In this document: positions 1 through 51,129 of the stretch, piece by piece
How positions within the stretch are numbered: position 1 is the first letter of the stretch
Layout of the letters: the number at the start of each line of letters is the position of its first letter
Sequence record: PZ445411.1
Length of the DNA: 51,129 bases
Strand: one strand, 5' to 3'
Source of the DNA: a phage
Notes under the pieces: model-generated
What the model was told of the DNA's origin: nothing
Database searches by the model: none
Seen by the model: only the letters and a program-made list of their open reading frames with translations
Made by a program: the position numbers and the translations under genes

Positions 1-1569
1 ATGCTGATTTGGGAAGACTTAACAGCGGCGCAAAAACGCGCCGTTAAGGAAATGAGCGAATATTCATTCGAAAAGATGATCCGCATTTGGTTTCAACTTC
101 TCCAGGGGCAAAGGTTCTTAGGAAACTGGCATTTCAGTTACCTATGCAGCGAAGTTGAAAAAATCATCAAAGGCGAGTCACAGAATGTAATTTTCAACAT
201 AACGCCAGGCAGTGGTAAAACAGAGATATTCTCGATCCACATGTCACCTTATGCGTCATTGAAAAGTAAGAAGGTGCGAAATCTTAATCTTTCGTTTAGT
301 GATGGCCTTGTCCAGCAGAATAGCAACCGAATTAAGGAGATTATTGGTTCTCCAGAATGGCAGGAGCTATGGCCTGGAAAGCTGGTAAAGGCGAGCGCAA
401 AGGATTTGATTGTAACCGATGGCGGAAAGGTTAAATTGCAAGTTAACTCGCGTTCTATCGGTGGTCAGGTTACTGGTCTGCGTGGCGGCTACATGGACGA
501 TGGATTTACTGGTATGCTGGTTCTTGACGATCCAGACAAGCCGGATGATATGTTTTCTAAGGTGAAGCGCGAAGCCGGACACATGCGCCTAAAGAACACG
601 GTGCGATCACGTCGAATGAAGGACACCACGCCAATTGTGATGGTTCAGCAGCGTCTACACGTCAATGATTCAACATGGTTCATGACAAACGGCGGCATGG
701 GCGGCATCCAGTTTAAAGTGGTTAGTATTCCGGCGCTCGTTACCAAGGAATATCGCGAAACGCTTCCTGATTGGTTAAAGCCTGAGTTTGATCGCGATGT
801 TTTGTCCAGTAAGCCAGTGATGATTGATGGCGTTGCTCATTATTCATTCTGGCCTGCTAAGGAAAGCGCGGAGGAATTACTTGCACTTCGAAATGCTGAT
901 CCGTACACGTTCGCTAGTCAGTATCAGCAACAGCCTGTTGCGCTTGGCGGCAACGTGTTTAAAACAGAGTGGTTCCAGTATTACGGCAGCAGCGAGAAAT
1001 GCACGCTACCAAAACCGGATCGCTTTGAATATACATTTATCACGGTTGATACCGCGCAGAAAACAGGTGAGCTTAACGACTACTCCGTGATCTGTTATTG
1101 GGGGATGTATAAAGATCGCGTTTACTTCATTGATGGTGTTCGCGGAAAATGGGAAGCGCCTGACCTTGAGACGAATTTTGTTGCATTTGTTAATCAGTGC
1201 TGGAAGCGCAATAAAGAATGCGGAACGTTGCGAAGGATTCATGTTGAAGATAAATCATCTGGCACTGGTTTGATTCAGAGTGCAGCGAAAAAAATCATGA
1301 TCAAGATCAATCCCGTTCAGCGCGATAAAGACAAGGTTACTCGTGCAATGGACGCAGCGCCAGTAATACGAGCCGGACGAGTTGCACTTCCAGAATCGCA
1401 CCCTATGCTGGCTGAGATACTGGCTGAAGTTGCGGCGTTCACATTCGATGATTCGCATCCTCATGATGATATTGTTGATAACATCATTGATGCGGTTAAC
1501 ATTGAAATGAACATGGCAGATGATCCGGTAGGAAGAATGAAAAAATTGGCAGGTTTGCGGAACAAATAG
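1..1569 (+). CDS. terminase large subunit
   Basis: 522-aa ORF directly upstream of the portal gene; P-loop-like GSGKTE near N-terminus; its ATG at nt 1 overlaps the TA|A stop of the small-terminase ORF across the window junction. Confidence 0.75.
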   Translation: MLIWEDLTAAQKRAVKEMSEYSFEKMIRIWFQLLQGQRFLGNWHFSYLCSEVEKIIKGESQNVIFNITPGSGKTEIFSIHMSPYASLKSKKVRNLNLSFSDGLVQQNSNRIKEIIGSPEWQELWPGKLVKASAKDLIVTDGGKVKLQVNSRSIGGQVTGLRGGYMDDGFTGMLVLDDPDKPDDMFSKVKREAGHMRLKNTVRSRRMKDTTPIVMVQQRLHVNDSTWFMTNGGMGGIQFKVVSIPALVTKEYRETLPDWLKPEFDRDVLSSKPVMIDGVAHYSFWPAKESAEELLALRNADPYTFASQYQQQPVALGGNVFKTEWFQYYGSSEKCTLPKPDRFEYTFITVDTAQKTGELNDYSVICYWGMYKDRVYFIDGVRGKWEAPDLETNFVAFVNQCWKRNKECGTLRRIHVEDKSSGTGLIQSAAKKIMIKINPVQRDKDKVTRAMDAAPVIRAGRVALPESHPMLAEILAEVAAFTFDDSHPHDDIVDNIIDAVNIEMNMADDPVGRMKKLAGLRNK

Positions 1570-1596
1570 CACGAATCGACAAACCAATATATAATC

Positions 1597-1624
1597 AAAG
1601 GCTGGTAAATCCAGCCTTTTTTTA
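1597..1624 (+). terminator. rho-independent terminator
   Basis: AAAGGCTGG-taaat-CCAGCCTTT hairpin followed by a T-run. Confidence 0.7.
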
Positions 1625-1638
1625 TTGGAGGAAAGATA

Positions 1639-2919
1639 ATGAGTAAATCACGAATCGTTAAGGCTGACGGCTACAACGAGATATTTAAAGGCGAGAATTG
1701 CAAATCGCGAGTAGAGCAACCATTCTACATGCAGTCAATGCCATACAAGACACTCGCTGACTTTTACGAAAAAGACGGCCTGGCAAAAAGGATTATTGAC
1801 GTAGTGCCAGAGGAAATGGTTTCCCCTGGTTTCACGGTTGACGGAGTGGCAGACGAGGCAGCATTCCGTTCTTTGTGGGATGAGAAGCGATTGAATGCAA
1901 AAATCATTGATGCGCTTTGCTGGTCGCGTTTGTTTGGCGGATCTGCAATCATTGCTCTTGTTCAGGATGGGCGAGCGCTCAAATCACCTGTAAAGCCTGG
2001 AGCTATTCTGGAAGATGTGCGCGTTTATGATCGTTATCAGATTCGCGTTGAAGCGCGCGAAACTAATCCCCGCAAGGTTCGCTATGGTGAGCCAGTGCTT
2101 TACACTGTAACGCCTGGTGGAGACTTGCCGGAATACCATGTGCACTACACGCGTGTTTGCATTATCGACGGTGAGCGGATACCTAACGCAAAGCGACGCA
2201 GCAATGATGGATGGGGTGAGTCAGTTCTTAACAAGAGACTTGTTGAGGCTATTGTTGATTATAACTATTGTGAAACATTGGCAACGCAATTATTGCGGCG
2301 GAAGCAGCAGGCAGTATGGAAAGCTAAAGGACTCGCTGACTTGTGCGATGATGAGGAGGGTGTTAGCGCGGCACGCCTGAGACTTGCGCAGGTTGACGAT
2401 GAGGGTGGAGTAGGCAAGGCCATTGGTATTGATGCTGAGGATGAGGAATATGATGTTCTTAACTCTGATATTAGCGGAGTTGATTCTTTTCTGGAAAAGA
2501 AAATGGATCGCATCGTTTCCCTTTCAGGTATTCATGAAATCATCCTGAAAAATAAAAACGTTGGCGGCGTTAGCGCAAGCCAAAACACGGCGCTTGAAAC
2601 ATTCTATAAGCTGATTGAACGAAAACGCGTTGAGGATTACAAGCCTATCCTTGAATTTCTATTACCGTTCATTATTAGTGAGCAGGAGTGGAGCATTGAG
2701 TTTTCACCTTTGAGCGTGCCTAGCGATAAAGATCAGGCTGAAATTCTGAATAAGAATATCGACTCAATCAGCAAGGCTATTGATGGTCAGTTCCTTGATG
2801 TTGAAGAAGCGCGAGACACGTTGCGAGCAATCGCCCCAAGCGTTAAACTAAAGGACACTAATAAAATCAAGCTGCCGGAGCCAGCGGAGCCGGAGCCAGG
2901 CACACAGGGGAATGAGTAA
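1639..2919 (+). CDS. portal protein
   Basis: 426-aa ORF after terminase; strong RBS GGAGGAAAGATA-ATG; position and size typical of siphophage portal. Confidence 0.7.
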   Translation: MSKSRIVKADGYNEIFKGENCKSRVEQPFYMQSMPYKTLADFYEKDGLAKRIIDVVPEEMVSPGFTVDGVADEAAFRSLWDEKRLNAKIIDALCWSRLFGGSAIIALVQDGRALKSPVKPGAILEDVRVYDRYQIRVEARETNPRKVRYGEPVLYTVTPGGDLPEYHVHYTRVCIIDGERIPNAKRRSNDGWGESVLNKRLVEAIVDYNYCETLATQLLRRKQQAVWKAKGLADLCDDEEGVSAARLRLAQVDDEGGVGKAIGIDAEDEEYDVLNSDISGVDSFLEKKMDRIVSLSGIHEIILKNKNVGGVSASQNTALETFYKLIERKRVEDYKPILEFLLPFIISEQEWSIEFSPLSVPSDKDQAEILNKNIDSISKAIDGQFLDVEEARDTLRAIAPSVKLKDTNKIKLPEPAEPEPGTQGNE

Positions 2920-3683
2920 TGAAAGTGAAGGGCGTCGTTAAACAATGGCGCTTTCCTGAAGCAAGCGAGCGGCAACTTAGCCGCTCAATTCAGGAGGCAA
3001 TCAGAGATCTTGTAATTCTAATGCGCAAGCGAACAAAAGCGATGAAGTTTGACGCAACAGATAATGAGATCAACAGCGCAGAAGATGAAATTAACAGCCT
3101 AGCAACTGACCTTATAGCTGGCATTGTTTCCACTCTTCCTGCAATCGCGTTGACCATCTATAAATTCAATGCGAAGCAGTTTATCAATGTTGCCAAGTCA
3201 ACTGGTGGAAAGGATAACACGGCGGTAATTGTTTTGATCGCGGTTGGCGCTAACGCTAACGAGGACTGGTATCAGACGCTATACGGTCAATGGCACGGGC
3301 TTACAGAATCATCGCTAAGGAAGTTATTCACAAACATTGTTTCTGATTGGTCAACAAACATTCGCAATGCAAACTTTCGCGGAAGCAATGATAAACAGGT
3401 TAATGATCTTGCAGAAAAGAGATTTGCTGTTTATAGCTCCTGGGGTAAAACTAGATCAGAAAACATTATCGGCGCGTGGAATAGTCGCCTTATGCGCCAG
3501 CGCCTTTATGATGCTAAGGTTACTCATTATTTCTGGCATGGAATGTTAGATGATAGAGAGCGCTTGCAGCATGTGTTATGGGAAGGTAAAAGAATAGCGC
3601 TTGATGCAATTCATGATTTCCCTGGTGAGCCGTGGGGTTGCCGTTGCTGGGCGATTCCAGACTGGAATAATAAAGGAGAGTAA
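2919..3683 (+). CDS. head morphogenesis / minor head protein
   Basis: 254 aa, start overlaps portal stop (TAATG); position between portal and scaffold-like gene; function inferred from synteny only. Confidence 0.45.
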   Translation: MKVKGVVKQWRFPEASERQLSRSIQEAIRDLVILMRKRTKAMKFDATDNEINSAEDEINSLATDLIAGIVSTLPAIALTIYKFNAKQFINVAKSTGGKDNTAVIVLIAVGANANEDWYQTLYGQWHGLTESSLRKLFTNIVSDWSTNIRNANFRGSNDKQVNDLAEKRFAVYSSWGKTRSENIIGAWNSRLMRQRLYDAKVTHYFWHGMLDDRERLQHVLWEGKRIALDAIHDFPGEPWGCRCWAIPDWNNKGE

Positions 3684-3686
3684 TTA

Positions 3687-4799
3687 ATGAAGGCAAAACA
3701 AAGATTTGATAGCGTCCAGGTTAAGGCGCATTTTGATGATAATGGCTTTTTAGTGGATCGCCCAATTGTGGCGCGAATTGGTTTGCAGGAGTACCGCACA
3801 CCGTATGGAATCAGACGAGAGTTCCGACCGGCGTCAGAGGTGTTTAAGGCTGATTCGCTTGCTACGTTCGCAGGCAAGCCGATCACTATCGGTCACGTCA
3901 TAGTGACGCCAGACAATGCTGATCAGGTTGTTGTTGGTTCATGCGCTGGTGCTGGTGTTCCAAATGGTGTTGGCGTTGAAGTTCCGTTAAGTATTTACTC
4001 AAAGCGAGCAATTGAGAGCGCAAAAAAGAAAGACACGGCGGAAATTTCAGTTGGTTACACATCAATTGATATTGATAAACCAGGTTGGGGTAATAATAAA
4101 ACTGGCGATTACTTGTTTGAGGAAGACATTAAGGAAGACTGGAAGCCTGATTCCCCTGATTGGGTTAAATTTGACGCCATTCAGACGAATATCAGTGTTA
4201 ATCACATTGCGCTTGTCTTTCGTGGTCGTGCTGGAATTGCCAAATTAAATCTTGATAGTGAACAGGATTTTCCGTATAGTGACGAGGTTCTAAATGACAA
4301 AGGAGATGAGAAAATGACAGTAAAAATTAAACTTGATGGCGCGGTAGAATTTGATGTTCCAAAGGCCGTTGCTGATCATATTGAGGCGTTAAAGGCAGAT
4401 GCAAAAGCTGCAACCGAAAAAGCTGATGGCCTTGAGGCCGAGCGCGACGCCCTGAAAACTAAAGTCGATGGCATTCCGACGCAGATTGCAGAAGCTGTTA
4501 AGAAGGCAAAGACTGACGCAGAAGAACACGCCAAGCTAGTTGCAGATGCAACTGAAATTGGCATCAAGTGTGACGGCTTGGACGCTAAAGCGATCAAAGT
4601 TGCTTACGTCAAAGAAGTCACTGGCGCTGATATTTCAGAAAAAGCCGATGCATATATTGAAACAGCTTTTGACCTTGCGAAGCAGTCTGATAAAATGGCG
4701 GCGCAGCGTAAATCTGTTAAGGGCGATTCTTTCGAGTCTGGCAAGAGTGAAAAAACCGACTCCCTTGATCCGACTGCGCGTTTGAAAAAACTTAAATAA
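3687..4799 (+). CDS. capsid scaffolding protein (possibly prohead protease-scaffold)
   Basis: 370 aa, RBS AAAGGAG; C-terminal half is charged Ala/Lys/Glu-rich coiled-coil-like sequence typical of scaffolds; lies upstream of capsid genes. Confidence 0.4.
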   Translation: MKAKQRFDSVQVKAHFDDNGFLVDRPIVARIGLQEYRTPYGIRREFRPASEVFKADSLATFAGKPITIGHVIVTPDNADQVVVGSCAGAGVPNGVGVEVPLSIYSKRAIESAKKKDTAEISVGYTSIDIDKPGWGNNKTGDYLFEEDIKEDWKPDSPDWVKFDAIQTNISVNHIALVFRGRAGIAKLNLDSEQDFPYSDEVLNDKGDEKMTVKIKLDGAVEFDVPKAVADHIEALKADAKAATEKADGLEAERDALKTKVDGIPTQIAEAVKKAKTDAEEHAKLVADATEIGIKCDGLDAKAIKVAYVKEVTGADISEKADAYIETAFDLAKQSDKMAAQRKSVKGDSFESGKSEKTDSLDPTARLKKLK

Positions 4800-4811
4800 G
4801 GAGAAATAAAC

Positions 4812-5324
4812 ATGGCTACAATTGGAGCAAGTTATTTTGCTGTAATGTCTCGCGCGTTACCTGGTCAGGTTTCTGACACTTCAGCTTATAATATTGATGG
4901 TGCTTGTGTTCTTGAGAATGCGGCAGGCAATCAGAATCAGTCTGTTTTTGTTGGTGTGGCGGTCCAGCATGGCGGCGTTGATGCGATGGGTAATAAACTG
5001 ATCAAGCCTATGGCGGCAAGCGGCAAGGCTTACGGTGTTGCAATTCGATCCCACTTCCAGACGACTTCGGCTGACGGTCGAATGATTTATGAGTCTGGCG
5101 GCGGAATCAACGTAATGACTGAGGGGCGTGTTTGGATGTTGGCTAAAGACGCTTCCGCGCCAGCGTTCGGCACTACAATCAAGCTGTCTAATGATGGTCA
5201 GGTTGATACAGGGTCTGGCACTATCGAAACAAACTGGATCGCAACTGGTGACTTTACCGAGTTTCAAGACTTGAAGCTGGTAGAGGTTCAGGTGCAAAAA
5301 GTTCCGGCAGTTTCAGCAGGTTAA
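4812..5324 (+). CDS. capsid-associated protein, paralog 1 (decoration/cement-like)
   Basis: 170 aa, RBS AAGGAG; shares motifs with the next ORF (G-VW-L---APxFG, DG, TG-F). Confidence 0.35.
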   Translation: MATIGASYFAVMSRALPGQVSDTSAYNIDGACVLENAAGNQNQSVFVGVAVQHGGVDAMGNKLIKPMAASGKAYGVAIRSHFQTTSADGRMIYESGGGINVMTEGRVWMLAKDASAPAFGTTIKLSNDGQVDTGSGTIETNWIATGDFTEFQDLKLVEVQVQKVPAVSAG

Positions 5325-5331
5325 TAAATAT

Positions 5332-5355
5332 GGCGCTCACTGAGCGCCTTTTTTA
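5332..5355 (+). terminator. rho-independent terminator
   Basis: GGCGCTCA-c-TGAGCGCC hairpin then TTTTTT. Confidence 0.7.
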
Positions 5356-5369
5356 TATTTGGGGTTATC

Positions 5370-5804
5370 ATGAGTGATTATTCAGTCATTGTTGGCGCTG
5401 AGTCGCCAGGGTGCATGGTCGATTCTTCAATAATGGTGATTAACGGATCTTTCGTGTGCGGAGATGAATTTATTGAGCCAGGTAAGATTGTGCGACTATC
5501 ACATATAACAAATGGATACAAAATAGCAAGTGTTAATGGGGATCTCGTTATTGGTGTGGCAGTAAGGCCGCCGGACTCGTGCATATATGAGGAGGGTGAT
5601 CCCGTTAATGTAGTTAGTAGAGGTAGTGTGTGGTGCTTAACTTCTGAGAGCGAAGCGCCAGAATATGGAGATAAAGTATTTGTAACGCAAGATGGAGATG
5701 CGACATACAGTGAAGGTGACTTACTGATTGGTTGGATCTTTACTGGCGAACATGTAAAGGTTGATCATGATTCATATATTGTCGGGGTAAGCATTAACGC
5801 ATAA
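5370..5804 (+). CDS. capsid-associated protein, paralog 2
   Basis: 144 aa; alignable by eye to ORF 4812-5324 (VSRGSVWCLTSESEAPEYGDKV vs MTEGRVWMLAKDASAPAFGTTI). Confidence 0.35.
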   Translation: MSDYSVIVGAESPGCMVDSSIMVINGSFVCGDEFIEPGKIVRLSHITNGYKIASVNGDLVIGVAVRPPDSCIYEEGDPVNVVSRGSVWCLTSESEAPEYGDKVFVTQDGDATYSEGDLLIGWIFTGEHVKVDHDSYIVGVSINA

Positions 5805-5887
5805 CACAAAATTATGTTGCACGTTTAACAAAAAATGCTATCATTGTGGCGTTACATACTAACAGCCTTTATATATGGAGGAAGAAA

Positions 5888-6862
5888 ATGGAAAAAGAAA
5901 AATTTGATCAGCTAGATGCGGATATTGTTTCTAGCTATCTGGCTACTCGCGGAGTTAAGGGTGATGCGTCCGATATGGGCATCTGGACGGCGCAAGAGCT
6001 TCACAAGATCCGCTCAACTGCTTACGAGAAAGAATATCCGGCAGGTTCGGCGCTTCGTGTGTTCCCTGTAACTAATGAGCTTTCTGATACTGATAAAACT
6101 TTTGAATACCAGATGTTTGATAAGGTTGGTTACGCAAAAATTATTGCTGATTACACCGATGACCTGCCGACCGTTGACGCGCTGATGTCTAGCGAATTCG
6201 GTAAAGTGTTCCGCCTGGGTAACGCGTTCTTGATCTCCATTGACGAAATCAAGGCTGGTCAGCGCACTGGTAAGAGCCTTTCCACTCGCAAGGCAAACGC
6301 AGCGCAAAACGCGCATGATCAAGAAGTTAACCGCTTGGTGTTTAAGGGTTCAAAACCGCATAAGATTCTTTCGGTGTTTGAACATCCTAACCTGACAAAG
6401 ATCGTGTCAACTGGCTGGTTAAGTGCTGATGAAAACACCAAGTTCCCACAGGCGGCATCTGATGAACTGGAAAAGGCTATTGAAACCATTCAGACCATCA
6501 CCAATGGTCAGCACCGAGCAACCAACATCCTGATTCCGCCGTCTATGCGCAAGGTCCTTTCCGTTCGAATGGAAAACACCACTGAAAGTTATCTGGAATA
6601 CTTCCAGAAACAAAACAGCGGAATCACTATCGACTCAATCGCAGAGCTTGAGGATATTGATGGCACTGGAACGAAAGGTTGCCTGGTATATGAGAAAGAC
6701 CCGATGAACATGTCGATCGAAATTCCAGAAGCATTTAATATGCTTCCGGCGCAACCAAAAGATCTGCATTTCAAAGTTCCGTGTACTTCAAAATGTACTG
6801 GCCTGACGATTTACCGTCCGTTTACGCTAGTTCTTATTACTGGCTTGAAAAAATCAGGTTAA
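5888..6862 (+). CDS. major capsid protein
   Basis: 324 aa; strong RBS GGAGGAAGAAA-ATG at 5888 (the ORF-track start 5846 lacks an RBS); flanked by terminators; position between scaffold-like and head-tail joining genes. Confidence 0.55.
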   Translation: MEKEKFDQLDADIVSSYLATRGVKGDASDMGIWTAQELHKIRSTAYEKEYPAGSALRVFPVTNELSDTDKTFEYQMFDKVGYAKIIADYTDDLPTVDALMSSEFGKVFRLGNAFLISIDEIKAGQRTGKSLSTRKANAAQNAHDQEVNRLVFKGSKPHKILSVFEHPNLTKIVSTGWLSADENTKFPQAASDELEKAIETIQTITNGQHRATNILIPPSMRKVLSVRMENTTESYLEYFQKQNSGITIDSIAELEDIDGTGTKGCLVYEKDPMNMSIEIPEAFNMLPAQPKDLHFKVPCTSKCTGLTIYRPFTLVLITGLKKSG

Positions 6863-6874
6863 TCGTATAACATT

Positions 6875-6903
6875 GGGGAATCCTTAACTGGATTCCCTTT
6901 TTA
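6875..6903 (+). terminator. rho-independent terminator after major capsid gene
   Basis: GGGAATCC-ttaact-GGATTCCC hairpin then TTTTT. Confidence 0.65.
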
Positions 6904-6917
6904 TTGGAGGTTATGAA

Positions 6918-7190
6918 ATGGCTAAAGAAAAAACTGTAACGCTAAAGGTTTCCGGCGTGTGCCTTATCATTGTTGATGGTGAGCATTATCATCCAGGCAA
7001 AGAGTTTGACGTAGAAGAATCAAAATTGAAAACAAGCGCGTTTGAATATCTAATTGCAAAAGGCGATCTGGAGGTTAAAGACAACTCCGCATTGAACGAA
7101 GAAATAAAACAGAGCGCAGCAAGCAAACGTAAAAAAGACCCGCGAGAGGGCAAGAGCAAAGCCGAACTTGAAGACGGCGGCATCTATTAA
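6918..7190 (+). CDS. hypothetical small virion-module protein
   Basis: 90 aa, RBS GGAGG; charged C-terminus; between two terminator hairpins. Confidence 0.4.
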   Translation: MAKEKTVTLKVSGVCLIIVDGEHYHPGKEFDVEESKLKTSAFEYLIAKGDLEVKDNSALNEEIKQSAASKRKKDPREGKSKAELEDGGIY

Positions 7191-7237
7191 TAAAGAGGGC
7201 GCTATAAGCGCCCTTTGTCATATCTGGAGGAAACAAA

Positions 7238-7654
7238 ATGGTTGATGAACTTTTCACTGACGCAGAAATCACGCAGCAAATCGTGAAATTAGCTCCACCG
7301 ATGAAACAGATTGATCCAGATTTAATGGTGGCATGGATTGACCTGGCAAAGGGATTTGTTTGCAAGAAGCGGTTTAAAGAATCATATCCTAAAGCGGTTG
7401 CCCTTTATACTTTGCACCTTATGACGCTTGACGGAGCTATGAAGCAAGAAGGGGAAAGCGTAGAGAGTTACTCACGGCGCGTGGCGTCATTTTCCCTGAC
7501 TGGTGAATTTAGCCAGACATTTGATCGAGTGTCCGGCGATTCAAGCGGAAAAGAGATTAGACAAACTCCGTGGGGCAAAATGTATGAGACGTTAAATAGA
7601 AAAAAAGGCGGTGGATTTGGCCTTGTGACTGGATTTCGGAGGCGCTGCAAATGA
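7238..7654 (+). CDS. head-tail connector/adaptor candidate
   Basis: 138 aa, RBS GGAGG; first gene of a 4-gene overlapping set between capsid and major tail genes. Confidence 0.4.
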
Positions 7655-8022
7655 ACTATAACGAGATCGCAAGAATGGCAACCGAAGGAATTAACTTCTT
7701 TAGTGATGGCAACGGTGAGTTTAAGTGCATAACGCAGCGTGGAAGCGTTGAAATCATCGGGGGCGAAGAAGTAGAAAAGCCAGAGATTAGTGTAATGATT
7801 AATGGTTTAATTAGATCACCCAAAGTCCGAGAGGTTGACGGCGAGACAATACGAGTAACCGATAAGTTGGGAGTTTTTAACAATAAAGTTGAAATTAAGA
7901 ACGGGTATCATATTGATGTTGATGGTGAATTATATGTTGTAGTTGAAGCAAGACCAATCAGACAAACCAATGTCACTGTTGCTTATCGGCCTATTTTGAG
8001 AAGGATTTCTGTACATGGCTAA
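7651..8022 (+). CDS. head-tail joining protein candidate
   Basis: 123 aa; start overlaps upstream stop (ATGA); synteny. Confidence 0.4.
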
Positions 8023-8458
8023 AAACTACACGATAAGGGAATTTCACGGCAACATTGATGCGTGGATAAACGCCGTTGATAGTGGATTAAAAGATTGCGT
8101 GGAGTTGTTCGCCGAAAAAGTACACACAGATTTGGTTAAGCGTTCTCCGGTAGATACTGGTCGTTACCGTGGAAACTGGCAGGTAACAGCAAATAAGCCG
8201 CCACTGTATGCGCTTAATCAGTACGATAAGCACGGAGACAAAACGATCGCGGAAGGAAAACGTGCCATATACGCAATATTACGAGGTGGCGGCGCAGTAA
8301 GAGCTATTTATTTTTCTAACATGCTTATTTATGCTAACGCGCTTGAGTACGGTCATTCAAAACAAGCGCCAGCGGGTGTGCTTGGTATTGTTGCCGTGAA
8401 ATTGCGTTCATATATGGCTGAGGCAATAAAAGAGTCGAGGGCAAAAAATGCACTATGA
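8015..8458 (+). CDS. tail completion / head-tail joining protein candidate
   Basis: 147 aa; overlapping start; synteny upstream of major tail protein. Confidence 0.4.
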   Translation: MAKNYTIREFHGNIDAWINAVDSGLKDCVELFAEKVHTDLVKRSPVDTGRYRGNWQVTANKPPLYALNQYDKHGDKTIAEGKRAIYAILRGGGAVRAIYFSNMLIYANALEYGHSKQAPAGVLGIVAVKLRSYMAEAIKESRAKNAL

Positions 8459-8846
8459 ATTAATGCTATCGGCGCGTAAGGCGCTGGCGACTGAATACGA
8501 AAGCAGATTCATGATCGCTTATGAAAACGTAGAGTTTACGCCACCTGGTGACGGTTCGCCGTGGTTGAAGTTTGACTATGCCGAAGTTGACACAGAATAC
8601 TTGTCATTGGATCGAAAATGCGTTTCTTATATCGGAATGATTCAGATTGGCATTGTGTTTCCACCAGGTTACGGAACTGACAGGCCGCGCGTTCTCGCTA
8701 AAGAGATTGCGCAATTCTTTTACGATGGTAAAATGCTGGAGCATGGTTATATATATGAGGGTGCAAGAGTTCACAAACCGCTCAAGAGTGAAAGCGGATG
8801 GCTTCTCCCTATAAGGTTTTATGTTCGAATTGAAACAAAGGAGTAA
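8448..8846 (+). CDS. tail terminator-like protein candidate
   Basis: 132 aa; RBS GAGGG; immediately upstream of major tail protein gene. Confidence 0.35.
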   Translation: MHYELMLSARKALATEYESRFMIAYENVEFTPPGDGSPWLKFDYAEVDTEYLSLDRKCVSYIGMIQIGIVFPPGYGTDRPRVLAKEIAQFFYDGKMLEHGYIYEGARVHKPLKSESGWLLPIRFYVRIETKE

Positions 8847-8851
8847 AAATT

Positions 8852-9514
8852 ATGCATTTACCAAATGGATCGCAAATTTTCGTTGAGAGCAATCGCGGAA
8901 GCGAAATCCAAGCAACAGCAGTGTCAAACGCTAAAGATCCTGTATTCACAGTTGCATCTGGTGGCACTGCGTACAAGAAAGGTGATTATGTGATCATCAC
9001 TGCGTCTTCTTGGGGTAAGCTGATTGATCGTGTTATGCGTGTAAAGACTAACGGTGAAGAAACAAGCGTAACTCTTGAAGGTATTGACACTACTGATCAG
9101 AACGTTTTTCCGTCTGGCGGTACTGCATCTTTTGCCAAAATTGATGCATGGACTGAGATCCCTTGCGTTCAAGATTTGTCTCAGGACGGCGGCGAACAGC
9201 AATACTACACTTATCAGTGTTTGGCAGACGACCAGGAGCAGCAGTTACCTACCTATAAGAGCGCGGTTTCTCTGACATACACTTTTGCTCACGAATACGA
9301 TAACGCGATCTATCCGTTACTTCGTGCAGCAGATGAGTCAGGCGCTGTAACGGCGCTTCGAATGTATGTTCCGAAAGCAAAAGAGATGCGTTGCTGGGCT
9401 GGTGTCCTTTCGTTTAACGAAATCCCGCAGACTACCGTTAACGAAATGGAAACTGTTTCCCTGTCTGTATCACTGAAAGGTCGATTCACCTTCCTACCTT
9501 CTCAAGTAGAGTAA
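8852..9514 (+). CDS. major tail protein
   Basis: 220 aa, RBS AAAGGAG; directly upstream of G/GT chaperone and tape measure; followed by a strong terminator. Confidence 0.55.
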   Translation: MHLPNGSQIFVESNRGSEIQATAVSNAKDPVFTVASGGTAYKKGDYVIITASSWGKLIDRVMRVKTNGEETSVTLEGIDTTDQNVFPSGGTASFAKIDAWTEIPCVQDLSQDGGEQQYYTYQCLADDQEQQLPTYKSAVSLTYTFAHEYDNAIYPLLRAADESGAVTALRMYVPKAKEMRCWAGVLSFNEIPQTTVNEMETVSLSVSLKGRFTFLPSQVE

Positions 9515-9518
9515 TAAC

Positions 9519-9543
9519 AAGGGGCGTTGCGCCCCTTTTTTTG
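9519..9543 (+). terminator. rho-independent terminator after major tail gene
   Basis: GGGGCG-ttg-CGCCCC hairpin then T7. Confidence 0.75.
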
Positions 9544-9584
9544 TTACTGTACAATCATGCTACACGATTCATAATCAATTCTTT

Positions 9585-9599
9585 TAGCAAAAAGTGCTA
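9585..9599. promoter_or_regulatory. palindromic box variant in the 5' leader of the tail chaperone / tape measure operon
   Basis: TAGCA-AAAAG-TGCTA perfect inverted repeat between CATAAT (9570-9575) and the RBS of gene 9614; TTGTTA at 9541-9546 lies 23 nt upstream of CATAAT. Confidence 0.35.
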
Positions 9600-9613
9600 T
9601 CAAGGAGAAAGAA

Positions 9614-9931
9614 ATGTCAAAAATGAAATTGACGATTGGGCCGCTTCCTGACTTTAAATTACCAGTGAAATTTGCAATGCCTAACGGAGAAGATCAAACA
9701 ATTATCTTCACAGTTCGCCACCGCAAAACAAGTGAGATTCACGAGCGCTACACGTCAGATACTCCAATGAGCGATGTTGAAATGATCACCTTTCTTGCTT
9801 CTGGTTGGAATCTTGATGATGAATTTAACGAAGAAAATATTAAACAGCTTCTTGATTACTACCCAGCAACAGCAATCGGATTAACTAGCGCGTACATGAA
9901 AGCGCTTGCGGGGCAGCGAGTAAAAAACTAA
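9614..9931 (+). CDS. tail assembly chaperone (G-like)
   Basis: 105 aa, RBS AAGGAG; ends at slippery heptamer A_AAA_AAC followed by TAA; lies between major tail and tape measure genes. Confidence 0.65.
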   Translation: MSKMKLTIGPLPDFKLPVKFAMPNGEDQTIIFTVRHRKTSEIHERYTSDTPMSDVEMITFLASGWNLDDEFNEENIKQLLDYYPATAIGLTSAYMKALAGQRVKN

Positions 9932-10242
9932 AAAGGGCGGTTTACCTGTTTTATCAGAAACCGCCGACAGATGCAGAACTTGAGGCTGTTGGCCTTACAA
10001 GGGCAGACTATGAAGGAGAAGATCCGCCAGAGGTTATATTTGATGAAAGCATGATGCAATCATGGGATATATTTTGCGCAATGCAAACTCAATGGAGATG
10101 TTCAGGCGGTGGCGCTTACGGATTTGATTATAATGTCTTGCCTATGCTTTTTGAGATTTACAAGGTTGAGGATCGCGAGATGGCGCTAAACGACTTGCGA
10201 ATCATGGAGCAAAAAGCACTTGAAATGATGCATTCAAAATAA
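9614..10242 (+). CDS. tail assembly chaperone fusion (GT-like) via programmed -1 frameshift
   Basis: The -1 frame is open from the slippery site at 9922-9928 through 10242 (ORF 10051-10242 is its 3' part); stem-loop 7 nt downstream of the heptamer. Confidence 0.6.
9922..9965 (+). promoter_or_regulatory. programmed -1 ribosomal frameshift signal (slippery heptamer + stem-loop)
   Basis: A_AAA_AAC at 9922-9928 in the G frame, 7-nt spacer, then 8-bp stem GGCGGTTT/AAACCGCC (9936-9943/9958-9965). Confidence 0.6.
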
Positions 10243-10263
10243 GCGCCTACGGGCGCTTTTTTA
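10241..10263 (+). terminator. rho-independent terminator after GT chaperone
   Basis: AGCGCC-tacg-GGCGCT hairpin then TTTTTT. Confidence 0.7.
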
Positions 10264-10281
10264 TTACCTGGAGGATTAATA

Positions 10282-12954
10282 ATGTCAGAACAATACGCAG
10301 GCTTGACGCTTGGGGTTGATGTATCTCAACTCAACAATGCTGTAAAGTCTTTGCAGCAATTCAAAAAGGCAAACGACGACGCAAAGGGAAGCGTTGAGAG
10401 CTTTGTTGATTCAGAGGTTGTTGCAAGACAAAGAGCCAAACAACTGGCTGAGGAATTGGCAAAGCAGAAGCAAGAATTTAAAGCAATTCAGTCGGCAATA
10501 GATCCGACAGCAAGCAAAATGGATAAGTTGCGCCAGGCGGCAACACAGCTTGATGCGCTTTGGAAAAAAGGAATTGTGCCGGATGATACATTCTTTGAGT
10601 TAGGATCAATTCTTGAGACGCAGCAAAATAAACTGATCGCAACTAAGAAGGCGCTAACTGAAGAAGGACGCGCGGCGCTTGAGGAAGCAAAAAATAAGGT
10701 AAGGGCAGAGGCTGAGGCAAGAAAGTTCATTGCGGCATTGCAGGCGCAAGCTGACGCAGCGGAAAAAACAAAATCAGAGCTTGTCGAAATGAGAGCCGCA
10801 CAACTTGGAGTTAGTGCAGAGGCAGCGCCATTTATTGCAAAAATGAAGGAGCAGGAAAAACAAGCCTCAAAACTTGGCGTTTCTATGGGGCAGTACAAGC
10901 AAGCAATGGCGCAATTGCCAATGCAGATCACTGACGTTGTTACTTCTCTTGCTTCAGGTATGCCAGTATGGATGATCGCAATCCAGCAAGGGGGGCAAAT
11001 CAAGGACTCATTCGGCGGTGTTGCTAATACGTTTAAAGCGCTAATGACATTTGTTACGCCTTTAAGTGTAGGAATGACGGCGCTGACTGGTGCGCTTGGT
11101 TATGCTGCATATAATGCATACAAAGCAAATGCGCAACTGAAGGAGATCACAAAAACCGTTCAGGAGGCAACAGGTCTTTCAGGTGAGTTTGCGGAGCGGA
11201 TTGCAACTGGAATCCAGGCGCTATCTGACAAGACAGGTGAGAGCGCCGATAATATCGCAAAGGCTTATATAAGCACTAAGGATGGAGCAAGCGAGGCTAT
11301 ACAAAAACTCGTCGATGTTGGATTTACCTATGACGAAGCAAAGGCAAAAGTAAACGAATACAAAAACGCATCAAGTTTTGTAAGTCTTAACAATGAAATT
11401 GCTGATCATAAAAACAAAGTTCTTGAGCTTGGCGATTCATGGTATGCGGTCTTAAAAGCAAAACGTGATTATGCTTCACCGTCCGGCGGGCTGTTGGGGA
11501 AAGAGCTTGGTTATGTGAATCCAATGCTGCAATTTGCGAAGAACACCTATGAGGATATAGGAAAGATCGTAAAAGATGCGAATAAGGATATGGCGGAACG
11601 AGCAGCACGCATCGACAGAGAAAACCTTTCCTTAAACAGAGTTCGAGCGGCTCAAGAGGCTTTAAACAAAGCCATAGAGGATCAGAAGAACGTAGCAAGG
11701 ACAGCAGACGAAGAGTTGAAAAAACGAGCGGCTGAGAACGTTGAGTTCAGGCGAAAAGAGCTTGAAGAGGCGAAGAAGGCGCAGCAGCAAAAGGAAAAAG
11801 TTGGTGGAGTTGTAAAAGCACCAACAGAGCAGCTTGATAAGGAGCTATATGTTCTCAAGGCGCAACTTGAAACTCTGAAAGAGCACCGAACTGTAAATGA
11901 TGTTATTTCACGCCAGAGGCAATCTTTGTGGAGTATTGAAAAGCAGATCCAGATCCTGGAGGAAGCGCAAAGCAAACGTAAGCTGACAAAAGCGGAACAG
12001 GCGTTACTAAACGAGCAAAAAGCAGTTATTGCTATGGCAAAAGAAAAGGCCGAGATAGGCGATCAGATTGTTTTGCAACAGAGAAAGAATAAGCAATACC
12101 AGGACGGGCTTAAATTCATTCAGCAAACATCAGATGCTATTGACGCTATGAACTTGCGACAGTCTGGAGCTACAGATCTGCAAATCCAGCGAGAGCTTGA
12201 GTTGAAGAAGTTGCGAACTGATTATGTTGCTGGCGGAGGTAGTATCGACGATGAAATTTATCAGCAGATGGAAGCAAAGCTGAAGGAGTATTACGCCACT
12301 GAAGATCAGCTTAGAAGTAACTGGATTGCAGGAGCGAAAAACGCATGGGAGGTTTACGGACAAGATGCAATGGATATGTACGGCAACGTGCAAGATATTG
12401 CAAGCGAGGCGCTCAACGGTCTAACCAACCAAATGGCTACATTCCTTGCAACAGGCAAGGCAAACTTTAAGAGCTTCGCAACGTCAATCATCCAAATGAT
12501 TATCCAGATGATCACAAAGATGGTTATCTTTAATGCCATATCTGGTGCGATTGGCGGTGACACCTGGACGATTGGTAGTCTTCTTAAAAATGTTGGATTT
12601 GCAACTGGTGGATACACTGGAGACGGCGGGAAGTATGAGCCAGCAGGTGTTGTTCATAAAGGTGAATTTGTCATGACGAAGGAGGCCACGAAGCGGATCG
12701 GAGTTGGAAACCTTTACAAAATGATGCGCGGTTATGCAAATGGCGGCGTTGTTGGCGGCACTTCATACACTGGCGGCGGAGTTTCATCTGGAGCAACAAA
12801 TCTTAATATTGGCGGGATCAGCGTTGATATTAACAACGGAAGCGATCCGAAAGGGTTGGAGACTGGCGTAAAAATGATTTTCACTGATATGATTAAGCGT
12901 TCATGTACGCAGGGTGGGGAAGTTTACGAATTTGTTATGTCTAAGCGGGGGTGA
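10282..12954 (+). CDS. tail tape measure protein
   Basis: 890 aa, long coiled-coil-rich central region, hydrophobic segment and Gly-rich C-terminus; canonical position after G/GT. Confidence 0.85.
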
Positions 12955-13010
12955 TAGTGAAACTTGAGCAATTCAAATGGTGCACGCAAACGCAAGGAGG
13001 CGGCGGCGCC

Positions 13011-13307
13011 ATGACTACATCAAATAACGACAGGGAAATTTCATTTGGTAATGGTTACACGCAGGTTGCATCAGGAGGATTCAATACGGTACGCAGGGAG
13101 TTTTCCATTGTTTATGTTGGCAAGGATTACAGAGACGTTGTTGACTTCCTGAATGGTCACAGGCTGAAGCCTTTTTTATGGTTCATGCCTGACGGTCAGC
13201 CTGGTCTATTCAGGGTAAAATCTGGTAGCGTTGGATTAACTCCAATATCAGCAACCGTCCAGGAAGTGAAGGCAACATTTACTGAGCAATTTACATCAAT
13301 GCAATAA
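13011..13307 (+). CDS. minor tail protein (lambda M-like)
   Basis: 98 aa from ATG 13011 with RBS AAGGAGG (the track start 12951 is GTG overlapping the tape measure); synteny with lambda M-L-K-I-J. Confidence 0.6.
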   Translation: MTTSNNDREISFGNGYTQVASGGFNTVRREFSIVYVGKDYRDVVDFLNGHRLKPFLWFMPDGQPGLFRVKSGSVGLTPISATVQEVKATFTEQFTSMQ

Positions 13308-13310
13308 TTC

Positions 13311-13335
13311 AAGCCGCCTTTGTGCGGCTTTTTTA
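13311..13335 (+). terminator. rho-independent terminator
   Basis: AAGCCGC-ctttgt-GCGGCTT hairpin then T-run. Confidence 0.7.
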
Positions 13336-13368
13336 TTGATGATACAATGTGCGAAAGGAGGTGCAATT

Positions 13369-14130
13369 ATGGCTAATGAAACAACAGGTCGAGCGGATCT
13401 TGAAAATTGTCTGCAAAGCCTTTACCCTGGCGAGATTATCACGCTAATTGAAATTGACGGTACAAAGTTTGGCGCAAACATTTACCGCATACACAATGAG
13501 AACATCTCATACACTGCGGAAGAATTATTGCAGGCGCGAGAAACTGGAGTTCTTCCGCCGAAAGAGATTACATTCCGTGGTGAGGTTTACGGCGCGCGCC
13601 CGTTCGGAATATCTGGAATCAACTTCACAAGCAACGGAAAGGCTGATAAGCCACAATTGATACTGTCAAACCTTGATAGCCAGGTGAGCGCGATGATTCG
13701 CAACTTTAACGGCATGATGCAAGCTAAGGTTACAATCTGGATCACGCCAGCAGAATTAATGGGTAAAGATGGCATCATTAAAGATGGCGCTTCAAGAAAG
13801 CTGGTTTATTACATTGAGCGCCCAAGCCATTACAATAGAATGATGGCAAAGTTTGATCTGACATCGCCTTATGATATGGATGGAATAATGATTCCTCCGC
13901 GAATAACTCAAAGCGTTTGTTATTGGGCGCAGCGTGGATGGTATCGAAGCGGAAAAGGTTGCGGATACAATGGATCGCGAATGTTTGACAAAGACAACAA
14001 TCCTGTAACCGATCCATCTCAAGACTTTTGCGCAGGAACTGTAACAGTGTGCAAACTTCGTTTTGGTGCAGATCAGCAGCTTGATTTTGGCGGTGCGCCA
14101 GTAGCAAGCCTGTTAAGGAGAAATCAGTGA
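13369..14130 (+). CDS. minor tail protein (lambda L-like)
   Basis: 253 aa from ATG 13369 with RBS AAAGGAGG; C-terminal cysteine cluster (CYWAQ...GKGCGY...FCAGTVTVC) as in gpL; synteny. Confidence 0.7.
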   Translation: MANETTGRADLENCLQSLYPGEIITLIEIDGTKFGANIYRIHNENISYTAEELLQARETGVLPPKEITFRGEVYGARPFGISGINFTSNGKADKPQLILSNLDSQVSAMIRNFNGMMQAKVTIWITPAELMGKDGIIKDGASRKLVYYIERPSHYNRMMAKFDLTSPYDMDGIMIPPRITQSVCYWAQRGWYRSGKGCGYNGSRMFDKDNNPVTDPSQDFCAGTVTVCKLRFGADQQLDFGGAPVASLLRRNQ

Positions 14131-14861
14131 TGATTAGTGCAAAAATAAAACTTGAAATAATGCAGCACGTAAAAGATGAATACCCGCGCGAGGCGTGCGG
14201 TGTTATCACTCAAAAATCACGCGTGCAAAAATACCGCCGCATAACCAACGTACATGATGATCCTGAAAATCATTTTGAGATGGACGCAATTGAATACGTT
14301 GAAGCGTGCGAAAGTGGCGAGCTTATTGCTGTTGTGCATAGCCACACTGGAGACGGGGCAAGTACAATTCCAAGCGCCCATGATACATGCATGTGTGATG
14401 AAATGGGTGTTTCATGGGTTATTGTGTCATGGCCAGAAGGTGATATGAGGATCATTGAGCCTGAATCTCGTCCTCTGATTGGTCGCCCGTGGTCGCTTGG
14501 GGCGTATGATTGCTGGGGGCTTATTATGGCATGGCACAAGCAACATGGAGTTATCCTGAATGATTTCAGGAAACCATATGAATGGTGGAAGCCTGAGCAC
14601 GGTGAAAATCTTTATCAAGAAAATTATCTGAAAGAGGGTTTTATTGAAACAGGAGAGCCGCCAAAACCTGGTGATATGGTTATCTTTCAGCTTTCCGCGC
14701 CAGTGTGGAATCATGCAGGCATTTATCTTGGCAACAATCAGTTGCTTCATCATGCCTTTGGTAAATTGTCGAGGGTTGATTTGTATTCTGGATGGTATCA
14801 GGAACATGCAAAAATGGTTTGTAGACATAAGGATCTGAAATATGACTTTGAAGGTAATTAA
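14130..14861 (+). CDS. tail assembly protein (lambda K-like; MPN/JAMM + NlpC/P60)
   Basis: JAMM-like HSHTGDGASTIPSAHD motif and NlpC/P60-like Cys (YDCWGL) / His (HAGIYLG); synteny. Confidence 0.8.
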   Translation: MISAKIKLEIMQHVKDEYPREACGVITQKSRVQKYRRITNVHDDPENHFEMDAIEYVEACESGELIAVVHSHTGDGASTIPSAHDTCMCDEMGVSWVIVSWPEGDMRIIEPESRPLIGRPWSLGAYDCWGLIMAWHKQHGVILNDFRKPYEWWKPEHGENLYQENYLKEGFIETGEPPKPGDMVIFQLSAPVWNHAGIYLGNNQLLHHAFGKLSRVDLYSGWYQEHAKMVCRHKDLKYDFEGN

Positions 14862-15438
14862 ATTATCTGGATCTTTAGGGCGAAGATTTGGTGTATTTCA
14901 TAAGCTGGCTGTTGACTCATACCCTGAAGCAATACGCGCACTATCTTCGCAGGTGGAAGGATTCAAGGACTACATGCAAAGCGAAGTAGGATCGCGGATG
15001 CGTTACGCTGTATTTGTTGACGGTAAGAATGTAGGGCAGCACGATGAAAAAGCGTGGCAATGTGCAAAGGAAGTGAGGATTATTCCAATCCCCACAGGTT
15101 CAAAGTCTGGCGGCTTGTTTCAGGTTGTTCTTGGTGCGGTTATTATGGCGACTGCATTTTTCACTGGCGGCTCCTCACTTGCGTTGATGGGTGCTTTTGC
15201 ATCTTCTGCTTTCATGATGGGTGGCGCTATGGTGCTTGGCGGAGTAATGCAAATGATCTCACCGCAGCAAGGAGGATCAAGATTGTCATCCCAATCAGCA
15301 GAAAACAAGCCGTCTTATGCTTTCGGTGGCGCTGTTAACACAACGGCAGCAGGATACCCAATACCATTGCCATATGGTAAAAGGACCGTCGGCGGAGCTA
15401 TATGGTCGGCTGGGAGTTATGCAGAGGATAAGGCTTAA
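14842..15438 (+). CDS. tail assembly protein (lambda I-like)
   Basis: 198 aa, overlaps K-like gene end; hydrophobic Gly/Ala-rich middle; directly upstream of J-like gene. Confidence 0.6.
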   Translation: MTLKVIKLSGSLGRRFGVFHKLAVDSYPEAIRALSSQVEGFKDYMQSEVGSRMRYAVFVDGKNVGQHDEKAWQCAKEVRIIPIPTGSKSGGLFQVVLGAVIMATAFFTGGSSLALMGAFASSAFMMGGAMVLGGVMQMISPQQGGSRLSSQSAENKPSYAFGGAVNTTAAGYPIPLPYGKRTVGGAIWSAGSYAEDKA

Positions 15439-15446
15439 TATAAAAG

Positions 15447-15474
15447 AGTCGCGCGTTGCGCGGCTTTTTTTTTG
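15447..15474 (+). terminator. rho-independent terminator upstream of J-like gene
   Basis: GC-rich imperfect hairpin (GTCGCGCG...CGCGGC) followed by nine T. Confidence 0.65.
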
Positions 15475-15518
15475 CCCGTATAATTCAACAAATAAAATAG
15501 CACAAAAGGTGAAAAAGC

Positions 15519-18500
15519 ATGGCTGAAAATATGATAACTGGCAGTAAGGGTGGATCATCAAAACCTTATGTGCCGAAAGAGATGGAAGATAACCTGATCT
15601 CAATCAACAAAATCAAAATCCTTCTTGCCGTTTCCGATGGCGAGTGCGATCCAGATTTTACACTTCGCGATCTGTATCTTGATGATGTTCCGGTAATTGC
15701 AGATGATGGAACTGTTAACTACCAGGGTGTGAAAGCTGAATTTCGACCTGGAACACAGACGCAAGATTACATTCAGGGGTTTACTGACACATCAAGCGAA
15801 GTGACACTGGCGCGTGACATTACTACATCAAATCCTTATGTAATTTCTGTGACCAACAAAACATTATCGGCTATCAGAATCAAAATGCTAATGCCAACAG
15901 GCATTAAGCAAGAGGATAACGGCGATCTTGTCGGCGTTAAGGTTACTTATGCTGTTGATATGGCTGTTGACGGAGACTCTTACAAAGAAGTATTGCTAGA
16001 CACCATCGAAGGTAAAACTCGTTCCGGTTACGACAGAAGCCGAAGGATTGACCTTCCGGCATTTAATGATCGCGTATTGCTTAGGGTTAGAAGGGTTACG
16101 GCAGACAGCACATCTTCTCGCGTTACCGATCTGATTAAGCTACAAAGTTACGCTGAGGTTATTGATGCAAAATTCCGTTATCCTCTGACTGGTCTTGTAT
16201 ATGTTGAATTTGACAGTGAGTTATTCCCTAACCAGATCCCTAACATTTCAATCAAGAAGAAATGGAAGTTGATTAATGTTCCGAGCAATTACGATCCGGT
16301 AATGCGAGAGTATCACGGTTCATGGGATGGTACTTTCAAGAAAGCGTGGTCGAACAATCCGGCGTGGGTTCTTTATGACATTATCACAAACCAGCGATAC
16401 GGATTAGATCAGCGAGAACTTGGTGTGCAGGTTGACAAATGGAGTCTTTACGAAGCTGCGCAATACTGCGATCAGAAAGTGCCGGATGGAAAAGGCGGTA
16501 CAGAGCCGCGTTATCTATGCGACGTTGTGATTCAAAGCCAGATTGAGGCTTATCAGCTTATTCGTGATATTTGCTCAATCTTCCGAGGCATGAGCTTTTG
16601 GAATGGCGAGAGCTTGTCAATCGTCATTGATAAGCCGCGCGATCCGTCGTACATCTTCACCAATGACAACGTTGTTGATGGTGATTTTCAGTACACAACA
16701 GCAAGCGAAAAGAGCATGTACACGCAGTGCAACGTGACGTTCGACGACGAACAAAACATGTATCAACAGGACGTAGAGGGCGTATTCGACACCGAGGCAG
16801 CATTGCGCTTTGGATACAATCCTACAAGCATAACCGCGATCGGATGTACACGCAGGAGCGAGGCTAATCGGCGCGGTCGATGGATATTAAAAACCAACTT
16901 GCGCAGCACTACGGTAAACTTTGCTACTGGACTGGAAGGCATGATCCCATCAATAGGTGATGTGATTGCTATTGCTGACAATTTTCACAGCAGCAACCTT
17001 AAATTAAACCTATCAGGGCGCGTGATGGAAGTTTCCGGCTTGCAGGTGTTCGCTCCGTTTAAGATTGACGCACGACCAGGTGATTTCATTATCATCAACA
17101 AGCCGGACGGTAAGCCAGTTAAGCGCACAATCTCAAAGGTAAGCGGTGACGGAAAAACCATTGAGCTAAACATTGGGTTTGGATTTGACGTTAAACCTGA
17201 CACGGTTTTTGCAATCGACCGCACTGATATTGCTTTGCAGCAATACGTTGTAACGAGCATCGGCAAAGGTGATGATGATGATGAATTTACATACTCAATC
17301 ACGGCTGTTGAATATGATCCTAACAAATATGACGAGATTGATTATGGAGTAAACATTGACGACAGGCCAACTTCAATTGTCCAGCCTGACACAATGGCAG
17401 CGCCTGAAAATGTGCAAATATCCTCATACTCGCGAATTGTCCAGGGTGCAAGCGTTGAAACAATGGTTGTGTCGTGGGATAAAGTACCTTACGCATCGCT
17501 GTATGAAATGCAGTGGCGAAAAGGTGATGGCAACTGGCTGAATACACCACAGACTGCAAACAAAGAAATTGAGGTTGAAGGTATTTATTCAGGAAACTAC
17601 CAGGTAAGGGTTAGATCTGTTTCTGCTTCCGGCTCTACATCTCCATGGTCCAGAATTGTGACAGCTTCACTGACTGGTAAGGTAGGAGAGCCAGGCGCGC
17701 CAGTTAACTTAACAGCATCCGACAATGAGGTGTTTGGAATTCGTGTTAAGTGGGGAATGCCAGAAGGCAGCGGAGACACGGCATACATTGAGCTTCATCA
17801 GTCGCCGGATGGAACGGCTGAAAACTCAAGCCTGTTAACGCTGATCCCATATCCACAATATGAATACTGGCACGGTACGCTTCCGGCTGGTCATGTTGTA
17901 TGGTATAGAATCCGCAGCGTTGACAGAATCGGCAACGTTTCCGGCTGGACTGATTTTGTTAGAGGCATGGCTTCAGATGATGTGGAGGCTGTTTTAGGCG
18001 ATATTCTTGATAAGATTTTTGATACCGAAGCCGGAAAGGATCTGAAAGAGAATGCCATTGATAGCGCAAACAAAATCAAGGATCAGGCACAAAGCATCAT
18101 TCAAAACGCATTGGCGAATGATGCAGACGTTAGGATTATGAGGAAGGAAAACGGAAAACGCAAAGCCGAATTCAGGCAATCAATACAGTTGATCGCAAAT
18201 GAAACTGAGGCGCGCGTTACCGCAATGACGCAACTCAAGGCTGAATTTGACGAGGAAATAACCAGCGAAGTAACGAGACTCGATCAGGCAATTGCAACAG
18301 AATCGGAAACGCGAGCCACAGCAATTGAGGAATTGAAGTCACAGATTGGAGATGATATTCAGGGACAGTTAACGAGAGTTGAGGAGGCGATTGCAAGTGA
18401 AACAGAGGCGCGCGTTTCGGCTGATACAGCATTAACAGCGAAGTTTGGAGATGTTGAATCAGCGCTGGCAGAAAAACTTGATTCATGGGCTGGCGTTAAT

Positions 18501-18944
18501 GGAGTTGGCGCACAGTACGCAATGAAACTTGGATTGACATACAACGGGCAGAAGTACAGCGCTGGTATGGTGATGCAGCTTTCGCAGGGTTCATCCGGCC
18601 TTATTTCGCAGATTTTGTTTGATGCGAACAGGTTCGCCATCATGACAAGTTCGACTGGAGGGTCGTATACATTGCCTTTTGTGGTAGAAAATAACCAAGT
18701 TTTCATCAACAGCCTGTTAGTGAAAAACGGATCAATCACAAACGCCATGATCGGTAACTTCATCCAATCAAACAATTACGTTTGGAATCAAGCGGGGTGG
18801 AGGCTGGACAAAAACGGCACGTTTGAAAATTATGGTTCTACTCCTGGAGAGGGGGCCATGAAAATGACAAACGAAACGATCAGCGTTAGGGATGCAAACG
18901 GAGTTTTGCGTGTTCAGATTGGTAGGCTGACTGGTGCGTGGTAA
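15519..18944 (+). CDS. central tail fibre / host specificity protein (lambda J-like)
   Basis: 1141 aa; long stretches match remembered lambda J sequence (NYDPxxREYHGSWDGTFKxAWSNNPAWVLYD, DKWSLYEAAQYCDQKVPDGKGGTEPRY). Confidence 0.9.
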   Translation: MAENMITGSKGGSSKPYVPKEMEDNLISINKIKILLAVSDGECDPDFTLRDLYLDDVPVIADDGTVNYQGVKAEFRPGTQTQDYIQGFTDTSSEVTLARDITTSNPYVISVTNKTLSAIRIKMLMPTGIKQEDNGDLVGVKVTYAVDMAVDGDSYKEVLLDTIEGKTRSGYDRSRRIDLPAFNDRVLLRVRRVTADSTSSRVTDLIKLQSYAEVIDAKFRYPLTGLVYVEFDSELFPNQIPNISIKKKWKLINVPSNYDPVMREYHGSWDGTFKKAWSNNPAWVLYDIITNQRYGLDQRELGVQVDKWSLYEAAQYCDQKVPDGKGGTEPRYLCDVVIQSQIEAYQLIRDICSIFRGMSFWNGESLSIVIDKPRDPSYIFTNDNVVDGDFQYTTASEKSMYTQCNVTFDDEQNMYQQDVEGVFDTEAALRFGYNPTSITAIGCTRRSEANRRGRWILKTNLRSTTVNFATGLEGMIPSIGDVIAIADNFHSSNLKLNLSGRVMEVSGLQVFAPFKIDARPGDFIIINKPDGKPVKRTISKVSGDGKTIELNIGFGFDVKPDTVFAIDRTDIALQQYVVTSIGKGDDDDEFTYSITAVEYDPNKYDEIDYGVNIDDRPTSIVQPDTMAAPENVQISSYSRIVQGASVETMVVSWDKVPYASLYEMQWRKGDGNWLNTPQTANKEIEVEGIYSGNYQVRVRSVSASGSTSPWSRIVTASLTGKVGEPGAPVNLTASDNEVFGIRVKWGMPEGSGDTAYIELHQSPDGTAENSSLLTLIPYPQYEYWHGTLPAGHVVWYRIRSVDRIGNVSGWTDFVRGMASDDVEAVLGDILDKIFDTEAGKDLKENAIDSANKIKDQAQSIIQNALANDADVRIMRKENGKRKAEFRQSIQLIANETEARVTAMTQLKAEFDEEITSEVTRLDQAIATESETRATAIEELKSQIGDDIQGQLTRVEEAIASETEARVSADTALTAKFGDVESALAEKLDSWAGVNGVGAQYAMKLGLTYNGQKYSAGMVMQLSQGSSGLISQILFDANRFAIMTSSTGGSYTLPFVVENNQVFINSLLVKNGSITNAMIGNFIQSNNYVWNQAGWRLDKNGTFENYGSTPGEGAMKMTNETISVRDANGVLRVQIGRLTGAW

Positions 18945-18987
18945 AATCAAAGCGGGGCGCTTGCCCCGCATTTATGGAGGTTTAATA

Positions 18988-19293
18988 ATGGCTGAGTATG
19001 GAATTTCAACGTGGGATGCAAACGGTAATTATAATAACTATGGGATCAAGCCTGTTTCAGTTGTTGGTATCATTTTTTTAAGTCAAGGCCAAACAAGTGG
19101 ATCTTGGTCCTTTACAATACCAAGCGGGATGAAAGTAGGATTCGCAATTGCTCTTGATCAAGGTGATGTTGGCGTGGGGAGGAATATAGTAGCATCAGGA
19201 AATACAATAAAAGTTTCACCTGCAAGTAACGTTGGGCCTGGAAATTATGCTGCGTCTGCTTGTGAATTGGTAGTTTTTGTGGAGAAATCTTAA
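18988..19293 (+). CDS. hypothetical tail-tip / host-range module protein
   Basis: 101 aa from ATG 18988 with RBS GGAGG; visibly AT-rich; N-terminus (YGISTWDANGNY) resembles an internal segment of the next ORF (YGMAIWDEGGTC). Confidence 0.4.
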   Translation: MAEYGISTWDANGNYNNYGIKPVSVVGIIFLSQGQTSGSWSFTIPSGMKVGFAIALDQGDVGVGRNIVASGNTIKVSPASNVGPGNYAASACELVVFVEKS

Positions 19294-19294
19294 T

Positions 19295-19966
19295 ATGAGT
19301 TACGGTGCTTTATTAAATCTTAATAACGGCAATCCATTTGTTACGCCAAATTCAACGCCTTTTGTATTATATAAAAAAGTAAATGTATCATCTTCCGCTA
19401 ACGGAGTTTTTCAATCAGCATCAACTAATATTCAAATCAGTTCAAGTTATCCGGCAATAGCATTTTTGAAAACAACTTACACAGCACAACCAACAACAGT
19501 TGGATCAAGAAGAAATGGAGACAGTATAGTTGTTAGCTCAAGCAATCCATTTGGTCAATCACACACTTTAACAGCTTATGTTTTTGCAAGATTCCCTCAG
19601 CCATTGCCAAAATATGGAATGGCAATTTGGGATGAAGGAGGGACGTGTATATTAACAAATGAATCAAAGGTTTTAACAGATCTAGTGACCATTGGGACAC
19701 CTGGAGTTAATGGTGGTATAAATATAGATGAAACGTTATCAGGAAGTTATGCAGTATCACCAGGAATATTGGGTTCTACTCTAATTAGATTTTTTGTTCA
19801 AGGTCAACCACAGGTGATTTCTATTACTGCATACACAGGAGCCAGGTTTAACGGGTCAACAACAAGAATATCAGCAGCAAGCGGTAATAATGCAACTGGA
19901 TCTGTTGTTGGATATACAAATAATGGCAATGCAATAACAGCCATAAAGACTGACATTTACGACTAA
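19295..19966 (+). CDS. hypothetical tail-tip / receptor-binding candidate
   Basis: 223 aa from ATG 19295 with RBS GGAG; Ser/Thr/Asn/Gly-rich, AT-rich coding; last gene before a bidirectional terminator. Confidence 0.4.
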   Translation: MSYGALLNLNNGNPFVTPNSTPFVLYKKVNVSSSANGVFQSASTNIQISSSYPAIAFLKTTYTAQPTTVGSRRNGDSIVVSSSNPFGQSHTLTAYVFARFPQPLPKYGMAIWDEGGTCILTNESKVLTDLVTIGTPGVNGGINIDETLSGSYAVSPGILGSTLIRFFVQGQPQVISITAYTGARFNGSTTRISAASGNNATGSVVGYTNNGNAITAIKTDIYD

Positions 19967-19968
19967 TG

Positions 19969-20000
19969 AAAAAGGGGGGGGGCTTTCGCCCCTTTGTTTT
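19969..20000. terminator. bidirectional terminator between convergent genes (contains a 9-G homopolymer)
   Basis: AAAAAGGGGGGGGG-cttt-CGCCCCTTTGTTTTT; A-run on one side, T-run on the other. Confidence 0.6.
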
Positions 20001-20003
20001 TAT

Positions 20004-20231
20004 TTACAGACTGCAATCAGCGTTTTTAAAGTTATCAATGCTTACCCACTGAAAATTAAACGGATAGCCAGCCTTAACAATAGTGCGGTCGCCAACTCGT
20101 TTTACTCCAAAAATAGCAACTGAATACTGCATACCGCTATTTTCATAAATAGCCGTGCATTCACGCTTAGGCATATTTGCACATCCAGTCAGTGTAACGG
20201 TTGCAATCAAAACGGCGATTAACTTTTTCAT
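20004..20231 (-). CDS. lipoprotein, Llp-like superinfection-exclusion candidate
   Basis: 75 aa; signal peptide with lipobox LTGC; overall pattern resembles T5 Llp as I recall it; RBS AAGGAG. Confidence 0.5.
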   Translation of the reverse strand: MKKLIAVLIATVTLTGCANMPKRECTAIYENSGMQYSVAIFGVKRVGDRTIVKAGYPFNFQWVSIDNFKNADCSL

Positions 20232-20262
20232 GTTGGTATCTCCTTAGTTGTTGTTGGTTGCA

Positions 20263-20304
20263 ACTATACACGATCTTGCGGTGGGCGTTTAGCAAAAAGT
20301 GCTA
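20263..20304 (-). promoter_or_regulatory. conserved box variant + TATAGT cassette upstream of Llp-like lipoprotein gene (minus strand)
   Basis: Minus strand TAGCACTTTTTGCTAAAC, 20 nt, TATAGT, then RBS AAGGAG and ATG 20231. Confidence 0.45.
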
Positions 20305-20415
20305 TTCTGTTCCTTTTGTTCTCCGGTGTTCTCAAATCTGCGGAGGCTTAAATTTAGCTCAAAAAGTGAACAGTAATAGAGCGCTATACATACGAATAAA
20401 TATATATACATACAT

Positions 20416-20455
20416 ATAAATCAATAAGTTAGTGGTATATATATTTATATTTGTT
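20416..20455. repeat. conserved AT-rich segment, copy A (partner at 42248-42288)
   Basis: ATAAATCAATAAGTTAGTGGTATATATATTTATATTTGTT; about 90% identical to copy B; followed by GT-rich degenerate repeats to about 20540. Confidence 0.6.
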
Positions 20456-20675
20456 TTTTCTTGTTATCTATGTTTTGTGTGATTTTGTGTGTCTGGTGAT
20501 TTTTATGTGGTTGTGTATGTGTCAGTGTTTGTGTGCGTCTATATATCTATATCCGTCGCAAATGTAGGAACAAGAGAACAAAAAGACAACAAAGATATTT
20601 ATCAATCACTTACATGTAAATTTTGTTATCCGATTCGTCAGGAACGTTGTTAGAACAGAAAAAACAAAATAACTG

Positions 20676-20703
20676 TTGACTAAACGCATTAAATAGCTAA
20701 AAT
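20676..20703 (+). promoter_or_regulatory. sigma70-like promoter for the rightward recombination module
   Basis: TTGACT (20676-20681), 16-nt spacer, TAAAAT (20698-20703); 30 nt upstream of the exonuclease ATG. Confidence 0.5.
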
Positions 20704-20732
20704 GCAGGTATACCAACTAATGAGGGCAAATC

Positions 20733-21794
20733 ATGAATAAGTTTATGGCGTACACCAGCGAAGAAATGAGCAACGAGCTTTATCACGATCCAGAAGCGTG
20801 GACTGCTGATTATGTTAGCGGATCAAGCTTGGCAGAGATTTACAGCACATGCCCGGCAGCGTGGAAGTTCAAGCCGCGTGACGATAAGAGCAAGGCGCTA
20901 GTTTTTGGTACGCAGTCGCATACCAACTTTGAAAGCAAGGAGCTTTTCGAAAAAACATATCGCCGTGCGCCAGCGCCAGAAGACTTTAAGGATCTGATAA
21001 CCAGCCAAACGGCGCTTGCTGCAAAGCTGAAATCATTTGGCCTGAAAGGTACAACAGGAAAGACTTATCCAGACCTTATCAAAATGATGGTGGATTGCGG
21101 AGAAGACCTTAACGTTATGTGGTTGATTGAGATGATCGCAGAAAGTCAGGCCAGGGCAGATGGAGTTCAGTTAATCGAAGCCAAAGATTACGATGCGTGC
21201 GAGGCAATGCGCCAGGTTCTTGAATCAATACCTGAACATAACGCATGTATGAATAGCAAGACAGCACAACGTGAATTATCGCTGTTCGGTGAAATTAACG
21301 GCGTAAAAGTCAAGGTTCGATGCGATCACGTTGACGTAACAAAGAACGTCACCGCAACCCTGATTGATGGTTACGATGAAAAAGGTCAGCCGATTTGTCG
21401 AGATATTATTTATCCAGAGGCTATTGTGATCACTGACTACAAAACAACAATGAGCGCCAATCCGGTTGAGTTTATGCGCTTGGCTTACAATCACGGCTAT
21501 TATTTAAAAATGGCGTTGCAATGTGATTTATTTAGGAAAGCGTATCCAGAAGAAAAGCGACCTATAGTTGTGCGACTGTTAGCGCAAGAGAAGAAAGAGC
21601 CTTATTTGCCGTTGGCTTTCCGCATGAATAGCGAGCAGTTGAAGATCGGGCGCATTCAGTACATGAGCGTGATTAACCAGTTTGCCATGTGCCAGCAACA
21701 TGACGTTTGGCCTTCGTATTCAAACGGTGAGCCTGAGGTTTGCCTTGATACTCCTGATTGGGTGCGCCGCCAGTTTAAGCAATATCTTATTTAA
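20733..21794 (+). CDS. PD-(D/E)XK recombination exonuclease
   Basis: 353 aa; motifs RCDHVD and ITDYKT fit a PD-(D/E)xK nuclease; upstream of Erf-like and SSB genes. Confidence 0.55.
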   Translation: MNKFMAYTSEEMSNELYHDPEAWTADYVSGSSLAEIYSTCPAAWKFKPRDDKSKALVFGTQSHTNFESKELFEKTYRRAPAPEDFKDLITSQTALAAKLKSFGLKGTTGKTYPDLIKMMVDCGEDLNVMWLIEMIAESQARADGVQLIEAKDYDACEAMRQVLESIPEHNACMNSKTAQRELSLFGEINGVKVKVRCDHVDVTKNVTATLIDGYDEKGQPICRDIIYPEAIVITDYKTTMSANPVEFMRLAYNHGYYLKMALQCDLFRKAYPEEKRPIVVRLLAQEKKEPYLPLAFRMNSEQLKIGRIQYMSVINQFAMCQQHDVWPSYSNGEPEVCLDTPDWVRRQFKQYLI

Positions 21795-21875
21795 ACAGCA
21801 CAAATAGCTAAACAAATGAAAAATGCGGTGTTATAATTCACCGCATAAGTTAACAACAAGCGTGAGGAAATAAAC

Positions 21876-22154
21876 ATGGAAAACAAGCAAGTGTCAGAGG
21901 TGGCAGTTCATATCAACAATTTTGCAACTGGCATGGCTATGTTGCTTCGTGACTTTGTGGCGCCACTTGATCCAACTGCAGGCGAAGAAGAAATGGAGTA
22001 CATCAGAAAAGTAATTGATGCTGTAGATAACGTCGTACTTATTGCAACAATGAGCGAAGACAACGATGAAGCAATCAAGGCGGTAAAAGAAAGTTCTGAT
22101 CGCATGATGGAAAATCTGATTAAATTACACACCAAAGAAGAAACAAAGCACTAA
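21876..22154 (+). CDS. acidic hypothetical protein
   Basis: 92 aa, RBS GAGGAAA; strongly acidic; sits between exonuclease and annealase genes. Confidence 0.5.
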   Translation: MENKQVSEVAVHINNFATGMAMLLRDFVAPLDPTAGEEEMEYIRKVIDAVDNVVLIATMSEDNDEAIKAVKESSDRMMENLIKLHTKEETKH

Positions 22155-22199
22155 CAGCAATAAGGCGGCGAAAGCCGCCATTAATTACGGGAATTAATC

Positions 22200-22856
22200 A
22201 TGAAACTATCAGAGCAATTCGACAAGGTTTTGCCAGCACTGCATAAGGCGCGCAGTTTGTTTGTAAAGGTGAAGAAGGATAAGCAAAACACGCACCTTAA
22301 AAACCGTTACGCAACACTTGATGCCGTACTTGATGCAATCACTCCAGCACTCAACGATAACGAGCTAATGTTGATGCAGGACATGATTGAAAGCGAACAA
22401 CCAAACAGAATTAAGGTTGAGACAACAGTTCTTCATGTTTCCGGTCAGTGGGTAAAATTCTATGCTGAATTACCAATCGTTAAAAACGATCCTCAAGGTG
22501 TAGGATCTGCATTCACATATGCTCGTCGTTATGCAGCCGCAGCAGCATTTGGATTAAGCCAGGCAGACGATGACGCACAGATTGCCGTTAAATCTGCAAA
22601 CGACTGGAAGCGTGACATTGAGAAATGTGAAAGCGTAAACGAATTACAAGAAGTGCTTAAATCAGCATGGAAGGCAAGCGATCCGGCAAGCAAGCAGGTA
22701 ATTAAAGAGCATTACGAAAAACGCAAGGCAGAGCTTGAGATAGGCAAAGCACGAGGATTTAATCCAGCGCAACCAAAGCAAAATCTTGCCTCGCCAGAAG
22801 TTGACACAAAAAACGACGAGCAAGTAAAATCACAAAGTATCACTGATTTTGAATAA
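22200..22856 (+). CDS. ssDNA annealing protein (Erf-like)
   Basis: 218 aa; N-terminal [16 protein letters not shown] motif typical of Erf-type annealases; Ala-rich linker. Confidence 0.6.
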
Positions 22857-22863
22857 TTGACAT

Positions 22864-22886
22864 GGGGCGATTGCGCCCCTTTTTTA
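22864..22886 (+). terminator. rho-independent terminator after Erf-like gene
   Basis: GGGGCG-attg-CGCCCC hairpin then TTTTTT. Confidence 0.7.
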
Positions 22887-22900
22887 CAGGAGAATGAATA

Positions 22901-23353
22901 ATGCATATCATTACTGGTGAGATCCGAAAAGAGCCGCGAGTAAAGCAAATGCCTAACGGCAGCACACTTTATGTGGTTGAACTTTCAGAGCGATACAAAG
23001 ATAAAGATGGAAACTGGCAATATACAAACTACAGTTTCTTTTTTAATGCGAAAACAGAAGGTCTTAAGGGTTGGTATGATGAGGCGTTCCAGGTTGGCAA
23101 GGTTATTTCTGTATCTTGCGACACGCTGCGCATTGAAACGCGTGAATATAACGGAAAGATGTATTCAAGTTTAATGCCAGGAGGATTTGCAAATCTTATC
23201 TTCAGTCAGCGAGGGGAAAGCCAGCAACAATATCAGCAGCGAACTCAAGGAGGATGGGGCCAGCCACAACAACAGAATCAACCGCAACAACCGCAACAGC
23301 CAAGACAAAGCAATCAACCTCCTATGGACTTTGACGACGACATTCCTTTCTGA
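22901..23353 (+). CDS. ssb: single-stranded DNA-binding protein
   Basis: 150 aa; Gln/Pro-rich linker and canonical acidic C-terminal tail DFDDDIPF; RBS AGGAG. Confidence 0.85.
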   Translation: MHIITGEIRKEPRVKQMPNGSTLYVVELSERYKDKDGNWQYTNYSFFFNAKTEGLKGWYDEAFQVGKVISVSCDTLRIETREYNGKMYSSLMPGGFANLIFSQRGESQQQYQQRTQGGWGQPQQQNQPQQPQQPRQSNQPPMDFDDDIPF

Positions 23354-23360
23354 TCAACAA

Positions 23361-23383
23361 AGGGGCATTACGCCCCTTTTTCA
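23361..23383. terminator. bidirectional terminator between SSB gene (+) and minus-strand ORF
   Basis: AAAGGGGC-attac-GCCCCTTT palindromic hairpin with A/T flanks on both sides. Confidence 0.55.
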
Positions 23384-23625
23384 CTTTCAGCCATCCCAAG
23401 AACAGCAATCACCTTAACAGCAATTCGCTTTGCAAGTTCAGTTTGATGAGCGTTAAGTTTTCCAGTGGTCATTATTGACAGCATTCCGCTCATACTTCCA
23501 AGCCCGTTAAAATCTGACATTGCCGATTTCATAATTGATATTGGTGAATGACCTTCGGCAGCTATTGTGTGCGCTCTCTCTGACAGGTCTTTAACTACCT
23601 GATCAATTCCTTCACTTTTCGTCAT
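23368..23625 (-). CDS. hypothetical protein
   Basis: 85 aa; stop lies in the loop of the bidirectional terminator at 23361-23383. Confidence 0.4.
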   Translation of the reverse strand: MTKSEGIDQVVKDLSERAHTIAAEGHSPISIMKSAMSDFNGLGSMSGMLSIMTTGKLNAHQTELAKRIAVKVIAVLGMAESEKGA

Positions 23626-24103
23626 TTGCTTTTCCTTCAGGAGTTGATTGTTGTTCTGGTATTACAGGCCATGGGCTAATTGATTCCCTTTCTGCGACTG
23701 GCTTTTCAGGTTCAATTCCTAAAAACTTTCCTACAAACTCACCAACAAAATTTGAGCTATCGCTTACATAAACATGCATCCTGTCCAGATCTGCAACAGT
23801 AACGCTATTTGGTGCGATCATGATCCTCTGTTGGTGAAAACCGATATACATCACATTAGCCGGACGCTCAAGAGTCCCCATATTTGGCGCAATTACGCCC
23901 ATTATCCAACAATAATGAATGTTGCCATCAAGCGGCTCACATCCAGCGTTAAGCCAGTTTACTTTCTGGTGAGGAAATGCCATTGATGAATCAGTAGCAT
24001 CACGCCGTAACGACCATTTAACGCCGCCAATTTCAATGATTTGTTTCGGCCTCATCCCGTTGAATTGAGTCACGCCAGCGCCATTTTGATTAATGTTTTG
24101 CAT
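23612..24103 (-). CDS. hypothetical protein
   Basis: 163 aa; RBS AAGGTGA; conserved-looking Cys/His residues (NAGCEPLDG, HYCW) but no family recognised. Confidence 0.5.
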   Translation of the reverse strand: MQNINQNGAGVTQFNGMRPKQIIEIGGVKWSLRRDATDSSMAFPHQKVNWLNAGCEPLDGNIHYCWIMGVIAPNMGTLERPANVMYIGFHQQRIMIAPNSVTVADLDRMHVYVSDSSNFVGEFVGKFLGIEPEKPVAERESISPWPVIPEQQSTPEGKANDEK

Positions 24104-24117
24104 ATCGGTTCACCTTG

Positions 24118-24441
24118 TTACATTGATTTCATTTTACGCAATGCGCAGATACAAGCGGCAGCAAGATCGGTTAATTCTTTCTCAATGCCATGATGCGAGC
24201 CTCCTGCCTTTTCGGTCATTAGCTCTTTGTATTCCATTTCTACAATCGACATTAAGCCGCCTGGCTTGTCAATGTGCGCGTCCCATGTTTTAGGATAGTG
24301 CTTAGTTCTTTCAATAACACTTCCCATAACTGAATCATGTTCATGATCTCGATCATAATCTCCATCATGGCCATTCCCTCCAATTACTACTCGCGGCAAA
24401 TGCACGCGCGGTAAATGATAGCCAGCGATACGAATTTTCAT
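24118..24441 (-). CDS. hypothetical His/Asp-rich protein
   Basis: 107 aa; RBS AAGGGG; tandem HLPRV-HLPRV repeat and GNGHDGDYDRDHEHD segment, then EMEYKEL...EKELTDL. Confidence 0.5.
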   Translation of the reverse strand: MKIRIAGYHLPRVHLPRVVIGGNGHDGDYDRDHEHDSVMGSVIERTKHYPKTWDAHIDKPGGLMSIVEMEYKELMTEKAGGSHHGIEKELTDLAAACICALRKMKSM

Positions 24442-24454
24442 GAGTATATCCCCT

Positions 24455-24480
24455 TATAAAAAAGCGCCCCGAAAGGCGCT
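24455..24480 (-). terminator. rho-independent terminator (minus strand) after the glycine-zipper / Cys-rich ORF pair
   Basis: On the minus strand AGCGCC-tttcgg-GGCGCT followed by TTTTTT. Confidence 0.65.
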
Positions 24481-24487
24481 TGATTTA

Positions 24488-24958
24488 TTAGCAACCGCAG
24501 CAGCCAGTCGGCGGAGTCGCCGGAGTAGGCAACTTGAAGTTTACCAGTTGCTCGACTTGGTTGATTTTGCAATTCAGTGCGGCGGTCTGGTTTGCCTGAG
24601 AAAGAGCAAAACGAGCCTCCTGCAACTGAGCTTTCATATCGCAAATCAGAACAGCCTGAGAATCAGCGAACTGTTGACGAATCAGATCTCGCGTTGCATT
24701 GCCTTGTCGCTCAATATTCAGGTTTGTATCACAGCAACATCTCTCCGCTGCAATCTGTGCCTGATAGGAACGCTCAAGAGCATTAACATCGGCAGCATTA
24801 ATCGCAGCAACTGTCTGGTTAGTACCGCTAACAATCGCGGTATTCAGTCCGGCGAAACCTTGCACCGATGCAAGCAGGTTTTGCGTATTCTGGCTGGTAA
24901 TGCCGTTAAAGGTTGACGCGGCGGAGCGCTCAACGGCAAGGTTTGTGGAGTTTTGACC
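24488..24958 (-). pseudogene. downstream continuation of the glycine-zipper ORF, separated by one in-frame TAA (no start codon or RBS of its own)
   Basis: Open frame runs from just after the TAA at 24959-24961 to 24488 in the same frame as ORF 24959-25192; first ATG is deep inside; Cys-rich C-terminus GCCGC. Confidence 0.3.
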
Positions 24959-25192
24959 TTACAGAGTTTGCAGCCCCAGGTTGTTTACTCCTGTCTGGAT
25001 GTTATTAATACCATCAAGAACAGCGTTAGCACCGACAGCAACAGCAGCACCATCACCACCATAACCACCACGACCATTAAAGCCGTTACCAAACCATGAC
25101 CCAATCAGGCCACCAACAGCACCGCCAAGACCAGCCGCGCCAGCTTCGCCACCAAAACCACCACCAGTAGGGAGTAAAGTCATATCTGACAT
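24959..25192 (-). CDS. glycine-zipper-like small protein
   Basis: 77 aa; RBS AGAGGA; GxxxG-rich sequence GGGFGGEAGAAGLGGAVGGLIGSWFGNGFNGRGGYGG; ends at a TAA that is in frame with a further 157 open codons. Confidence 0.5.
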   Translation of the reverse strand: MSDMTLLPTGGGFGGEAGAAGLGGAVGGLIGSWFGNGFNGRGGYGGDGAAVAVGANAVLDGINNIQTGVNNLGLQTL

Positions 25193-25325
25193 AGTAAATT
25201 CCTCTTTGACGTTAAAAAAAATTAAAAAAAGTTTGCAACATTTATGTTACGACAAAGAGTATGCGCCCAATTACCAGGAATAGATATAAAATATTTGTAA
25301 GCGATATGTCAGCAAATGGCATAAA

Positions 25326-25357
25326 GACGAAAAAAGGCGCAGCCGTAGCCGCGCCTT
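25326..25357 (-). terminator. terminator (minus strand) after tail fibre gene
   Basis: GGCGC...GCGCC hairpin; minus strand reads hairpin then TTTTTT. Confidence 0.55.
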
Positions 25358-25371
25358 GTGATTATTTTTTG

Positions 25372-27597
25372 TTAACTTTCCAGCGTTGTTGGCTTGTCGA
25401 GTAACGCCGCCACCGCCTCTTTGAGATCTGCAATTTCAGATTTAAGTGTTTCGATCTCCTCTTGTTGCTTGTCAACTTTTGCCTTTTGCTCTTTGAATGC
25501 GTTAACCAAAAGAGCCACAACTCCATTATAGTTAATTCCTTTGATTGACTCACCTTTTGGTTCTAATCCACAATCATTGTTTAAATAGTGAACAGCTTCC
25601 GGCAAAACCCTTTCAACATCTTGAGCGATCAATCCAGCCTCAATGCTATAAACGCTGTTTTCATCTTCTATAAGATTATTGCGCTTGTAATAAGTATAAC
25701 CAGTTAGATAATCAATTTTGTCGGATGCCGTTTCAATCTCTTTTAGTTGCGCTTTCATCCTTATGTCTGACGTAGAAATCCATTGGCTACAAGTAGCATT
25801 TCCAGCGCTACTGAAAATGAATTCACCACTCTTTACATAAAGGTGAGTTTCAGCGCCGCCACCAGAAAAGTTAATGGCATCCATTCCAGCAATCCAATCA
25901 TCACCCCAATGAACAACCTTGAATACGTTAAAGGCTGCGTCTTTTCCTGTAATCTCGCAAAGCAACCCACAACCACGATCACGCCAACCAGCAAAAGAGC
26001 CTCCCCCAATTTGACCGGAAATCATGGCACTTCCACCACCTGACCTAACGCCAGCAACCCTAATTGAATTATCATCAACAGGATATATGGTTAAACGACC
26101 ATCAAAACGAATGTTTTGAGGAGAAAATGATGCAATACTTCCACCATTACAATAAACCTGCAATATTCCGTCACCGCCCCATTTAAAACCTGTATCATTA
26201 TCTCCAATTGCTATTGAGTATTCACCAAGAAGATTTCCTTTTTCACCAGTAAGTTCAATTATGTTATCGCTTCTAAAAACTCTTTTCCAACCACGCCAGT
26301 TACCGTTATCGCAAACATTTTCCCATTTGTTACCAGAGTGACCTGTTACTGAAAGAAGACCATATAGCAATTTACTTTCATCACTAGTCTTTCCGTGAAC
26401 ATGTAAATTATACATCCACCAAGCGCCGACTTCCGGCAAACCTACAACGTCGCCACCAGAAGAATAATATCCGCTTTCTGGATTGTTTATAAAAAAACTG
26501 AGAATATCAGTCTTGTCAGCAAGTACAACGGCCCTATTACCAACAGGAATATTCAGGTTCTTTCTTGCTCCAGCTTCACTATTAGATCCAGTGCCTCCAG
26601 CATGAATTGAAAGAGGAATAAAACGTTGCAATGCGGTATCCCAGTAACCCCAACCATCGTTACGAACTGTAAGGTATTTGATCTTATCTGGCGACAGAAT
26701 AAGCGTTTCACCATCGACCTGATTAAATCGGTCAACCTTCAATGCTTCCCTTGCAAGGTCTTTATTTTCCAGATCATTAAGGTTTTGATCTTTATGCAGC
26801 AGATTTTCAGGATGTACCTGTTGCGCCCATTGGCGAGCTTCATCACGCGCAGTTTCAGCGCCATGCTTTGCAGTTTCAGCGGCGCTATTTGCAGATTGAG
26901 CGCCAGTCATGTATTGCTGGGCTGAATCCCTTGCTGAAATAGCTTCGTTTTTCAGATTCGAAACATCACCCTTTATCTGATTCATTTCTGAAACAGCCTG
27001 ATCTTTAGTCTGGTTTACAGCTAAAACACCTTGATCGCGTGCGGAATTAACTTCCGTTATCGCAGAATCTTTAATCTGTTGCGTTTGCTCCTTGATTGCG
27101 TTAGTGTCTGCTTTAATCTGGTTTGTTTCAGCAACAGCAGAATCCTTTATCTGTTGAGTGTCGTTTTTCAGTTGTTCAGTAGCAGCACGATCATTGGCTG
27201 TTTTCTCTGCATCACCTTTAACCTGATTAGCCAGATCTTGCAACTGTTTTAGGTCAAAGTTTTTGAAAAATTCAATAGCTTCCTCGATCTGAGTTTCTTT
27301 GCTTTGATAGTAACGCAGCGTTTCCGCAACATCTTGCGCCAGGCCGTCAACAGTTATTGAGTCATGCAGCAAAATAATGTAGTTGCTTCGCCCAATTTCA
27401 GCGCCGCCAGTTGTGATGGCGCGGATTTGTGTATCGCTGATAACTTCACTGATCACAGCCGCTTGAAATGGAGCATCAATGAAAAAGATTGTTGCACCAG
27501 GGCGAATGAGCGTTAGTTGCTCTCGCCATTTTGTGTCGTATCCAGTGATATAACCTTGCGCGTCCATTGACGCTTGTCCGGTTCTGTAAATTGCCAT
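25372..27597 (-). CDS. tail fibre with C-terminal intramolecular chaperone (peptidase S74-like) domain
   Basis: 741 aa from ATG 27597 (RBS GGGAG); coiled-coil N-terminal part; C-terminus has SDIRMK...GLIAQDVERVLPEAV typical of self-cleaving fibre chaperone domains; followed by a terminator. Confidence 0.8.
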   Translation of the reverse strand: MAIYRTGQASMDAQGYITGYDTKWREQLTLIRPGATIFFIDAPFQAAVISEVISDTQIRAITTGGAEIGRSNYIILLHDSITVDGLAQDVAETLRYYQSKETQIEEAIEFFKNFDLKQLQDLANQVKGDAEKTANDRAATEQLKNDTQQIKDSAVAETNQIKADTNAIKEQTQQIKDSAITEVNSARDQGVLAVNQTKDQAVSEMNQIKGDVSNLKNEAISARDSAQQYMTGAQSANSAAETAKHGAETARDEARQWAQQVHPENLLHKDQNLNDLENKDLAREALKVDRFNQVDGETLILSPDKIKYLTVRNDGWGYWDTALQRFIPLSIHAGGTGSNSEAGARKNLNIPVGNRAVVLADKTDILSFFINNPESGYYSSGGDVVGLPEVGAWWMYNLHVHGKTSDESKLLYGLLSVTGHSGNKWENVCDNGNWRGWKRVFRSDNIIELTGEKGNLLGEYSIAIGDNDTGFKWGGDGILQVYCNGGSIASFSPQNIRFDGRLTIYPVDDNSIRVAGVRSGGGSAMISGQIGGGSFAGWRDRGCGLLCEITGKDAAFNVFKVVHWGDDWIAGMDAINFSGGGAETHLYVKSGEFIFSSAGNATCSQWISTSDIRMKAQLKEIETASDKIDYLTGYTYYKRNNLIEDENSVYSIEAGLIAQDVERVLPEAVHYLNNDCGLEPKGESIKGINYNGVVALLVNAFKEQKAKVDKQQEEIETLKSEIADLKEAVAALLDKPTTLES

Positions 27598-27653
27598 GCG
27601 TTTTCTCCCGTGTTGCATATTAATGTCAATGCAGATAATAGCATTTGCTAAGG

Positions 27654-27679
27654 CAAAAAAAAACCCCGCAATGCGGGGT
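27654..27679 (-). terminator. rho-independent terminator (minus strand) after primase-like gene
   Basis: Minus strand: CCCCGC-att-GCGGGG followed by nine T. Confidence 0.7.
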
Positions 27680-27696
27680 AAAAGTAGCAGTGACAT

Positions 27697-28629
27697 TTAG
27701 AGAATAGATTCAGGTTTGAAAACCTTCCTCTCTATCCCTTGTCTGTAATTATCATTAATCGGCATCATAATTTCAAGTCCTCTTTCCTCGGCAGCAATGA
27801 TCGCGTCACGATCTGTGCTCTTACAGACAACTCGCATTCTTCTGTTGCCTTTATACCTGTAAGCCACAATCTCAATGTTAGTTGCATCAAAACAGGCCCA
27901 AACCTCCTGACCAGTTGCAAGGTGAATATGTTGCGCATCAATCCAGTCAACGCAAAGATAGATCGTCTTATCTGTGCTTCCTGTTCTCACAATCGACCCG
28001 CGCGTGTAGTCCTTTGCGAGAAAAGACTTATTACCTTCTTCATCAATGAAAAGCACATTGCACATTTCATCATCAATTTCATCTGAATGTACCAGGTAAC
28101 ATGGGAGCGCGTGAATGTATCGACCATCTTTAACGCCGCATTCATAATAACCATCTTCAGGCGGATATATCCCTTCATATGTACTTAACGGGGTGCGATC
28201 AAATTTTAGTGTTTTCGACATAACTCGCTCGCAGCATTCATGGCTTGCCTGCTTCCCAAACGAATAACCAGAATCACGAGATACTCGCTTATTTGCCTTG
28301 ATCCTATAGTCCTGCGGAACTTTTCCAAGAAAGCGGCCCAAAATATTGATCACTTCGCTGTAAGGTTCTCCGGTTAGCTTCATGATCCAACCAATTCCAG
28401 TATCGTTGCCGCACACGTTGCAGATAGCGCCGCCATCGCCTTTTTTATCGCCAAGTTTATCCGTCCATCTGAAGCGATCCTTTCCGCCGCAGTGGGGGCA
28501 AGATTGATGCTTGCCGTTAAAAACTTCATTTGGAAGACCGCAAATACTTTGTAGCGCCTCACGCCACAATCCTTGCATATATGGGAGAACATCTTCTTTT
28601 TGATAAACCATAAAGTTTTCGTTATTCAT
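27697..28629 (-). CDS. primase-like protein (zinc ribbon + possible TOPRIM)
   Basis: 310 aa from ATG 28629; CPHCGG...CNVCG zinc-ribbon motif; SD GAGGTG sits only 3 nt from the ATG so the start is uncertain. Confidence 0.45.
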   Translation of the reverse strand: MNNENFMVYQKEDVLPYMQGLWREALQSICGLPNEVFNGKHQSCPHCGGKDRFRWTDKLGDKKGDGGAICNVCGNDTGIGWIMKLTGEPYSEVINILGRFLGKVPQDYRIKANKRVSRDSGYSFGKQASHECCERVMSKTLKFDRTPLSTYEGIYPPEDGYYECGVKDGRYIHALPCYLVHSDEIDDEMCNVLFIDEEGNKSFLAKDYTRGSIVRTGSTDKTIYLCVDWIDAQHIHLATGQEVWACFDATNIEIVAYRYKGNRRMRVVCKSTDRDAIIAAEERGLEIMMPINDNYRQGIERKVFKPESIL

Positions 28630-28682
28630 ATACACCTCAAACAAAAAAGCCTGACAGATGATAACATCATGCCAGGCATTGT

Positions 28683-28702
28683 TTTTAGCAATTAGTGCTT
28701 TC
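28683..28702 (-). promoter_or_regulatory. conserved box variant overlapping the HTH gene stop, followed by hairpin and T-run (terminator-like)
   Basis: Minus strand AGCACTAATTGCTAAAAAC, then imperfect hairpin GCCTGGCA...TGTCAGGC and TTTTTTG before the primase-like gene. Confidence 0.35.
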
Positions 28703-29158
28703 AGGTTTATACAGGAATCCGCCAGGTTCATAATCTGACATTCTTACCACTCGCAACATTTCACGCTTATCACATCTCTTTGTGAGCGGTTTTCCATTGG
28801 AATCAAATCGCAGATCTGGACGGCAGAATGAAGCGCGATAGCCTTGACAGCCATACTTTTTGTAATCGTTATGCACCTTTTGAGCGCCAGCGGCTGAAAT
28901 CATACCGCGAACGCGCCACTGATTTACAGTTTGCTGGCTAACGTTAAGACGCTTTGCCATTGCTGACACGCTGCCGTAATACTCAATAAGAATGTCAAGC
29001 CGTGCTTTTAGTCCGGCGCGCACCTCATCTTTTAGAACATAATAACCTGTCGGTCGCTTGCGCTTCTTCTTGTCCTTGCCTCGTCTTGTTCCGTTATTGC
29101 CATTAATTGTGCGCTTGTCAATCTTGCCTGTTGATACCGCGATTCGTTGCTCTTTCAT
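28685..29158 (-). CDS. HTH DNA-binding protein (putative transcriptional regulator)
   Basis: 157 aa; RBS GGAG; helix-turn-helix-like SAMAKRLNVSQQTVNQW; very basic N-terminus; sits at a divergent promoter region. Confidence 0.55.
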   Translation of the reverse strand: MKEQRIAVSTGKIDKRTINGNNGTRRGKDKKKRKRPTGYYVLKDEVRAGLKARLDILIEYYGSVSAMAKRLNVSQQTVNQWRVRGMISAAGAQKVHNDYKKYGCQGYRASFCRPDLRFDSNGKPLTKRCDKREMLRVVRMSDYEPGGFLYKPESTNC

Positions 29159-29172
29159 TATTCATTCTCCAA

Positions 29173-29214
29173 TAGCATTTTTTGTTAAACGATGATTTAA
29201 TGATTGTGTATTAT
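29173..29214 (+). promoter_or_regulatory. conserved box + -10-like hexamer (promoter-like cassette) upstream of helicase gene
   Basis: TAGCATTTTTTGTTAAAC, 21 nt, TATTAT (29209-29214); in divergent intergenic region. Confidence 0.45.
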
Positions 29215-29247
29215 ACACGCCAAATGGCATTACTCAAAGGTTTTAGA

Positions 29248-31287
29248 ATGATTCCAAACATTGAAAAGCAAATATCAGCACTTGGTGAAGCGGTAATTAA
29301 ATCCATACAGGATCGATTCACTGTTGGCGATATTGTTCCTTACCCTTACCAGTGCGTTGCATACGCTGAGATCGCAAAGCGTATGAAAAATTATGAGCAT
29401 CCATTCTTTGTTAAAGCGTCCGTATCGGCTGGCAAAACATTGATGTTTGCAATGGTTGCTCACCAGTGCCGGAAAATGGGGTTAAAAATGATGGTCCTTG
29501 CTCGCCAGGCTGAGATTGTGGATCAGGATTCTGAAGAGATAACAAATCTTGGCGTGCCGAACTCAATCTATTGTGCAGGACTGAAGACAAAAAGCGCATA
29601 CTTTCCGATTGTTGTTGGTTCTGAGGGCACTGTAGTTAATGGGCTGTTTAAAGCGCTTGGCGACTATGTTCCGCACGTTATCGGGATTGACGAGTGTCAC
29701 CAGGTGGATTGGGAAGACCTTGCCGACGCCATAGAGAAAGACGAATCATTTTTACAAATGACAACGAAGAAAGGCGAAAAAGTACCAAATCCAGATTATG
29801 ACATAACGAGCGATAACGAATGCGAAGAGTTCCTGATTGGTGAGGATGGCTTACCAATGGAGGGAACAGGCCGCACGCAATACACTGTCATTATCATGGA
29901 AATGATGCGACGTTGCAGGAAAGCATATGGTCATGAACTGCGCATCTTTGGTATGACTGGTTCGGAGTTTCGCGGAGTAGTCCCGATCCTGGTAGAAGAC
30001 AAAAAACAGAAAGGATTCTGGCGTGAACAGGTTACTAATATTGACACCAACTACCTGATCAAATTCGGTTCTGTTGTGCCAACAAATTTTGGCGACGTTG
30101 GCGATCTAGGGTATGACCTTTCAGAGTTTGAGGCATCCAGCGAGGATGGCGTTGCAGACTTTGACGCTAAAACGCTTCGCAGGATGGAACAAAAAATTCA
30201 TGAAGAAGCTACCATGACAAAGCGCATCATGGAGAAAGTGCACGAGATCTGTAAAAACCGTAACGGCGTACTTGTGACATGCGCAGGAGAAAGGCACTGT
30301 AAAGAGGCAGCGGCAGCGTTGCCACCTGGAACGACTTACAGGATCATTACTGGTAAGACTGGCGATAACCAGCGCAAGGAGTGGTTGAAGGAAGCATACG
30401 AAGGGAAGGTAAAATACATATTCCAGGTGCAGGCGCTAACAACTGGCGTTAACGTTCCGTTTTGGGATACATCTGTCATTCTGCGCAAGATTGGATCGCT
30501 AACTTTGCTGATTCAGCTTTTAGGTCGCGGAATGCGACTACTTAAGAAGTGGCATAAGGAGCAAGGATTCAAGAAAGATGATCACCTCGTTATGGATTTT
30601 TCAGGAACGATGGATGAGTTAGGGGAGCTTTATTTTGATCCGATACTGGAGCAGGCGCAACATCAGAAGCGATTCAGGAACGGTAAAGATCCGAAGCCGT
30701 GCCCTATTTGCGGAACTCTTAACAGCTATTATGCTCGTCGTTGTATGCACGTAGACGAAAACGGAAACAGATGTGAGTGGTTCTTTAAATTCAGGACATG
30801 TGATGATCAGATTGACCCGCGCACTAAAAAGATTATTCAGCGCGGTTGCGGAACGAAGAATGATATTGCGGCCAGGGTATGCAGACATTGCGACATGTCA
30901 TTGATTGACCCTAACGAGAAGTTGAGCGGAAAGCACTACACAAAAAATGACTGGTTCAAGGTGCAATCTTTCTCGGTTGACATGACGAAAAACCAGAAAG
31001 GGATAATATTTAATTATGAGCTTTCCGATGGCATAGACACTTTCAGGGCGAGAGAGATATTTTTCCCTGAATCTGAGAGCCAAATTTGCCGCGCAAAATG
31101 GCGAAGCGTTGCTCTTAAGCACATACCGGATCGCCGTGTTGCTGGCATGGTGGCGAGCTATCGTAATGCACGAAAAATAATGCAATATGTGAATCACATC
31201 ATGCCACCATCGCGTGTGACTCACCGCAAGACTAGCAAGGGAGAAGATAATTTGTACAAGAAGGAGTTTAATTATGGCAATGACTGA
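29248..31287 (+). CDS. SF2 DEAD/DEAH-type helicase
   Basis: Walker A SVSAGKT, DECH box, motif VI QLLGRGMR; C-terminal Cys clusters; start chosen at 29248 (RBS AAAGG) rather than the track start 29182. Confidence 0.75.
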   Translation: MIPNIEKQISALGEAVIKSIQDRFTVGDIVPYPYQCVAYAEIAKRMKNYEHPFFVKASVSAGKTLMFAMVAHQCRKMGLKMMVLARQAEIVDQDSEEITNLGVPNSIYCAGLKTKSAYFPIVVGSEGTVVNGLFKALGDYVPHVIGIDECHQVDWEDLADAIEKDESFLQMTTKKGEKVPNPDYDITSDNECEEFLIGEDGLPMEGTGRTQYTVIIMEMMRRCRKAYGHELRIFGMTGSEFRGVVPILVEDKKQKGFWREQVTNIDTNYLIKFGSVVPTNFGDVGDLGYDLSEFEASSEDGVADFDAKTLRRMEQKIHEEATMTKRIMEKVHEICKNRNGVLVTCAGERHCKEAAAALPPGTTYRIITGKTGDNQRKEWLKEAYEGKVKYIFQVQALTTGVNVPFWDTSVILRKIGSLTLLIQLLGRGMRLLKKWHKEQGFKKDDHLVMDFSGTMDELGELYFDPILEQAQHQKRFRNGKDPKPCPICGTLNSYYARRCMHVDENGNRCEWFFKFRTCDDQIDPRTKKIIQRGCGTKNDIAARVCRHCDMSLIDPNEKLSGKHYTKNDWFKVQSFSVDMTKNQKGIIFNYELSDGIDTFRAREIFFPESESQICRAKWRSVALKHIPDRRVAGMVASYRNARKIMQYVNHIMPPSRVTHRKTSKGEDNLYKKEFNYGND

Positions 31288-31693
31288 TAAAGGCGATTAT
31301 CTGGAGTTTTACGAAAGAGATCCGACGGATACGCTAAAGGAGGAATCACACCAGATCGGGGCGTTTCAATGGTTAACTTATGCTCATCCTGAATTTCTTG
31401 CCTGGCATACGAAAAACGAGGGCGACAAGGGGATCGCCACCGCAATGATGGATCAGCAAGCAGGACTCGTTAAGGGCGTAAGTGATTTTATCATCCTGAT
31501 TGGATTAAAAGGCCGTTATCCGTTTGCAGCAATTGAGATGAAGCGCGTCAATAAGTCTGGAAAGGGCAAGGCTTCACCAGTCAGTAAGGAGCAAAAAGCC
31601 TTCTTACGCCGTGTGCGCGAGCTTGGCGGATTCGCTGCCGTAACATACGGATATAAGCAATTCATGATCGCTGTAGAATACATGATGAAATAG
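31274..31693 (+). CDS. VRR-NUC domain nuclease
   Basis: 139 aa; RBS AAGGAG; PD-(D/E)XK-like D...EMK arrangement (SDFIIL...AAIEMKRV). Confidence 0.55.
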   Translation: MAMTDKGDYLEFYERDPTDTLKEESHQIGAFQWLTYAHPEFLAWHTKNEGDKGIATAMMDQQAGLVKGVSDFIILIGLKGRYPFAAIEMKRVNKSGKGKASPVSKEQKAFLRRVRELGGFAAVTYGYKQFMIAVEYMMK

Positions 31694-31733
31694 CACTTTT
31701 TGTTAAAACAGGCGCGAAGGATTGCGCCATAAT
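31691..31733 (+). promoter_or_regulatory. conserved box + hairpin + CATAAT cassette
   Basis: TAGCACTTTTTGTTAAAAC (TAG is the VRR-NUC stop), hairpin GGCGCGAAGGATTGCGCC, CATAAT 22 nt after TTGTTA. Confidence 0.5.
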
Positions 31734-31767
31734 AACACCAGTTCAACAAGCAACAGGTAATTAAGAA

Positions 31768-32469
31768 ATGAGCAAAGAAACCGAAGTGACATTTGAACAA
31801 ATCGAACGAGAAACATTCATTGGCAATGCTCTTGCTACAGGAGGCTATTACCAGGCTGTTAAACCAAATAAATATTATAAGGTAACTGGCAACAGATATA
31901 ACGGCAGCAATACGCCGGACGTTGTGCGAGATTTGTGGTCTACGCCGTCTGAGCTTGTCGCATGGATGGAAATCGAATACGGTGATTATGACATCGACGC
32001 GGCGGCAAGCAAAGAAAATGCTGTATGTGAAAAATTCTACAGCAAGGAAACAAATTGCTTAAAGCGTTGGTGGGGTAGTAATAAGCATATCTGGCTGAAT
32101 CCACCGTACAGTAATATAACGCCTTTCGTTAAGAAAGCGATTGAGCAAATGGAGCACAATAACCAGATCGACATTCTGTTACCTTGCGACACATCTACAG
32201 GATGGTTTTATGAGGCACAACAGAAAGCAGCGGAAATCATCTGGATCACTGGCGAAGTTTACCAGGAGGAAGGAATAGAATATTCCAGAACTGGACGGCT
32301 TGCTTTCACTTCAGCGCTTACAGGTAAACCAGTGCAGGGAAACAACAAAGGAAGCGTTATTTTCATCATGCGCGAACTTAAAGAAGGTGAGCAGCAGAAA
32401 ACTCGATACGTTAAGATCAGCGACATTTGCCCGTCAGTGGCAGAGCGTCGAGCAAGAAAGCGGAGTTAA
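31768..32469 (+). CDS. DNA N6-adenine methyltransferase (Dam-like)
   Basis: 233 aa; catalytic NPPY motif (WLNPPYSN); no adjacent restriction endonuclease gene. Confidence 0.75.
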   Translation: MSKETEVTFEQIERETFIGNALATGGYYQAVKPNKYYKVTGNRYNGSNTPDVVRDLWSTPSELVAWMEIEYGDYDIDAAASKENAVCEKFYSKETNCLKRWWGSNKHIWLNPPYSNITPFVKKAIEQMEHNNQIDILLPCDTSTGWFYEAQQKAAEIIWITGEVYQEEGIEYSRTGRLAFTSALTGKPVQGNNKGSVIFIMRELKEGEQQKTRYVKISDICPSVAERRARKRS

Positions 32470-32473
32470 TATC

Positions 32474-32713
32474 ATGCAGAAAGAAAGAAGCGTTTATTTA
32501 AATGAAACTGGAGAGTGGTTGTTATTTCGCGCTATGGTTTGCGAGGCGCTTGATAAAAACGAGTTCATAAAACCGCTATTAGGTTGTGATCCGTGGGAGT
32601 TTACAAGCGCGCTTGACATGAGCTTTGAGGAAACAAGAAAACTACCGCTTGAAAAATGGCATGAGCAGATCGGTAAAGACTTGCAAGAGTTTTACGAATC
32701 CGCGACAAAATAG
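32474..32713 (+). CDS. hypothetical protein
   Basis: 79 aa from ATG 32474; stop codon TAG is the first triplet of a conserved box. Confidence 0.45.
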   Translation: MQKERSVYLNETGEWLLFRAMVCEALDKNEFIKPLLGCDPWEFTSALDMSFEETRKLPLEKWHEQIGKDLQEFYESATK

Positions 32714-32753
32714 CACTTTTTGTTAAAACGCCCGGCCTTGTGTCGGGCATAAT
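32711..32753 (+). promoter_or_regulatory. conserved box + hairpin + CATAAT cassette
   Basis: TAGCACTTTTTGTTAAAAC, hairpin GCCCGGCCTTGTGTCGGGC, CATAAT at 32748-32753. Confidence 0.5.
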
Positions 32754-32785
32754 TATTTCATCAAAACGAACAAGAGGAAAACAAA

Positions 32786-32965
32786 ATGGTTGTTTACGAT
32801 CCACGCGCTTTTAAAATTGCCCAAGAAGTTTCACGCGAATCTGTTGCTGGCGGTTCTGTTAACGGCTATCAGTTTGATTGGTCGGCAGCAATGACCTTGC
32901 TTAAGGTTGCATATGGTCACGCACCAATTGAAACAGCGGAGGAATATTATAAGCATGAAGGTTGA
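32786..32965 (+). CDS. hypothetical small protein
   Basis: 59 aa, below the ORF-track size cutoff; RBS AAGAGGAAAACAAA-ATG. Confidence 0.35.
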   Translation: MVVYDPRAFKIAQEVSRESVAGGSVNGYQFDWSAAMTLLKVAYGHAPIETAEEYYKHEG

Positions 32966-33197
32966 ACAAGGTAGGCAGGCTGTATGGGATCACGCAAAGG
33001 AATGCGGGATCGCAGAAGACATATCCAGGATAGCGAAATATTTTGATATTGCTGACATAAGCATTATCAGCGGCGACAAAATGACATTTCTCAATGAACG
33101 ACCGCGCAAGATGCATCGCGTCCCAGCAATACCAACAAAGATTGATTTCAAAGAGGCTATGGCGAAAATTCGCGAGCCGCGCAAATACTACAAATGA
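32955..33197 (+). CDS. hypothetical protein
   Basis: 80 aa from ATG 32955 with RBS GGAGGAA. Confidence 0.4.
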   Translation: MKVEQGRQAVWDHAKECGIAEDISRIAKYFDIADISIISGDKMTFLNERPRKMHRVPAIPTKIDFKEAMAKIREPRKYYK

Positions 33198-33295
33198 GGA
33201 TTATTATCATGTGGCGTTTGTTACTTTTGCCCTTACCTGTTATGATGGCGATCTCTATTGTATACGTTGTCATAATGAGATAAGGAGAATTTTTG

Positions 33296-34411
33296 ATGAA
33301 GCAAATCAAAATCACAGATGAACAATTTATCAATGAGCGCAAGCAGGGAAAGACATATAAGCAGATCGCTAATGAGTATGGCATGAACGTTCGCAGCATT
33401 GAGCGCCGCGCGGCAAGATTAGCAAAGCAAGGTAAAGTTACAACCATCGGATCACCTGGTTTTGGTGTTACTGGAGAATCAAAGCTAATTGATAAAGATG
33501 GCAATGTGGTTATGACATGGATTAAGACAAGCAAGGACCGCGAACAGTTAGAAGCATTAATGCAGGCCGCTATGGATGCATTTAGCGAAGAAGTTCCGCG
33601 ACTTGATCCACAGCCAGAATCACAAAAGGATTATAGCGAGACGTTATCACTGTATCCGATATTTGACATGCACTTGGGCGCAATGGCGCATAAGCATGAA
33701 TGCGGCGAGAATTGGGATACAGCAACAGCAGAGCGCGTAATGAATAATTTCATTGATTATTCCATCCAGTGCGCGCCGGATAGTGAAAAGGCTGTTTTGC
33801 TGATTGGTGGTGATATGCTTCACAGCGACGGACTGGAAGCGGTAACGCCTGCAAGCGGTCACGTATTAGATCAAGATAGTCGATATGCAAAACTTGTTTA
33901 TGTTGCTATCCGGTCGGTTCGTCGAGCAATTACAAAGCTGTTATCAAAACACAAAAACGTCGAGATCCAAATCATTGAAGGCAACCACGACCAAAGCGGT
34001 ATGATCTGGTTGCGCGCAGCAATGGCGGCAGCATATGAGAATGAGCCGCGAGTGCATGTTGATGTGTCTCCGCGAGTAGTTCATCACACACAATATGGCA
34101 AAACGTTCCTGGCATACCATCACGGGCATACTATCCGCAAACCTGAAACATTGCTCATGATGTGCGCGGCAGACTGGCGCGAAGATTTCGGCAATTCAAA
34201 AATGATGTATGCTCACGTAGGGCACTGGCATCATCAGACAGTAACTGAAACAAGCCTGGGCATTGTTGAAGTGCATAGCACTATGGCGGCAAAAGATGCA
34301 TATGCGGCGCGCGGTGGATGGCGTTCTCGTCGCCGTGCGGCTGTTATTGTTTACGATAAAGAATACGGCGAAGTCGGGCGATTTATGCATTATCCAGAAA
34401 TGGCTGATTGA
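33296..34411 (+). CDS. metallophosphoesterase-like protein with N-terminal HTH
   Basis: 371 aa, RBS AAGGAG; N-terminal HTH-like YKQIANEYGMNVRSIERR; phosphoesterase-like motifs DMH, GGDMLHSD, GNHD, HWHH. Confidence 0.5.
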   Translation: MKQIKITDEQFINERKQGKTYKQIANEYGMNVRSIERRAARLAKQGKVTTIGSPGFGVTGESKLIDKDGNVVMTWIKTSKDREQLEALMQAAMDAFSEEVPRLDPQPESQKDYSETLSLYPIFDMHLGAMAHKHECGENWDTATAERVMNNFIDYSIQCAPDSEKAVLLIGGDMLHSDGLEAVTPASGHVLDQDSRYAKLVYVAIRSVRRAITKLLSKHKNVEIQIIEGNHDQSGMIWLRAAMAAAYENEPRVHVDVSPRVVHHTQYGKTFLAYHHGHTIRKPETLLMMCAADWREDFGNSKMMYAHVGHWHHQTVTETSLGIVEVHSTMAAKDAYAARGGWRSRRRAAVIVYDKEYGEVGRFMHYPEMAD

Positions 34412-34454
34412 ACTTTTAATCATTAAAATATAAATATAAATCATCAATTTAATT

Positions 34455-34485
34455 GGGCGACGCATTTTGCTTCGCCCTTTTTTTA
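34455..34485 (+). terminator. rho-independent terminator upstream of lysis cassette
   Basis: GGGCGA...TCGCCC hairpin then T7. Confidence 0.65.
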
Positions 34486-34557
34486 TTCCTTTTTGTTCGT
34501 TCAATGGTTAGGATACAATCAATTAATTGTTGACTTTTATTTACAGGAGATCTAATC

Positions 34558-34773
34558 ATGAAAGATTTTTTAAACGCTGCAACTTCAGGCACTGGCGGAG
34601 CGTCAATCACTGGCGCGGTAACTGGTCAAACAACTATTGCAATAGCCAGCTTCGTTTTGATGGCTGCATTTGGTATGTGGGGCGCTTATCTTCGTTGGCG
34701 TGATAGTAAGGCGCTACGTGACGCGCTTGAGTGCGGTGATATTAAGAAAGCTATTGAAATCAGGGGTAAATAA
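34558..34773 (+). CDS. holin
   Basis: 71 aa; one hydrophobic TM segment and charged C-terminus; RBS AGGAG; directly upstream of lysozyme. Confidence 0.55.
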
Positions 34774-35261
34774 TGAGCATAAAACAAAGAGTGACCGCTG
34801 CGGCTTTTGGCGTTGCTCTTGCTCTTACTTCTCCATTACTGGAGGAAATAGAAGGAGTAAAATATAAGCCGTACAAAGATATTGCTGGAATATGGACGGT
34901 TTGCGCCGGAATAACTGGATCTGACGTAATACCAGGTAAGACGTACACGAAGAGAGAATGCGATGCGCTACTGGCAAAGCATATCAAGATCGCAAAGGAT
35001 GAAGTTGATAAGCGTGTGAATGTTGATATTCCTGATACAATGCGCGCGGCAATGTATTCATTCACATACAATGCTGGCACTGGTGCTTTTAGAAATTCAA
35101 CCATGCTTAAGCTGATTAATAACGGTCGTTATATGGAAGCGTGCAATCAGTTATGGCGATGGACAAAATACACCAATCCAAAAACAGGAAAGAAAGAAAC
35201 GTCTAAAGGACTGCGCAACCGCCGCGCTGTGGAATTTAAATATTGCATTAAGGATCTGTAA
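34773..35261 (+). CDS. endolysin (T4-type lysozyme)
   Basis: 162 aa; catalytic E-x8-D-x5-T arrangement ([16 protein letters not shown]); start overlaps holin stop. Confidence 0.8.
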
Positions 35262-35263
35262 TT

Positions 35264-35662
35264 ATGAGAAAGTTATCAGTAATCGCGATCGCTGTTATCT
35301 TGTCTGGATGTTCAAGCGTTACGCCACTGACCGGATTGATAGGAAACAAGCCTGAGATAACAGCACAGGCAGGAGCGGAGAACGTAAAACAGACCGTCGG
35401 CCTGACAGCAAAACAGGACGCCAGCACAAAACAGGATACGACAATTAAAGAGTCGAAAGTTGACACTGTTGATACTTCAAACAAAAAGGAGATCAGAACG
35501 TCAACCATTCAGGCTAACACCATCAAGGCTGATAAAATCCAGGTGGTACAGGGTGAGCAAGGTAAGTGGTACGATCCTATAATATATTGCGCTGCAATTT
35601 TTAGTGGTCTTTTGTTAATGACTTACTTTTCCTACCGCAAAGGCAACAAAAAGGAGGCTTAA
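35264..35662 (+). CDS. unimolecular spanin (u-spanin)
   Basis: 132 aa; N-terminal lipoprotein signal (LSGCSS) plus C-terminal TM helix, the architecture described for T1 gp11. Confidence 0.65.
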   Translation: MRKLSVIAIAVILSGCSSVTPLTGLIGNKPEITAQAGAENVKQTVGLTAKQDASTKQDTTIKESKVDTVDTSNKKEIRTSTIQANTIKADKIQVVQGEQGKWYDPIIYCAAIFSGLLLMTYFSYRKGNKKEA

Positions 35663-35676
35663 CGCCTCCTTTGTTA
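35645..35676. terminator. bidirectional hairpin between convergent spanin gene (+) and minus-strand block
   Basis: AAGGAGGC-ttaac-GCCTCCTT; both convergent stop codons fall in or beside the hairpin. Confidence 0.5.
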
Positions 35677-35868
35677 TTCAATTCTCTTTACAGTAACCAA
35701 CAAAACGCCGTCCTCATCACACAAATTATGCTCTGATATGTTAAACGCTCGCATGTCAGAATGAATTAGCGTTAACATTGCGTGCATGAAGTCGTCATGT
35801 GAGATTGAACTTACGGCGCAGAACTTCAATATTTTGTCTATTAGCATTTGACGTAAACAATTCTTCAT
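35674..35868 (-). CDS. hypothetical protein (possible 3' part of a frameshifted gene)
   Basis: 64 aa; overlaps ORF 35795-36187 by 74 nt in another frame. Confidence 0.3.
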   Translation of the reverse strand: MKNCLRQMLIDKILKFCAVSSISHDDFMHAMLTLIHSDMRAFNISEHNLCDEDGVLLVTVKRIE

Positions 35869-36187
35869 CGCTCATTTCTCCGATCCGTAAAACATCCCTT
35901 ACCCATTCGTTTTGCATACCATCCAGGCTGTAAAGTTCAAACGAGAAAGGGCGATTTGCTGATCCTTTCTTACACCAGAACTTTCCACCAACTCCATCAA
36001 GATAACCAGCGGTCATCATTCTTGCGCAAAACTCTTTTGAAACGGCAGTAGCAAACATTCTCGGCGTAAATCCTGCGGCCCTTGCTAGCCGCTCACATTC
36101 TCTATGCTGAAAGATAAATTTTGCTATATGTTGACGCGTAAACCATTCGAATGACTCACACCAGCGATACAGATCCAGAAGAAACAT
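35795..36187 (-). CDS. hypothetical protein
   Basis: 130 aa; ATG 2 nt after the upstream stop (TAATTATG). Confidence 0.4.
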   Translation of the reverse strand: MFLLDLYRWCESFEWFTRQHIAKFIFQHRECERLARAAGFTPRMFATAVSKEFCARMMTAGYLDGVGGKFWCKKGSANRPFSFELYSLDGMQNEWVRDVLRIGEMSDEELFTSNANRQNIEVLRRKFNLT

Positions 36188-36189
36188 AA

Positions 36190-37773
36190 TTACCCCAGCA
36201 ATGTTGGATTTACGAAAACAACGCCATTAATCACACAAATATAATTTCTTTCTTCAAGCATCGGCAGCAGTTGCGTTTCCATACGCTTCATTACGCCAGC
36301 CTGACCAACAAACGGCTTAACTTTTCGTGCTGCCTCATATATGGCGCGCACATTCAGGATTCCCTTATTAGCCTTGCCGTGTCGAGTGATTATCTCGATT
36401 AGTTTACCCATTTCAGCATCATCACCAGCGTAGCCAGAAGCGTTGGCGGCGCTAATGTATGTTTTGCTCAACTCGCTAAACATCAACAATGCTTCCTGAA
36501 CGGTTTCAACCTCAATCTCTTTCGACTTCTGAGGGTATCCGCCAGGATTAAACCAATTTCGGATAGTGTGCAAAACCGAAGCAATCCTGATCACCTGCTT
36601 ATCCATTTTGCCAAGAGCGCCGCGCAGCATTGTATGCGAATACTTTCCGCCATCAGCAAGGTGCGGCTCCATCTCCTGACGAGCCATGTTAAGAACTCGC
36701 ATTGCTGATTTGCTGATCTTAAGCTGGATGTTTGATTCACTCATGATGTTATGGATCAGCTTGAAATATTGGCTTTTCAGTTCCCCATCAACAGGCTCAT
36801 AAGTAGAATCACCGTTATCATCAACAAACTTTCTACGGCCTAAAAATGATTCCTCACGCACAAGCAAATAACGCTCACTTACACCGATACCGCGCGATCC
36901 TGCATCCATGATGGCATTGATTGTTTCATCCTGGGCAATTACCGCCATACAGCCAAGAGCTTTAAAACTCATATTGTTGTCAGCGTTTGCACGAGCTATA
37001 GAAACATGACCATGATCCCATGCTTTTAGCACAAGTTCGCTGTTGGTTTTACGTTCGCTATTGGCATATGTCAGACCTAAAAGGCTGTTAATACTTGTTG
37101 CCTCGTCTGAAATCACAGCAAAGTTACCCTGGCGATTGTTGATTCTTGCAAGTCCTTCCGGCGTTGTGTCGGACACAGGGAAAACGATGTCACACATCTT
37201 TTCCAGTTTTTCTTCCAGATCTTCTTTCTCCTGGTACAGAGACTCCATATCAGCGCCGGAGCGCTCGCTTTTCATCTCTTTTGCAAGACCTGCCAACTTT
37301 GCCTGAATCTTTTTTCTTTCCTTCTTTCGCTGATCATTAATTCTTTCCACTTCAGCAACCATAGGAGCAAGTGCCAGGCTGTTAACGGCAGATTTACCAG
37401 TTGATGGAGGCTGGCTTGTGACAACGTAAAGAGCGGTTGGTTGATCCGTTCCGTGATACTCAACCGTGAAGCGTCCAAGCATTGCAGCAGATACACAGCC
37501 GATAAAATGCATATATGCCGATGATTCAGGGAATTGAACAGATCGAGCAATGTTTCGCGCCAACTTTCCAACAACATCAACATCATTGCCAAGAGAAATT
37601 ACAGGGTAGCGATCGTTTCCGTTATTAACATCATTAACCTCACCCCAAAAGCTGGACGATTGACGGTATCCGTTAGCCTGAATGGACACGCGCACCGGAG
37701 ACAATCCTTGTGCATCAGCTAATTCGATAATTTGTTTTGGTGTTAGTTTATTGGTTTCAAACGAAAAATTCAT
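36190..37773 (-). CDS. primase/helicase-like replication protein (P-loop)
   Basis: 527 aa from ATG 37773 (RBS AAAGGAG); the longer track start 37827 would overlap a conserved box; P-loop-like SQPPSTGKSA. Confidence 0.5.
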   Translation of the reverse strand: MNFSFETNKLTPKQIIELADAQGLSPVRVSIQANGYRQSSSFWGEVNDVNNGNDRYPVISLGNDVDVVGKLARNIARSVQFPESSAYMHFIGCVSAAMLGRFTVEYHGTDQPTALYVVTSQPPSTGKSAVNSLALAPMVAEVERINDQRKKERKKIQAKLAGLAKEMKSERSGADMESLYQEKEDLEEKLEKMCDIVFPVSDTTPEGLARINNRQGNFAVISDEATSINSLLGLTYANSERKTNSELVLKAWDHGHVSIARANADNNMSFKALGCMAVIAQDETINAIMDAGSRGIGVSERYLLVREESFLGRRKFVDDNGDSTYEPVDGELKSQYFKLIHNIMSESNIQLKISKSAMRVLNMARQEMEPHLADGGKYSHTMLRGALGKMDKQVIRIASVLHTIRNWFNPGGYPQKSKEIEVETVQEALLMFSELSKTYISAANASGYAGDDAEMGKLIEIITRHGKANKGILNVRAIYEAARKVKPFVGQAGVMKRMETQLLPMLEERNYICVINGVVFVNPTLLG

Positions 37774-37800
37774 TGATGATAACTCCTTTTTGATGCGGCA

Positions 37801-37843
37801 ATAATACCGCACCAATGCTACCCGCATTTAACAAAAAATGCTA
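37801..37843 (-). promoter_or_regulatory. conserved box + TATTAT cassette (minus strand)
   Basis: Minus strand TAGCATTTTTTGTTAAATG (TAG is the stop of gene 37841-38062), 22 nt, TATTAT; upstream of primase/helicase-like gene. Confidence 0.5.
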
Positions 37844-38062
37844 TTTTATCCGCTCTATGCTAACTAAGATTTTTTCTGGTTCCTTTGCACTATGGCAATG
37901 CGCGGTTACAGAATCAACAAAATCAAAGTAAAGTGATTTGTGATATGAGAATCCAATCAGCCACCCAACCATCGTTTTCTTTATTGGCCTGACTACATCG
38001 CCAGGCTTGAAGGTTTTTGTTGCTGAATAAGTCACCTTATAGCGATATTCAGTCTTGATCAC
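37841..38062 (-). CDS. hypothetical protein
   Basis: 73 aa; apparent GTG start overlapping upstream stop (GTGA); stop codon TAG is part of a conserved box. Confidence 0.35.
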   Translation of the reverse strand: MIKTEYRYKVTYSATKTFKPGDVVRPIKKTMVGWLIGFSYHKSLYFDFVDSVTAHCHSAKEPEKILVSIERIK

Positions 38063-38445
38063 TTATACATAGCCTCAAACAAATGACAGCCACCAGCGGA
38101 AAACCCTACTTCTTCGCGGTATAGCGTCCAGCGGTCGCCAGCTTCATCAAACACATAACCAGCAACAGCGCCAAGCGCGCGGCCTTGCTCAATCTGGTAG
38201 CGCTTTCCTTCTTTGAAATGCTTTTTACAAGGGATCTTGTGATCTACAAAGGTGCATTTAATTGTTTTTGTCTTGATATGACGATAGTCAGACTCAACAG
38301 CGTTTTGCCACTTACTACCCTTTGTAATGCTCTTTACCTGGAATTGTTCCAACTCGATCACATCATCGCTACCAGCAATTTTTTCGTATACAGCTTTATA
38401 ACGACCGTTCATCAAAACGTTGGTTTTATTGCAGATAACTTTCAT
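38059..38445 (-). CDS. hypothetical protein
   Basis: 128 aa; RBS AAAGGAG; preceded by box, hairpin and CATAAT. Confidence 0.5.
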   Translation of the reverse strand: MKVICNKTNVLMNGRYKAVYEKIAGSDDVIELEQFQVKSITKGSKWQNAVESDYRHIKTKTIKCTFVDHKIPCKKHFKEGKRYQIEQGRALGAVAGYVFDEAGDRWTLYREEVGFSAGGCHLFEAMYK

Positions 38446-38476
38446 CGTTTATTTCTCCTTTCGTTTCGGTGAAGTG

Positions 38477-38519
38477 ATTATGCCAGGCTTTTACACCTGG
38501 CTTTTAACAAAAAGTGCTA
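38477..38519 (-). promoter_or_regulatory. conserved box + hairpin + CATAAT cassette (minus strand)
   Basis: Minus strand TAGCACTTTTTGTTAAAAG (TAG is the Dcm stop), hairpin CCAGGTGTAAAAGCCTGG, CATAAT 22 nt after TTGTTA. Confidence 0.5.
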
Positions 38520-39227
38520 TTTTGCGTTAGCTTCAAAGATTGCGCGAGCAAAACCGCGCGGTGTGAGGGAGCGGATCATCTTTGTACGAGATGATTTTCC
38601 GCCAGTTTTGGCCCAGCCAGGATTATACTTGTCGTCCTCTTTCGGTAGGATCGTTGCGCGCTGAGGAATAACAAAGCCGTTACCAGTCCAAAGGCATGTT
38701 TTCTTAAAGTACCGATCCCGCGCCGGAATAATATCAGGGAAGTCGGGATGTTTATCATCTTCCGGCAGATAGCCAGCGTAATCGCACGGATGGAACGTAT
38801 AATCAGGCTTACGCCATAACGTTGACAGCTTGCCTACAGGATTCTCTATCATGTAAGGAACACCGAAATAATCAGCGATATGAGCGGCTATTTTGCAAGT
38901 GTCGGCGGCCTCATTTTGGAAGTTAGGATTTTCCATGCGCTTTTTAGCCCAATGGCGAGATCCGCTGTTTGCTAATTGTGTGCAAGGTGGGAAGGCCATA
39001 ATGAAATCAGGCTTACCCCAATTTAAAAGTTTTGCGGTATATTTGAATAGATCATCAATCCACACATTAACGTAAAAAATGTTATCATGGATTATGCGCA
39101 CTGATTGGTAATCGCCGTGATCGGCATCATCGTAATTAAAGCAAATGCATTTATAACCAGCATCAGCCCAATCTTTAACAGCCTTACCAGATCCATCAAA
39201 CAAAGAGAAAATTAAACCTTTATACAT
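38517..39227 (-). CDS. DNA C5-cytosine methyltransferase (Dcm-like)
   Basis: 236 aa; motif I FSLFDGSG, catalytic PC motif FPPCTQ, ENV-like MIENPVG; RBS GAGGTGA. Confidence 0.65.
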   Translation of the reverse strand: MYKGLIFSLFDGSGKAVKDWADAGYKCICFNYDDADHGDYQSVRIIHDNIFYVNVWIDDLFKYTAKLLNWGKPDFIMAFPPCTQLANSGSRHWAKKRMENPNFQNEAADTCKIAAHIADYFGVPYMIENPVGKLSTLWRKPDYTFHPCDYAGYLPEDDKHPDFPDIIPARDRYFKKTCLWTGNGFVIPQRATILPKEDDKYNPGWAKTGGKSSRTKMIRSLTPRGFARAIFEANAK

Positions 39228-39236
39228 TTCATCACC

Positions 39237-39461
39237 TCAAAACGGAAAGCATCGCGGGCAGTTAGGATCAAAATTGCATCCGCAATCATTGACAATCATA
39301 GTTGGATCTGCAAATGCAGCGCCGCATTCATGATCCATATCCATTTCACCCAGCGCATCATCAAGCGTTCTGATCTTATATGCAACTTCAAGCGCTGCCT
39401 CTTTATTTAATCCGGCATCTTCAGCCATTTGCAGGCGCTCAAAAAATCCGTCCTGACTCAT
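39237..39461 (-). CDS. Cys-rich small protein (possible zinc-binding)
   Basis: 74 aa; RBS AAGGAG; C-terminal HECG...DCGCNFDPNCPRC cluster. Confidence 0.5.
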   Translation of the reverse strand: MSQDGFFERLQMAEDAGLNKEAALEVAYKIRTLDDALGEMDMDHECGAAFADPTMIVNDCGCNFDPNCPRCFPF

Positions 39462-39571
39462 TTCATAATCTCCTTTATAGCAACCAAAATAATAGCAAGA
39501 CCAGCAGTGACAACAAAAAGACCAGCAAGGCCAATCATCACTACAAATAAAATATCAAGAAATTTCATCAT
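39458..39571 (-). CDS. small hydrophobic peptide (single TM)
   Basis: 37 aa MMKFLDILFVVMIGLAGLFVVTAGLAIILVAIKEIMK; RBS AGGTGA; stop overlaps next ATG (ATGA). Confidence 0.35.
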   Translation of the reverse strand: MMKFLDILFVVMIGLAGLFVVTAGLAIILVAIKEIMK

Positions 39572-39618
39572 TATTATCACCTTTATTTAAAGGGAGGCGG
39601 AAACCTCCCATTGGTTAA

Positions 39619-39846
39619 TCATACAGCCTTCCAGCTTTCAATAAACATGCTGTTTTCTTCCAGCAGTTTAATCAATTCTTCGCGCGTGTATTTGCGGATT
39701 TTACTACCTGGATGTGAGCCAACAACAAACACACCTTTACCACTCGTGATTGTTAACTGGTTGATTCCGCAAGATTTATCCATCTTAATTGCGACGCGGT
39801 GATGTGCATCAACAGTGTTCATGATGTTAGTAACTTTAGCTTTCAT
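39619..39846 (-). CDS. hypothetical protein
   Basis: 75 aa from ATG 39846 (RBS GAGGA); the track start 39909 lies inside a conserved box. Confidence 0.45.
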   Translation of the reverse strand: MKAKVTNIMNTVDAHHRVAIKMDKSCGINQLTITSGKGVFVVGSHPGSKIRKYTREELIKLLEENSMFIESWKAV

Positions 39847-39876
39847 TATGCAATCCTCATTATATTTGGTGTGATA

Positions 39877-39918
39877 ACTATACCAGGTTTGAGAAATATT
39901 GTTTAGCAATTCGTGCTA
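39877..39918 (-). promoter_or_regulatory. conserved box variant + TATAGT cassette (minus strand)
   Basis: Minus strand TAGCACGAATTGCTAAAC, 21 nt, TATAGT; upstream of gene starting 39846. Confidence 0.45.
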
Positions 39919-40020
39919 TCAGTTGAAATAGCTATGGCGCTTTGCTCGCTTGCCGTCTCCGCCATAATGATCATTTGCAACAGCTACCATCCAGGAATTA
40001 TGGAATATTATTAGCTTCAT

Positions 40021-40302
40021 CTAATTAATGCCAACAACGTTAAAACTTACAGCTTTTGTTGCGCTAAATACATACGCTTCAACAGCCTCACCAAATACAC
40101 GAATTTTTCCATAGCCGTACTGCGCATTCATATTGCGCCAAACCGTCCTGTTAGAACAGAACGCGTTACCAGTCTTGATAAGATTATCAATCTCTTTTCT
40201 TAGGTCATGATAATCAAGCCAGAATCTATAAGCGCGTTGTTTAATGAGTTGCGCCTTGATTGTTTCGGCTGAGTTTTTAAAATCGCTGTTTTTGTATGCC
40301 AT
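40021..40302 (-). CDS. hypothetical protein
   Basis: 93 aa; RBS GGAGG; start overlaps upstream stop. Confidence 0.5.
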   Translation of the reverse strand: MAYKNSDFKNSAETIKAQLIKQRAYRFWLDYHDLRKEIDNLIKTGNAFCSNRTVWRNMNAQYGYGKIRVFGEAVEAYVFSATKAVSFNVVGIN

Positions 40303-40496
40303 TACACAACCTCCATAAAAGTATTGAATCCACGCAGTTTGAAAGCATTGCCATGTTTAACAACGTTCCATGTCAGGCCGGAGTGATACGCAACCATATC
40401 CTCAAGATCAATTGTGATGATAGCGCCTTTCTTAAAGATTCCTTTCTCGTGAGTGGTGTCACGCTGTACAACTTTAACGTCAACCTGTGTTTCCAT
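40302..40496 (-). CDS. hypothetical protein
   Basis: 64 aa; weak RBS AGGAT; preceded by a box and -10-like hexamer. Confidence 0.45.
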   Translation of the reverse strand: METQVDVKVVQRDTTHEKGIFKKGAIITIDLEDMVAYHSGLTWNVVKHGNAFKLRGFNTFMEVV

Positions 40497-40527
40497 TTTT
40501 AAATCCTAGTTCGTTGTCGATGCGCTT

Positions 40528-40570
40528 AATATACCAATCAGAGTCGCATCGGTTTTAACAAAAAGCGCTA
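40528..40570 (-). promoter_or_regulatory. conserved box + TATATT cassette (minus strand)
   Basis: Minus strand TAGCGCTTTTTGTTAAAAC (TAG is the stop of gene 40568-40858), 22 nt, TATATT. Confidence 0.45.
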
Positions 40571-40858
40571 TTCAACAACAGATCCGGTCAAAGAGATAAG
40601 CTGCCTTGTGATCTTGTGTCTGCGATACTGGCGCGCAACAACCGGAAGATTTTCACCGCTTTGATGACCGAAGCAGATCGGCAACTCACCCTCAAGAGAG
40701 CGGAAGCCGCCAAACTCAAGATCACGCACAGGCTTTGAGCGCCACGCTTCAATAAATCCGCGTTCGTCACGCGTGATATAGCGGTATATGTTCGGGAGGG
40801 GCAATTGTATCCCCTCAAAATCCACTGTATCGGTATAGCTGTAAAACTTAGAACTCAT
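40568..40858 (-). CDS. hypothetical protein
   Basis: 96 aa from ATG 40858; stop codon TAG is part of a conserved box; start overlaps stop of the upstream small ORF. Confidence 0.45.
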   Translation of the reverse strand: MSSKFYSYTDTVDFEGIQLPLPNIYRYITRDERGFIEAWRSKPVRDLEFGGFRSLEGELPICFGHQSGENLPVVARQYRRHKITRQLISLTGSVVE

Positions 40859-41000
40859 AGTCAACAACTCCAAATTCGTTAACAATTTGCGCCTTATAGA
40901 ATCCGCCATTTTTCGCCAGGTTATAACATGCCGCTACAGTTTCAAATTCGCGCACTTCCGGCTGGCTGTTTTCGTGTTCCCAGGTAATCAGAGTAACCAT
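40848..41000 (-). CDS. hypothetical small protein
   Basis: 50 aa MVTLITWEHENSQPEVREFETVAACYNLAKNGGFYKAQIVNEFGVVDYEF; RBS GAGGA; not in ORF track (below cutoff). Confidence 0.35.
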   Translation of the reverse strand: MVTLITWEHENSQPEVREFETVAACYNLAKNGGFYKAQIVNEFGVVDYEF

Positions 41001-41033
41001 TTTCAAATCCTCGCATTCGTTATCGATGTGTGT

Positions 41034-41076
41034 AATGTACAGGAATACGAGGATTGAGTTTTAACAAAAAGTGCTA
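41034..41076 (-). promoter_or_regulatory. conserved box + TACATT cassette (minus strand)
   Basis: Minus strand TAGCACTTTTTGTTAAAAC, 22 nt, TACATT; flank CGATGTGTGTAATGTAC shared with the copy at 41912-41954. Confidence 0.45.
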
Positions 41077-41077
41077 T

Positions 41078-41344
41078 TTAGTCCAGGAATTCGATTTCGC
41101 GCTCGCCAGTTAACGGATCTACAAGCCAGAATCCTAGCGCCTCACCGTAAATACCGCCATAGAATCCAAGCGCCGACAGATCCTCACCTTTAACAAATAC
41201 CAGATCCCCGCTACGGCTTACGTGAGATACGTTAACGATAACCGGAAAGGTGCGATCCTTAAATGCAGGCCGCAGGGAGTAACACCCGTTATTGAGCAAA
41301 CGTGCTTTGCGCTTAACTGGAATAGGTGCATTGATTCGCGCCAT
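41078..41344 (-). CDS. hypothetical protein
   Basis: 88 aa; RBS AAGGAG; stop followed by a conserved box. Confidence 0.5.
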   Translation of the reverse strand: MARINAPIPVKRKARLLNNGCYSLRPAFKDRTFPVIVNVSHVSRSGDLVFVKGEDLSALGFYGGIYGEALGFWLVDPLTGEREIEFLD

Positions 41345-41357
41345 CTTTATTTCTCCT

Positions 41358-41603
41358 TCATTGTTGATCGTGTTTAACTGCCATCAGAACATCACAGGAC
41401 TCGTTAATAAATTTTGCCATGCGCTTATCATCACCAGCAGGGATTAGCGCGTTAAACTCGCGTTTGCTACTGAACACCGTCACTTTATGGAATGATGCGA
41501 ACGGCATAGACGGAAACTCCACGGTTTTCGTCAGTATACGCAAACCCATCTTTTTGGCCCTTACCTGGGCCTCGGCAAGTTCAAAATCCACTTCACTAAT
41601 CAT
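41358..41603 (-). CDS. hypothetical protein
   Basis: 81 aa; RBS GAGGAG; start overlaps upstream stop. Confidence 0.5.
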   Translation of the reverse strand: MISEVDFELAEAQVRAKKMGLRILTKTVEFPSMPFASFHKVTVFSSKREFNALIPAGDDKRMAKFINESCDVLMAVKHDQQ

Positions 41604-41872
41604 TTCTTGATCTCCTCAGCAATAAACTTCAGGACTTTGCGCAAAAACACTTCATTATTGATGGTAGCTGGCAATTCCTCTTTCACTTCTTGCGGCAGAT
41701 AGATATTACCGTGCCAGGTTAAGCAATCGTAATTGATACGATAAGAGCAAAGCCACTCGCAATCGTTATCCGCTTCCCAAATGCAGAGTTGCAGAACATC
41801 GACAAAATCTTCAACAGTCAGATCCAGACCGTGACGCTTTGCAAAGTTGAAAGTGGTTTTGCTGATGTTCAT
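41600..41872 (-). CDS. hypothetical protein
   Basis: 90 aa; RBS AGGAGA; Cys/Trp-rich. Confidence 0.5.
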   Translation of the reverse strand: MNISKTTFNFAKRHGLDLTVEDFVDVLQLCIWEADNDCEWLCSYRINYDCLTWHGNIYLPQEVKEELPATINNEVFLRKVLKFIAEEIKK

Positions 41873-41911
41873 TTTACTGTCTCCTGATGGGTATCTCGTT
41901 TCGATGTGTCT

Positions 41912-41954
41912 AATGTACCCGATCAGGCGGATTCAGTTTTAACAAAAAGTGCTA
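41912..41954 (-). promoter_or_regulatory. conserved box + TACATT cassette (minus strand)
   Basis: Minus strand TAGCACTTTTTGTTAAAAC, 22 nt, TACATT; lies in the 3' end of ORF 41923-42210. Confidence 0.45.
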
Positions 41955-42210
41955 TTTGCTGACTGGTCATTATTCCATCTATTCCATTAATCAGGAATAA
42001 CAGGAATAACTCATTCTCGATCACCTGGATTGTGAGACTTTGAGTTTGATCAATTTTAATCAGGTGATTAACTTTTTGTGTGGAGGGGATAGAGAAACAC
42101 GGCCCTCTTGCATCCTTTCCTGCAATCATGGCGCGCGCATCTGTTATTTCTGTTCTCCGTGTTATCTCAAATAAGCCTCCGCACTTTGAGATAACAGAAA
42201 CGGCGTTCAT
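41923..42210 (-). CDS. hypothetical protein (first gene of the leftward block; start uncertain)
   Basis: Open frame ends at 41923; no convincing RBS for ATG 42210 or 42249; a conserved box lies in its 3' end where it encodes IALFVKT. Confidence 0.3.
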   Translation of the reverse strand: MNAVSVISKCGGLFEITRRTEITDARAMIAGKDARGPCFSIPSTQKVNHLIKIDQTQSLTIQVIENELFLLFLINGIDGIMTSQQIALFVKTESA

Positions 42211-42247
42211 CAACAAAAAGAACAAAATAAAATTTATATATATACCC

Positions 42248-42288
42248 ATAAAATCAATAAGTTAGTTATATATGTATTTATATTTGTT
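42248..42288. repeat. conserved AT-rich segment, copy B (partner at 20416-20455)
   Basis: ATAAAATCAATAAGTTAGTTATATATGTATTTATATTTGTT; followed by GT-rich degenerate repeats to about 42420. Confidence 0.6.
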
Positions 42289-42544
42289 ATTTACTGTTGA
42301 GCTTGTTCTATGGGTATATGGTGGTGTGGTATTGTTTGTGGTGATATGTATGTGTGATTGTATATTTTTTAATCAATGGTGATGTGTGGTGATTTTTGTA
42401 TGTATATATATGGGTATGGAGCAATCCTCCGTCAACCAAGTAAACAATGTCATTTTTAACAGAAAAACCAATGACTTAACTGAAGCATTTTGTTATCTTT
42501 AAACGCGCCACGTGCCAAAAATTGTTATTAAAACACAAAATATA

Positions 42545-42574
42545 TTGACATGTAGGAAAGGCAAGGCAATAATG
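42545..42574 (+). promoter_or_regulatory. strong sigma70-like early promoter for the rightward small-gene block
   Basis: Consensus -35 TTGACA (42545-42550), 17-18 nt spacer, -10 ATAAT around 42568-42574; 36 nt upstream of ATG 42610. Confidence 0.55.
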
Positions 42575-42609
42575 CATCCAGTTCAAACGCAACAAAAGGA
42601 GTAGACGCC

Positions 42610-43095
42610 ATGAATGAAGAAAATGTTAGTTCTATGTCGCGTAGTGAGTTCTGCGATATGCTTCGCAGCCTGGGCGCGGCAATTGGTAGCGGCGAGCGTA
42701 ACAATGTATTCATGCCAGCACTTTTCTTGTGCGCTAACGTGGAGAACGGCGACGCAATTACAGCATCGTACATGCGCCAGGTGGTAAACCGTGTGCCAGA
42801 AGTAAAGCAAAAAGGCGTGATCAGCATTAAGCGAAAGGTGACTGATGAGGGTGATGGCTTTGTGTTTACGCTCACTGAAGCCAAAAGCAAGCCTCGCGTT
42901 CTGACTGGTGAAGAAATCGACGAGATCGCAGAAAAGCGCGCAGAGAAGGCGGTAAGCAAAATTCTTAATCACCTGGTAAACGTAATGCCAAATATCACAG
43001 ACATGGAAGGCGACAAACTTGCTGGAGCGTGTGAGGCTATCGGGCGCTACCAGGATATGATTCGTAAACTCGCTGGAGGAAAAGAGGATGAATAA
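42610..43095 (+). CDS. hypothetical protein (first rightward early gene)
   Basis: 161 aa; RBS AAAGGAG; 36 nt downstream of a near-consensus promoter. Confidence 0.55.
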   Translation: MNEENVSSMSRSEFCDMLRSLGAAIGSGERNNVFMPALFLCANVENGDAITASYMRQVVNRVPEVKQKGVISIKRKVTDEGDGFVFTLTEAKSKPRVLTGEEIDEIAEKRAEKAVSKILNHLVNVMPNITDMEGDKLAGACEAIGRYQDMIRKLAGGKEDE

Positions 43096-43348
43096 GGCAT
43101 TAATTGGAGTTTTGATTGCAATTGCTACCCTGACCGGATGCGAAAAGGCATCTGAATCAACAGTTGTCGTAGGAGTTGAGTCAGATTTCAAAGTCGGTCG
43201 CCTGTTCACTGTTGACGGATGCACGGCATACCGATTCTATGACAACGGTCGAGCAATCTATTACACCAATTGCAAGGGCGCAACGGATAGCACATACCGC
43301 ATCGGCAAAAACGTAATGCACCAACAAGTCACAACAGATATTAAATAG
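43088..43348 (+). CDS. lipoprotein
   Basis: 86 aa; signal peptide with lipobox LTGC; three further Cys; stop TAG is the start of a conserved box. Confidence 0.55.
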   Translation: MNKALIGVLIAIATLTGCEKASESTVVVGVESDFKVGRLFTVDGCTAYRFYDNGRAIYYTNCKGATDSTYRIGKNVMHQQVTTDIK

Positions 43349-43388
43349 CACTTTTTGTTAAAACGCCAGGCGCAAAGCCTGGCATAAT
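43346..43388 (+). promoter_or_regulatory. conserved box + hairpin + CATAAT cassette
   Basis: TAGCACTTTTTGTTAAAAC (TAG is the lipoprotein stop), hairpin GCCAGGCGCAAAGCCTGGC, CATAAT at 43383-43388. Confidence 0.5.
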
Positions 43389-43420
43389 AGCCTCATCGAA
43401 ACGAGATTGAGGAAAACAAA

Positions 43421-43606
43421 ATGGCACGTCGCATCACCAAAGACCTTAAAGTTCTGAACAAAGAAAACGTAGTTAAAATCCTGGTTATCTGGGGCTACAA
43501 CGAAGAAACAGCAAAGCAGAAGGTAGATGCGGGTTATGACCTGGCTGTAAAAGCAATGCCAAACGACGACGCCAAAGGCATTGCAAACTATGTGGCTTTC
43601 TTTTAA
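43421..43606 (+). CDS. hypothetical protein
   Basis: 61 aa; RBS GAGGAAAACAAA-ATG. Confidence 0.5.
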   Translation: MARRITKDLKVLNKENVVKILVIWGYNEETAKQKVDAGYDLAVKAMPNDDAKGIANYVAFF

Positions 43607-43621
43607 TTAGCAGGTGAATAA

Positions 43622-43807
43622 ATGAAAACGAAATTAGTCCATAAATCAGAAATAAAGATCGGCGACACTGTGATTCACAACGGCGAGCTTAGAACGGTTG
43701 GTAAAGAGTCAATAAGCCACGATGAATTTATGGGGATCTTGTTGTTCGGTGACTCTTATCGGCTGGGCTATAAAATGGTTGAGCTTGTTGAAGAGGTAAA
43801 ATTCTAA
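43622..43807 (+). CDS. hypothetical protein
   Basis: 61 aa; RBS AGGTGA; followed by a conserved box. Confidence 0.5.
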   Translation: MKTKLVHKSEIKIGDTVIHNGELRTVGKESISHDEFMGILLFGDSYRLGYKMVELVEEVKF

Positions 43808-43808
43808 A

Positions 43809-43851
43809 TAGCACTTTTTGTTAAAACTAAAAAACGATAACCAGTCATAAT
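43809..43851 (+). promoter_or_regulatory. conserved box + CATAAT cassette
   Basis: TAGCACTTTTTGTTAAAAC, 22 nt, CATAAT at 43846-43851. Confidence 0.5.
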
Positions 43852-43906
43852 ACATCACATAGGGCGGCACGGCGTCGCCCAGTTAAACCAATCAGGAGAA
43901 AGTACC

Positions 43907-44788
43907 ATGTTAAAACTTGCTAACATTAAATTCCCGATCACCTTCGAATCTCGCGGCGTTGGTCATTTCATGTTTACCGACGAGAAGACATGCACTAAGT
44001 TTAACGAATACGGAAGCCCAAACGCTTCAACAATGGAGATTGAACACTTCATTGAAGCGCACAATAAACACTACAACTCACTCAGAGACTACGCTTACGC
44101 AATGCCAGGATACACATGTTTTCACTACAAGCCATATAAAGGCCAGGTGTTACCAGTGCGCTCACCGGAACGCGCAGAGATTCCGATGGTCAATATGAAA
44201 ACCTGCGACCACAAAAAGCTGTGGTGCTTAAGCGTGGATAACATCAAGTATCCGATTGTTTTTCATTGTTGCGGTGGTTCAACAATCAGGTTCACATCGC
44301 GCGACAATGGCGTTTATAGCGATGGTCAGAAATCAGAGTTGAAAGTTGATTTCTTTGTTAATGGTCACAACAAATTCAATCCGCACAATGAAGAAGATAA
44401 GGTGTACTACGTGGAAGACATTACAAAACACTTGTTTGGAGAAACACCATTCGGCGGCGGTAAGTCATATTTTGCGCAGGCGATAGATAACGCTGCGCGA
44501 CGCATTGGTGAGCAGATTCACAGTCAAACAATTAAGGCGTCTGGTCTTGTTGCGCAAGACGTCGTAAGTCAGGGCGCTATTGAATACATGCCAGTTGCCG
44601 CCACGCTAAAAGGCGTTCAGCTTGATGATGGTATGTGGTTTGAAGTAACGGCAAAACCAAAGACGATCGAGATTCATGATGATGTTGTTATTCTTCTGCT
44701 TCATTACGGTAGCGCAAAAAACCGTACCGTTGCGGGTGAGATTAGTATCAAGCGCGGAACGATGGTTAAGTGGAAGGTTAGCGCATGA
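43907..44788 (+). CDS. hypothetical protein with internal duplication
   Basis: 293 aa; RBS AGGAGA; two similar segments (NIKFPITFESRGVGHFMFTDE / NIKYPIVFHCCGGSTIRFTSRD). Confidence 0.55.
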   Translation: MLKLANIKFPITFESRGVGHFMFTDEKTCTKFNEYGSPNASTMEIEHFIEAHNKHYNSLRDYAYAMPGYTCFHYKPYKGQVLPVRSPERAEIPMVNMKTCDHKKLWCLSVDNIKYPIVFHCCGGSTIRFTSRDNGVYSDGQKSELKVDFFVNGHNKFNPHNEEDKVYYVEDITKHLFGETPFGGGKSYFAQAIDNAARRIGEQIHSQTIKASGLVAQDVVSQGAIEYMPVAATLKGVQLDDGMWFEVTAKPKTIEIHDDVVILLLHYGSAKNRTVAGEISIKRGTMVKWKVSA

Positions 44789-44857
44789 GCATTTACACGT
44801 TGATGCACATTGCAGGCTGGATAGGACTGTTTGGATACATCCTAATGAATTATTAAA

Positions 44858-44899
44858 TAGCACGAATTGTTAAAACTCAAATGTGGGGCCAGGTATAAT
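44858..44899 (+). promoter_or_regulatory. conserved box variant + TATAAT cassette
   Basis: TAGCACGAATTGTTAAAAC, 21 nt, TATAAT at 44894-44899 embedded in GGCC...GGCC palindrome. Confidence 0.5.
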
Positions 44900-44929
44900 G
44901 GCCTCACTTTCAATGAAGGAGATAAAACG

Positions 44930-45148
44930 ATGTACATTAACAAGAAGATGAAATGCATTTCCGTTAACTATGGTTGCGCTGGCATGTTCAAGCCTGGCGA
45001 AATCTATATGGCGCAAAAGTTGAAATCATCAACCGGATCTTTTTATGTGAGCAATAGTAAGGGGCATCGCATGTTCCTGAACGGCGGTGAAGGCACTAAG
45101 GTTATGGCATACGCTATGGTAATTGCTGAATTTGAGGAAGTGAAATAA
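44930..45148 (+). CDS. hypothetical protein
   Basis: 72 aa from ATG 44930 with RBS AAGGAG; the track start 44867 lies inside a box. Confidence 0.45.
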   Translation: MYINKKMKCISVNYGCAGMFKPGEIYMAQKLKSSTGSFYVSNSKGHRMFLNGGEGTKVMAYAMVIAEFEEVK

Positions 45149-45861
45149 TGAAAAAATACGAGTTCGAACTTTGGGGCATCAAATACCATTTTTCCACGAG
45201 CAAGCCGATTGTTATTGTTGATCTGGACGGAACGTTATCAGATGGAACGCATCGCTTGCACCTGCTGCCGACAGAAGATTTGCACCTTACAGAAAGCTGG
45301 TCTGAGTTCAACAAAGCGGCTGTTGGCGATTCGCCGATTAAGAGCACGGTTGCAGTGGTTAACGGATTGTGGATGTCAGGATTTGCCATCGTTATCCTGA
45401 CCGGGCGTAGCGATGAAGTGATTGAGGACACCTGCAAATGGCTTAACGAAAACGGCATCAAGTACGATGCGTTAATCATGCGACGCAAGGAAGACAACCG
45501 CAAAGACACAATCATCAAAGAAGAAGTCTTGCGCGCTATCGGACTGGAAAACATTGTGTGCGCTTTTGATGATTCGCCGAACGTTGTTAAGCACTTCCGC
45601 AGCCTGGGAATCACAACCTATCAGGTCACGGAATACGACAAGCCACATAGTCACATCCAATCGCACGGCGTTGAAGCAATCAAGATCACGAAGCGCGCCC
45701 GATTCGTTGGCAGCAAAGACAGCCTTGTGAATGCCAGCTTTACTAGAGGAATAACCTATGACGTTGTTTCTTATCATGACAAGAGCTTTATAGTTCATGA
45801 TGATTCTGGATGCGCCTGGTCATTCGATCATAGTGACGGCGATTTTGTTAATGCTGAATAG
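45148..45861 (+). CDS. HAD-superfamily phosphatase (nucleotidase / polynucleotide phosphatase-like)
   Basis: 237 aa; HAD motif I VDLDGTLSDGTHR; RBS GAGGAAG. Confidence 0.6.
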   Translation: MKKYEFELWGIKYHFSTSKPIVIVDLDGTLSDGTHRLHLLPTEDLHLTESWSEFNKAAVGDSPIKSTVAVVNGLWMSGFAIVILTGRSDEVIEDTCKWLNENGIKYDALIMRRKEDNRKDTIIKEEVLRAIGLENIVCAFDDSPNVVKHFRSLGITTYQVTEYDKPHSHIQSHGVEAIKITKRARFVGSKDSLVNASFTRGITYDVVSYHDKSFIVHDDSGCAWSFDHSDGDFVNAE

Positions 45862-45901
45862 CACTTTTTGCAAAAACAGATTATCGGGCTTGCGGTATAG
45901 T
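45859..45901 (+). promoter_or_regulatory. conserved box variant + TATAGT cassette
   Basis: TAGCACTTTTTGCAAAAAC (TAG is the HAD phosphatase stop), 22 nt, TATAGT at 45896-45901. Confidence 0.5.
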
Positions 45902-45932
45902 AAGCCCATCGACAACAAGTGAGGATTAAATC

Positions 45933-46196
45933 ATGGTTAATAAAGTTGAGTTTTTCAAAGCGGTAGACAAGATTGACGGCGCGCCAAGTTTCTTTGCTAT
46001 CCATTCCATTGACGGCGAAGACGTTGCATACAACGTGATTAGTCGAGACGGTATATCAAAACTTAGTGACCTTGTGGGTTATATTGTAGCAAACGGGAAA
46101 TGTGCATGGCCCGATTCGCCACGAGAGCCGCGCCGCCGCGACATGCAAAATCCAGTCCTGCTTTACACGCTGGTAATTGAAGGAGTCAACAAATGA
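45933..46196 (+). CDS. hypothetical protein
   Basis: 87 aa; RBS GAGGA. Confidence 0.5.
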   Translation: MVNKVEFFKAVDKIDGAPSFFAIHSIDGEDVAYNVISRDGISKLSDLVGYIVANGKCAWPDSPREPRRRDMQNPVLLYTLVIEGVNK

Positions 46197-46378
46197 TTTG
46201 GTTACTTGTATTTTTAGTGGTTTTCTTTTATATTTCAGGTTTATTCATCTTCCGCGCATTGGTTAAAGAGTGTGATTGCACTGATAAAGATCAGCCTCTT
46301 GTTCTGATGTTCTGGTTTGTGTGGTTTTGGGTGGCGCTTTACCAGATTGTACGGGATGAAAGCGGCTTTAAGTGGTGA
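46193..46378 (+). CDS. small membrane protein
   Basis: 61 aa; two hydrophobic segments; RBS AAGGAG; start overlaps upstream stop. Confidence 0.45.
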   Translation: MIWLLVFLVVFFYISGLFIFRALVKECDCTDKDQPLVLMFWFVWFWVALYQIVRDESGFKW

Positions 46379-46571
46379 CTCTTACTATAGCGCATTCATG
46401 CAGTGCGCTATGTTGAGATAACAACATGAGATCATGAAGATGCGAAACTTCGAAAAAATCGTATCCAAGAAGAAGCGATACAGCTACTACGAGCACAAAG
46501 AGATGAATCAACGCTATCGCAAAAAGCGACAGCGCCCGGGTAAACATTAAAGCAGATATGGAGACAACTAA

Positions 46572-46763
46572 ATGCAATTGCCACCATTTGACGAAAAAAA
46601 CGAAGAGATTGCCAAAACTGCAAGTCACCTTCGAGAGCTTGCCGACATGATAGAGCGCGGTCAGGTTATGATTGTCAATATGACGATTAAAAGCGAGAAT
46701 AGAAATTTCAAGGTTTTAAGCGAGACAACAGAAATTACTATCTTGAAAGCAAGAGGGGAATAA
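46572..46763 (+). CDS. hypothetical protein
   Basis: 63 aa; RBS GGAG. Confidence 0.45.
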   Translation: MQLPPFDEKNEEIAKTASHLRELADMIERGQVMIVNMTIKSENRNFKVLSETTEITILKARGE

Positions 46764-46765
46764 AT

Positions 46766-47356
46766 ATGAAACGAGACATTATCATTCTTAACGGACCGCC
46801 AGGAGTTGGCAAAGATACGCTTGCGGCATACTTAACTGGTCATCGTTACGCAGCCGTTAAAGCGTCGTTTAAACAGCCTATGTTCGATATTGCATTCTCC
46901 ATGCTTGGCGTTTACCGATATGACGAGTTCATTGATCTGTATAACGACCGCGAGCAGAAAGAAAAGCCTCAAGCAATCTTGCAAGGCAAGTCACCGCGCC
47001 AGTTCATGATCTGGATTAGCGAAGAAGTCATGAAGCCAGCTTTTGGCGAGCAATATTTTGGGAATCGCATGGTTGAGCAAGTACACGAGATGTACAGGGA
47101 TTTAGCTGTTGTAATTAGCGATGGCGGATTCCCTGAAGAAATCAAGCCTCTCGTTAAGGCAGGCCATGAAGTTCACATTTGCCGACTGCATCGCGAGGGA
47201 TTCACGTTTGATGGAGATTCGCGAAACTATATTGACCTGAGCGGATACCATCACCGAGTCAAGCATTACGACTTCACAATGACTGATGGCGAGCCAGAAA
47301 AGACTGTTGACGAGATCATCAAAACTGTCCAGTGGAAACACATTAAGATCAAATAG
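46766..47356 (+). CDS. P-loop nucleotide kinase (dNMP kinase-like)
   Basis: 196 aa; Walker A GPPGVGKDT near N-terminus in an arrangement resembling phage dNMP kinases; RBS AGAGGGG. Confidence 0.6.
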   Translation: MKRDIIILNGPPGVGKDTLAAYLTGHRYAAVKASFKQPMFDIAFSMLGVYRYDEFIDLYNDREQKEKPQAILQGKSPRQFMIWISEEVMKPAFGEQYFGNRMVEQVHEMYRDLAVVISDGGFPEEIKPLVKAGHEVHICRLHREGFTFDGDSRNYIDLSGYHHRVKHYDFTMTDGEPEKTVDEIIKTVQWKHIKIK

Positions 47357-47396
47357 CACGAATTGCTAAAAGCGGGGCGCAATGCCTCGCTATAAT
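47354..47396 (+). promoter_or_regulatory. conserved box variant (palindromic TAGCA-N5-TGCTA) + TATAAT cassette
   Basis: TAGCACGAATTGCTAAAAG (TAG is the kinase stop), 22 nt, TATAAT at 47391-47396. Confidence 0.5.
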
Positions 47397-47426
47397 GCAA
47401 ACACCAATCAACGAGAGGAAATCATC

Positions 47427-47828
47427 ATGGTAGAGTTAAACGACATTCGCGTTGGAACAAAATTTCGCGTAACCTGGGCAGATAAATATTGCGGAGTTAG
47501 CAAGGGTCAGGTTGTTACGGTGGATAGTATTTATCGCGGATGCAGCAAAGACTTTCGCCGACCACGCATCAAGAATGGCTATATCATAACTCGCCGTTTT
47601 GGCTTTGAGCATTATTACGTAGTGGCGACTCAAGGAGTTTTGATTGAGCTTCAGCGAATCAGCGATCATCGCGGCTGTCATGTCAAAACTACGAAGATAC
47701 CATGCCAGAGAGCGCGATACGATGCGCGCAGGATGCGCAGGCTTGCACGAAACGCGATCAAGTTCAAAAAGCATGGTGGTAACTTTTACCGAATGTACAA
47801 AGGGATTGCGCGAAATGCTGGAAAATAA
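47427..47828 (+). CDS. hypothetical basic protein
   Basis: 133 aa from ATG 47427 (RBS GAGAGGAA); Arg/Lys-rich C-terminal third. Confidence 0.5.
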   Translation: MVELNDIRVGTKFRVTWADKYCGVSKGQVVTVDSIYRGCSKDFRRPRIKNGYIITRRFGFEHYYVVATQGVLIELQRISDHRGCHVKTTKIPCQRARYDARRMRRLARNAIKFKKHGGNFYRMYKGIARNAGK

Positions 47829-47946
47829 CAACAACGCAACAAATCCAAAGCCGCCATTTGATTTTCATGAAATCATGATTGTGTTATTCTTGATTCTCTT
47901 AGTTGTTTATTCAGTGAGGGCCGCAATATGGTTTTTAATGCACTAA
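47815..47946 (+). CDS. small hydrophobic peptide (single TM)
   Basis: 43 aa MLENNNNATNPKPPFDFHEIMIVLFLILLVVYSVRAAIWFLMH; RBS AAGGGA; overlaps neighbours. Confidence 0.3.
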   Translation: MLENNNNATNPKPPFDFHEIMIVLFLILLVVYSVRAAIWFLMH

Positions 47947-48191
47947 AACGAATCTTTAAACCTGAATACCGGATCGTTGCTTGCACAGAATGTGAGATTT
48001 ATTACCTGCAACGCCGCCGCGTTATTAGTGGGGATTGGGAATATCTGACGGATGATGCTTTCGGCTTTTGGGCTATGGAGTTCAATAGCTACAGCGAAGC
48101 GCGTGAGTACGCTAAAAAGTTGCACAAGTTCAGACCTTACAAGCTGCGTTTGCTGGTTGTCAAAAAATGCGATGTGTGGGATCACGAATGA
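47928..48191 (+). CDS. hypothetical protein
   Basis: 87 aa; RBS GAGGG; CTEC motif. Confidence 0.45.
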   Translation: MVFNALKRIFKPEYRIVACTECEIYYLQRRRVISGDWEYLTDDAFGFWAMEFNSYSEAREYAKKLHKFRPYKLRLLVVKKCDVWDHE

Positions 48192-48367
48192 AAAGAGTAA
48201 TTATCATTTTTATTGCCCTTATCGCTGGTTGCTACCTGGCATATAATTATAGCGGCATTGTTGAGTCAATTGGCGGGTTGATTATCTTCATGGCTGGCGG
48301 GTATGCTGGCTATTGTGATGGATTCGAAAACGGAAAGCGTTACATGCTGACCGGAAAAAAGAAGTAA
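48188..48367 (+). CDS. small membrane protein / lipoprotein candidate
   Basis: 59 aa from ATG 48188 overlapping upstream stop; hydrophobic N-terminus with LIAGC. Confidence 0.4.
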   Translation: MKRVIIIFIALIAGCYLAYNYSGIVESIGGLIIFMAGGYAGYCDGFENGKRYMLTGKKK

Positions 48368-48410
48368 TGTTAACCGCGACGCTTCGGTGGCGCTAAAAGG
48401 AGGAAACAAA

Positions 48411-48698
48411 ATGGCTAAAAGCAATCGTAAAATGTTGATTAACGCATTCGAAAAGGCGGCGCTTGAGCGTGGTTGGAATGACTCATTTCACACAGCAAAC
48501 TGTATCCGCCGTTACGGATTCAAGAATTGCCGATCCTGGGCGCGTCAAATGGCTTCATGGTATGATCTTGATGCGCATTACCTTGATATGGATTGCGCCC
48601 TGGTTGAAATGATTGAGCAGGCCGCATTAGAGGATCGACCATTAACGCAATCTGATTTTGACGATTTTGTGCGCGATGAAATCTATTACATGAGCTAA
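48411..48698 (+). CDS. hypothetical protein
   Basis: 95 aa from ATG 48411 with RBS AAAGGAGG; followed by a conserved box. Confidence 0.5.
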   Translation: MAKSNRKMLINAFEKAALERGWNDSFHTANCIRRYGFKNCRSWARQMASWYDLDAHYLDMDCALVEMIEQAALEDRPLTQSDFDDFVRDEIYYMS

Positions 48699-48741
48699 TA
48701 GCACTTTTTGTTAAAACTTCCGCGAGGGCATTTGTTAAAGT
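48699..48741 (+). promoter_or_regulatory. conserved box + weak -10-like hexamer
   Basis: TAGCACTTTTTGTTAAAAC, 22 nt, TAAAGT; a second TTTGTTAAAG follows at 48731-48740. Confidence 0.45.
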
Positions 48742-48773
48742 GTCCTCATTGAAGCGAAACAGAGGAAAGCGCA

Positions 48774-48998
48774 ATGAAAATTCGAATTACCAATATTGAA
48801 TCAGTTAGCCAGTTTGATACTGACGAATTAAGCCTTGGGCAGTGTGGGATCGAGGTTGGCGATGTGTTCGAAGTTACCGGACAATATCGCGATGGAACTT
48901 TGAGCATTCAAGCACCACGAGATACCGATGATGGTTGCATCAAGGCAGGAGATGAGTTTAGCGTTAACGAAGGAGAATACGAGGTAGTAGAAGAATGA
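48774..48998 (+). CDS. hypothetical acidic protein
   Basis: 74 aa; RBS AGAGGAAA. Confidence 0.5.
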   Translation: MKIRITNIESVSQFDTDELSLGQCGIEVGDVFEVTGQYRDGTLSIQAPRDTDDGCIKAGDEFSVNEGEYEVVEE

Positions 48999-49228
48999 TC
49001 ACGATTAACCTTTCAGAGAAGCAAGCATATCAAGTGATGAGCTACATTTCTGGCTTTGGTATGGAAGGCGCTATGGGTGAAGTTGCGGATCAGATTTGCC
49101 GTCAACTTACACCAGCACCAACGCGAGCGGCAGAAACTGCCGCATGGCGCAACGAGGCTGGATACATCCAGAAAGCTATTGAAGACTGGAAGCGCAAAAA
49201 CGAGACTGCGGAGGATGCAGGATTATGA
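48995..49228 (+). CDS. hypothetical protein
   Basis: 77 aa; start overlaps upstream stop (ATGA). Confidence 0.45.
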   Translation: MITINLSEKQAYQVMSYISGFGMEGAMGEVADQICRQLTPAPTRAAETAAWRNEAGYIQKAIEDWKRKNETAEDAGL

Positions 49229-49539
49229 TTTACATTCACTACTACCAGATCGGGACAAACGAAAACAAGCATGAGCGCAGAGCAATTTGTGACACACTCG
49301 ACGATGCTAAAGCACAGCAACGCGTTTTGGGTGGTGTAATTCAGGCTTTTGAGCCAGTGGAAGACATAGAGCACCGAGAGCATTTGAAAGAGATTATTGT
49401 TGATGAAATTTCATCACTAATCGACGACATGACAAATCACGGTCCTGGTTCTCCGTGGGAAGAAGCTGGATCGACGGAGTGGGATTGCGCTAAAGTTGCA
49501 ACGCTTAACAACTTTCGTGAGTTGCTCGACGATTTTTAA
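49225..49539 (+). CDS. hypothetical protein
   Basis: 104 aa; RBS GGAGG; start overlaps upstream stop. Confidence 0.5.
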   Translation: MIYIHYYQIGTNENKHERRAICDTLDDAKAQQRVLGGVIQAFEPVEDIEHREHLKEIIVDEISSLIDDMTNHGPGSPWEEAGSTEWDCAKVATLNNFRELLDDF

Positions 49540-49609
49540 TTAAAATTGAATGACTCATACAGCGAACAGGACGCATTTTGACGAGGCATTTTTTAGGTAA
49601 GGTGATTCA

Positions 49610-49738
49610 ATGGATAACTACATAAAACCGTCGCAGTGGTGCGCACAGAAGCAAGAGGAAGCATTAGAACGCGGCGACACTGAAACGGCAATGCACTATT
49701 TCGAAATGTACAACTTGTGGAAGGGTAGAGGTCTGTAA
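49610..49738 (+). CDS. hypothetical small protein
   Basis: 42 aa; RBS AGGTGA; stop overlaps next ATG (TAATG); below track cutoff. Confidence 0.3.
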   Translation: MDNYIKPSQWCAQKQEEALERGDTETAMHYFEMYNLWKGRGL

Positions 49739-49968
49739 TGTTTGGAATGAACGAGGCACAATTCAACGCTGCAAAACGCCAGGCCAAGAAGTGCGGCGAG
49801 GCAATGAAGGCGGATGTTGAAAAGCGCGGGAAGTATGTTGATGAAGTTATGAAGGGCATTATTGCCGAACATTATCAGCCAGTTGCGCCAATGCTGACAA
49901 TTACCCAATTCATCTGGTTGTGTGGTTATCTTCGTGGGCGATGGGGAAACGCATTTGACCGCGAATGA
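49738..49968 (+). CDS. hypothetical protein
   Basis: 76 aa; translationally coupled to the upstream small ORF. Confidence 0.45.
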   Translation: MFGMNEAQFNAAKRQAKKCGEAMKADVEKRGKYVDEVMKGIIAEHYQPVAPMLTITQFIWLCGYLRGRWGNAFDRE

Positions 49969-50112
49969 TTGACAACGATTTCCTGATTGGATAGCATGTC
50001 AATCGTTTACATAAGAGCGGCTAAGGCCGAACGGGTGGCGCGGTTGCCACGCAACAACGGCGATATGCAGGTTTTTACCGTAAGACGTATCGCCTTTTTA
50101 TGAGGATAAAGA

Positions 50113-50295
50113 ATGAAGTGGAAAGTTATCCTTACCATACGAAAAATGGGCAGGAACTGCGCGACATGTAAACAAGAATTTGAAACAACTGTTACGGCAT
50201 GTAGCGCCGAGATGGCAGTAAGACTGGCAAAAGATTACTCCAGAGCCAATCAAGAAACGCACCAGTTTTCAGTTAATTTAGTGAGGAAAATATAA
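50113..50295 (+). CDS. hypothetical protein
   Basis: 60 aa; RBS GAGGATAAAGA-ATG; CxxC pair. Confidence 0.45.
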   Translation: MKWKVILTIRKMGRNCATCKQEFETTVTACSAEMAVRLAKDYSRANQETHQFSVNLVRKI

Positions 50296-50528
50296 TGTTA
50301 AACTTAATTTCTGCCTTTGTTTTTGGTTTTGTTTTTGCTGTAATTATTTTGCTTATAGCGTCGGAAAAGATTTGCAAATTTCTTGCTAAGAACGGGAAGT
50401 TTGCAAGCGCGACATGGAATAACAAGATGCAGCGATGGGATGTGCGCGGTCACTATCTGACGATCGGTAGCAAAATTCATCAGCATCTGAAGAATCAAGA
50501 AGATGAAAAAGTAAAATACAAGTGTTGA
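50295..50528 (+). CDS. small membrane protein
   Basis: 77 aa; N-terminal TM helix; start overlaps upstream stop; followed by a terminator. Confidence 0.45.
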   Translation: MLNLISAFVFGFVFAVIILLIASEKICKFLAKNGKFASATWNNKMQRWDVRGHYLTIGSKIHQHLKNQEDEKVKYKC

Positions 50529-50535
50529 ACAACTA

Positions 50536-50558
50536 CCCGCCAAATGGCGGGTTTTTTA
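50536..50558 (+). terminator. rho-independent terminator upstream of small terminase gene
   Basis: CCCGCC-aaat-GGCGGG hairpin then TTTTTT. Confidence 0.7.
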
Positions 50559-50608
50559 TTGCCTGCAATTTGTCTATAATGATGCTTTGTTATAAAGGAG
50601 GGCGCATT

Positions 50609-51129
50609 ATGGCTAAAAACGTTGAGCCAGCAGTAAAGGCTTGCAATTTTAAAAAACTATATAATAAGCAATATGGCGATATAGCAAAAATGACAAAGGC
50701 GCACAAGTACACGCCGGAACAGGTATTTGATCTGGCTGTTCGTTACTTTACGTGGGCTGAGGAAAATCATATACAGGCTGCGGAAACAGCATCCTTTCAG
50801 GGTGACGTATACGAAAGCAAGATTCACAAGCCGCGCGTGTTCACCTTAAATGGATTCCGCTTATTCGCTGGCCTTTCTGCTTCCGTGCTTGAAAAATGGC
50901 GACGTGAGCCAGGATTCAGCGAGGTTATGGACTTTATCGACGGCGTTGTTTACGAGCAAAAATTCCAGCTTGCCGCAAACAATATTGTTAACGCCGGATT
51001 CATTGGTAAAGAGATCGGTATTGAAAAGCCAGCTACCGTTACCATTGAGAATAACACAAGCGCCAGCGTTGACGCTGTAACGGCGGAGGAAGTCAAAGAG
51101 GCAGTAATTGACATTCTGGAGAAGATATA
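50609..51129 (+). CDS. terminase small subunit (stop codon completed across the circular junction)
   Basis: RBS AAAGGAGG, ATG 50609; 173 codons then TA at window end, which joins A at nt 1 to give TAA overlapping the large-terminase ATG; position immediately 5' of the large subunit. Confidence 0.6.
   Translation, partial: MAKNVEPAVKACNFKKLYNKQYGDIAKMTKAHKYTPEQVFDLAVRYFTWAEENHIQAAETASFQGDVYESKIHKPRVFTLNGFRLFAGLSASVLEKWRREPGFSEVMDFIDGVVYEQKFQLAANNIVNAGFIGKEIGIEKPATVTIENNTSASVDAVTAEEVKEAVIDILEKI

Follow-up and report, generated by a model that had tools for sequence, protein, structure and literature searches.

Copies of a short inverted-repeat box that is dispersed through the genome of a T1-like coliphage are found in reverse orientation at two late positions, one within the promoter of the major capsid gene and one in the leader of the tail-chaperone gene (Table 1). 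The reading that we favor, to which we give a probability of roughly 0.55, is that a Cro/YdaS-like phage regulator activates the ordinary cassettes in which the box precedes a -10 element, and that the late copies are the same operator in non-activating positions, repressing the capsid and tail-chaperone genes. The sequence, its statistics, geometry, conservation and co-occurrence are observed here, whereas it is inferred that a protein binds, activates or represses, where transcripts start and when; a search of the accessible literature on T1-like phages found no binding, transcript-mapping or genetic data. The DNA analysed, a 51,129-nt stretch referred to as the window, is from a Hanrivervirus-type phage (Drexlerviridae). 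All three late-region sequences reported in an initial annotation are present at the coordinates that it gave, and the operator-like role that it suggested for the palindrome is the best reading of the reversed late copies.

Table 1. Coordinates of boxes, promoter elements and associated features in the window.
Feature	Position	Strand	Remark
Eroded forward copy ATAGCACGAATCGACAAACC, overlapping terL stop codon	1566-1585	+	4 mismatches
A-tract ACAAAAT	5806-5812	+	about 40 nt upstream of predicted start
P_mcp -35 hexamer TTGCAC	5817-5822	+	TTG invariant in relatives; T1 = TTGACG
Reversed 20-mer box ATAGCATTTTTTGTTAAACG	5822-5841	-	core palindrome 5826-5840; TLS 'DR7' ortholog
Extended -10 TGc-TATCAT	5836-5844	+	hexamer 5839-5844; T at -7 invariant
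Leader stem-loop, weak T-rich tail	5848-5876	+	arms 5848-5854 and 5860-5867
Terminator after major tail protein gene	9519-9546		terminator-like on both strands
Sense -10-like TACAAT (P_tac)	9550-9555	+	directly after terminator; a -10-like hexamer here in 72/72 distinct leaders
Antisense -10 TAGCAT	9557-9562	-	exactly 18 nt downstream of reversed box
CATAAT hexamer of initial annotation	9570-9575	+	window lineage only
Reversed box ATAGCACTTTTTGCTAAAAG	9581-9600	-	0 mismatches; perfect core palindrome 9585-9599; in sense leader
Late-region copy absent from initial annotation	15497-15516	+	TLS DR8 ortholog
Candidate box-binding Cro/YdaS-like helix-turn-helix regulator	28685-29158	-	157 aa; family core gene
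Reference architecture at regulator gene	29172-29237		box 29172-29191
Helicase cassette -10 TATTAT	29209-29214	+	regulator-gene architecture
P(reg), TTGAGT-16-TATAAT	29237-29210	-	TTGAGT 29237-29232; TATAAT 29215-29210; regulator-gene architecture

The box, its cassettes and a candidate regulator

The box family is not new, having been published as the 21-nt repeat aaATAGCACnnnTTGnTAAAA of phage TLS, whose copies are intergenic and enriched, are said to point along transcription and to lie about 76 nt ahead of start codons, and have a function that the authors gave as an open question (PMC11447400). The TLS paper mentions neither the reversal of DR7 nor its position in a promoter spacer, and it ties the repeats neither to a regulator gene nor to a fixed -10 spacing (PMC11447400); unlike the window phage, TLS has no tail-chaperone copy. 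The two halves of the box form an imperfect inverted repeat, TAGCA-N5-TGYTA, and its 3' flank is A-rich; the window contains this repeat at 16 distinct places against 0.25 expected from shuffles; sites with at most two mismatches to the 19-mer ATAGCACNNNTTGYTAAAA number 19, against about 0.1 in shuffles. Conservation is strongest in the G/C-containing half-sites, TAGCAC and TGC/TGT, and the center is free (TTT, GAA or AAA classes). Well-kept half-sites around a free center are the signature of a dimeric protein rather than of an A-tract, and the box resembles an operator for a dimeric helix-turn-helix protein.

This pattern bears on the idea that the box is read by the host, either by a conserved enterobacterial transcription factor or as an UP element for the RNA polymerase alpha subunit, the latter being the third suggestion of the TLS authors for their repeat (PMC11447400). 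The box is A/T-rich, it lies upstream of the cassette -10s, and it is the same across phages of many Enterobacteriaceae hosts. The conserved half-sites nonetheless argue for a dimeric protein, the late copies at -29 to -10 and at about +20 to +40 are out of UP-element reach, and it is a phage regulator gene that the boxes bracket in every genome examined. We know of no host factor with a box-like site, and regard a host reader as distinctly improbable.

Among the 59 strong sites of the window, T1 and TLS, 52 have a (T/C)AnnnT element at 17–19 nt from the box (background 10%), and among the sites that lack it are precisely those in the capsid promoters of the three phages. The best -35 match at cassettes among these sites is mostly only 2–3/6, so that with the box 17–18 nt upstream of the -10 and no usable -35, the box center falls near -42, a geometry which, on sequence grounds, is that of a class II activator. 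CRP and FNR at -41.5 and lambda cI at PRM are examples of class II activation, and the Mor- and C-dependent middle and late promoters of phage Mu, which have a -10 and lack a usable -35, are served by a small dimeric helix-turn-helix activator at an imperfect dyad near -42/-43. The window cassettes match this geometry, including the antisense tail-chaperone cassette discussed below. No homology of the candidate regulator to Mor or C was detected, and the putative activation here differs from that of Mu in that the operator is also found within the spacer of one promoter and opposite another.

The TLS authors proposed that the repeats are repressive (PMC11447400), and the boxes might be purely so, stoperator-like or Cro-like, with promoters shut or elongation blocked at early and late copies alike and no activation; the candidate protein is Cro-like and the late copies are positioned where only repression is possible. 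The rigid cassette spacing, in the absence of a -35, points instead to direct contact with RNA polymerase. A site centered at -42 leaves uncovered the elements on which promoters lacking a -35 rely, and a TGn extension able to allow unaided activity is present in only 24 of the 52 cassettes. We therefore consider pure repression unlikely.

The likely binder of the box, identified by context, is the Cro/YdaS-like regulator. Its helix-turn-helix, at residues 54–91, matches Cro-type structures (PDB 5w8y and 3bd1, E=2e-5), and the Pfam YdaS score is 29.8 bits against a cutoff of 30, with 6/6 orthologs matching. It is found in 842 phage records and is the only regulator annotated, and no other recognisable DNA-binding domain was found in 30 early ORFs. 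The recognition-helix residues vary by genus (SQQTVNQW, NLKTVWGW, TRQAVEEW) despite the same box, and beyond the helix-turn-helix domain the structure model is of low quality (mean pLDDT 48). The TLS counterpart of P(reg), P57, is among only three sigma70-consensus promoters listed for that phage (PMC11447400). Reading on from P(reg), the reversed box comes first and then the Shine-Dalgarno sequence and the regulator ATG (29158), an order of promoter, box and Shine-Dalgarno that is seen in seven lineages including T1, TLS, NJR15 (Webervirus), JK06 (Rogunavirus), K50 and phSE-5, and the regulator and helicase promoters are arranged face-to-face, like the sense and antisense pair at the tail-chaperone gene.

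The cI and Cro operators of lambda and P22, and p4 of phi29, are known cases in which one protein activates or represses according to site position. The window phage would resemble lambda and P22 in its Cro-type helix-turn-helix domain, roughly 15-bp dyad operator and position-dependent role, and would share with them and with phi29 p4 autoregulation through a site common to a divergent promoter. It differs from lambda and P22 in having about 20 dispersed sites per genome, not one or two operator clusters, and the regulator, unlike cI, Cro and p4, has extra N- and C-terminal segments to which no fold was assigned.

A reversed box in the spacer of the capsid promoter

The minus strand at 5826–5840 reads TAGCATTTTTTGTTA, an exact core match with two mismatches to the 19-mer, and ends 48 nt before the major capsid ATG (5888). 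The box fills the 16 nt between the hexamers of an otherwise complete sigma70-type promoter, TTGCAC-16-TGcTATCAT, a placement that the initial annotation had not recognised, and its half-site TGCTA supplies the TG and first TA of the extended -10. The -35 is weak in the window (3/6), and a simple promoter scan reported no capsid promoter there. Spacing predicts a transcription start at about 5851, and the A-tract, which comes after the stop codon of the upstream gene (5802–5804), resembles a proximal UP-element subsite and may act as one.

At about 70 of 80 related loci a reversed box spans the stretch 59–78 nt upstream of the capsid gene, and it is kept in one orientation and register in Hanriver-, Warwick-, Tls-, Tuna-, Nouzilly- and Webervirus and in the unclassified K50, with flanks that diverge; DTL and Rogue1 have plain, box-free capsid promoters at the same place. 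None of 49 distinct sequences departs from AAA at -43 to -41, TTG at -34 to -32 or T at -7, all of them columns outside the pattern that anchored the alignment, and positions -40/-39 are mostly A. The Webervirus spacer has the alternative CGAAT-class box center, indicating that the spacer obeys the grammar of the box. As judged from its placement in a promoter spacer, the copy has repressor geometry and makes a stronger case for an operator than the 9585 site; a regulator bound to it would compete with RNA polymerase and keep capsid transcription low.

The leader stem-loop that follows shows compensatory changes in 6/9 pairs across 17 lineages, and its TLS equivalent is annotated as terminator T35 (PMC11447400). 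A conserved protein site in a promoter spacer with a covarying hairpin directly after it, often with a T-run, might suggest a loading site for a lambda Q-like antiterminator that carries RNA polymerase past the hairpin and the late terminators; about ten intrinsic terminators are annotated in the T1 late region, and the hairpin loops sometimes hold -10-like hexamers (CATAAT in T1, TATTAT in TLS). The regulator, however, has a Cro-like helix-turn-helix and no Q-family match, and neither loop hexamers nor T-run are conserved, the T-run differing between lineages and being missing from L059 and L040, and the whole hairpin from Webervirus. Each late module moreover has its own -10-like element, so that re-initiation suffices to explain expression, and because the stem-loop begins 3–4 nt after the capsid -10, the predicted start falls inside the 5' arm and capsid-promoter transcripts may not form the full hairpin. 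An antiterminator role is thus very improbable.

The tail-chaperone leader and other late copies

At 9585–9599 the sequence TAGCAAAAAGTGCTA is an exact core match without mismatches to the 19-mer, so that both this and the capsid copy are genuine boxes reversed relative to the late genes, as the initial annotation had proposed. The box lies 2 nt before the Shine-Dalgarno sequence, and 15 nt separate its core from the tail-chaperone ATG (9614). The perfect palindrome singled out in that annotation is real but nothing special, as right halves GCTAAAA and GTTAAAA are both common among ordinary box copies, and an imperfect TAACA...TGCTA is the commonest form at this site in relatives. Were the palindrome to work as RNA, its closeness to the Shine-Dalgarno sequence would suit a 5-bp hairpin modulating tail-chaperone translation; but the stem of the usual form in relatives would contain an A-C mismatch, the gap before the Shine-Dalgarno sequence ranges from 0 to about 11 nt, and conservation tracks the DNA box, including its non-pairing flanks. 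We regard this as extremely unlikely.

The site was also thought to be placed differently from the early cassettes, but read on the minus strand it is an exact cassette of 20-mer, 18 nt and TAGCAT. An antisense TAnnnT lies exactly 18 nt away in 31/31 distinct box-bearing leaders and in 0 of about 12 box-less leader types inspected; positions 1, 2 and 6 of the hexamer are invariant across the 31, positions 3–5 and the 18-nt spacer vary, and TGn is often found ahead of it. The hexamers match weakly (4/6 for TAGCAT) and the antisense promoter has no gene. Exact cassette geometry and retention of the -10 support the antisense promoter reading, and the box is most likely an antisense cassette promoter that lies at once inside the sense leader, with a predicted start at about 9550.

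On the sense strand the conserved -10 takes the forms TACAAT/TAAAAT, and its equivalent in Rogue1 is an annotated extended -10 promoter. The previously noted CATAAT is present beside the palindrome but is absent in T1, SH2, Jahat and L014 and is probably not the conserved promoter, although TGTACA-16-CATAAT, found by a simple scan at this leader, may be a lineage-specific one. The late start suggested at 9576–9584 is likewise not conserved in T1, SH2 and Jahat, and the conserved -10 predicts a start near 9562.

The sense and antisense -10 elements are face-to-face and 1 nt apart, making promoter occlusion likelier than collision, and the terminator, being terminator-like on both strands, would end an antisense RNA of roughly 40 nt in the window phage. 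Antisense initiation activated by the regulator, together with a roadblock formed in the leader by the bound protein, would shut the sense tail-chaperone/tape-measure promoter. Lambda paQ is a cII-dependent antisense promoter, and coliphages 186 and P2 have convergent lytic and lysogenic promoters; the likeness is that a gene-less activator-dependent promoter, or a convergent one, lowers a late-function transcript by interference or antisense RNA. Those are temperate-phage decisions, however, whereas the window phage is virulent.

The tail-chaperone box occurs at 34 of 85 related loci, always in the same orientation, and is missing from the other 51, including Tlsvirus and Webervirus, and so is dispensable. 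The copy after the large terminase gene, which had been described as degenerate and followed by a TATAAT (1590–1595) and a terminator (1597–1619), both of them present, is taken alone at chance level (4-mismatch sites: 8 observed, 8.65 expected). It lies, though, exactly where about 20 related loci, in close and distant relatives, have an intact box (0–1 mismatch) over the terL stop codon, among them L014 (0 mismatches; 99% capsid-protein identity), and is therefore a real but eroded ortholog, decaying in the window's own lineage. In relatives a -10-like element precedes the portal gene, and this box extends over its -35/spacer region. The forward copy missing from the initial annotation directly adjoins the tail-tip gene's Shine-Dalgarno sequence and ATG (15519) and lacks a -10 at cassette spacing.

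These patterns of gain and loss raise the alternative that late copies are neutral remnants of mobile promoter cassettes recombined into intergenic gaps, with no late regulatory role. The tail-chaperone module behaves like an insertion of roughly 45 nt that some lineages carry and others lack, the post-terL copy is decaying, and in T4-type phages repeated promoter cassettes have been described as agents of module shuffling (PMC2839356). But the capsid copy has held its orientation and register in six genera and K50 as flanks diverged, and the antisense -10 has a selective signature, its outer positions fixed and inner ones free, so that neutrality seems quite unlikely.

We return to a regulator that activates its cassettes and represses from the late sites. 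Its own promoter is among the few of canonical sigma70 type, and once made it would switch on delayed-early genes. If it stayed bound as a repressor it would block capsid synthesis; release might come from titration by replicated genomes plus autorepression, which is pure conjecture. An early phage regulator thus probably holds back late genes through the reversed boxes of the capsid promoter and the tail-chaperone leader.

The box family and its ordinary cassettes

The window comprises the whole, or nearly the whole, genome of a T1-like siphovirus. Over 7 kb it shares 96–97.5% identity with Escherichia phages phiE31-2 and KarlJaspers/Bas06 and with Shigella phage pSf-1, all of the genus Hanrivervirus (Drexlerviridae, Tempevirinae). 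Two GenBank records, MG065681 and MG065638 ('Campylobacter phage A139' and 'A15a'), encode capsid and regulator proteins 99.7–100% identical to those of the window, and probably carry wrong host labels or are contaminant records. The box given in the initial annotation, TAGCACTTTTTGTTAAAAC, has as its core the inverted repeat TAGCA-N5-TG(C/T)TA and belongs to a family that is already known: the 2024 re-annotation of phage TLS describes a 21-nt direct repeat, aaATAGCACnnnTTGnTAAAA, in 18 intergenic copies, states that similar repeats exist in T1, Rtp and Rogue1, offers three guesses as to its role (stoperator, enhancer site or UP element) and lists its function as an open question (PMC11447400). 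What is new is the set of geometries in the late region, and these fall within familiar phage regulatory logic. We found no transcript maps, time-course RNA-seq or binding data for T1-like phages in the searchable literature.

The window has 16 distinct occurrences of the core motif where dinucleotide-preserving shuffles predict 0.25, and 19 sites have two or fewer mismatches to the 19-mer consensus, against about 0.1 per shuffled genome; sites with four mismatches are at chance level (8 observed, 8.65 expected). The three late-region sequences of the initial annotation are all present where it placed them. Over the 16 specified positions of the consensus aaATAGCACnnnTTGnTAAAA the tail-chaperone copy has no mismatches and the capsid copy two, and both are exact core matches; the copy following the large terminase gene (terL) has four, and so is not a member by sequence alone. 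According to the TLS text the repeats point the way transcription runs and lie about 76 nt before the start codon, contrary to its own table, in which DR7 is on the negative strand (PMC11447400). The capsid and tail-chaperone copies depart from this placement, both being reversed relative to the flanking genes, with core palindromes that end 48 nt and 15 nt ahead of the ATG, respectively.

Positions of box copies and associated features in the window
Feature	Position	Strand	Sequence or context
Post-terL copy	1566-1585		
Capsid promoter -35	5817-5822	plus	TTGCAC
Capsid copy	5822-5841	minus	core 5826-5840
Capsid promoter -10	5839-5844	plus	TATCAT
Capsid leader stem-loop	5848-5867		
Terminator before tail-chaperone gene	9519-9537	both	
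Sense hexamer	9550-9555	plus	TACAAT
Antisense hexamer	9562-9557	minus	TAGCAT
CATAAT hexamer	9570-9575	plus	TGTACA-16-CATAAT
Tail-chaperone copy	9581-9600	minus	core 9585-9599
Forward box	15497-15516	plus	abuts Shine-Dalgarno and ATG of J-like tail-tip gene; no cassette-spaced -10
AT-/TG-rich repeat	20400-20740; 42235-42620		
Regulator gene	28685-29158	minus	
P(reg)	29237-29232; 29215-29210	minus	TTGAGT, 16 nt, TATAAT
Regulator-leader box	29191-29172		
Helicase cassette -10	29209-29214	plus	TATTAT
Small early ORF	40305-40496	minus	
CATCGA(A/C)AACGA motif	43393-43404; 41011-41022	latter minus	cassette 5' UTRs
GC-rich hairpins	43365-43383; 28640-28682	latter minus	between box and -10

In an ordinary cassette the box is followed at a set distance by a -10 hexamer. 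Pooling the window, T1 and TLS yields 59 sites with no more than two mismatches, and 52 of these have a (T/C)AnnnT hexamer, frequently TATAGT, CATAAT, TATTAT or TATCAT, 17–19 nt after the box (the background rate is 10%). A TGn extension is present in 24 of the 52, and the best TTGACA match 16–18 nt before the hexamer mostly agrees at two or three of six positions. The core palindrome is thus placed at about -49 to -35, with its centre near -42, ahead of a -10 that has no usable -35. Class II activators such as CRP and FNR bind in this geometry, as do lambda cI at PRM and Mu Mor and C, and the ordinary cassettes (52/59) share it. We rejected the TTGTTA inside the box as a -35, since the spacer would be 22 nt, and dropped a likeness to sigma54 promoters (TGGCAC-N5-TTGC compared with TAGCAC-N5-TTGC), in which the GG is invariant, since the GG is absent here and a sigma70-type -10 lies at a fixed distance.

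The box centre falls into free classes (TTT, GAA, AAA) and the half-sites containing G and C are fixed, a combination that favours a dimeric helix-turn-helix (HTH) protein and disfavours a UP element. A host factor or UP element as the agent acting through the box fits less well. A UP element is A/T-rich, lies at about -38 to -59 and has no G/C specificity, whereas conserved box positions include G and C and the late copies are found from -29 to -10 and within a leader.

The cassettes have further features. The motif CATCGA(A/C)AACGA recurs in cassette 5' UTRs of the window, T1 and TLS, about 5–20 nt after the -10, and might act as a signal in translation or RNA stability; it is missing from the antisense cassette of the tail-chaperone leader. 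Many cassettes contain a GC-rich hairpin between box and -10. The terminator closing the regulator gene ('T57' in TLS) has the -10 of the primase cassette (TATCAT) in its loop, such that promoter and terminator overlap.

Box copies in the late region

The capsid copy is one of seven strong sites among the 59 that lack cassette geometry, and its orthologs in T1 and TLS (the latter being DR7) are also among the seven. The plus strand reads ACAAAAT ... TTGCAC - GTTTAACAAAAAATGC - TATCAT, in which the 16-nt promoter spacer is the reversed box; the box provides the TG of an extended -10, and its final TA begins the -10 itself. A site lying between recognisable -35 and -10 elements has the geometry of steric repression. 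Reversed-box spacers are also found in Warwickvirus, Tlsvirus, Tunavirus (TTGACG-16-TATTAT in T1), Nouzillyvirus, Webervirus and the K50 Klebsiella phages, and about 70 of 80 loci retrieved from IMG/VR with a capsid-protein profile have a reversed box 59–78 nt before the capsid gene, this and the other conservation counts being raw and uncorrected for phylogeny. Among 49 distinct sequences the TTG at -34 to -32, the T at -7 and the AAA at -43 to -41 are invariant, all in columns outside the pattern used to anchor the alignment. One Webervirus subgroup has a single core change, TGATA, and the Webervirus spacer has an alternative centre of the CGAAT class (TTTAGCGATTCGTGCTAT), indicating that the spacer obeys the grammar of the box beyond what a promoter alone would require. 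In DTL (Loudonvirus) and Rogue1 the capsid promoter is a plain one that lacks the box.

A generic promoter scan of the window reported nothing at this position because TTGCAC is a weak -35, matching at only three of six positions, and it took comparison with relatives to recognise the promoter; the A-tract at -43 to -39 fits the proximal subsite of a UP element. An antisense cassette was considered and rejected, since the minus-strand hexamers at 18 nt in the window, T1 and TLS (TATGCG, TATACA and TAGCAC) lack a T at position 6 and derive from the stop-codon region of the upstream gene; with no cassette-spaced -10 on that strand, the site is not an antisense promoter. From the sequences we read the capsid site as a genuine and fairly strong sigma70 promoter whose spacer contains an operator, in repressor geometry. 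We infer that transcription starts at about 5851 and that occupancy of the box would repress it.

The predicted start lies within the 5' arm of a stem-loop that begins 3–4 nt past the -10, with compensatory changes in six of its nine pairs (17 lineages) and a variable T-run; its TLS equivalent is annotated as terminator T35 (PMC11447400). The site in a promoter spacer and the hairpin downstream would both suit antitermination of the lambda Q type, but no Q-family protein was found and neither pause-like hexamers nor the T-run are conserved, such that Q-like action fits less well than repression from the spacer.

The tail-chaperone copy was initially described as a perfectly palindromic variant in a placement different from that of the early cassettes. 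The palindrome is perfect but nothing special: right halves of GCTAAAA and GTTAAAA are both common in the family and the relatives are mostly imperfect here. Nor is the placement different, for on the minus strand ATAGCACTTTTTGCTAAAAG is followed after 18 nt by TAGCAT, which is exact cassette geometry and of the class II type. Box-bearing leaders (31 distinct sequences from 34 loci of Hanriver-, Warwick- and Tunavirus-like lineages) all have TAnnnT at exactly 18 nt (31/31). Positions 1, 2 and 6 are invariant and positions 3–5 vary (TAGCAT, TAGATT, TATCAT, TAGAGT, TAGGAT, TACGAT, TAAGAT and further variants). The sequence of the 18-nt spacer differs widely among leaders, and the hexamer is often preceded by TGn. 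Neutral relics of cassettes, as a general account of these copies, fit such fixed spacing less well than a working site does.

Leaders without the box (41 distinct sequences from 51 loci, including Tlsvirus, Webervirus, Nouzillyvirus, K50, DTL and Rogue1) invariably have a -10-like hexamer right after the terminator T-run (TAAAAT, TAATAT, CATAAT or TATAAT), and inspection of about 12 types revealed no minus-strand TAnnnT beside it. The antisense hexamer is thus part of the box module and not of the sense promoter. The conserved sense hexamer in the window, TACAAT, is 1 nt from the antisense hexamer, and from this arrangement the two face-to-face promoters should be mutually exclusive, polymerase at one excluding polymerase at the other. 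The adjacent terminator scores as terminator-like on both strands, and the predicted antisense RNA would thus be only about 40 nt long in the window phage. Because the module is missing in most lineages it cannot be essential.

The initial annotation had also proposed an operator-like site downstream of a CATAAT hexamer. The operator-like part stands, but the promoter assignment has to be revised: although a promoter scan matches CATAAT in the window, T1, SH2, Jahat and L014 (a related locus) lack the hexamer, and we rejected it as a conserved -10. Action of the palindrome as an RNA hairpin fits less well and was rejected here, as the stem is broken in relatives. No known RNA family turned up when the whole window was scanned against Rfam.

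At the post-terL position, recognition of a degenerate copy proved justified; at chance level when taken alone, it has intact orthologs in about 20 related loci, among them L014 (99% capsid-protein identity to the window), where a forward box overlaps the terL stop codon (AAATAGCACGAATTGCTAAAAG). The intact box is followed after 4–5 nt by TATAAT or TACAAT and then a terminator. Numbered from this -10-like element, the core of the box falls at about -35 to -21 and overlaps the core promoter. The eroded form is present in the window and three close relatives, and the box is lacking here in T1 and TLS. These comparisons identify the sequence as a real relic, a box copy by orthology only, that is probably non-functional in the window. 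A box set against a Shine-Dalgarno sequence, the forward box before the tail-tip gene (conserved as TLS DR8), is a fourth late-region geometry. In T1 a similar box abuts the Shine-Dalgarno of terS (T1 8362).

A candidate regulator and a proposed circuit

The sole annotated transcription regulator of KarlJaspers, TLS and T1 corresponds to a minus-strand gene in the window. Its HTH (residues 54–91) matches Cro-type structures (PDB 5w8y, E=2e-5; 3bd1, E=3e-4), and its Pfam scores for YdaS_toxin (29.8 bits, cutoff 30) and P22_Cro (25.2, cutoff 30.2) are both just under gathering; all six orthologs match YdaS and five of six P22_Cro. It is a core gene, present in 842 Drexlerviridae-type phage records. 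A single-sequence AlphaFold model (mean pLDDT 48) has a four-helix core at residues 44–101 (pLDDT 56–85) and nothing reliable elsewhere, and the recognition helix is not strongly conserved. Pfam scans of 30 early ORFs revealed no DNA-binding domain besides that of the regulator, and we consider this Cro-like protein a candidate box binder by context only.

A highly conserved basic segment, IDKRTxNGNNGTxRGKDKK, lies at the N-terminal end of the protein, and several largely conserved cysteines, one of them invariant, are found in its C-terminal part, neither with a recognisable domain; a box copy encodes its last codons (S-T-N-C-stop). Elsewhere among the early genes, a small ORF matches Pfam PF25180, 'Phage antiviral trigger protein Gp54' (E=1.5e-37). 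An AT-/TG-rich repeat of about 130–330 nt (77% identity) lies upstream of both the recE-like gene and the rightward early operon, the recE-side copy ending in a canonical sigma70-like promoter (TTGACT...TAAAAT, near 20690); the two copies may serve in immediate-early control or be related to an origin.

The TLS equivalent of P(reg), the regulator promoter, is P57, one of only three sigma70-consensus promoters in that phage (PMC11447400). P(reg) transcribes across a reversed box that ends just ahead of the Shine-Dalgarno. Read on the opposite strand, this box is followed after 17 nt by TATTAT, which is the helicase cassette promoter, and the -10 hexamers of the two promoters overlap. This architecture is conserved in T1, TLS, phSE-5, K50, NJR15 (Webervirus) and JK06 (Rogunavirus). 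As judged from its sequence, the tail-chaperone leader mirrors the design, with a predicted cassette promoter that there has no gene to express.

We propose that the Cro-like protein is made early from its canonical promoter and, bound at -42, would activate the cassette promoters that lack a -35. By activating the helicase cassette and occupying its own leader it would limit its own synthesis. The operators of the late region are placed such that they could only hinder transcription: within the capsid promoter, at the tail-tip Shine-Dalgarno and, in some lineages, over the portal-gene promoter. At the tail-chaperone leader, the box would form an antisense promoter that depends on the activator and occludes its sense counterpart. 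Late release could come about, by conjecture, through titration by replicated genomes together with autorepression.

A more ambitious version makes the Cro-like protein and the box a master timer, activating about 15–20 promoters without a -35 from -42 and, in the capsid promoter, not simply repressing but being loaded onto RNA polymerase in Q-like fashion (the protein being unrelated), so that late transcription crosses the leader hairpin and about 10 structural-region terminators; we think this very improbable. Pure repression, or stoperator action, also fits less well than the combined activation and hindrance proposed here. The stoperators of mycobacteriophage L5 are asymmetric, oriented with transcription and bound by a prophage repressor, whereas the late copies in the window are oriented against transcription and the phage is of a virulent family, with no integrase or lysogeny module annotated in the records examined. 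None of the rivals fits the fixed spacing, conserved orientation and co-occurrence as well as the proposed circuit.

These sites bear on how T1, a classic T phage, orders early and late expression with the host polymerase alone. The late-region copies are the most informative in this regard, since they present one operator in three geometries – upstream of promoters without a -35, inside a complete promoter, and in an antisense promoter facing a sense promoter – and link it to a single conserved regulator with like architecture at its own gene. Together they provide a concrete, testable circuit for the T1-like phages and compact, portable promoter/operator parts for engineering in the Drexlerviridae, whose members are common as therapeutic and model phages of E. 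coli and Klebsiella.

Follow-up and report, generated by a model that had tools for sequence, protein, structure and literature searches.

A conserved A_AAA_AAC site and probable -1 frameshift production of a GT tail assembly chaperone in a T1-like phage

How does a tail gene that ends in GTA AAA AAC TAA relate to the 104 sense codons that stand open beyond it in the -1 frame? The question is raised by a locus in a 51,129-nt stretch of phage DNA, analysed as a whole and called the window here, which comes from a T1-like siphovirus of E. coli (Drexlerviridae, Hanrivervirus) with known phages 96-97.5% identical. The two frames are very probably joined by programmed -1 ribosomal frameshifting on the heptamer A_AAA_AAC, which yields a 209-aa GT chaperone. 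The chaperone frameshift site of T1-like phages is already known; being conserved and annotated in related phages, it is not new.

The two reading frames, their signals and the flanking terminators all lie on the plus strand, in a G/GT cassette between the tail tube gene (8852-9514, PF08813) and the tape measure gene (10282-12954, PF06791 and PF09718), which is the position set out by Xu et al. (2004), and homologues of lambda M, L, K, I and J come after the cassette and the tape measure gene. An intrinsic terminator after the tail tube gene (9519..9545; stem at 9519-9537 followed by a T run) marks the upstream edge of the cassette and is also annotated at the equivalent position in T1 and Sazh (MH729819). 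A second intrinsic terminator (10241..10264) directly follows the stop codon of T and precedes the tape measure gene, with counterparts annotated in T1, Sazh and Shelby (MK931445). A Shine-Dalgarno motif, AAGGAG (9602..9607), can be read 6 nt 5' of the G start codon, at the place where RBS features are annotated in Sazh and Shelby, and is the sole ribosome entry site for G and GT. The tail-module annotation proposed earlier is supported by the tube and tape measure genes that flank the cassette and by its two halves, which match chaperone and T-type families.

The first frame, called as an ORF at 9614..9931 and read by standard decoding, encodes a 105-aa G-like tail assembly (tape measure) chaperone that matches PF08748 (Phage_TAC_4) along the full model (1-124 of 124; E = 1.8e-31, 109.3 bits vs a cut-off of 21.1). 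Its 3' end reads GTA (9920-22), AAA (9923-25), AAC (9926-28) and the stop codon TAA (9929..9931), and the original prediction, which had placed a slippery heptamer A_AAA_AAC at 9922..9928 in this context, proved exact to the base. The heptamer is in X_XXY_YYZ phase with respect to G, with the last two sense codons of G as P-site AAA (Lys) and A-site AAC (Asn), lies directly 5' of the stop, and is the sole such heptamer in the 43-nt overlap of the two frames. Its description as canonical or classical holds for the X_XXY_YYZ shape and fails for the strength, the motif being weak in E. coli reporters: against a background of ~0.04-0.07%, A_AAA_AAC gives 0.163% frameshifting when unstimulated, 0.189% with the IS911 stimulators and 0.739% with the IS3 pseudoknot, and the unstimulated values of A_AAA_AAC, G_GGA_AAC and A_AAG_GGU are about 0.13-0.16% each. 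Nor is AAAAAAC alone found above chance, with 18 copies in the window vs 22.4 +/- 4.7 expected; it is the surrounding context that carries the significance. Among window ORFs of at least 100 aa there are 48 in-frame X_XXY_YYZ heptamers, and two of them are followed by 100 or more open codons in the -1 frame: the site at 9922-9928 and one where the open -1 frame is that of the next gene. This second heptamer, A_AAA_AAA at 7598-7604, from which the -1 frame runs into the next gene, is missing in T1 and is therefore probably a chance occurrence, not a frameshift site.

No stop interrupts the -1 frame between 9889 and the TAA at 10240-10242, and the extension beyond the slip site (the T part, 9928..10242) comprises 104 codons and the stop. 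The 105 open codons to 10242 and the fusion of about 210 aa that had been predicted agree with a count from 9928 that includes the stop and with a conceptual GT product of 209 aa. Within the extension, residues 22-101 match PF08809 (DUF1799; model 2-80 of 80, E = 7e-13, 49.1 bits vs a cut-off of 26), and the match to PHROG 680 starts at residue 9, while PHROG 17368 (213 positions) matches the whole length of the 209-aa fusion (E = 4e-102). NCBIfam holds no family for either the G half or the T half, and a PDB sequence search with the fusion gave nothing meaningful, its best hit being an unrelated kinase at E = 0.41.

A separate T CDS is annotated in the T1 RefSeq record (ST39), JLBYU09, BEBK14 and others, as though T were an independent small gene whose overlap with G is incidental, and an ATG that would start a 63-aa product does exist at 10051. 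It is the first start codon in the -1 frame, the preceding 41 extension codons (9928-10050) containing no ATG, GTG or TTG; however, DUF1799/PHROG homology and third-position-biased substitution extend through these 41 codons up to the heptamer, and a product begun at 10051 would miss the first quarter of the domain. Substitutions relative to 13 relatives number 271/110/71 at -1-frame positions 3/1/2 in this stretch, which, judged by that pattern, evolves as coding sequence despite having no start codon. Homology and constraint begin at the junction, in a -1 overlap that offers the conserved part no start of its own, another of the features considered by Xu et al. (2004). The ATG at 10051 also has no well-spaced Shine-Dalgarno motif (GAGG lies 16 nt and GAAAG 2 nt upstream), and the internal T starts that have been annotated differ from record to record, as expected from gene-caller artefacts. 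We regard an independent T gene as highly improbable.

The conservation of the junction supports frameshifting and bears on two further explanations. The fusion was found by tblastn in 1147 phage records and, among the matches listed, all records that cover both halves have it in two pieces. T is in the -1 frame relative to G at 203 of the 207 related loci fetched, and the arrangement is kept down to about 28% amino-acid identity, conservation being a third point considered by Xu et al. (2004). An in-frame X_XXY_YYZ heptamer is present in the overlap at 133 of 151 unique junctions (A_AAA_AAC at 93, G_GGA_AAC at 36, others at 4) and lies directly against the G stop at 126 of these 133 canonical sites; A_AAG_GGT is used at one unique junction. 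The A run varies, being A5 in Shigella phage 2019SD1 and A8 in two relatives, L051 and L189, where G and T share one frame; these A8 loci come from Photorhabdus australis and IMG/VR. Such variation in homopolymer length speaks for a pseudogene or a sequencing error as the origin of the frame break, with one continuous GT ORF of another A-run length as the real gene, but the -1 break at the 203 loci comes from independent projects, platforms and hosts, the G_GGA_AAC and A_AAG_GGT lineages have no homopolymer that could be miscalled, and the stop is kept against the heptamer at the 126 sites; the probability left to an error or a decayed gene is close to negligible.

The fusion could also arise by RNA polymerase slippage on the A6 run, with one A added in some mRNAs. 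A6 is a homopolymer and the two A8 variants would fall in the range where polymerase slippage is known to occur (reviewed in PMC5009743), but six A residues are fewer than in the runs that are known to slip appreciably. The 36 unique junctions with G_GGA_AAC and the one with A_AAG_GGT carry tandem-slippage motifs in which there is no long run, which favours tRNA re-pairing over polymerase slippage; moreover, the heptamer never departs from X_XXY_YYZ phase, relevant to tRNAs and irrelevant to a polymerase, and a hairpin 6-7 nt downstream has the classic spacing of a ribosomal stimulator. Slippage during transcription is thus a very unlikely source of the fusion, and ribosomal frameshifting is the reading followed below.

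The probable stimulator of the shift is a hairpin at 9936..9965, with arms GGCGGTTT (9936-9943) and AAACCGCC (9958-9965), an inner 3-bp extension (CUG 9946-48 with CAG 9955-57) and a 6-nt loop; the predicted 8-bp stem-loop starting 7 nt past the heptamer is exactly this one, separated from it by a spacer at 9929-9935. A spacer of 7 nt places the hairpin within the 5-9 nt considered typical of dnaX-type stimulators. The minimum free energy is -15.1 kcal/mol (z = -2.95), with equally stable folds in 2 of 200 dinucleotide shuffles, vs -5.7 +/- 2.8 (0/1000) and -6.3 +/- 2.8 (p = 0.002) for synonymous-codon shuffles of the same peptide. Paired columns in relatives hold pairing bases in 79.9% of cells, as compared with 35-51% when the register is slid, and the spacing is 6-7 nt in 25 of the 36 relatives' hairpins that are significant. 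The hairpin is under selection in the window's lineage. It is kept in most T1-like phages and gone in three relatives (L011-L013), in two Braunvirinae (L038 and L039) and in BEBK14. As an accessory it is conserved but can be dispensed with, and its loss is seen in several relatives whose heptamer is unchanged.

The frameshift may be real and the hairpin nonetheless a by-product of the encoded peptide (R-A-V … K-P-P, giving GGCGG/CCGCC with preferred codons) that does not stimulate it. The stem arms fall in conserved codons, GCG and CCG are common codons, and covariation counts are just modestly above those of slid controls. L011-L013 have the same peptide and A_AAA_AAC_TAA with the stem lost (-3.0 kcal/mol vs a null of -5.7), the natural counterpart of the stem in L011 being AACGCGCCGTCT…AAGCCGCC, and, of the 28 junctions tested in which G_GGA_AAC ends with the last two sense codons, none has a significant hairpin. 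By contrast, synonymous-codon randomisation argues for structure beyond what the peptide imposes, with p <= 0.002 for the window and p of about 0.005 for some 30 further unique T1-like junctions, and at stem wobble positions a base able to pair is kept in 19-21 of 24 sequences. A stem in matching register recurs in distant phages with different sequence and amino acids, e.g., GGCGGTGACC/GGTCACCGCC in Silvanus (MZ326867) and GGCGGCG/CGCCGCC in AV129, with double changes of UA to GC, CG or AU, and the two least canonical slip sites have the strongest hairpins, of -32 and -35 kcal/mol. A non-stimulating by-product is possible but rather unlikely, and we keep the hairpin as the probable stimulator.

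Two other candidate elements were considered, of which the first is rejected and the second lacks support. A GGGG at 9910-9913 could act as an upstream SD-like stimulator, but it is contained in the codons GCG GGG, for which relatives have GCT GGT, GCA GGG or GCC GGA; varying as it does at synonymous sites, it is not a conserved SD element of the dnaX type. An H-type pseudoknot, CUGU (9946-9949) with ACAG (9967-9970), pairs in 76% of cells and shows hardly any covariation; in 9 of 24 sequences the Thr wobble column does not pair, and the pseudoknot pairing competes with the inner CUG/CAG pairs of the hairpin. An Rfam scan of 9400-10400 at E <= 1 gave no match overlapping 9900-9990, the weak matches in the scanned region being confined to the two terminators and to 9764-9857 within the G ORF.

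In the mechanism that these observations suggest, ribosomes would initiate at the single G start codon (9614), and most would end at TAA 9929-9931 with the 105-aa chaperone G as their product. A small proportion would slip back by 1 nt on A_AAA_AAC (9922-9928), with tRNA-Lys and tRNA-Asn re-pairing on AAA AAA, and would resume decoding in the -1 frame at CUA (9928-9930) and continue to 10242. The predicted product is the 209-aa GT, i.e., the whole of G followed by the DUF1799 'T' domain, and its junction peptide would be …AGQRVKNLKRAVY… or …VKKLKRAVY…. The hairpin 7 nt 3' of the heptamer most likely raises the frequency of slipping by resisting unwinding at the mRNA entrance, and the adjacent stop may create a slow-termination window that gives the ribosome a second chance to slip (a 'shifty stop'). 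If lambda is a guide, the tape measure protein would be coated by G and by the G part of GT while the rarer T part of GT would recruit the tail tube protein, and a fixed, low GT:G ratio would be the purpose of the device.

The site had been matched to the G/GT frameshift of lambda-like tail modules, a likeness that stands for position and mechanism and does not extend to sequence. The window shares with lambda two overlapping ORFs between the major tail and tape measure genes and, further downstream, the homologous tail genes M, L, K, I and J; predicted for the window, as in lambda, are a -1 shift on an X_XXY_YYZ heptamer close to where the first ORF ends and a long product composed of all of G and a C-terminal T domain and made at a low ratio (Levin, Hendrix and Casjens 1993; Xu, Hendrix and Duda 2004, 2013, 2014, cited in PMC5009743, which also covers the function of lambda GT and its 30:1 ratio). 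The phage itself, however, is T1-like and not lambda-like: lambda G and T belong to PF06894 (Phage_TAC_2) and PF06223 (Phage_tail_T), whereas the window's G and T belong to PF08748 and PF08809. The window proteins have no match to PF06894 or PF06223 at E <= 0.01, and BLASTP of the window GT against lambda GT gives E = 2.2, i.e., no detectable pairwise similarity. Given these different families and the lack of pairwise similarity, the likeness to lambda is one of position and mechanism, not of sequence. The slip sites differ as well. The lambda heptamer, G_GGA_AAG at 10109-10115, is separated from the G stop by five further sense codons, whereas A_AAA_AAC abuts the stop in the window, and in E. 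coli reporters stimulators act 20-50 times more strongly on the lambda-type heptamer (0.28% unstimulated and 43% with a strong pseudoknot) than on A_AAA_AAC. Because A_AAA_AAC is weak in reporters, the GT yield is expected to be below lambda's roughly 3% unless local context helps; the conserved hairpin 7 nt downstream is a trait of the window's lineage and a further difference from lambda.

Two systems of E. coli itself resemble the site in other ways. The dnaX frameshift shares an A-rich heptamer, tRNA-Lys in the P site and a simple hairpin a few nucleotides downstream, but its heptamer is A_AAA_AAG, with AAG in the A site in place of the window's AAC; it has an upstream SD-like stimulator, whereas the window has no conserved one, and its frameshift product is the shorter of the two, whereas that of the window, GT, is the longer. 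The AAG A-site codon of dnaX supports highly efficient shifting, about 50%. In IS1, the same A_AAA_AAC directs proven low-level -1 frameshifting between insA and insB' in E. coli and gives a fusion protein (Sharma et al. 2014, PMC4066793); the IS1 product is a transposase made with no established stimulator, whereas the window encodes a phage chaperone with a hairpin and an adjacent stop. Between the annotated T1-like chaperone frameshift of Sazh, Shelby and Silvanus and the window site there is no difference of substance: they share the gene pair, its Pfam families, the place between the tube gene and the tape measure gene, and the terminators on either side, and Sazh has the identical GTA AAA AAC TAA and the identical GGCGGTTT/AAACCGCC stem.

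In a set of about 150 distinct junctions, heptamers with weak activity in E. coli are kept against the stop while the hairpin comes and goes. This combination offers a convenient natural series for the way in which stop context and hairpin tune low-level frameshifting. A more speculative reading, to which we give limited credence, is that the Phage_TAC_4/DUF1799 family has a cassette of its own, in which a weak heptamer is combined with an obligatorily abutting stop, slow termination at which is the main stimulator, and with a hairpin tuned in each lineage. If so, gain or loss of the hairpin in a lineage would tune the GT:G ratio, and the cassette would be a termination-coupled variant of G/GT, mechanistically unlike that of lambda, which has an intrinsically strong heptamer and a stop five codons further on.

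Annotation of this site is uneven. A joined CDS labelled 'frameshift product' is given in the Sazh, Shelby and Silvanus records, and the genome papers on the T1-like phages Stevie (PMC4319613) and U136B (PMC8104045) mention the frameshift; searches of the accessible literature on T1-like phages found annotation statements only and no protein-level evidence for GT. The nearest relatives (damhaus, JLBYU09 and KarlJaspers) and the T1 RefSeq record do not annotate the GT fusion and list either G alone or two ORFs, and the two ORFs carry the label 'tail length tape measure protein' in PHROG as well as in RefSeq. The site confirms the tail module and fits the stoichiometry device expected in it, and the correct annotation is very probably a 105-aa chaperone with a 209-aa -1 frameshift product, the 63-aa ORF being spurious.

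The window is a T1-like siphovirus genome, complete or nearly so (Drexlerviridae, Tempevirinae, Hanrivervirus). Over its first 25 kb it shares ~96-97% identity with phages slyngel and egaa; across the G/GT region, identity to KarlJaspers, aaroes, damhaus and vojen is 96-97.5%. The tail tube gene (8852-9514; PF08813, Pfam E = 1.5e-64) is followed by G, the tail assembly chaperone ORF (9614-9931; Phage_TAC_4, PF08748, full model, E = 1.8e-31), its -1 frame extension T, of which residues 22-101 match DUF1799 (PF08809, E = 6.8e-13), and the tape measure gene (10282-12954; PF06791 and PF09718, E = 3.6e-35 and 6.7e-22), after which come homologues of lambda M, L, K, I and J. The G/GT cassette lies between two strong plus-strand intrinsic terminators. 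The first follows the tube gene (9519-9545; 9519-9537, then a T run) and the second precedes the tape measure gene (10241-10264; 10241-10258, then a T run), a layout also annotated in T1, Sazh and Shelby. Expression of all downstream tail genes would need read-through.

The 105-aa G ORF, on the plus strand like all elements of the site, has a Shine-Dalgarno sequence, AAGGAG, at 9602-9607 and ends GTA AAA AAC TAA, with the slip heptamer A_AAA_AAC (9922-9928) in the X_XXY_YYZ phase and the stop codon at 9929-9931. From 9889 the -1 frame runs without a stop to a TAA at 10240-10242, adding 104 residues post-shift to yield the 209-aa fusion, GT. A hairpin with arms GGCGGTTT (9936-9943) and AAACCGCC (9958-9965) lies 7 nt 3' of the heptamer; three inner pairs (CUG/CAG) lengthen its stem, its loop is 6 nt, its MFE is -15.1 kcal/mol (z = -2.95 vs dinucleotide shuffles), and it is retained unchanged when a 121-nt context is folded. 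The original prediction described ORF end, heptamer, open -1 frame and stem-loop exactly as they stand in the window, and its reading of them as a -1 frameshift signal for GT is supported: both the kind of recoding site and the phage group are known, and the site is essentially the same as ones annotated earlier. Production of GT by -1 ribosomal frameshifting is very probable.

Translation of T appears to depend on G. The -1 frame has its earliest ATG, GTG or TTG at 10051, 41 codons past the junction, and no well-placed Shine-Dalgarno sequence serves it; T family homology begins ahead of it, at extension residue 9 (PHROG 680) or 22 (DUF1799), and the peptide LKRAVYLFYQKPPT… is conserved starting with the first codon 3' of the heptamer. 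Within these 41 start-less codons, substitutions relative to 13 relatives number 271, 110 and 71 at -1-frame codon positions 3, 1 and 2, a bias which argues that the segment is translated in the -1 frame. Judged from sequence, T would not be translatable on its own, with entry only from G.

The heptamer alone is not above chance (18 copies of AAAAAAC in the window vs 22.4 expected), but its context is. Among in-frame X_XXY_YYZ heptamers in window ORFs of at least 100 aa, the -1 frame stays open for at least 100 codons in 2 of 48: the slip site at 9922-9928 and one whose -1 frame is the next gene's frame. An A_AAA_AAA at 7598-7604 is in phase in ORF 7238-7654, 15 codons ahead of its stop; a slip there would join two head-tail proteins, the -1 frame being that of the next gene (7651-8022). 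It is probably fortuitous, since the corresponding position in T1 lacks a slippery run.

A tblastn search with the fusion matched 1147 phage records; among the matches listed, every record spanning both halves matched in two pieces. Loci containing both halves were fetched from phage records, IMG/VR contigs and prophages (Enterobacterales, Pseudomonas, Burkholderiales, Xanthomonadales and others), 207 in all, and at 203 of them T is in the -1 frame relative to G. The four exceptions are one A5 run, a low-quality contig whose frame is broken in several places and two A8 loci. In the first, L010 (Shigella phage 2019SD1, MT360681; 1800-1830, equivalent to window 9920-9931), A5 replaces A6 (GTAAAAACTAA), G continues in the +1 frame, reaching 122 aa, and leaves the T frame unreachable; a sequencing error in the homopolymer is the probable cause, the phage being otherwise 98% identical. 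The A8 runs (GAA AAA AAA CTA/CTG) of L051 (Photorhabdus australis DSM 17609 prophage, ~1440-1460) and L189 (IMGVR_UViG_2619619144_000009, ~1520-1540), 2 of 207 loci, put G and T in one frame without a stop. They reflect a homopolymer error or else a true in-frame GT gene, in which case production of G would require a +1 shift or transcriptional slippage.

A search of the G/T overlap in 151 unique junction sequences found A_AAA_AAC in 93, G_GGA_AAC in 36, A_AAA_AAA in 2, A_AAG_GGT and A_AAA_AAT in 1 each, and no canonical heptamer in 18. The stop directly follows the heptamer in 126 of 133 canonical junctions and comes one codon later in the other 7. Sixteen of the 18 non-canonical junctions, from Klebsiella weberviruses, Sf12-like phages and KPAJ1, have an A_AAR tetramer, one codon and a stop; the remaining two are L068 and L127. 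Such differing tandem-slippage motifs at one position, some homopolymer-free, favour ribosomal over transcriptional slippage and speak against sequencing error. Loci lacking an X_XXY_YYZ heptamer (L004, L041, L167-L186, the Klebsiella weberviruses; L163-L165; L045) read GCA AAA GTY TAA, GCA AAG GTC TAA or CAA AAG CGC TAA. Shelby carries a joined frameshift CDS despite belonging to a lineage with the tetramer.

The hairpin bears marks of selection. When the 48 nt 3' of the heptamer were folded after synonymous reshuffling of the -1 frame, the encoded peptide unchanged, window codon usage gave -5.7 +/- 2.8, with 0 of 1000 attaining -15.1, and permuting codons inside the T ORF gave -6.3 +/- 2.8 (p = 0.002). 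In a gap-free alignment of 24 distinct junctions, the proposed 12-pair structure forms in 79.9% of cells vs 35-51% when the 3' partner is slid by 1-3 columns. Wobble positions in the stem keep to pairing bases (Ala GCG 19/24, Pro CCG 21/24, Arg NGG 19/24), a Lys wobble switches between A and G, either of which pairs with U, and the three inner U-A pairs of the outer stem become G-C, C-G or A-U in distant phages. Silvanus (10 bp, GGCGGTGACC/GGTCACCGCC) and AV129 (7 bp, GGCGGCG/CGCCGCC) form stems in the same register from other amino acids. The synonymous-shuffle test, run on 133 distinct junctions sorted by their final seven bases ahead of the stop, was significant (p <= 0.05) in 36, including 31 of 84 with A_AAA_AAC (37%), nearly all from T1-like enteric phages, and 0 of 28 with G_GGA_AAC; the first paired base lies 6 or 7 nt past the heptamer in 25 of the 36. 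Close relatives L011-L013 keep the peptide and A_AAA_AAC_TAA with the stem lost (-3.0 kcal/mol). These IMG/VR 3300045988 contigs have a possible 7-bp stem, AGCCGCC…GGCGGTT, seen by eye ~28-60 nt past the heptamer, a start beyond classical stimulator distance. The two least canonical slip sites, GGG AAA ATC TAG in L068 (Candidatus Nitrotoga sp. M5) and GGA AAA TTGA in L127 (Stenotrophobium MAG), are followed by hairpins stronger than any others in the set (-32.4 and -35.1 kcal/mol; p = 0.005), as if structure made up for a poor slip site. We take the hairpin to be a candidate tuning element that is under selection yet dispensable; that it stimulates the frameshift is fairly likely.

In E. coli reporters with no stimulator, IS911 stimulators or the IS3 pseudoknot, frameshifting reaches 0.163%, 0.189% and 0.739% on A_AAA_AAC, 0.164%, 0.222% and 0.888% on G_GGA_AAC, and 0.134%, 0.368% and 1.598% on A_AAG_GGU, against a background of ~0.04-0.07%; the values are 0.277%, 3.80% and 43.0% on lambda-type G_GGA_AAG and 0.291%, 4.26% and 39.0% on A_AAA_AAG (Sharma et al., 2014; PMC4066793). 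The Phage_TAC_4/DUF1799 heptamers are thus of canonical form yet shift poorly in E. coli; IS1 uses the same A_AAA_AAC for proven low-level frameshifting (PMC4066793). The AAG versions, one base away, are never used among the 151 unique junctions, and the stop is kept against the heptamer, which together suggest that selection favours a very low GT:G ratio or that slow termination contributes. The latter recalls the classical "shifty stop" idea, reportedly due to Weiss et al. in 1987. That the abutting stop contributes to frameshifting is doubtful.

The proposed match to lambda G/GT holds for position and mechanism, with homologous M, L, K, I and J downstream, but not for the chaperone sequences: lambda G and T belong to other families (PF06894, PF06223) with no detectable similarity to the window proteins. 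Lambda (NC_001416) slips on G_GGA_AAG (10109-10115), with five more sense codons before the G stop. G-T frameshifting is widespread among long-tailed phages; in lambda, where the ratio is 30:1, the tape measure protein is bound by G both alone and within GT, and the tube protein by T (PMC5009743).

In practice the result matters mainly for annotation, which should list a 105-aa G and a 209-aa GT made via a -1 shift at 9922-9928. The conceptual fusion matches positions 1-210 of 213 of PHROG 17368 (E = 4e-102), so full-length fusions are already deposited. The T1-like phages Sazh, Shelby and Silvanus carry a joined CDS, the Silvanus record naming a "CPT-T1 tape measure chaperone frameshift product", and a frameshift is mentioned for Stevie (PMC4319613) and U136B (PMC8104045); GT annotation is absent from many other records, T1 RefSeq, damhaus and JLBYU09 among them. 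The site is not covered by any Rfam family, and no protein-level demonstration of GT for T1-like phages was found in the literature. Relatives' RefSeq and PHROG records (for example NC_005833 ST40/ST39, NC_049826; phrog_569, 680, 17368) call both chaperone ORFs "tail length tape measure protein", a propagated mis-annotation. T often appears there as its own ORF of 56-103 aa, with starts that differ between records, and some Danish isolates label G "TfmS". Finally, 19-22 deposited records of this E. coli/Shigella-type group bear the name "Campylobacter phage" and give Campylobacter jejuni as host, unexpected for T1-like enteric phages; contamination or mislabelling may be responsible.

Follow-up and report, generated by a model that had tools for sequence, protein, structure and literature searches.

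The window analysed here, a phage DNA record of 51,129 nucleotides (PZ445411.1), is the genome of a T1-like siphovirus assigned to Hanrivervirus (Drexlerviridae, Tempevirinae). Downstream of the gene for a J-like tail fibre, the features follow in the order of a spacer with a DNA hairpin, ORF-A and ORF-B (A and B in the following), a terminator-like hairpin, cor, a 500-bp AT-rich spacer, and exoVIII (Table 1). The three small ORFs had been placed exactly by the first-pass annotation, and their coordinates agree with the RefSeq gene calls of Salmonella phage slyngel. Between 18900 and 20750, identity amounts to 98.3% with slyngel and to 95-96% with the Escherichia phages PGN590 and EC147. Slyngel, the closest record, is a Salmonella isolate. 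An Rfam scan of 18800-20900 gave no credible match.

This is the known FhuA-type host-recognition locus of T1-like phages. The same three protein families, in the same order after J, constitute the cor cassette, or FhuA receptor-binding locus, of T1, phi80, N15 (gp22-gp23-Cor), HK022, ES18, Dhillonvirus, and other Drexlerviridae (PMC8594841; PMC13164509), and FhuA dependence is likewise associated with these phages. Compared to the other cor cassettes, the A/B allele described here is unusually AT-rich. Moreover, cor is co-directional in N15, whereas it is convergent here. The GC-rich hairpin between J and ORF-A is missing from N15, where J, gp22, and gp23 overlap at their stop and start codons.

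Table 1. Features of the host-recognition locus, with positions numbered along the window
Feature	Coordinates	Strand	Description and basis
J-like central tail fibre	15519..18944	+	1141 aa; Pfam, phrog_31
GC-rich hairpin GCGGGGC-GCTT-GCCCCGC	18952..18969		in the 43-nt J/ORF-A spacer; terminator-like scan and sequence
ORF-A	18988..19293	+	101 aa; phrog_557; hairpin YGISTWDANG, then 6-strand beta-sandwich
ORF-B	19295..19966	+	223 aa; phrog_425; starts 1 base past the ORF-A stop
ORF-B N-terminal unit (aa 1-104)	19295..19606	+	hairpin YGALLNLNNG and 7-strand beta-sandwich
ORF-B second hairpin YGMAIWDEGG and variable C-terminal domain (aa 105-223)	19607..19966	+	putative FhuA-contacting part
Exchanged low-GC allele block (most of A, all of B)	19030..19965		identity profile against herni
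Bidirectional terminator-like hairpin	19976..19995		between convergent ORF-B and cor; called on both strands, T-runs on each side
cor, lipoprotein gene	20004..20231	-	75 aa; NCBIfam NF047972, phrog_1119

The GC content is 0.402 in A, 0.363 in B, and 0.395 in cor, as compared to 0.455 in both J and exoVIII and 0.439 in the whole window. GC3 values are 0.265 for A, 0.192 for B, and 0.449 for J. The AT-richness noticed in the first reading of the sequence is therefore genuine, and the 1244-nt region lies within the lowest 1.2% of equal-size windows. The same applies to the reported richness in Ser, Thr, Gly, and Asn. These four residues account for a fraction of 0.376 in A and 0.417 in B, as compared to a mean of 0.243 (sd 0.048) over the 31 long ORFs, all of which are topped by B.

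The J-like fibre and the Cor lipoprotein

The J-like fibre carries the Pfam domains FNIII-A_GpJ, Phage-tail_3, and, at its C terminus, Phage_Tail_Tip (aa 983-1118, E 1.2e-40). A stretch of its tail, ...ISVRDANGVLRV..., is similar to GISTWDANG of the ORF-A hairpin. The last 80 aa are the best-kept part of the fibre across Dhillonvirus, N15, and Tunavirus, with 57-75% identity, as compared to 18-55% in the preceding segments. We propose that the Phage_Tail_Tip domain and the terminal ...ISVRDANGVLRVQIGRLTGAW tail of J form a docking platform for A and B.

The lipoprotein (MKKLIAVLIATVTLTGC) contains the lipobox LTGC with Cys17, followed by Cys25 and Cys73. This confirms the 75-aa lipoprotein with two further cysteines, convergent to ORF-B, that had been described earlier. 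The Ala at position +2 is compatible with outer-membrane sorting. The protein scores 69.2 bits against the NCBIfam model NF047972 (lamb_exclu_cor, equivalog; cutoff 31) over the full length, 1-73, and matches phrog_1119 with an E of 7.6e-28. Cys25, Cys73, and A54-G55-Y56-P57-F58 (AGYPF) are invariant across five diverse Cor sequences. On these sequence matches, the lipoprotein is assigned as the superinfection-exclusion protein Cor.

A resemblance to Llp of phage T5 had also been suggested. Llp (8a60_B) is indeed the top PDB match, both with the single sequence as query (E 0.085, over the full length, with the cysteines in register) and with a profile of five Cor sequences (E 0.004), in each case partly via the signal peptide. 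With tblastn, Cor also finds genes annotated as llp in T5-like phages (~33% identity, E 4e-4 to 2e-3). These matches fit one superfamily, in which the lipoprotein would be a distant homologue of Llp that shares its disulfide Cys pair while belonging to the Cor family and not to Llp proper. T5 pb5 and Llp (PDB 8a8c, 8a60) follow the same logic as the present locus, in that the gene for an FhuA receptor-binding protein (RBP) lies beside that of a small lipoprotein of the outer membrane, by which FhuA is blocked on the periplasmic side; no pb5-type RBP gene was found beside cor here. The Llp-FhuA mechanism and the relation between Cor and Llp have been described (PMC9586334; PMC13164509; bioRxiv 10.64898/2026.03.26.714494), and by homology, Cor would act on FhuA as Llp does.

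Families and fold of ORF-A and ORF-B

[quoted passage not shown] The category of the latter is 'moron, auxiliary metabolic gene and host takeover'. Pfam (even at E<=10) and NCBIfam returned no family for either protein, and PDB sequence searches with A, B, and the B profile gave no match and no solved structure of the A or B family. The PHROG labels, together with the exclusion role proposed for KanT1/T1 (PMC13164509), would suit an explanation in which A and B are non-virion, membrane-associated helpers of Cor in superinfection exclusion. However, no signal peptide, transmembrane helix, or beta-barrel was found in A or B. Their N-termini (MAEYGIST... and MSYGALLN...) are without a signal sequence, the maximum hydropathy over 19 residues (KD19) is 0.92 for A and 1.09 for B, and the predicted models of A (pLDDT 88.2) and B (AF2, pLDDT 91.5) are soluble all-beta sandwiches. 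A reading of A and B as membrane proteins was rejected, as both lack a signal peptide and a hydrophobic segment.

The segment YG(I/M)(S/A)xWD(A/E)xG, which the first-pass annotation had pointed out in both proteins, is real. It corresponds to YGISTWDANG at residues 4-13 of A and to YGMAIWDEGG at residues 107-116 of B, with a BLASTP E of 0.021 and a profile-profile E of 1.4e-4 over 13 columns. The motif YGxxxWDxxG is kept in both families. There is one such hairpin motif in A, at the N terminus, and there are two in B, the other being located at residues 4-13. Beyond the motif, a weak colinear alignment of 78 columns pairs A with the N-terminal half of B (hhalign E 4e-4, probability 35%). Taken together, the motif, the profile comparison, and this alignment modestly bear out the earlier claim that A and B are related proteins.

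The first 25 residues are the most conserved part of A. In the case of B, approximately 30 distant full-length relatives match the profile at positions 1 to ~130 only. The N-terminal half of B is thus constant and the C-terminal domain exchangeable, as is expected of a receptor-contacting domain.

By homology, the fold of B is that of a proven RBP, whose direct contact with the receptor has been visualised by cryo-EM (PMC12685063). A 2026 paper reported no fold matches for A and B (PMC13164509). A Foldseek search against BFVD returned 18 phage proteins of ~220-260 aa that share the fold (TM 0.4-0.6); since all 18 are uncharacterised, no function can be transferred from them. H-type lectin domains (Helix pomatia agglutinin, 2ccv; SLL-2, 3wmp) gave marginal scores at ~10% identity and represent a resemblance of fold only. 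The fold match makes receptor binding at the tail tip, as originally suggested, the best reading of the two genes, and we infer that both are virion proteins.

Exchange, pairing, and distribution of the A-B block

Compared to the congener herni, protein identity is 97.5-99.7% for J and 94.7% for Cor, and decreases to 71% for A and 56-59% for B. The nucleotide identity to herni is 93-100% until ~19030, 43-78% until ~19965, and ~97% from the terminator on. The left boundary corresponds to about codon 14 of A, just beyond the hairpin motif, and the block matches the low-GC stretch in extent. At the nucleotide level, this A/B allele is common only to slyngel, PGN590, and EC147. The A-B block has been exchanged horizontally. 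The first interpretation, which was mostly right, had taken the receptor-binding and receptor-blocking genes together as one acquired cassette. The drop in identity upholds this for A-B, but cor stayed in place and lies outside the exchanged block.

The C-terminal domain of B is 85% identical at the amino acid level to that of Dhillonvirus Over9000, with no nucleotide match and a GC3 of 0.19 versus 0.62. A recent transfer of B from Dhillonvirus was rejected on these two grounds, which point to some AT-rich lineage as the donor of A-B. The acquisition is therefore recent, and its base composition has not yet equilibrated. Since J is near-identical to that of herni while A and B have been exchanged, A and B represent the diversifying element, as expected of the part that contacts the receptor. 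The replacement was confined to two small genes and left J and cor in place, which argues that A-B is the exchangeable cassette for specificity and that different A-B alleles are served by a single Cor.

Small genes downstream of fibre genes often encode chaperones. A and B might accordingly be chaperones or assembly factors of the J tip, which the mature particle lacks or does not need, with the C terminus of J binding FhuA. J itself has been treated as the RBP (PMC10373560), and the cryo-EM structure of T1 leaves the distal fibre unresolved, so that such an arrangement is structurally permitted (PMC11945409). We nevertheless regard it as unlikely, considering that A and B were exchanged next to an almost unchanged J, that the C-terminal domain of B is the part swapped among distant relatives, that the fold of B is homologous to that of an RBP observed on its receptor, and that AlphaFold complexes with FhuA have been published for a probable B homologue (PMC12629751; 10.64898/2026.04.02.716166).

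Across 50,697 phage records, A was detected in 345 and B in 348, each comprising 177 Escherichia and 111 Klebsiella records. Cor was detected in 633 records, only 5 of which are from Klebsiella and ~250 of which are T5-like without A/B. At most 5 of the 111 Klebsiella records with A and B have a detectable Cor. In the Weberviruses SegesCirculi and Roth96, J-A-B is followed by a reverse-strand fibre gene, with no space for cor. The synteny of J, A, and B, with A and B adjacent and downstream of a J with the Phage_Tail_Tip domain, was found in six reference loci and four metagenomic or genomic loci. A profile search of 1.84 billion proteins resulted in 173 clusters. The three distant loci examined each contain, in this order, a J-like gene, an A-like gene encoding 94-118 aa, and a B-like gene, with overlapping starts.

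One metagenomic phage, represented by two independent assemblies, encodes a natural A-B fusion of 322 aa (P0397). It matches phrog_557 at residues 1-83 (E 4.7e-12) and phrog_425 at residues 106-319 (E 1.1e-20), and the A family aligns to it with an hhalign E of 2.4e-5. The gene lies directly after that of a protein with a C-terminal Phage_Tail_Tip domain, which ends like the J of the present phage. A and B act together and belong with J, not with cor.

A role of A and B as exclusion helpers of Cor, which their position next to cor in Drexlerviridae, Dhillonvirus, and lambdoid phages might also suggest, fits poorly with this distribution. Cor is scarce among the Klebsiella records and lacks space at the two Webervirus loci, hundreds of T5-like phages have Cor or Llp without A/B, and A and B are encoded on the strand of J, which they overlap in N15, with cor being convergent in T1-like phages. 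In view of this and of the RBP fold of B, we consider a helper role extremely improbable and retain the receptor-binding reading.

Receptor, mechanism, and related systems

In Drexlerviridae and relatives, the receptor used can be predicted from the locus that follows gpJ (PMC8594841; bioRxiv 10.64898/2026.04.02.716166). All BASEL phages with Cor, A, and B (10/10) use FhuA, and BtuB is the receptor of a few phages that have a Cor-like protein (PMC13164509). Dhillonvirus Teewinot and Hanrivervirus JLBYU41 are FhuA-dependent (PMC10373560), and B is 71% identical to the B of Teewinot. Weberviruses are also FhuA-dependent. AlphaFold complexes of Roth93 proteins with FhuA reached an ipTM of 0.75 for gp54 and 0.45 for gp53, and both genes are missing from an FhuA-independent relative (PMC12629751). 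Judged by gene numbers, gp54 and gp53 are probably the homologues of B and A, respectively. The virion proteome of Sfin-1 (PMC6714547) is uninformative on A and B, because Sfin-1 is an LptD-type phage and many non-structural proteins are listed in it. No literature report was found on the receptor of phages with exactly this allele (slyngel, PGN590, and EC147); FhuA is its probable target.

A and B could also bind a receptor other than FhuA, or the Salmonella-type FhuA only, in which case Cor would be mismatched to this divergent allele. Such a situation might be suspected from the low identity of B (56-59%) to the allele of FhuA-dependent congeners, the foreign base composition of the block, the Salmonella origin of the closest record, and the use of BtuB by some carriers of Cor-like proteins. 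We judge it very unlikely, given the closeness of B to FhuA-dependent Teewinot and of its C-terminal domain to Over9000, the uniform use of FhuA by the BASEL phages with all three genes, and the retention of an intact cor next to the block.

We consider it likely that the locus is an FhuA-type host-recognition module, in which A and B bind the receptor and Cor blocks FhuA afterwards. A and B together would comprise three repeated units, in each of which a short beta-hairpin (consensus [YW]G-x-x-I-[WF]-[DN]-x-x-G) precedes a beta-sandwich. Unit 1, conserved and J-proximal, would come from A, and units 2 and 3 from B. Both proteins would sit on the J tip, where A may contact the conserved C-terminal tail of J as an adaptor, and the variable C-terminal domain of B would bind FhuA, an outer-membrane transporter, on its extracellular face. 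With this binding, the phage would be committed to ejecting its DNA. [quoted passage not shown] Its action may protect the infected cell and stop progeny from sticking to debris.

The DUF6453 proteins (PF20051, phrog_1265) Rtp44 and Oekolampad RBP (PDB 9rpt; PMC12685063), which are RBPs from small siphophages that target LptD, are encoded at the equivalent place and resemble A+B in fold and in their architecture of three hairpin and sandwich units. In Rtp44, the three hairpin motifs are located at residues ~4, ~116, and ~208. Unit 1 (residues 1 to ~110) is disordered in 9rpt. A DUF6453 RBP is one chain of 311-321 aa with three units, whereas two genes encode 101 and 223 aa here (324 aa, three units). 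Furthermore, its gene has the opposite orientation and forms an operon with that of its own lipoprotein, and its receptor is LptD instead of FhuA. Rtp45 (phrog_4281), the partner lipoprotein, belongs to another family and acts by steric displacement.

The Pfam DUF6453 model, against which Rtp44 scores an E of 1.4e-113, matched neither A nor B. The B family aligned in register with the DUF6453 family (hhalign E 0.0021, probability 14%), and a B-like bridge protein, P0398, matches both phrog_425 (E 5.5e-13) and phrog_1265 (E 1.4e-5). For A against unit 1 of DUF6453, hhalign gave an E of 0.011 at a probability of 4%. No usable hhalign signal was obtained when the B profile was compared to Rtp44 as a single sequence (probability 1%), A to the whole of DUF6453, or DUF6453 to P0397. 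The profile-based link of B to DUF6453 thus appears weak but consistent, and the equation of A with unit 1 derives mainly from the A-B fusion and the architecture. We give even chances to the idea that A and B are a split three-unit RBP of the DUF6453 type and that the FhuA- and LptD-binding modules share one ancestor built from repeated units of a hairpin and a beta-sandwich. A 2026 preprint describes the two modules downstream of gpJ as unrelated families. If the common ancestry is true, each unit and the C terminus of J (ISVRDANGVLRV) may dock on the next via the conserved hairpin, although such a role of the hairpins, the J tail included, is speculative. There may then be a common plug-in mechanism, by which small siphophages switch receptor by swapping A-B alone.

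To the known locus, the present analysis adds the reading of A and B as RBPs, their look of a split DUF6453-type protein, and the exchange of A-B only, of which this phage is a clean natural example. The fold and fusion evidence favours receptor binding over a role as exclusion helper, a point disputed in recent papers, and shows that the membrane-related database names of A and B mislead. The locus decides the outer-membrane receptor of T1-like phages, Dhillonvirus, and several lambdoid phages, and it is the part to exchange for phage retargeting or to use for the prediction of receptors from sequence.

Spacers on either side of the A/B and cor genes

The sequence between cor, the gene for the Cor superinfection-exclusion lipoprotein, and exoVIII is gene-free, very AT-rich and contains short TA- and TG-rich repeats. 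It also carries a good sigma-70-like site (TTGACT-16-TAAAAT), and probably serves as an early, divergent regulatory region. Its identity to herni, a Hanrivervirus congener, is 83–100%, which places it outside the exchanged block. A second AT-rich island (about 41900-42250, GC about 0.35) occurs in the window and holds a 108-aa ORF.

The short spacer between the J-like fibre gene and ORF-A contains a hairpin that was scored by the terminator-like scan as a minus-strand terminator. Read in the plus-strand sense, it could attenuate read-through into A/B. Phage N15, whose genes overlap there, has no counterpart of this hairpin.

Features of the window and of phage Rtp
Feature	Coordinates	Strand	Location	Remarks
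Hairpin	18952-18969		43-nt J/ORF-A spacer	Perfect 7-bp GC stem; terminator-like scan and sequence
Spacer	20232-20732 (500 bp)		Between cor (-) and exoVIII (+)	GC 0.33, minimum 0.287
Sigma-70-like site	20676-20703	+	cor-exoVIII spacer
92-aa ORF	21876-22154		Recombination gene cluster	RefSeq label of slyngel homologue: 'tail length tape measure protein'
108-aa ORF	41923-42249	-	Second AT-rich island	Hydrophobic N-terminus
LptD-type module of Rtp	L002 6753-7918	Opposite to J	Single operon	rtp44 (RBP), rtp45 (lipoprotein)

Database labels and a relative of ORF-B

'Campylobacter phage' names were found on 18 of the 62 records matched by megablast to positions 18900-20750 of the window (e.g., MG065636 and MG065637). 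These host labels look wrong, since the records share about 91% identity with Hanrivervirus sequence from coliphages. The tape measure label on the homologue of the 92-aa ORF is likewise implausible, given its size and its position among recombination genes.

P0294 is a 337-aa predicted protein from outside the window, the C-terminal half of which matches residues 53-224 of ORF-B, while its N-terminal half resembles the fn3/coiled-coil portion of a J fibre. Either J and B are naturally fused in this protein, or it is a chimera created during assembly or gene calling.

Layout of FhuA-type and LptD-type modules

Rtp45 belongs to phrog_4281, a PHROG family other than that of Cor, and its match to Cor is marginal (E 0.0098). 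The modules also differ in arrangement: in the FhuA-type module, A/B lie on the J strand and cor alone is convergent, whereas both genes of the LptD-type module of Rtp run opposite to J.

What the first reader, a model, noticed from the sequence alone, without database searches (positions are those of the whole stretch)
20340..20720. AT/GT-rich non-coding region at the first divergent strand switch, homologous to a second region at 42.2-42.6 kb
About 500 bp without plausible ORFs between the minus-strand lipoprotein gene and the plus-strand exonuclease gene. It shares a roughly 40-bp segment (ATAAATCAATAAGTTAGT...TATTTATATTTGTT, 20416-20455) at about 90% identity with 42248-42288. Both are followed by GT-rich degenerate repeats (TGTGTGATTTTGT, GGTGATTTTTATGTGG) and both later contain TGTAGGAA and TTTTGTTATC. 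A duplicated regulatory region at both divergent points could be a pair of bidirectional early promoter regions, iteron-like origin sequences, or binding arrays for a host or phage factor.
Basis: seen in the sequence. Interest (0 to 1): 0.55.

Follow-up and report, generated by a model that had tools for sequence, protein, structure and literature searches.

The report
Twin origin-like regions of T1-like phage
This T1-like phage carries two related non-coding regions, each holding the genome's easiest-to-melt DNA upstream of an early promoter; all relatives examined keep both copies, which makes them the best candidates for the still-unknown T1 replication origins, though a purely transcriptional role is nearly as likely.

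Summary
The window is a complete T1-like phage genome (Drexlerviridae, Hanrivervirus).

- **The duplication.** The 501-bp gap 20232-20732 and the gap 41873-42609 share a collinear, direct-orientation block. Its local alignment score is 66, against 20-22 ± 4 for composition-preserving shuffles.
- **The module.** Each copy holds phased TGTT-type words, then a (TA)n inverted-repeat core around a perfect IHF consensus, then more TGTT words. A G+T-rich spacer, AACA-type words and a second IHF-like site follow. The exact 10-mer TTTTGTTATC, an A-rich stretch and a sigma-70 promoter complete it.
- **Physical extremes.** The two cores are the two least stable duplex segments of the genome.
- **Family-wide.** The same holds in six genomes from four subfamilies, each with significant similarity between its two copies.
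- **What did not hold.** The G+T "repeats" are lineage-specific and evolve near neutrally. TGTAGGAA is a chance match. The module is not tied to divergent transcription (see phage TLS).
- **Verdict.** Most likely an origin-type unwinding and assembly site coupled to an early promoter, like SPP1 oriL/oriR (about 0.4). A purely transcriptional upstream region is the close rival (about 0.33). No initiator protein was identified.
- **In passing.** The unexplained 21-nt repeat of T1-like phages fits the MarA/SoxS/Rob marbox in class II promoter geometry.

The parts
20287..20305 (-). 21-nt-repeat (marbox-like) promoter box of the Cor-like lipoprotein gene. A -10-like TATAGT lies at 20263-20268. This is the left border of copy 1, not part of the shared block.
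   Evidence: Matches 14 of 14 specified positions of AYnGCACnnWnnRYYAAAY, with TATAGT 18 nt downstream. Within the genus it is 0.989 identical.
20308..20333 (+). Left array of copy 1: TGTTCC, TGTTCTC, TGTTCTC at 20308, 20317 and 20327 (spacing 9 and 10 bp).
   Evidence: Word map. TTTTGTT and GTTC are invariant or nearly so across Tempevirinae relatives. It forms an inverted repeat with 20574-20586 (I9).
20339..20373 (+). TGCGGAGGCTT (20339-20349), the reverse complement of the 11-mer at the same relative place in copy 2, followed by an opposite-facing GTGAACAG (20366-20373).
   Evidence: Sequence read directly. Alignments A1.
20395..20455 (.). AT core of copy 1, one of the two least stable duplex segments of the genome. 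It has two (TA)n-rich inverted arms (20396-20409 and 20435-20448, 14 nt, perfect).
   Evidence: Stability z = 5.1 against 3.1 for the next best segment. Inverted repeat I6. Within the genus it is 0.948 identical, against 0.868 at recE third codon positions.
20419..20431 (+). IHF consensus site 1 (AATCAATAAGTTA), in the 25-nt spacer between the arms.
   Evidence: Perfect WATCAANNNNTTR match. The genome has 8 such matches against 4.1 ± 2 expected, and 3 of the 8 lie in these two gaps. In relatives the N positions vary while the consensus positions are kept.
20451..20477 (+). Second TGTT-type array of copy 1 (20451/2, 20461/2 and 20471; spacing about 10 and 9 bp).
   Evidence: TTGTT is invariant in the 12-sequence alignment.
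20466..20540 (+). G+T-rich spacer with alternating purines and pyrimidines.
   Evidence: Highest keto skew in the genome (0.74 per 70 nt). Lineage-specific and weakly conserved.
20540..20563 (+). Third TA run plus CCGTCGCAAAT (CCGGCGTAAAT in relatives).
   Evidence: Conserved columns. Rtp has the analogous repeat CCGCGGAAA.
20567..20594 (+). AACA-type array of copy 1 (GGAACAAGAGAACAAAAAGACAACAAAG).
   Evidence: Within the genus 0.971 identical. Conserved across Tempevirinae. Tandem Repeats Finder reports an 11-nt period.
20600..20612 (+). IHF consensus site 2 (TATCAATCACTTA).
   Evidence: Perfect consensus match. ATCA....CTTA is conserved across Tempevirinae while the N positions vary.
20621..20630 (+). 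TTTTGTTATC.
   Evidence: Only two copies in the genome, at collinear positions in the two blocks. TTTTGTT is conserved in relatives.
20640..20675 (+). A-rich stretch with AACA words directly upstream of the -35 element, resembling an UP element.
   Evidence: The resemblance to an UP element is my inference.
20676..20703 (+). Sigma-70-type promoter of the recE-erf-ssb operon (TTGACT-16-TAAAAT).
   Evidence: TTGAC-N16-18-TAnnWT is present in 42 of 45 related loci. It equals P51 of phage TLS.
41937..41955 (-). 21-nt-repeat (marbox-like) promoter box for the leftward early genes, at the left end of gap 2.
41970..42009 (.). Palindromic element TTATTCC..TATTCC / GGAATAA..GGAATAA, specific to gap 2.
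   Evidence: (I6). Also present in T1.
42031..42040 (+). Position that aligns with base 1 of the TLS and T1 records, which is where those authors place the pac site. It lies outside the duplicated block.
   Evidence: Alignment. TLS paper. T1 repeat_region 1-2800. SU57 paper.
42142..42166 (+). Left array of copy 2: TGTTATT, TGTTCTC, TGTTATC at 42142, 42151 and 42160 (spacing 9 and 9 bp).
   Evidence: Aligns with 20308-20333.
42160..42196 (.). Perfect 12-nt inverted repeat with a 13-nt loop holding AAGCCTCCGCA (42173-42183), inverted relative to copy 1.
   Evidence: I12. Sequence read.
42217..42292 (.). AT core of copy 2, the other least stable segment of the genome. Inverted arms at 42217-42242 and 42267-42292.
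   Evidence: I1.
42252..42264 (+). IHF consensus site 1 of copy 2 (AATCAATAAGTTA), in the 24-nt spacer between the arms.
42284..42338 (+). Second TGTT-type array of copy 2 (42284/5, 42303/4 and 42332).
42296..42402 (+). G+T-rich spacer of copy 2, longer than in copy 1.
   Evidence: Keto skew 0.66, second highest in the genome.
42441..42478 (+). AACA-type words (42441 and 42456) and an IHF-like site 2 (AACCAATGACTTA, 42466-42478, one mismatch).
   Evidence: Sequence read. Aligned with copy 1.
42488..42497 (+). TTTTGTTATC of copy 2.
42545..42573 (+). Sigma-70-type rightward early promoter (TTGACA-17-AATAAT) for the DUF7174 gene at 42610.
   Evidence: It equals P01 of phage TLS. Pfam match of the downstream gene.

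Best explanation
The region is one of two paralogous copies of a non-coding control module of about 370-400 bp that T1-like phages (Drexlerviridae) keep.

**Anatomy, left to right**
1. Three TGTT-type words phased 9-10 bp apart.
2. One or two opposite-facing AACA-type words.
3. A core of two (TA)n-rich inverted arms around a perfect IHF consensus site. This core is the most easily melted DNA in the genome.
4. Three more TGTT-type words.
5. A flexible G+T-rich spacer.
6. AACA-type words.
7. A second IHF-type site.
8. TTTTGTTATC.
9. An A-rich, UP-like stretch.
10. A sigma-70 early promoter firing away from the core.

**Proposed mechanism**
I read the module as an origin-type DNA-unwinding and nucleoprotein-assembly site coupled to an early promoter.
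- IHF bends the core in this lineage.
- The flanking word arrays bind a protein that is not yet identified.
- Negative supercoiling left behind the outward-transcribing RNA polymerase melts the TA core.
- The phage helicase and P4-alpha-type primase can then load there.
- The two copies would behave like SPP1 oriL and oriR: either two initiation sites, or one initiation site plus a second site just upstream of recE-erf-ssb that feeds recombination-dependent concatemer synthesis.

**Shown here:** the duplication, its conservation across the family, the physical extremes, the consensus matches and the promoters.

**Inferred:** IHF binding, occupancy of the arrays, melting, and replication initiation.
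For: 1. **Real paralogy, retained across the family.**
   - Direct-orientation similarity between the two copies exceeds all 200 block shuffles in six genomes from four subfamilies.
   - Observed score against shuffle maximum: window 66 vs 34, PeterMerian 53 vs 37, TLS 38 vs 25, T1 35 vs 25, Rtp 83 vs 21, Rogue1 46 vs 20.
   - The two cores lie 18-22 kb apart in every genome.
2. **The two least stable segments.** In all six genomes the two least stable 80-bp duplex segments are exactly these two regions. Their z scores are 4.4-6.2, against 2.8-3.6 for the next best segment. TATATA is strongly confined to them: 11 of 18 genome copies here and 15 of 22 in T1.
3. **Fixed position.** In 44 of 45 related loci the least stable segment is centred 278-355 nt upstream of recE.
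4. **Same syntax in both copies.** The order and orientation of the words are identical in the two blocks, and the first triplet is phased 9-10 bp. AGAACA and ATAACA are enriched (p about 5e-8 and 4e-7). GAACA density is the highest in the genome.
5. **IHF sites.** There are perfect consensus sites at 20419, 20600 and 42252. The first lies in the spacer between the inverted arms in both copies.
6. **Purifying selection.** Gap 1 is 0.915 identical within the genus, against 0.868 at recE third codon positions. The core is 0.948 and the AACA array 0.971.
[quoted passage not shown] SPP1 has two similarly organised origins with repeats plus an AT-rich unwinding element (PMC6316719).
8. **No origin known in this family.** The TLS and SU57 papers looked for an origin in T1-like phages and found none.
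9. **Not a by-product of divergent transcription.** In TLS, copy 1 follows a co-directional gene and its terminator.
Against: - No initiator protein was identified.
  - The primase matches only the N-terminal primase part of P4 alpha.
  - Neither the DUF3987 helicase nor the 157-aa HTH protein resembles the helicase or DNA-binding domain of P4 alpha.
  - The HTH protein folds as a Cro/XRE-type single HTH.
- There are no DnaA boxes in the blocks.
- The repeated words are short and degenerate. They differ between lineages and even between paralogues: AGAACA/ATAACA here, GTGAAC in TLS, GTTACA and CGATTA in T1, TCCGCGG in Rtp.
- The strict IHF consensus is not family-wide. It is absent from both T1 copies, both Rogue1 copies, TLS copy 1 and PeterMerian copy 2.
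- The conserved distance from core to promoter, and the fact that the two copies sit upstream of two of only three sigma-70 promoters, fit a transcriptional role equally well.
- Neither copy is next to the primase or helicase genes (27.7-31.3 kb and 36.2-37.8 kb).
- No replication data exist for any T1-like phage in the literature I could search.
Confidence: 0.4

Rival explanations
1. **A purely transcriptional control region.** The block is the upstream architectural and regulatory region of two of the phage's three host-type early promoters. It would combine IHF bends, A-tract or UP-like DNA and operator arrays for a phage regulator such as the Cro-like 157-aa protein. It would tune or shut off early transcription and play no part in replication.
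For: - Both copies end in strong sigma-70 promoters.
- TLS has only three such intergenic promoters, and two of them are these.
- AACA words and A-tracts run right up to the -35 element.
- The distance from core to recE is conserved in 44 of 45 loci.
- A conserved Cro-type HTH protein is made from the third sigma-70 promoter.
Against: - About 350 bp of conserved architecture is large for an upstream promoter element.
- The third sigma-70 promoter works without any such block.
- The most conserved and most extreme feature, the TA core, lies 240-290 bp from the -35 element.
- The Cro-like protein is 46-99% conserved across the family, whereas the enriched words change between lineages.
- The distance from core to promoter differs between the two paralogues.
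Confidence: 0.33
2. **A start site for recombination or replication restart.** The cruciform-prone (TA)n inverted repeats are broken or processed. The ends are then used by RecE, Erf and SSB, whose genes follow copy 1, to start recombination-dependent replication and concatemer formation.
For: - The core has perfect 14-nt AT-rich inverted arms, and the region has the highest purine/pyrimidine alternation in the genome.
- An 11-nt hairpin loop is inverted between the paralogues, a signature of hairpin-mediated template switching.
- Copy 1 is directly upstream of recE-erf-ssb in every genome examined.
- SPP1 offers a precedent for an oriR-triggered switch to recombination-dependent replication.
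Against: - No structure-specific nuclease has been linked to the sites.
- (TA)n tracts are self-complementary by nature, so the inverted arms may be incidental.
- There is no experimental evidence.
Confidence: 0.1
3. **A packaging signal.** The block is the terminase recognition site (pac), built like IHF-assisted cosB or P1 pac, and copy 1 is a secondary or vestigial pac site.
For: - The T1, TLS, Rtp and Rogue1 records all open about 200 bp to the left of the copy-2 AT core.
- pac was mapped to this gap by restriction analysis or read coverage.
- Short repeats flanking an IHF site is also a known packaging-site architecture (my own knowledge of lambda cosB and P1 pac).
Against: - The position aligned to base 1 of the T1 and TLS records (about 42031-42040) lies in the part specific to gap 2, outside the shared block.
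- Gap 1 has no counterpart of that part.
- A single pac fragment is reported for TLS.
Confidence: 0.07
4. **No specific function, or a hidden gene.** The similarity reflects AT-rich compositional drift or gene conversion between two spacers. Alternatively, the region encodes a small RNA or peptide.
For: - The G+T-rich part evolves almost neutrally.
- Rtp's paralogues are about 80% identical over 160 nt, which suggests gene conversion.
Against: - The alignment scores far exceed composition-preserving shuffles in six genomes.
- The module syntax and its position are conserved across the family.
- There is no Rfam match.
- RNA folding z scores are -0.9 on the plus strand and -2.1 on the minus strand.
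- Only composition-driven mini-ORFs without a ribosome-binding site are present (read).
Confidence: 0.05

Closest known systems
Bacillus phage SPP1 oriL / oriR
   Same: A lytic, pac-type siphovirus with two similarly organised origin sequences, each made of direct repeats plus an AT-rich unwinding element, kilobases apart. One lies in a long intergenic region. A 5'-3' exonuclease, an annealase and an SSB act in the later switch to concatemer synthesis (PMC6316719).
   Different: SPP1 has a defined origin-binding protein (gp38), and oriL lies inside its gene. No initiator is identified here, and both copies are intergenic and fused to sigma-70 promoters. I did not compare the sequences directly; the resemblance is architectural only.
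Iteron-flanked AT-rich origins of E. coli PICIs and P4-type satellites (P4 ori plus crr)
   Same: Sets of short repeats flank an AT-rich putative melting site (PMC6092414). P4 needs two cis regions, ori and crr, both carrying TGTTCACC repeats. The phage primase here is homologous to the primase part of P4 alpha (E = 2e-12). GTGAACAG at 20366 and GTGAACA in TLS resemble the P4 repeat.
   Different: Only one GTGAACA lies in copy 1 and none in copy 2. No homologue of the P4 alpha helicase or DNA-binding domain was found. The words here are shorter (5-7 nt) and vary between lineages.
IHF-centred nucleoprotein sites (lambda cosB, P1 pac and parS, lambda attP, pSC101 and R6K origins)
   Same: An IHF consensus site sits between arrays of short protein-binding words. 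The expected role is to bend the DNA so that flanking sites come together (my own knowledge of these systems).
   Different: No integrase or ParB is annotated in the related records I examined. The pac-equivalent position lies outside the block. The IHF consensus is lineage-specific within the family.
Promoter-associated origins of T7 (phi1.1A/B plus an AT-rich region) and T4 (oriF, oriG)
   Same: A strong phage promoter next to an AT-rich unwinding element, with no dedicated iteron-binding initiator (my own knowledge).
   Different: In T7 and T4 the unwinding element lies downstream of the promoter and is transcribed. Here it lies 240-290 bp upstream, so any activation would have to act through upstream negative supercoiling, not through an R-loop.

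Membership tests
Theta-type replication origin with unwinding element and repeats | An AT-rich DNA-unwinding element of exceptionally low duplex stability | tested here: met
   The two cores rank first and second in the genome for 80-bp and 150-bp windows (z = 5.1 against 3.1 for the next). The same holds in five other genomes.
Theta-type replication origin with unwinding element and repeats | Arrays of repeated short sequences flanking the unwinding element | tested here: inconclusive
   TGTT/AACA-type words are enriched and phased, with the same order and orientation in both copies. They are only 5-7 nt long, degenerate and lineage-variable.
Theta-type replication origin with unwinding element and repeats | A cognate origin-binding initiator | tested here: not met
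   None recognised. Pfam on the replication genes and early genes gives a primase, an SF2 helicase, a DUF3987 helicase, a VRR-NUC protein and a Cro-like HTH protein. The HTH protein is Cro/XRE-like by fold.
Theta-type replication origin with unwinding element and repeats | Replication actually starts there | not testable with these tools
   This needs marker-frequency sequencing, 2D gels or plasmid amplification assays.
DnaA-dependent origin | Clustered DnaA boxes (TTATNCACA) | tested here: not met
   No box with one mismatch or fewer in gap 1. One in gap 2, and it lies outside the block.
IHF binding site | A match to WATCAANNNNTTR with an AT-rich 5' flank | tested here: met
   Perfect matches at 20419, 20600 and 42252. 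The genome has 8 against 4.1 ± 2 expected, and 3 of the 8 lie in 2.4% of the genome. The flanks are (TA)n-rich.
IHF binding site | Conservation of the consensus positions in relatives | tested here: inconclusive
   The consensus is kept, with varying N positions, in Hanrivervirus-like and Warwickvirus loci and in Rtp copy 1. It is absent from T1, Rogue1, TLS copy 1 and PeterMerian copy 2.
IHF binding site | IHF binds and bends the DNA | not testable with these tools
   This needs EMSA or footprinting, and efficiency of plating on ihfA/ihfB hosts.
P4 ori/crr | Multiple TGTTCACC type-1 repeats in two cis regions | tested here: not met
   The P4 repeats were confirmed from its record. The window has one GTGAACA in copy 1 and none in copy 2.
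P4 ori/crr | An alpha protein combining primase, helicase and an origin-binding domain | tested here: not met
   Only the primase part is homologous. BLASTP finds no match for the other parts.
pac site | Coincides with the mapped start of packaging | tested here: not met
   Base 1 of the T1 and TLS records aligns to about 42031-42040, about 100 nt to the left of the shared block. Gap 1 has no counterpart. The physical ends of this particular phage are unknown.
Sigma-70 promoter | -35 and -10 hexamers with a 16-18 nt spacer, conserved in relatives | tested here: met
   10 of 12 and 11 of 12 hexamer matches. Conserved in 42 of 45 loci. Listed as P51 and P01 for TLS.
Structured non-coding RNA | An Rfam match or significant, conserved folding | tested here: not met
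   No Rfam hit at gathering threshold. Folding z scores are -0.9 and -2.1. The G+T tract is not conserved in sequence.
Class II marbox promoter (for the flanking 21-nt repeats, not the block) | A match to AYnGCACnnWnnRYYAAAY, oriented toward the gene and centred near -41 | tested here: met
   16-21 sites with at least 13 of 14 matches per genome, against about 1 expected. A -10-like hexamer follows 18-19 nt after the box. The consensus and the -41 position come from PMC3709825 and PMC8811837. Binding by MarA, SoxS or Rob has not been tested.

The most novel reading that the evidence does not exclude
The two modules are the long-sought replication origins of T1 and all Drexlerviridae, and they fire without a classical iteron-binding initiator. 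Supercoiling from the adjacent early promoters, helped by IHF in some lineages, would melt a cruciform-prone (TA)n core so that the phage helicase and P4-type primase can load. The copy upstream of recE-erf-ssb would double as the site that switches replication to recombination-dependent concatemer synthesis, as proposed for SPP1 oriR.
Probability: 0.2. Interest if true: 0.72.

Novelty: new member of a known kind. Interest (0 to 1): 0.55.

Why it matters
T1 is one of the seven classical T phages, and its relatives are common laboratory contaminants and candidates for phage therapy. Even so, no replication origin has been mapped for any of them. Recent genome papers on TLS and SU57 state that they found none.

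This analysis turns a vague "AT-rich gap" into a precisely mapped module that is conserved across the family and present in two copies. It holds the two most meltable sites of every genome examined. That gives defined targets for marker-frequency mapping, deletions, IHF footprinting and plasmid amplification tests.

Even if the module proves purely transcriptional, it defines the control regions of two of the only three host-type promoters of these phages.

The side observation suggests how most of the remaining genes are transcribed: the family's unexplained 21-nt repeats look like class II MarA/SoxS/Rob-type promoters. That question was explicitly listed as open in 2024.

Tried and rejected
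- **GC skew.** The cumulative skew simply follows gene orientation and says nothing about an origin.
- **Rfam and tRNA scans.** Nothing found.
- **RNA folding of the block.** Not significant on the plus strand. The marginal z of -2.1 on the minus strand comes from pairing of the TGTT arrays with the AACA arrays, which reflects DNA-level inverted symmetry.
- **Tandem Repeats Finder.** Only two-copy mini-repeats, so these are not classical tandem iterons.
- **DnaA boxes and GATC clustering.** Absent from the blocks.
- **P4 alpha as the array binder.** The P4 iteron TGTTCACC resembles GTGAACA here, but only the primase domain is shared and the word is rare in the blocks.
- **A MarA/SoxS homologue in the phage.** None by tblastn (best E = 1-2).
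- **Copies of gap 2 through its first gene.** The DUF7174 protein search returned only two close loci, so I used full records of T1, TLS, PeterMerian, Rtp and Rogue1 instead.
- **The block in plasmids.** No match.
- **Co-variation of words between the T1 and TLS groups as proof of a phage-encoded binder.** Dropped, because T1's GTAACA is the same flavour as ATAACA in copy 2 of this phage.
- **Literature on T1 origins, early promoters or IHF dependence.** Nothing relevant in the searchable library. The 2004 T1 genome paper is not held.
- **Record start positions as evidence of physical ends in gap 1** (phages BEK26 and BEC3). Not pursued, because contig breaks in (TA)n DNA are an equally likely cause.
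Full report
**What the window is**

The 51,129-bp window is a complete T1-like phage genome. Both intergenic regions match Hanrivervirus phages (Drexlerviridae, Tempevirinae) such as slyngel, ESh4, egaa, herni and KarlJaspers at 90-98% identity. Gene order follows T1:
- terminase, then the head and tail genes;
- a small minus-strand lipoprotein gene at 20004-20231, in the position of T1's Cor gene;
- exonuclease VIII (recE), erf and ssb from 20733;
- primase, helicases and lysis genes;
- a block of small leftward early genes, and after 42610 a block of small rightward early genes.

**Check of the observation**

The gap 20232-20732 is 501 bp long and has no credible ORF.

The exact 15-mer AATCAATAAGTTAGT and the exact 14-mer TATTTATATTTGTT occur only at these two places in the genome.

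A collinear, direct-orientation local alignment runs from 20306 to 20528 against 42139 to 42361.
- It scores 66.
- Dinucleotide shuffles give 13.3 ± 1.8.
- Shuffles within 30-nt blocks, which keep regional composition, give 22 ± 4.6 with a maximum of 39.
- The reverse-complement score is only 31.
- The gaps share 61 exact 8-mers, against 13 ± 5 expected.

Low-complexity bias therefore does not explain the match.

Of the shorter shared words, TTTTGTTATC is real: there are only two copies in the genome, they are collinear, and the word is conserved in relatives. TGTAGGAA is chance: it occurs three times in the genome, at a non-collinear offset, and in copy 2 it lies inside a promoter spacer.

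**The second gap is larger than it looks**

ORF 41923-42249 is annotated as a 71-aa CDS in KarlJaspers. Its variable sites split 11, 9, 10 over the three codon positions. The flanking genes give 2, 1, 18 and 31, 20, 67. A 21-nt-repeat promoter box also lies inside it, and the homologous DNA is non-coding in PeterMerian, TLS and T1. The real gap is 41873-42609.

Its left part is specific to this gap. It holds a palindromic GGAATAA element (41970-42009) and a GATT/TGAG-rich stretch, and it is homologous to the corresponding DNA of PeterMerian, T1, TLS and Rtp. Window positions of about 42031-42040 align with base 1 of the TLS record, which is the authors' pac assignment. The same positions lie as far from the palindrome as base 1 of the T1 record, whose first 2,800 bp are annotated as the terminal repeat. 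The SU57 paper likewise places the genome end in this untranslated region. The packaging start is therefore probably in the gap-2-specific part, about 100 nt to the left of the duplicated block.

**Anatomy of the duplicated module**

The two blocks have the same parts in the same order. Coordinates are in window numbering.

| Part | Copy 1 | Copy 2 |
|---|---|---|
| Three TGTT-type words, 9-10 bp apart | 20308, 20317, 20327 | 42142, 42151, 42160 |
| Small hairpin region; its 11-nt loop is inverted between the copies | TGCGGAGGCTT, 20339-20349 | AAGCCTCCGCA, 42173-42183 |
| Opposite-facing AACA-type words | GTGAACAG, 20366 | 42191, 42219 |
| AT core: two (TA)n-rich inverted arms | 20396-20409 / 20435-20448 (perfect 14-mers) | 42217-42242 / 42267-42292 |
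| Perfect IHF consensus AATCAATAAGTTA in the 24-25-nt spacer | 20419 | 42252 |
| Three more TGTT-type words | 20451, 20461, 20471 | 42284, 42303, 42332 |
| G+T-rich, purine/pyrimidine-alternating spacer | about 70 nt | about 110 nt |
| Third TA run plus a CCG-C/GCAAAT-type motif | 20540-20563 | about 42403-42438 |
| AACA-type words | 20567-20594 | 42441, 42456 |
| Second IHF-type site | TATCAATCACTTA, 20600 (perfect) | AACCAATGACTTA, 42466 (one mismatch) |
| TTTTGTTATC | 20621 | 42488 |
| A-rich stretch with AACA words | 20640-20675 | about 42518-42544 |
| Sigma-70-type promoter | TTGACT-16-TAAAAT, 20676-20703 | TTGACA-17-AATAAT, 42545-42573 |

Written as arrows, the word map is ">>> < core >>> spacer << > > <" in both copies.

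**Physical extremes**

Using nearest-neighbour energies, the two cores are the first and second least stable 80-bp and 150-bp segments of the whole genome (z = 5.1 each, against 3.1 for the next). The adjacent tracts have the first and second highest G+T skew. The blocks also have the first and second highest purine/pyrimidine alternation over 200 bp. Of the 18 TATATA hexamers in the genome, 11 lie in these 760 nt.

**Conservation across the family**

I examined complete records of PeterMerian (Warwickvirus), TLS (Tlsvirus), T1 (Tunavirinae), Rtp (Braunvirinae) and Rogue1 (Rogunavirinae).
- In every one, the two least stable 80-bp segments of the genome are the region upstream of the recE operon and the early/pac gap. 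Their z scores are 4.4-6.2, against 2.8-3.6 for the next best segment.
- In every one, the two regions resemble each other in direct orientation beyond all 200 block shuffles.
- The cores lie 18-22 kb apart in all six genomes.
- Orthologues are more alike than paralogues. Window copy 1 against PeterMerian copy 1 scores 209, while window copy 1 against window copy 2 scores 65. The duplication therefore predates these genera.
- In Rtp the paralogues are about 80% identical over 160 nt, which suggests gene conversion or strong shared constraint.
- In 44 of 45 related loci fetched from viral contigs (recE protein 62-99% identical), the least stable segment is centred 278-355 nt upstream of the recE start. 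The recE promoter is present in 42 of them.
- Within Hanrivervirus, gap 1 is 0.915 identical to the window, against 0.868 for recE third codon positions. The peaks are the 21-nt repeat (0.989), the AACA array (0.971), the promoter (0.949) and the AT/IHF core (0.948). The G+T tract is near the neutral level at 0.898.

**What is not universal**

- The G+T-rich tract exists only in Hanrivervirus and Warwickvirus and is weak in TLS.
- The strict IHF consensus in the core is present in both window copies, PeterMerian copy 1 and Rtp copy 1. It has one mismatch in TLS copy 2 and Rtp copy 2. It is absent from both T1 copies, both Rogue1 copies, TLS copy 1 and PeterMerian copy 2.
- The enriched non-AT words differ by lineage: AGAACA and ATAACA here and in PeterMerian, GTGAAC and GAACAA in TLS, GTTACA (copy 1) and CGATTA (copy 2) in T1, TCCGCGG in Rtp.
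- The universal part is the bipartite (TA)n core with a TTAG-type centre, together with the overall layout.

**Transcriptional context**

The TLS paper found only three sigma-70-like intergenic promoters: P01, P51 and P57. In this window they correspond to 42545-42573, 20676-20703 and a minus-strand promoter at 29210-29237 (TTGAGT-16-TATAAT). That third promoter drives a 157-aa HTH protein and the primase, whose gene overlaps it.
- The duplicated block thus precedes two of the three host-type promoters, while the third has no such block.
- The leftward genes beside both blocks use 21-nt-repeat promoters that lie outside the block (boxes 20287-20305 and 41937-41955).
- In TLS, copy 1 follows the co-directional tail gene J and its terminator. 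The module is therefore not a by-product of divergent transcription.

**Interpretation**

The layout matches the standard anatomy of phage and satellite origins: short repeats on both sides of an AT-rich, easily melted core, with a bending-protein site.
- SPP1: two similarly organised origins, oriL and oriR, each with direct repeats plus an AT-rich unwinding element. oriR is proposed to trigger the switch to concatemer synthesis through an exonuclease, an annealase and an SSB.
- Here, copy 1 sits directly upstream of exactly such a gene trio.
- No origin is known for any T1-like phage, and two recent papers looked and found none.

My best explanation is an origin-type unwinding and assembly site coupled to an early promoter. 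IHF would bend the core in this lineage, and negative supercoiling behind the outward-firing promoter would help to melt it. I give this 0.4.

Several points count against it.
- No initiator was found. The primase matches only the primase part of P4 alpha. The DUF3987 helicase and the HTH protein do not match the other parts of P4 alpha. The HTH protein is a Cro/XRE-type fold.
- There are no DnaA boxes.
- The words are short and variable.
- The replication genes are not adjacent.
- The fixed distance from core to promoter fits a transcriptional role just as well.

The rivals are as follows.
- A purely transcriptional upstream region: 0.33.
- A recombination start site at the cruciform-prone core: 0.10. 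The inverted 11-nt hairpin loop between the paralogues hints that hairpins form in vivo.
- A packaging signal: 0.07. The pac-equivalent position lies outside the block.
- No function or a hidden gene: 0.05.

**Comparison with P4**

The P4 record confirms TGTTCACC repeats in both ori and crr. GTGAACAG at 20366 and GTGAACA in TLS resemble this repeat, and the primase is P4-alpha-like. However, the word is rare in the blocks (one copy in copy 1, none in copy 2), and the DNA-binding domain of alpha is missing. This region is therefore not a member of the P4 ori/crr family. The parallel is only that two cis regions are involved.

**Side finding: the 21-nt repeat looks like a marbox**

The TLS paper lists the 21-nt intergenic repeat of T1-like phages (aaATAGCACnnnTTGnTAAAA) as an open question. 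It fits the MarA/SoxS/Rob marbox AYnGCACnnWnnRYYAAAY, a consensus quoted in PMC3709825.
- The window has 20 sites matching at least 13 of the 14 specified positions, against 1.5-1.7 expected. PeterMerian has 18, TLS 21, T1 21 and Rtp 16, each against about 1 expected.
- Eighteen of the window's sites are copies of the repeat, and all point toward the downstream gene.
- A -10-like hexamer follows 18-19 nt after the box in nearly all sites. This centres the box near -40/-41, the class II position reported for RamA at micF.
- No MarA/SoxS homologue is encoded in the window.
- No paper in the searchable library links "marbox" with T1-like phages.
- These phages therefore appear to run on three sigma-70 promoters plus about 18 activator-type class II promoters. 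The activator could be host Rob, MarA or SoxS, or an unrelated phage protein. This is untested.

**Verdict**

The feature is a real control module, conserved across the family and present in two copies. Its kind is known, but it had not been described in the T1-like literature I could search. Its most likely role, as a replication origin, is inferred and not shown. It offers precise, testable targets for a long-open question about a classical phage.

Noticed in passing
window, about 18 sites, e.g. 1566+, 5841-, 9600-, 20305-, 21795+, 29172+, 31690+, 32710+, 37844-, 38520-, 39919-, 41077-, 41955-, 43345+, 43808+, 44857+, 47353+, 48698+ (first base of the 19-nt box on the named strand): The 21-nt intergenic repeat of T1-like phages, listed as unexplained in the 2024 TLS paper, fits the MarA/SoxS/Rob marbox AYnGCACnnWnnRYYAAAY at 13-14 of 14 specified positions. 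It always points toward the downstream gene, and a -10-like hexamer follows 18-19 nt later, which is class II geometry with the box centred near -41. The window has 20 such matches against 1.5-1.7 expected. T1, TLS, PeterMerian and Rtp have 16-21 each. The phage encodes no MarA/SoxS homologue, and no paper in the library links marbox with T1-like phages.
   Followed up: partly
window 41923-42249: An ORF annotated as a 71-aa hypothetical CDS in phage KarlJaspers shows no codon-position bias in its substitutions (11, 9, 10, against 2, 1, 18 and 31, 20, 67 in its neighbours). It also contains a promoter box. It is most likely non-coding, which widens the second gap to 41873-42609.
   Followed up: yes
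window about 42031-42040; L005 (T1) 1; L006 (TLS) 1; L056 (Rtp) 1; L057 (Rogue1) 1: The window position aligned with base 1 of the TLS and T1 records (the authors' pac) lies about 100 nt to the left of the duplicated block. In the T1, TLS, Rtp and Rogue1 records the least stable segment starts at base 196-216, so all four records open about 200 bp to the left of the copy-2 AT core.
   Followed up: partly
window 41970-42009: A conserved palindromic element (TTATTCC..TATTCC / GGAATAA..GGAATAA, with a tandem CAGGAATAA x2) lies between the leftward promoter box and the pac-equivalent position. It is also present in T1 at about 48760-48800. It might be a terminase or regulator binding site.
   Followed up: partly
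window 20339-20349 versus 42173-42183: The 11-mer TGCGGAGGCTT in copy 1 is the exact reverse complement of AAGCCTCCGCA at the same relative place in copy 2, where it forms the loop of a perfect 12-bp hairpin (42160-42171 / 42185-42196). This is the signature of a hairpin-loop inversion by template switching.
   Followed up: partly
[not shown]
   Followed up: partly
window 20176-20222 versus 43100-43146: A 47-nt inverted match (79% complementary) links the 5' end of the Cor-like lipoprotein gene with the start of the 86-aa early gene at 43088-43348. They probably share a lipoprotein signal-peptide sequence (I5).
   Followed up: no
public records MG065636-MG065687 (hits H10-H18, H25-H26 and others): Eighteen GenBank records named "Campylobacter phage A1xx" (host Campylobacter jejuni) are 92-93% identical to this coliphage-type intergenic region. 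They look like Hanrivervirus coliphages, and their host labels may be wrong.
   Followed up: no
window 36190-37827 (minus) and 29182-31287 (plus): The phage carries two helicases. One has a DUF3987 domain (E = 2e-43). The other is an SF2 helicase (ResIII and Helicase_C domains) followed by a VRR-NUC protein. Which of them, if either, is the replicative helicase is not evident.
   Followed up: no
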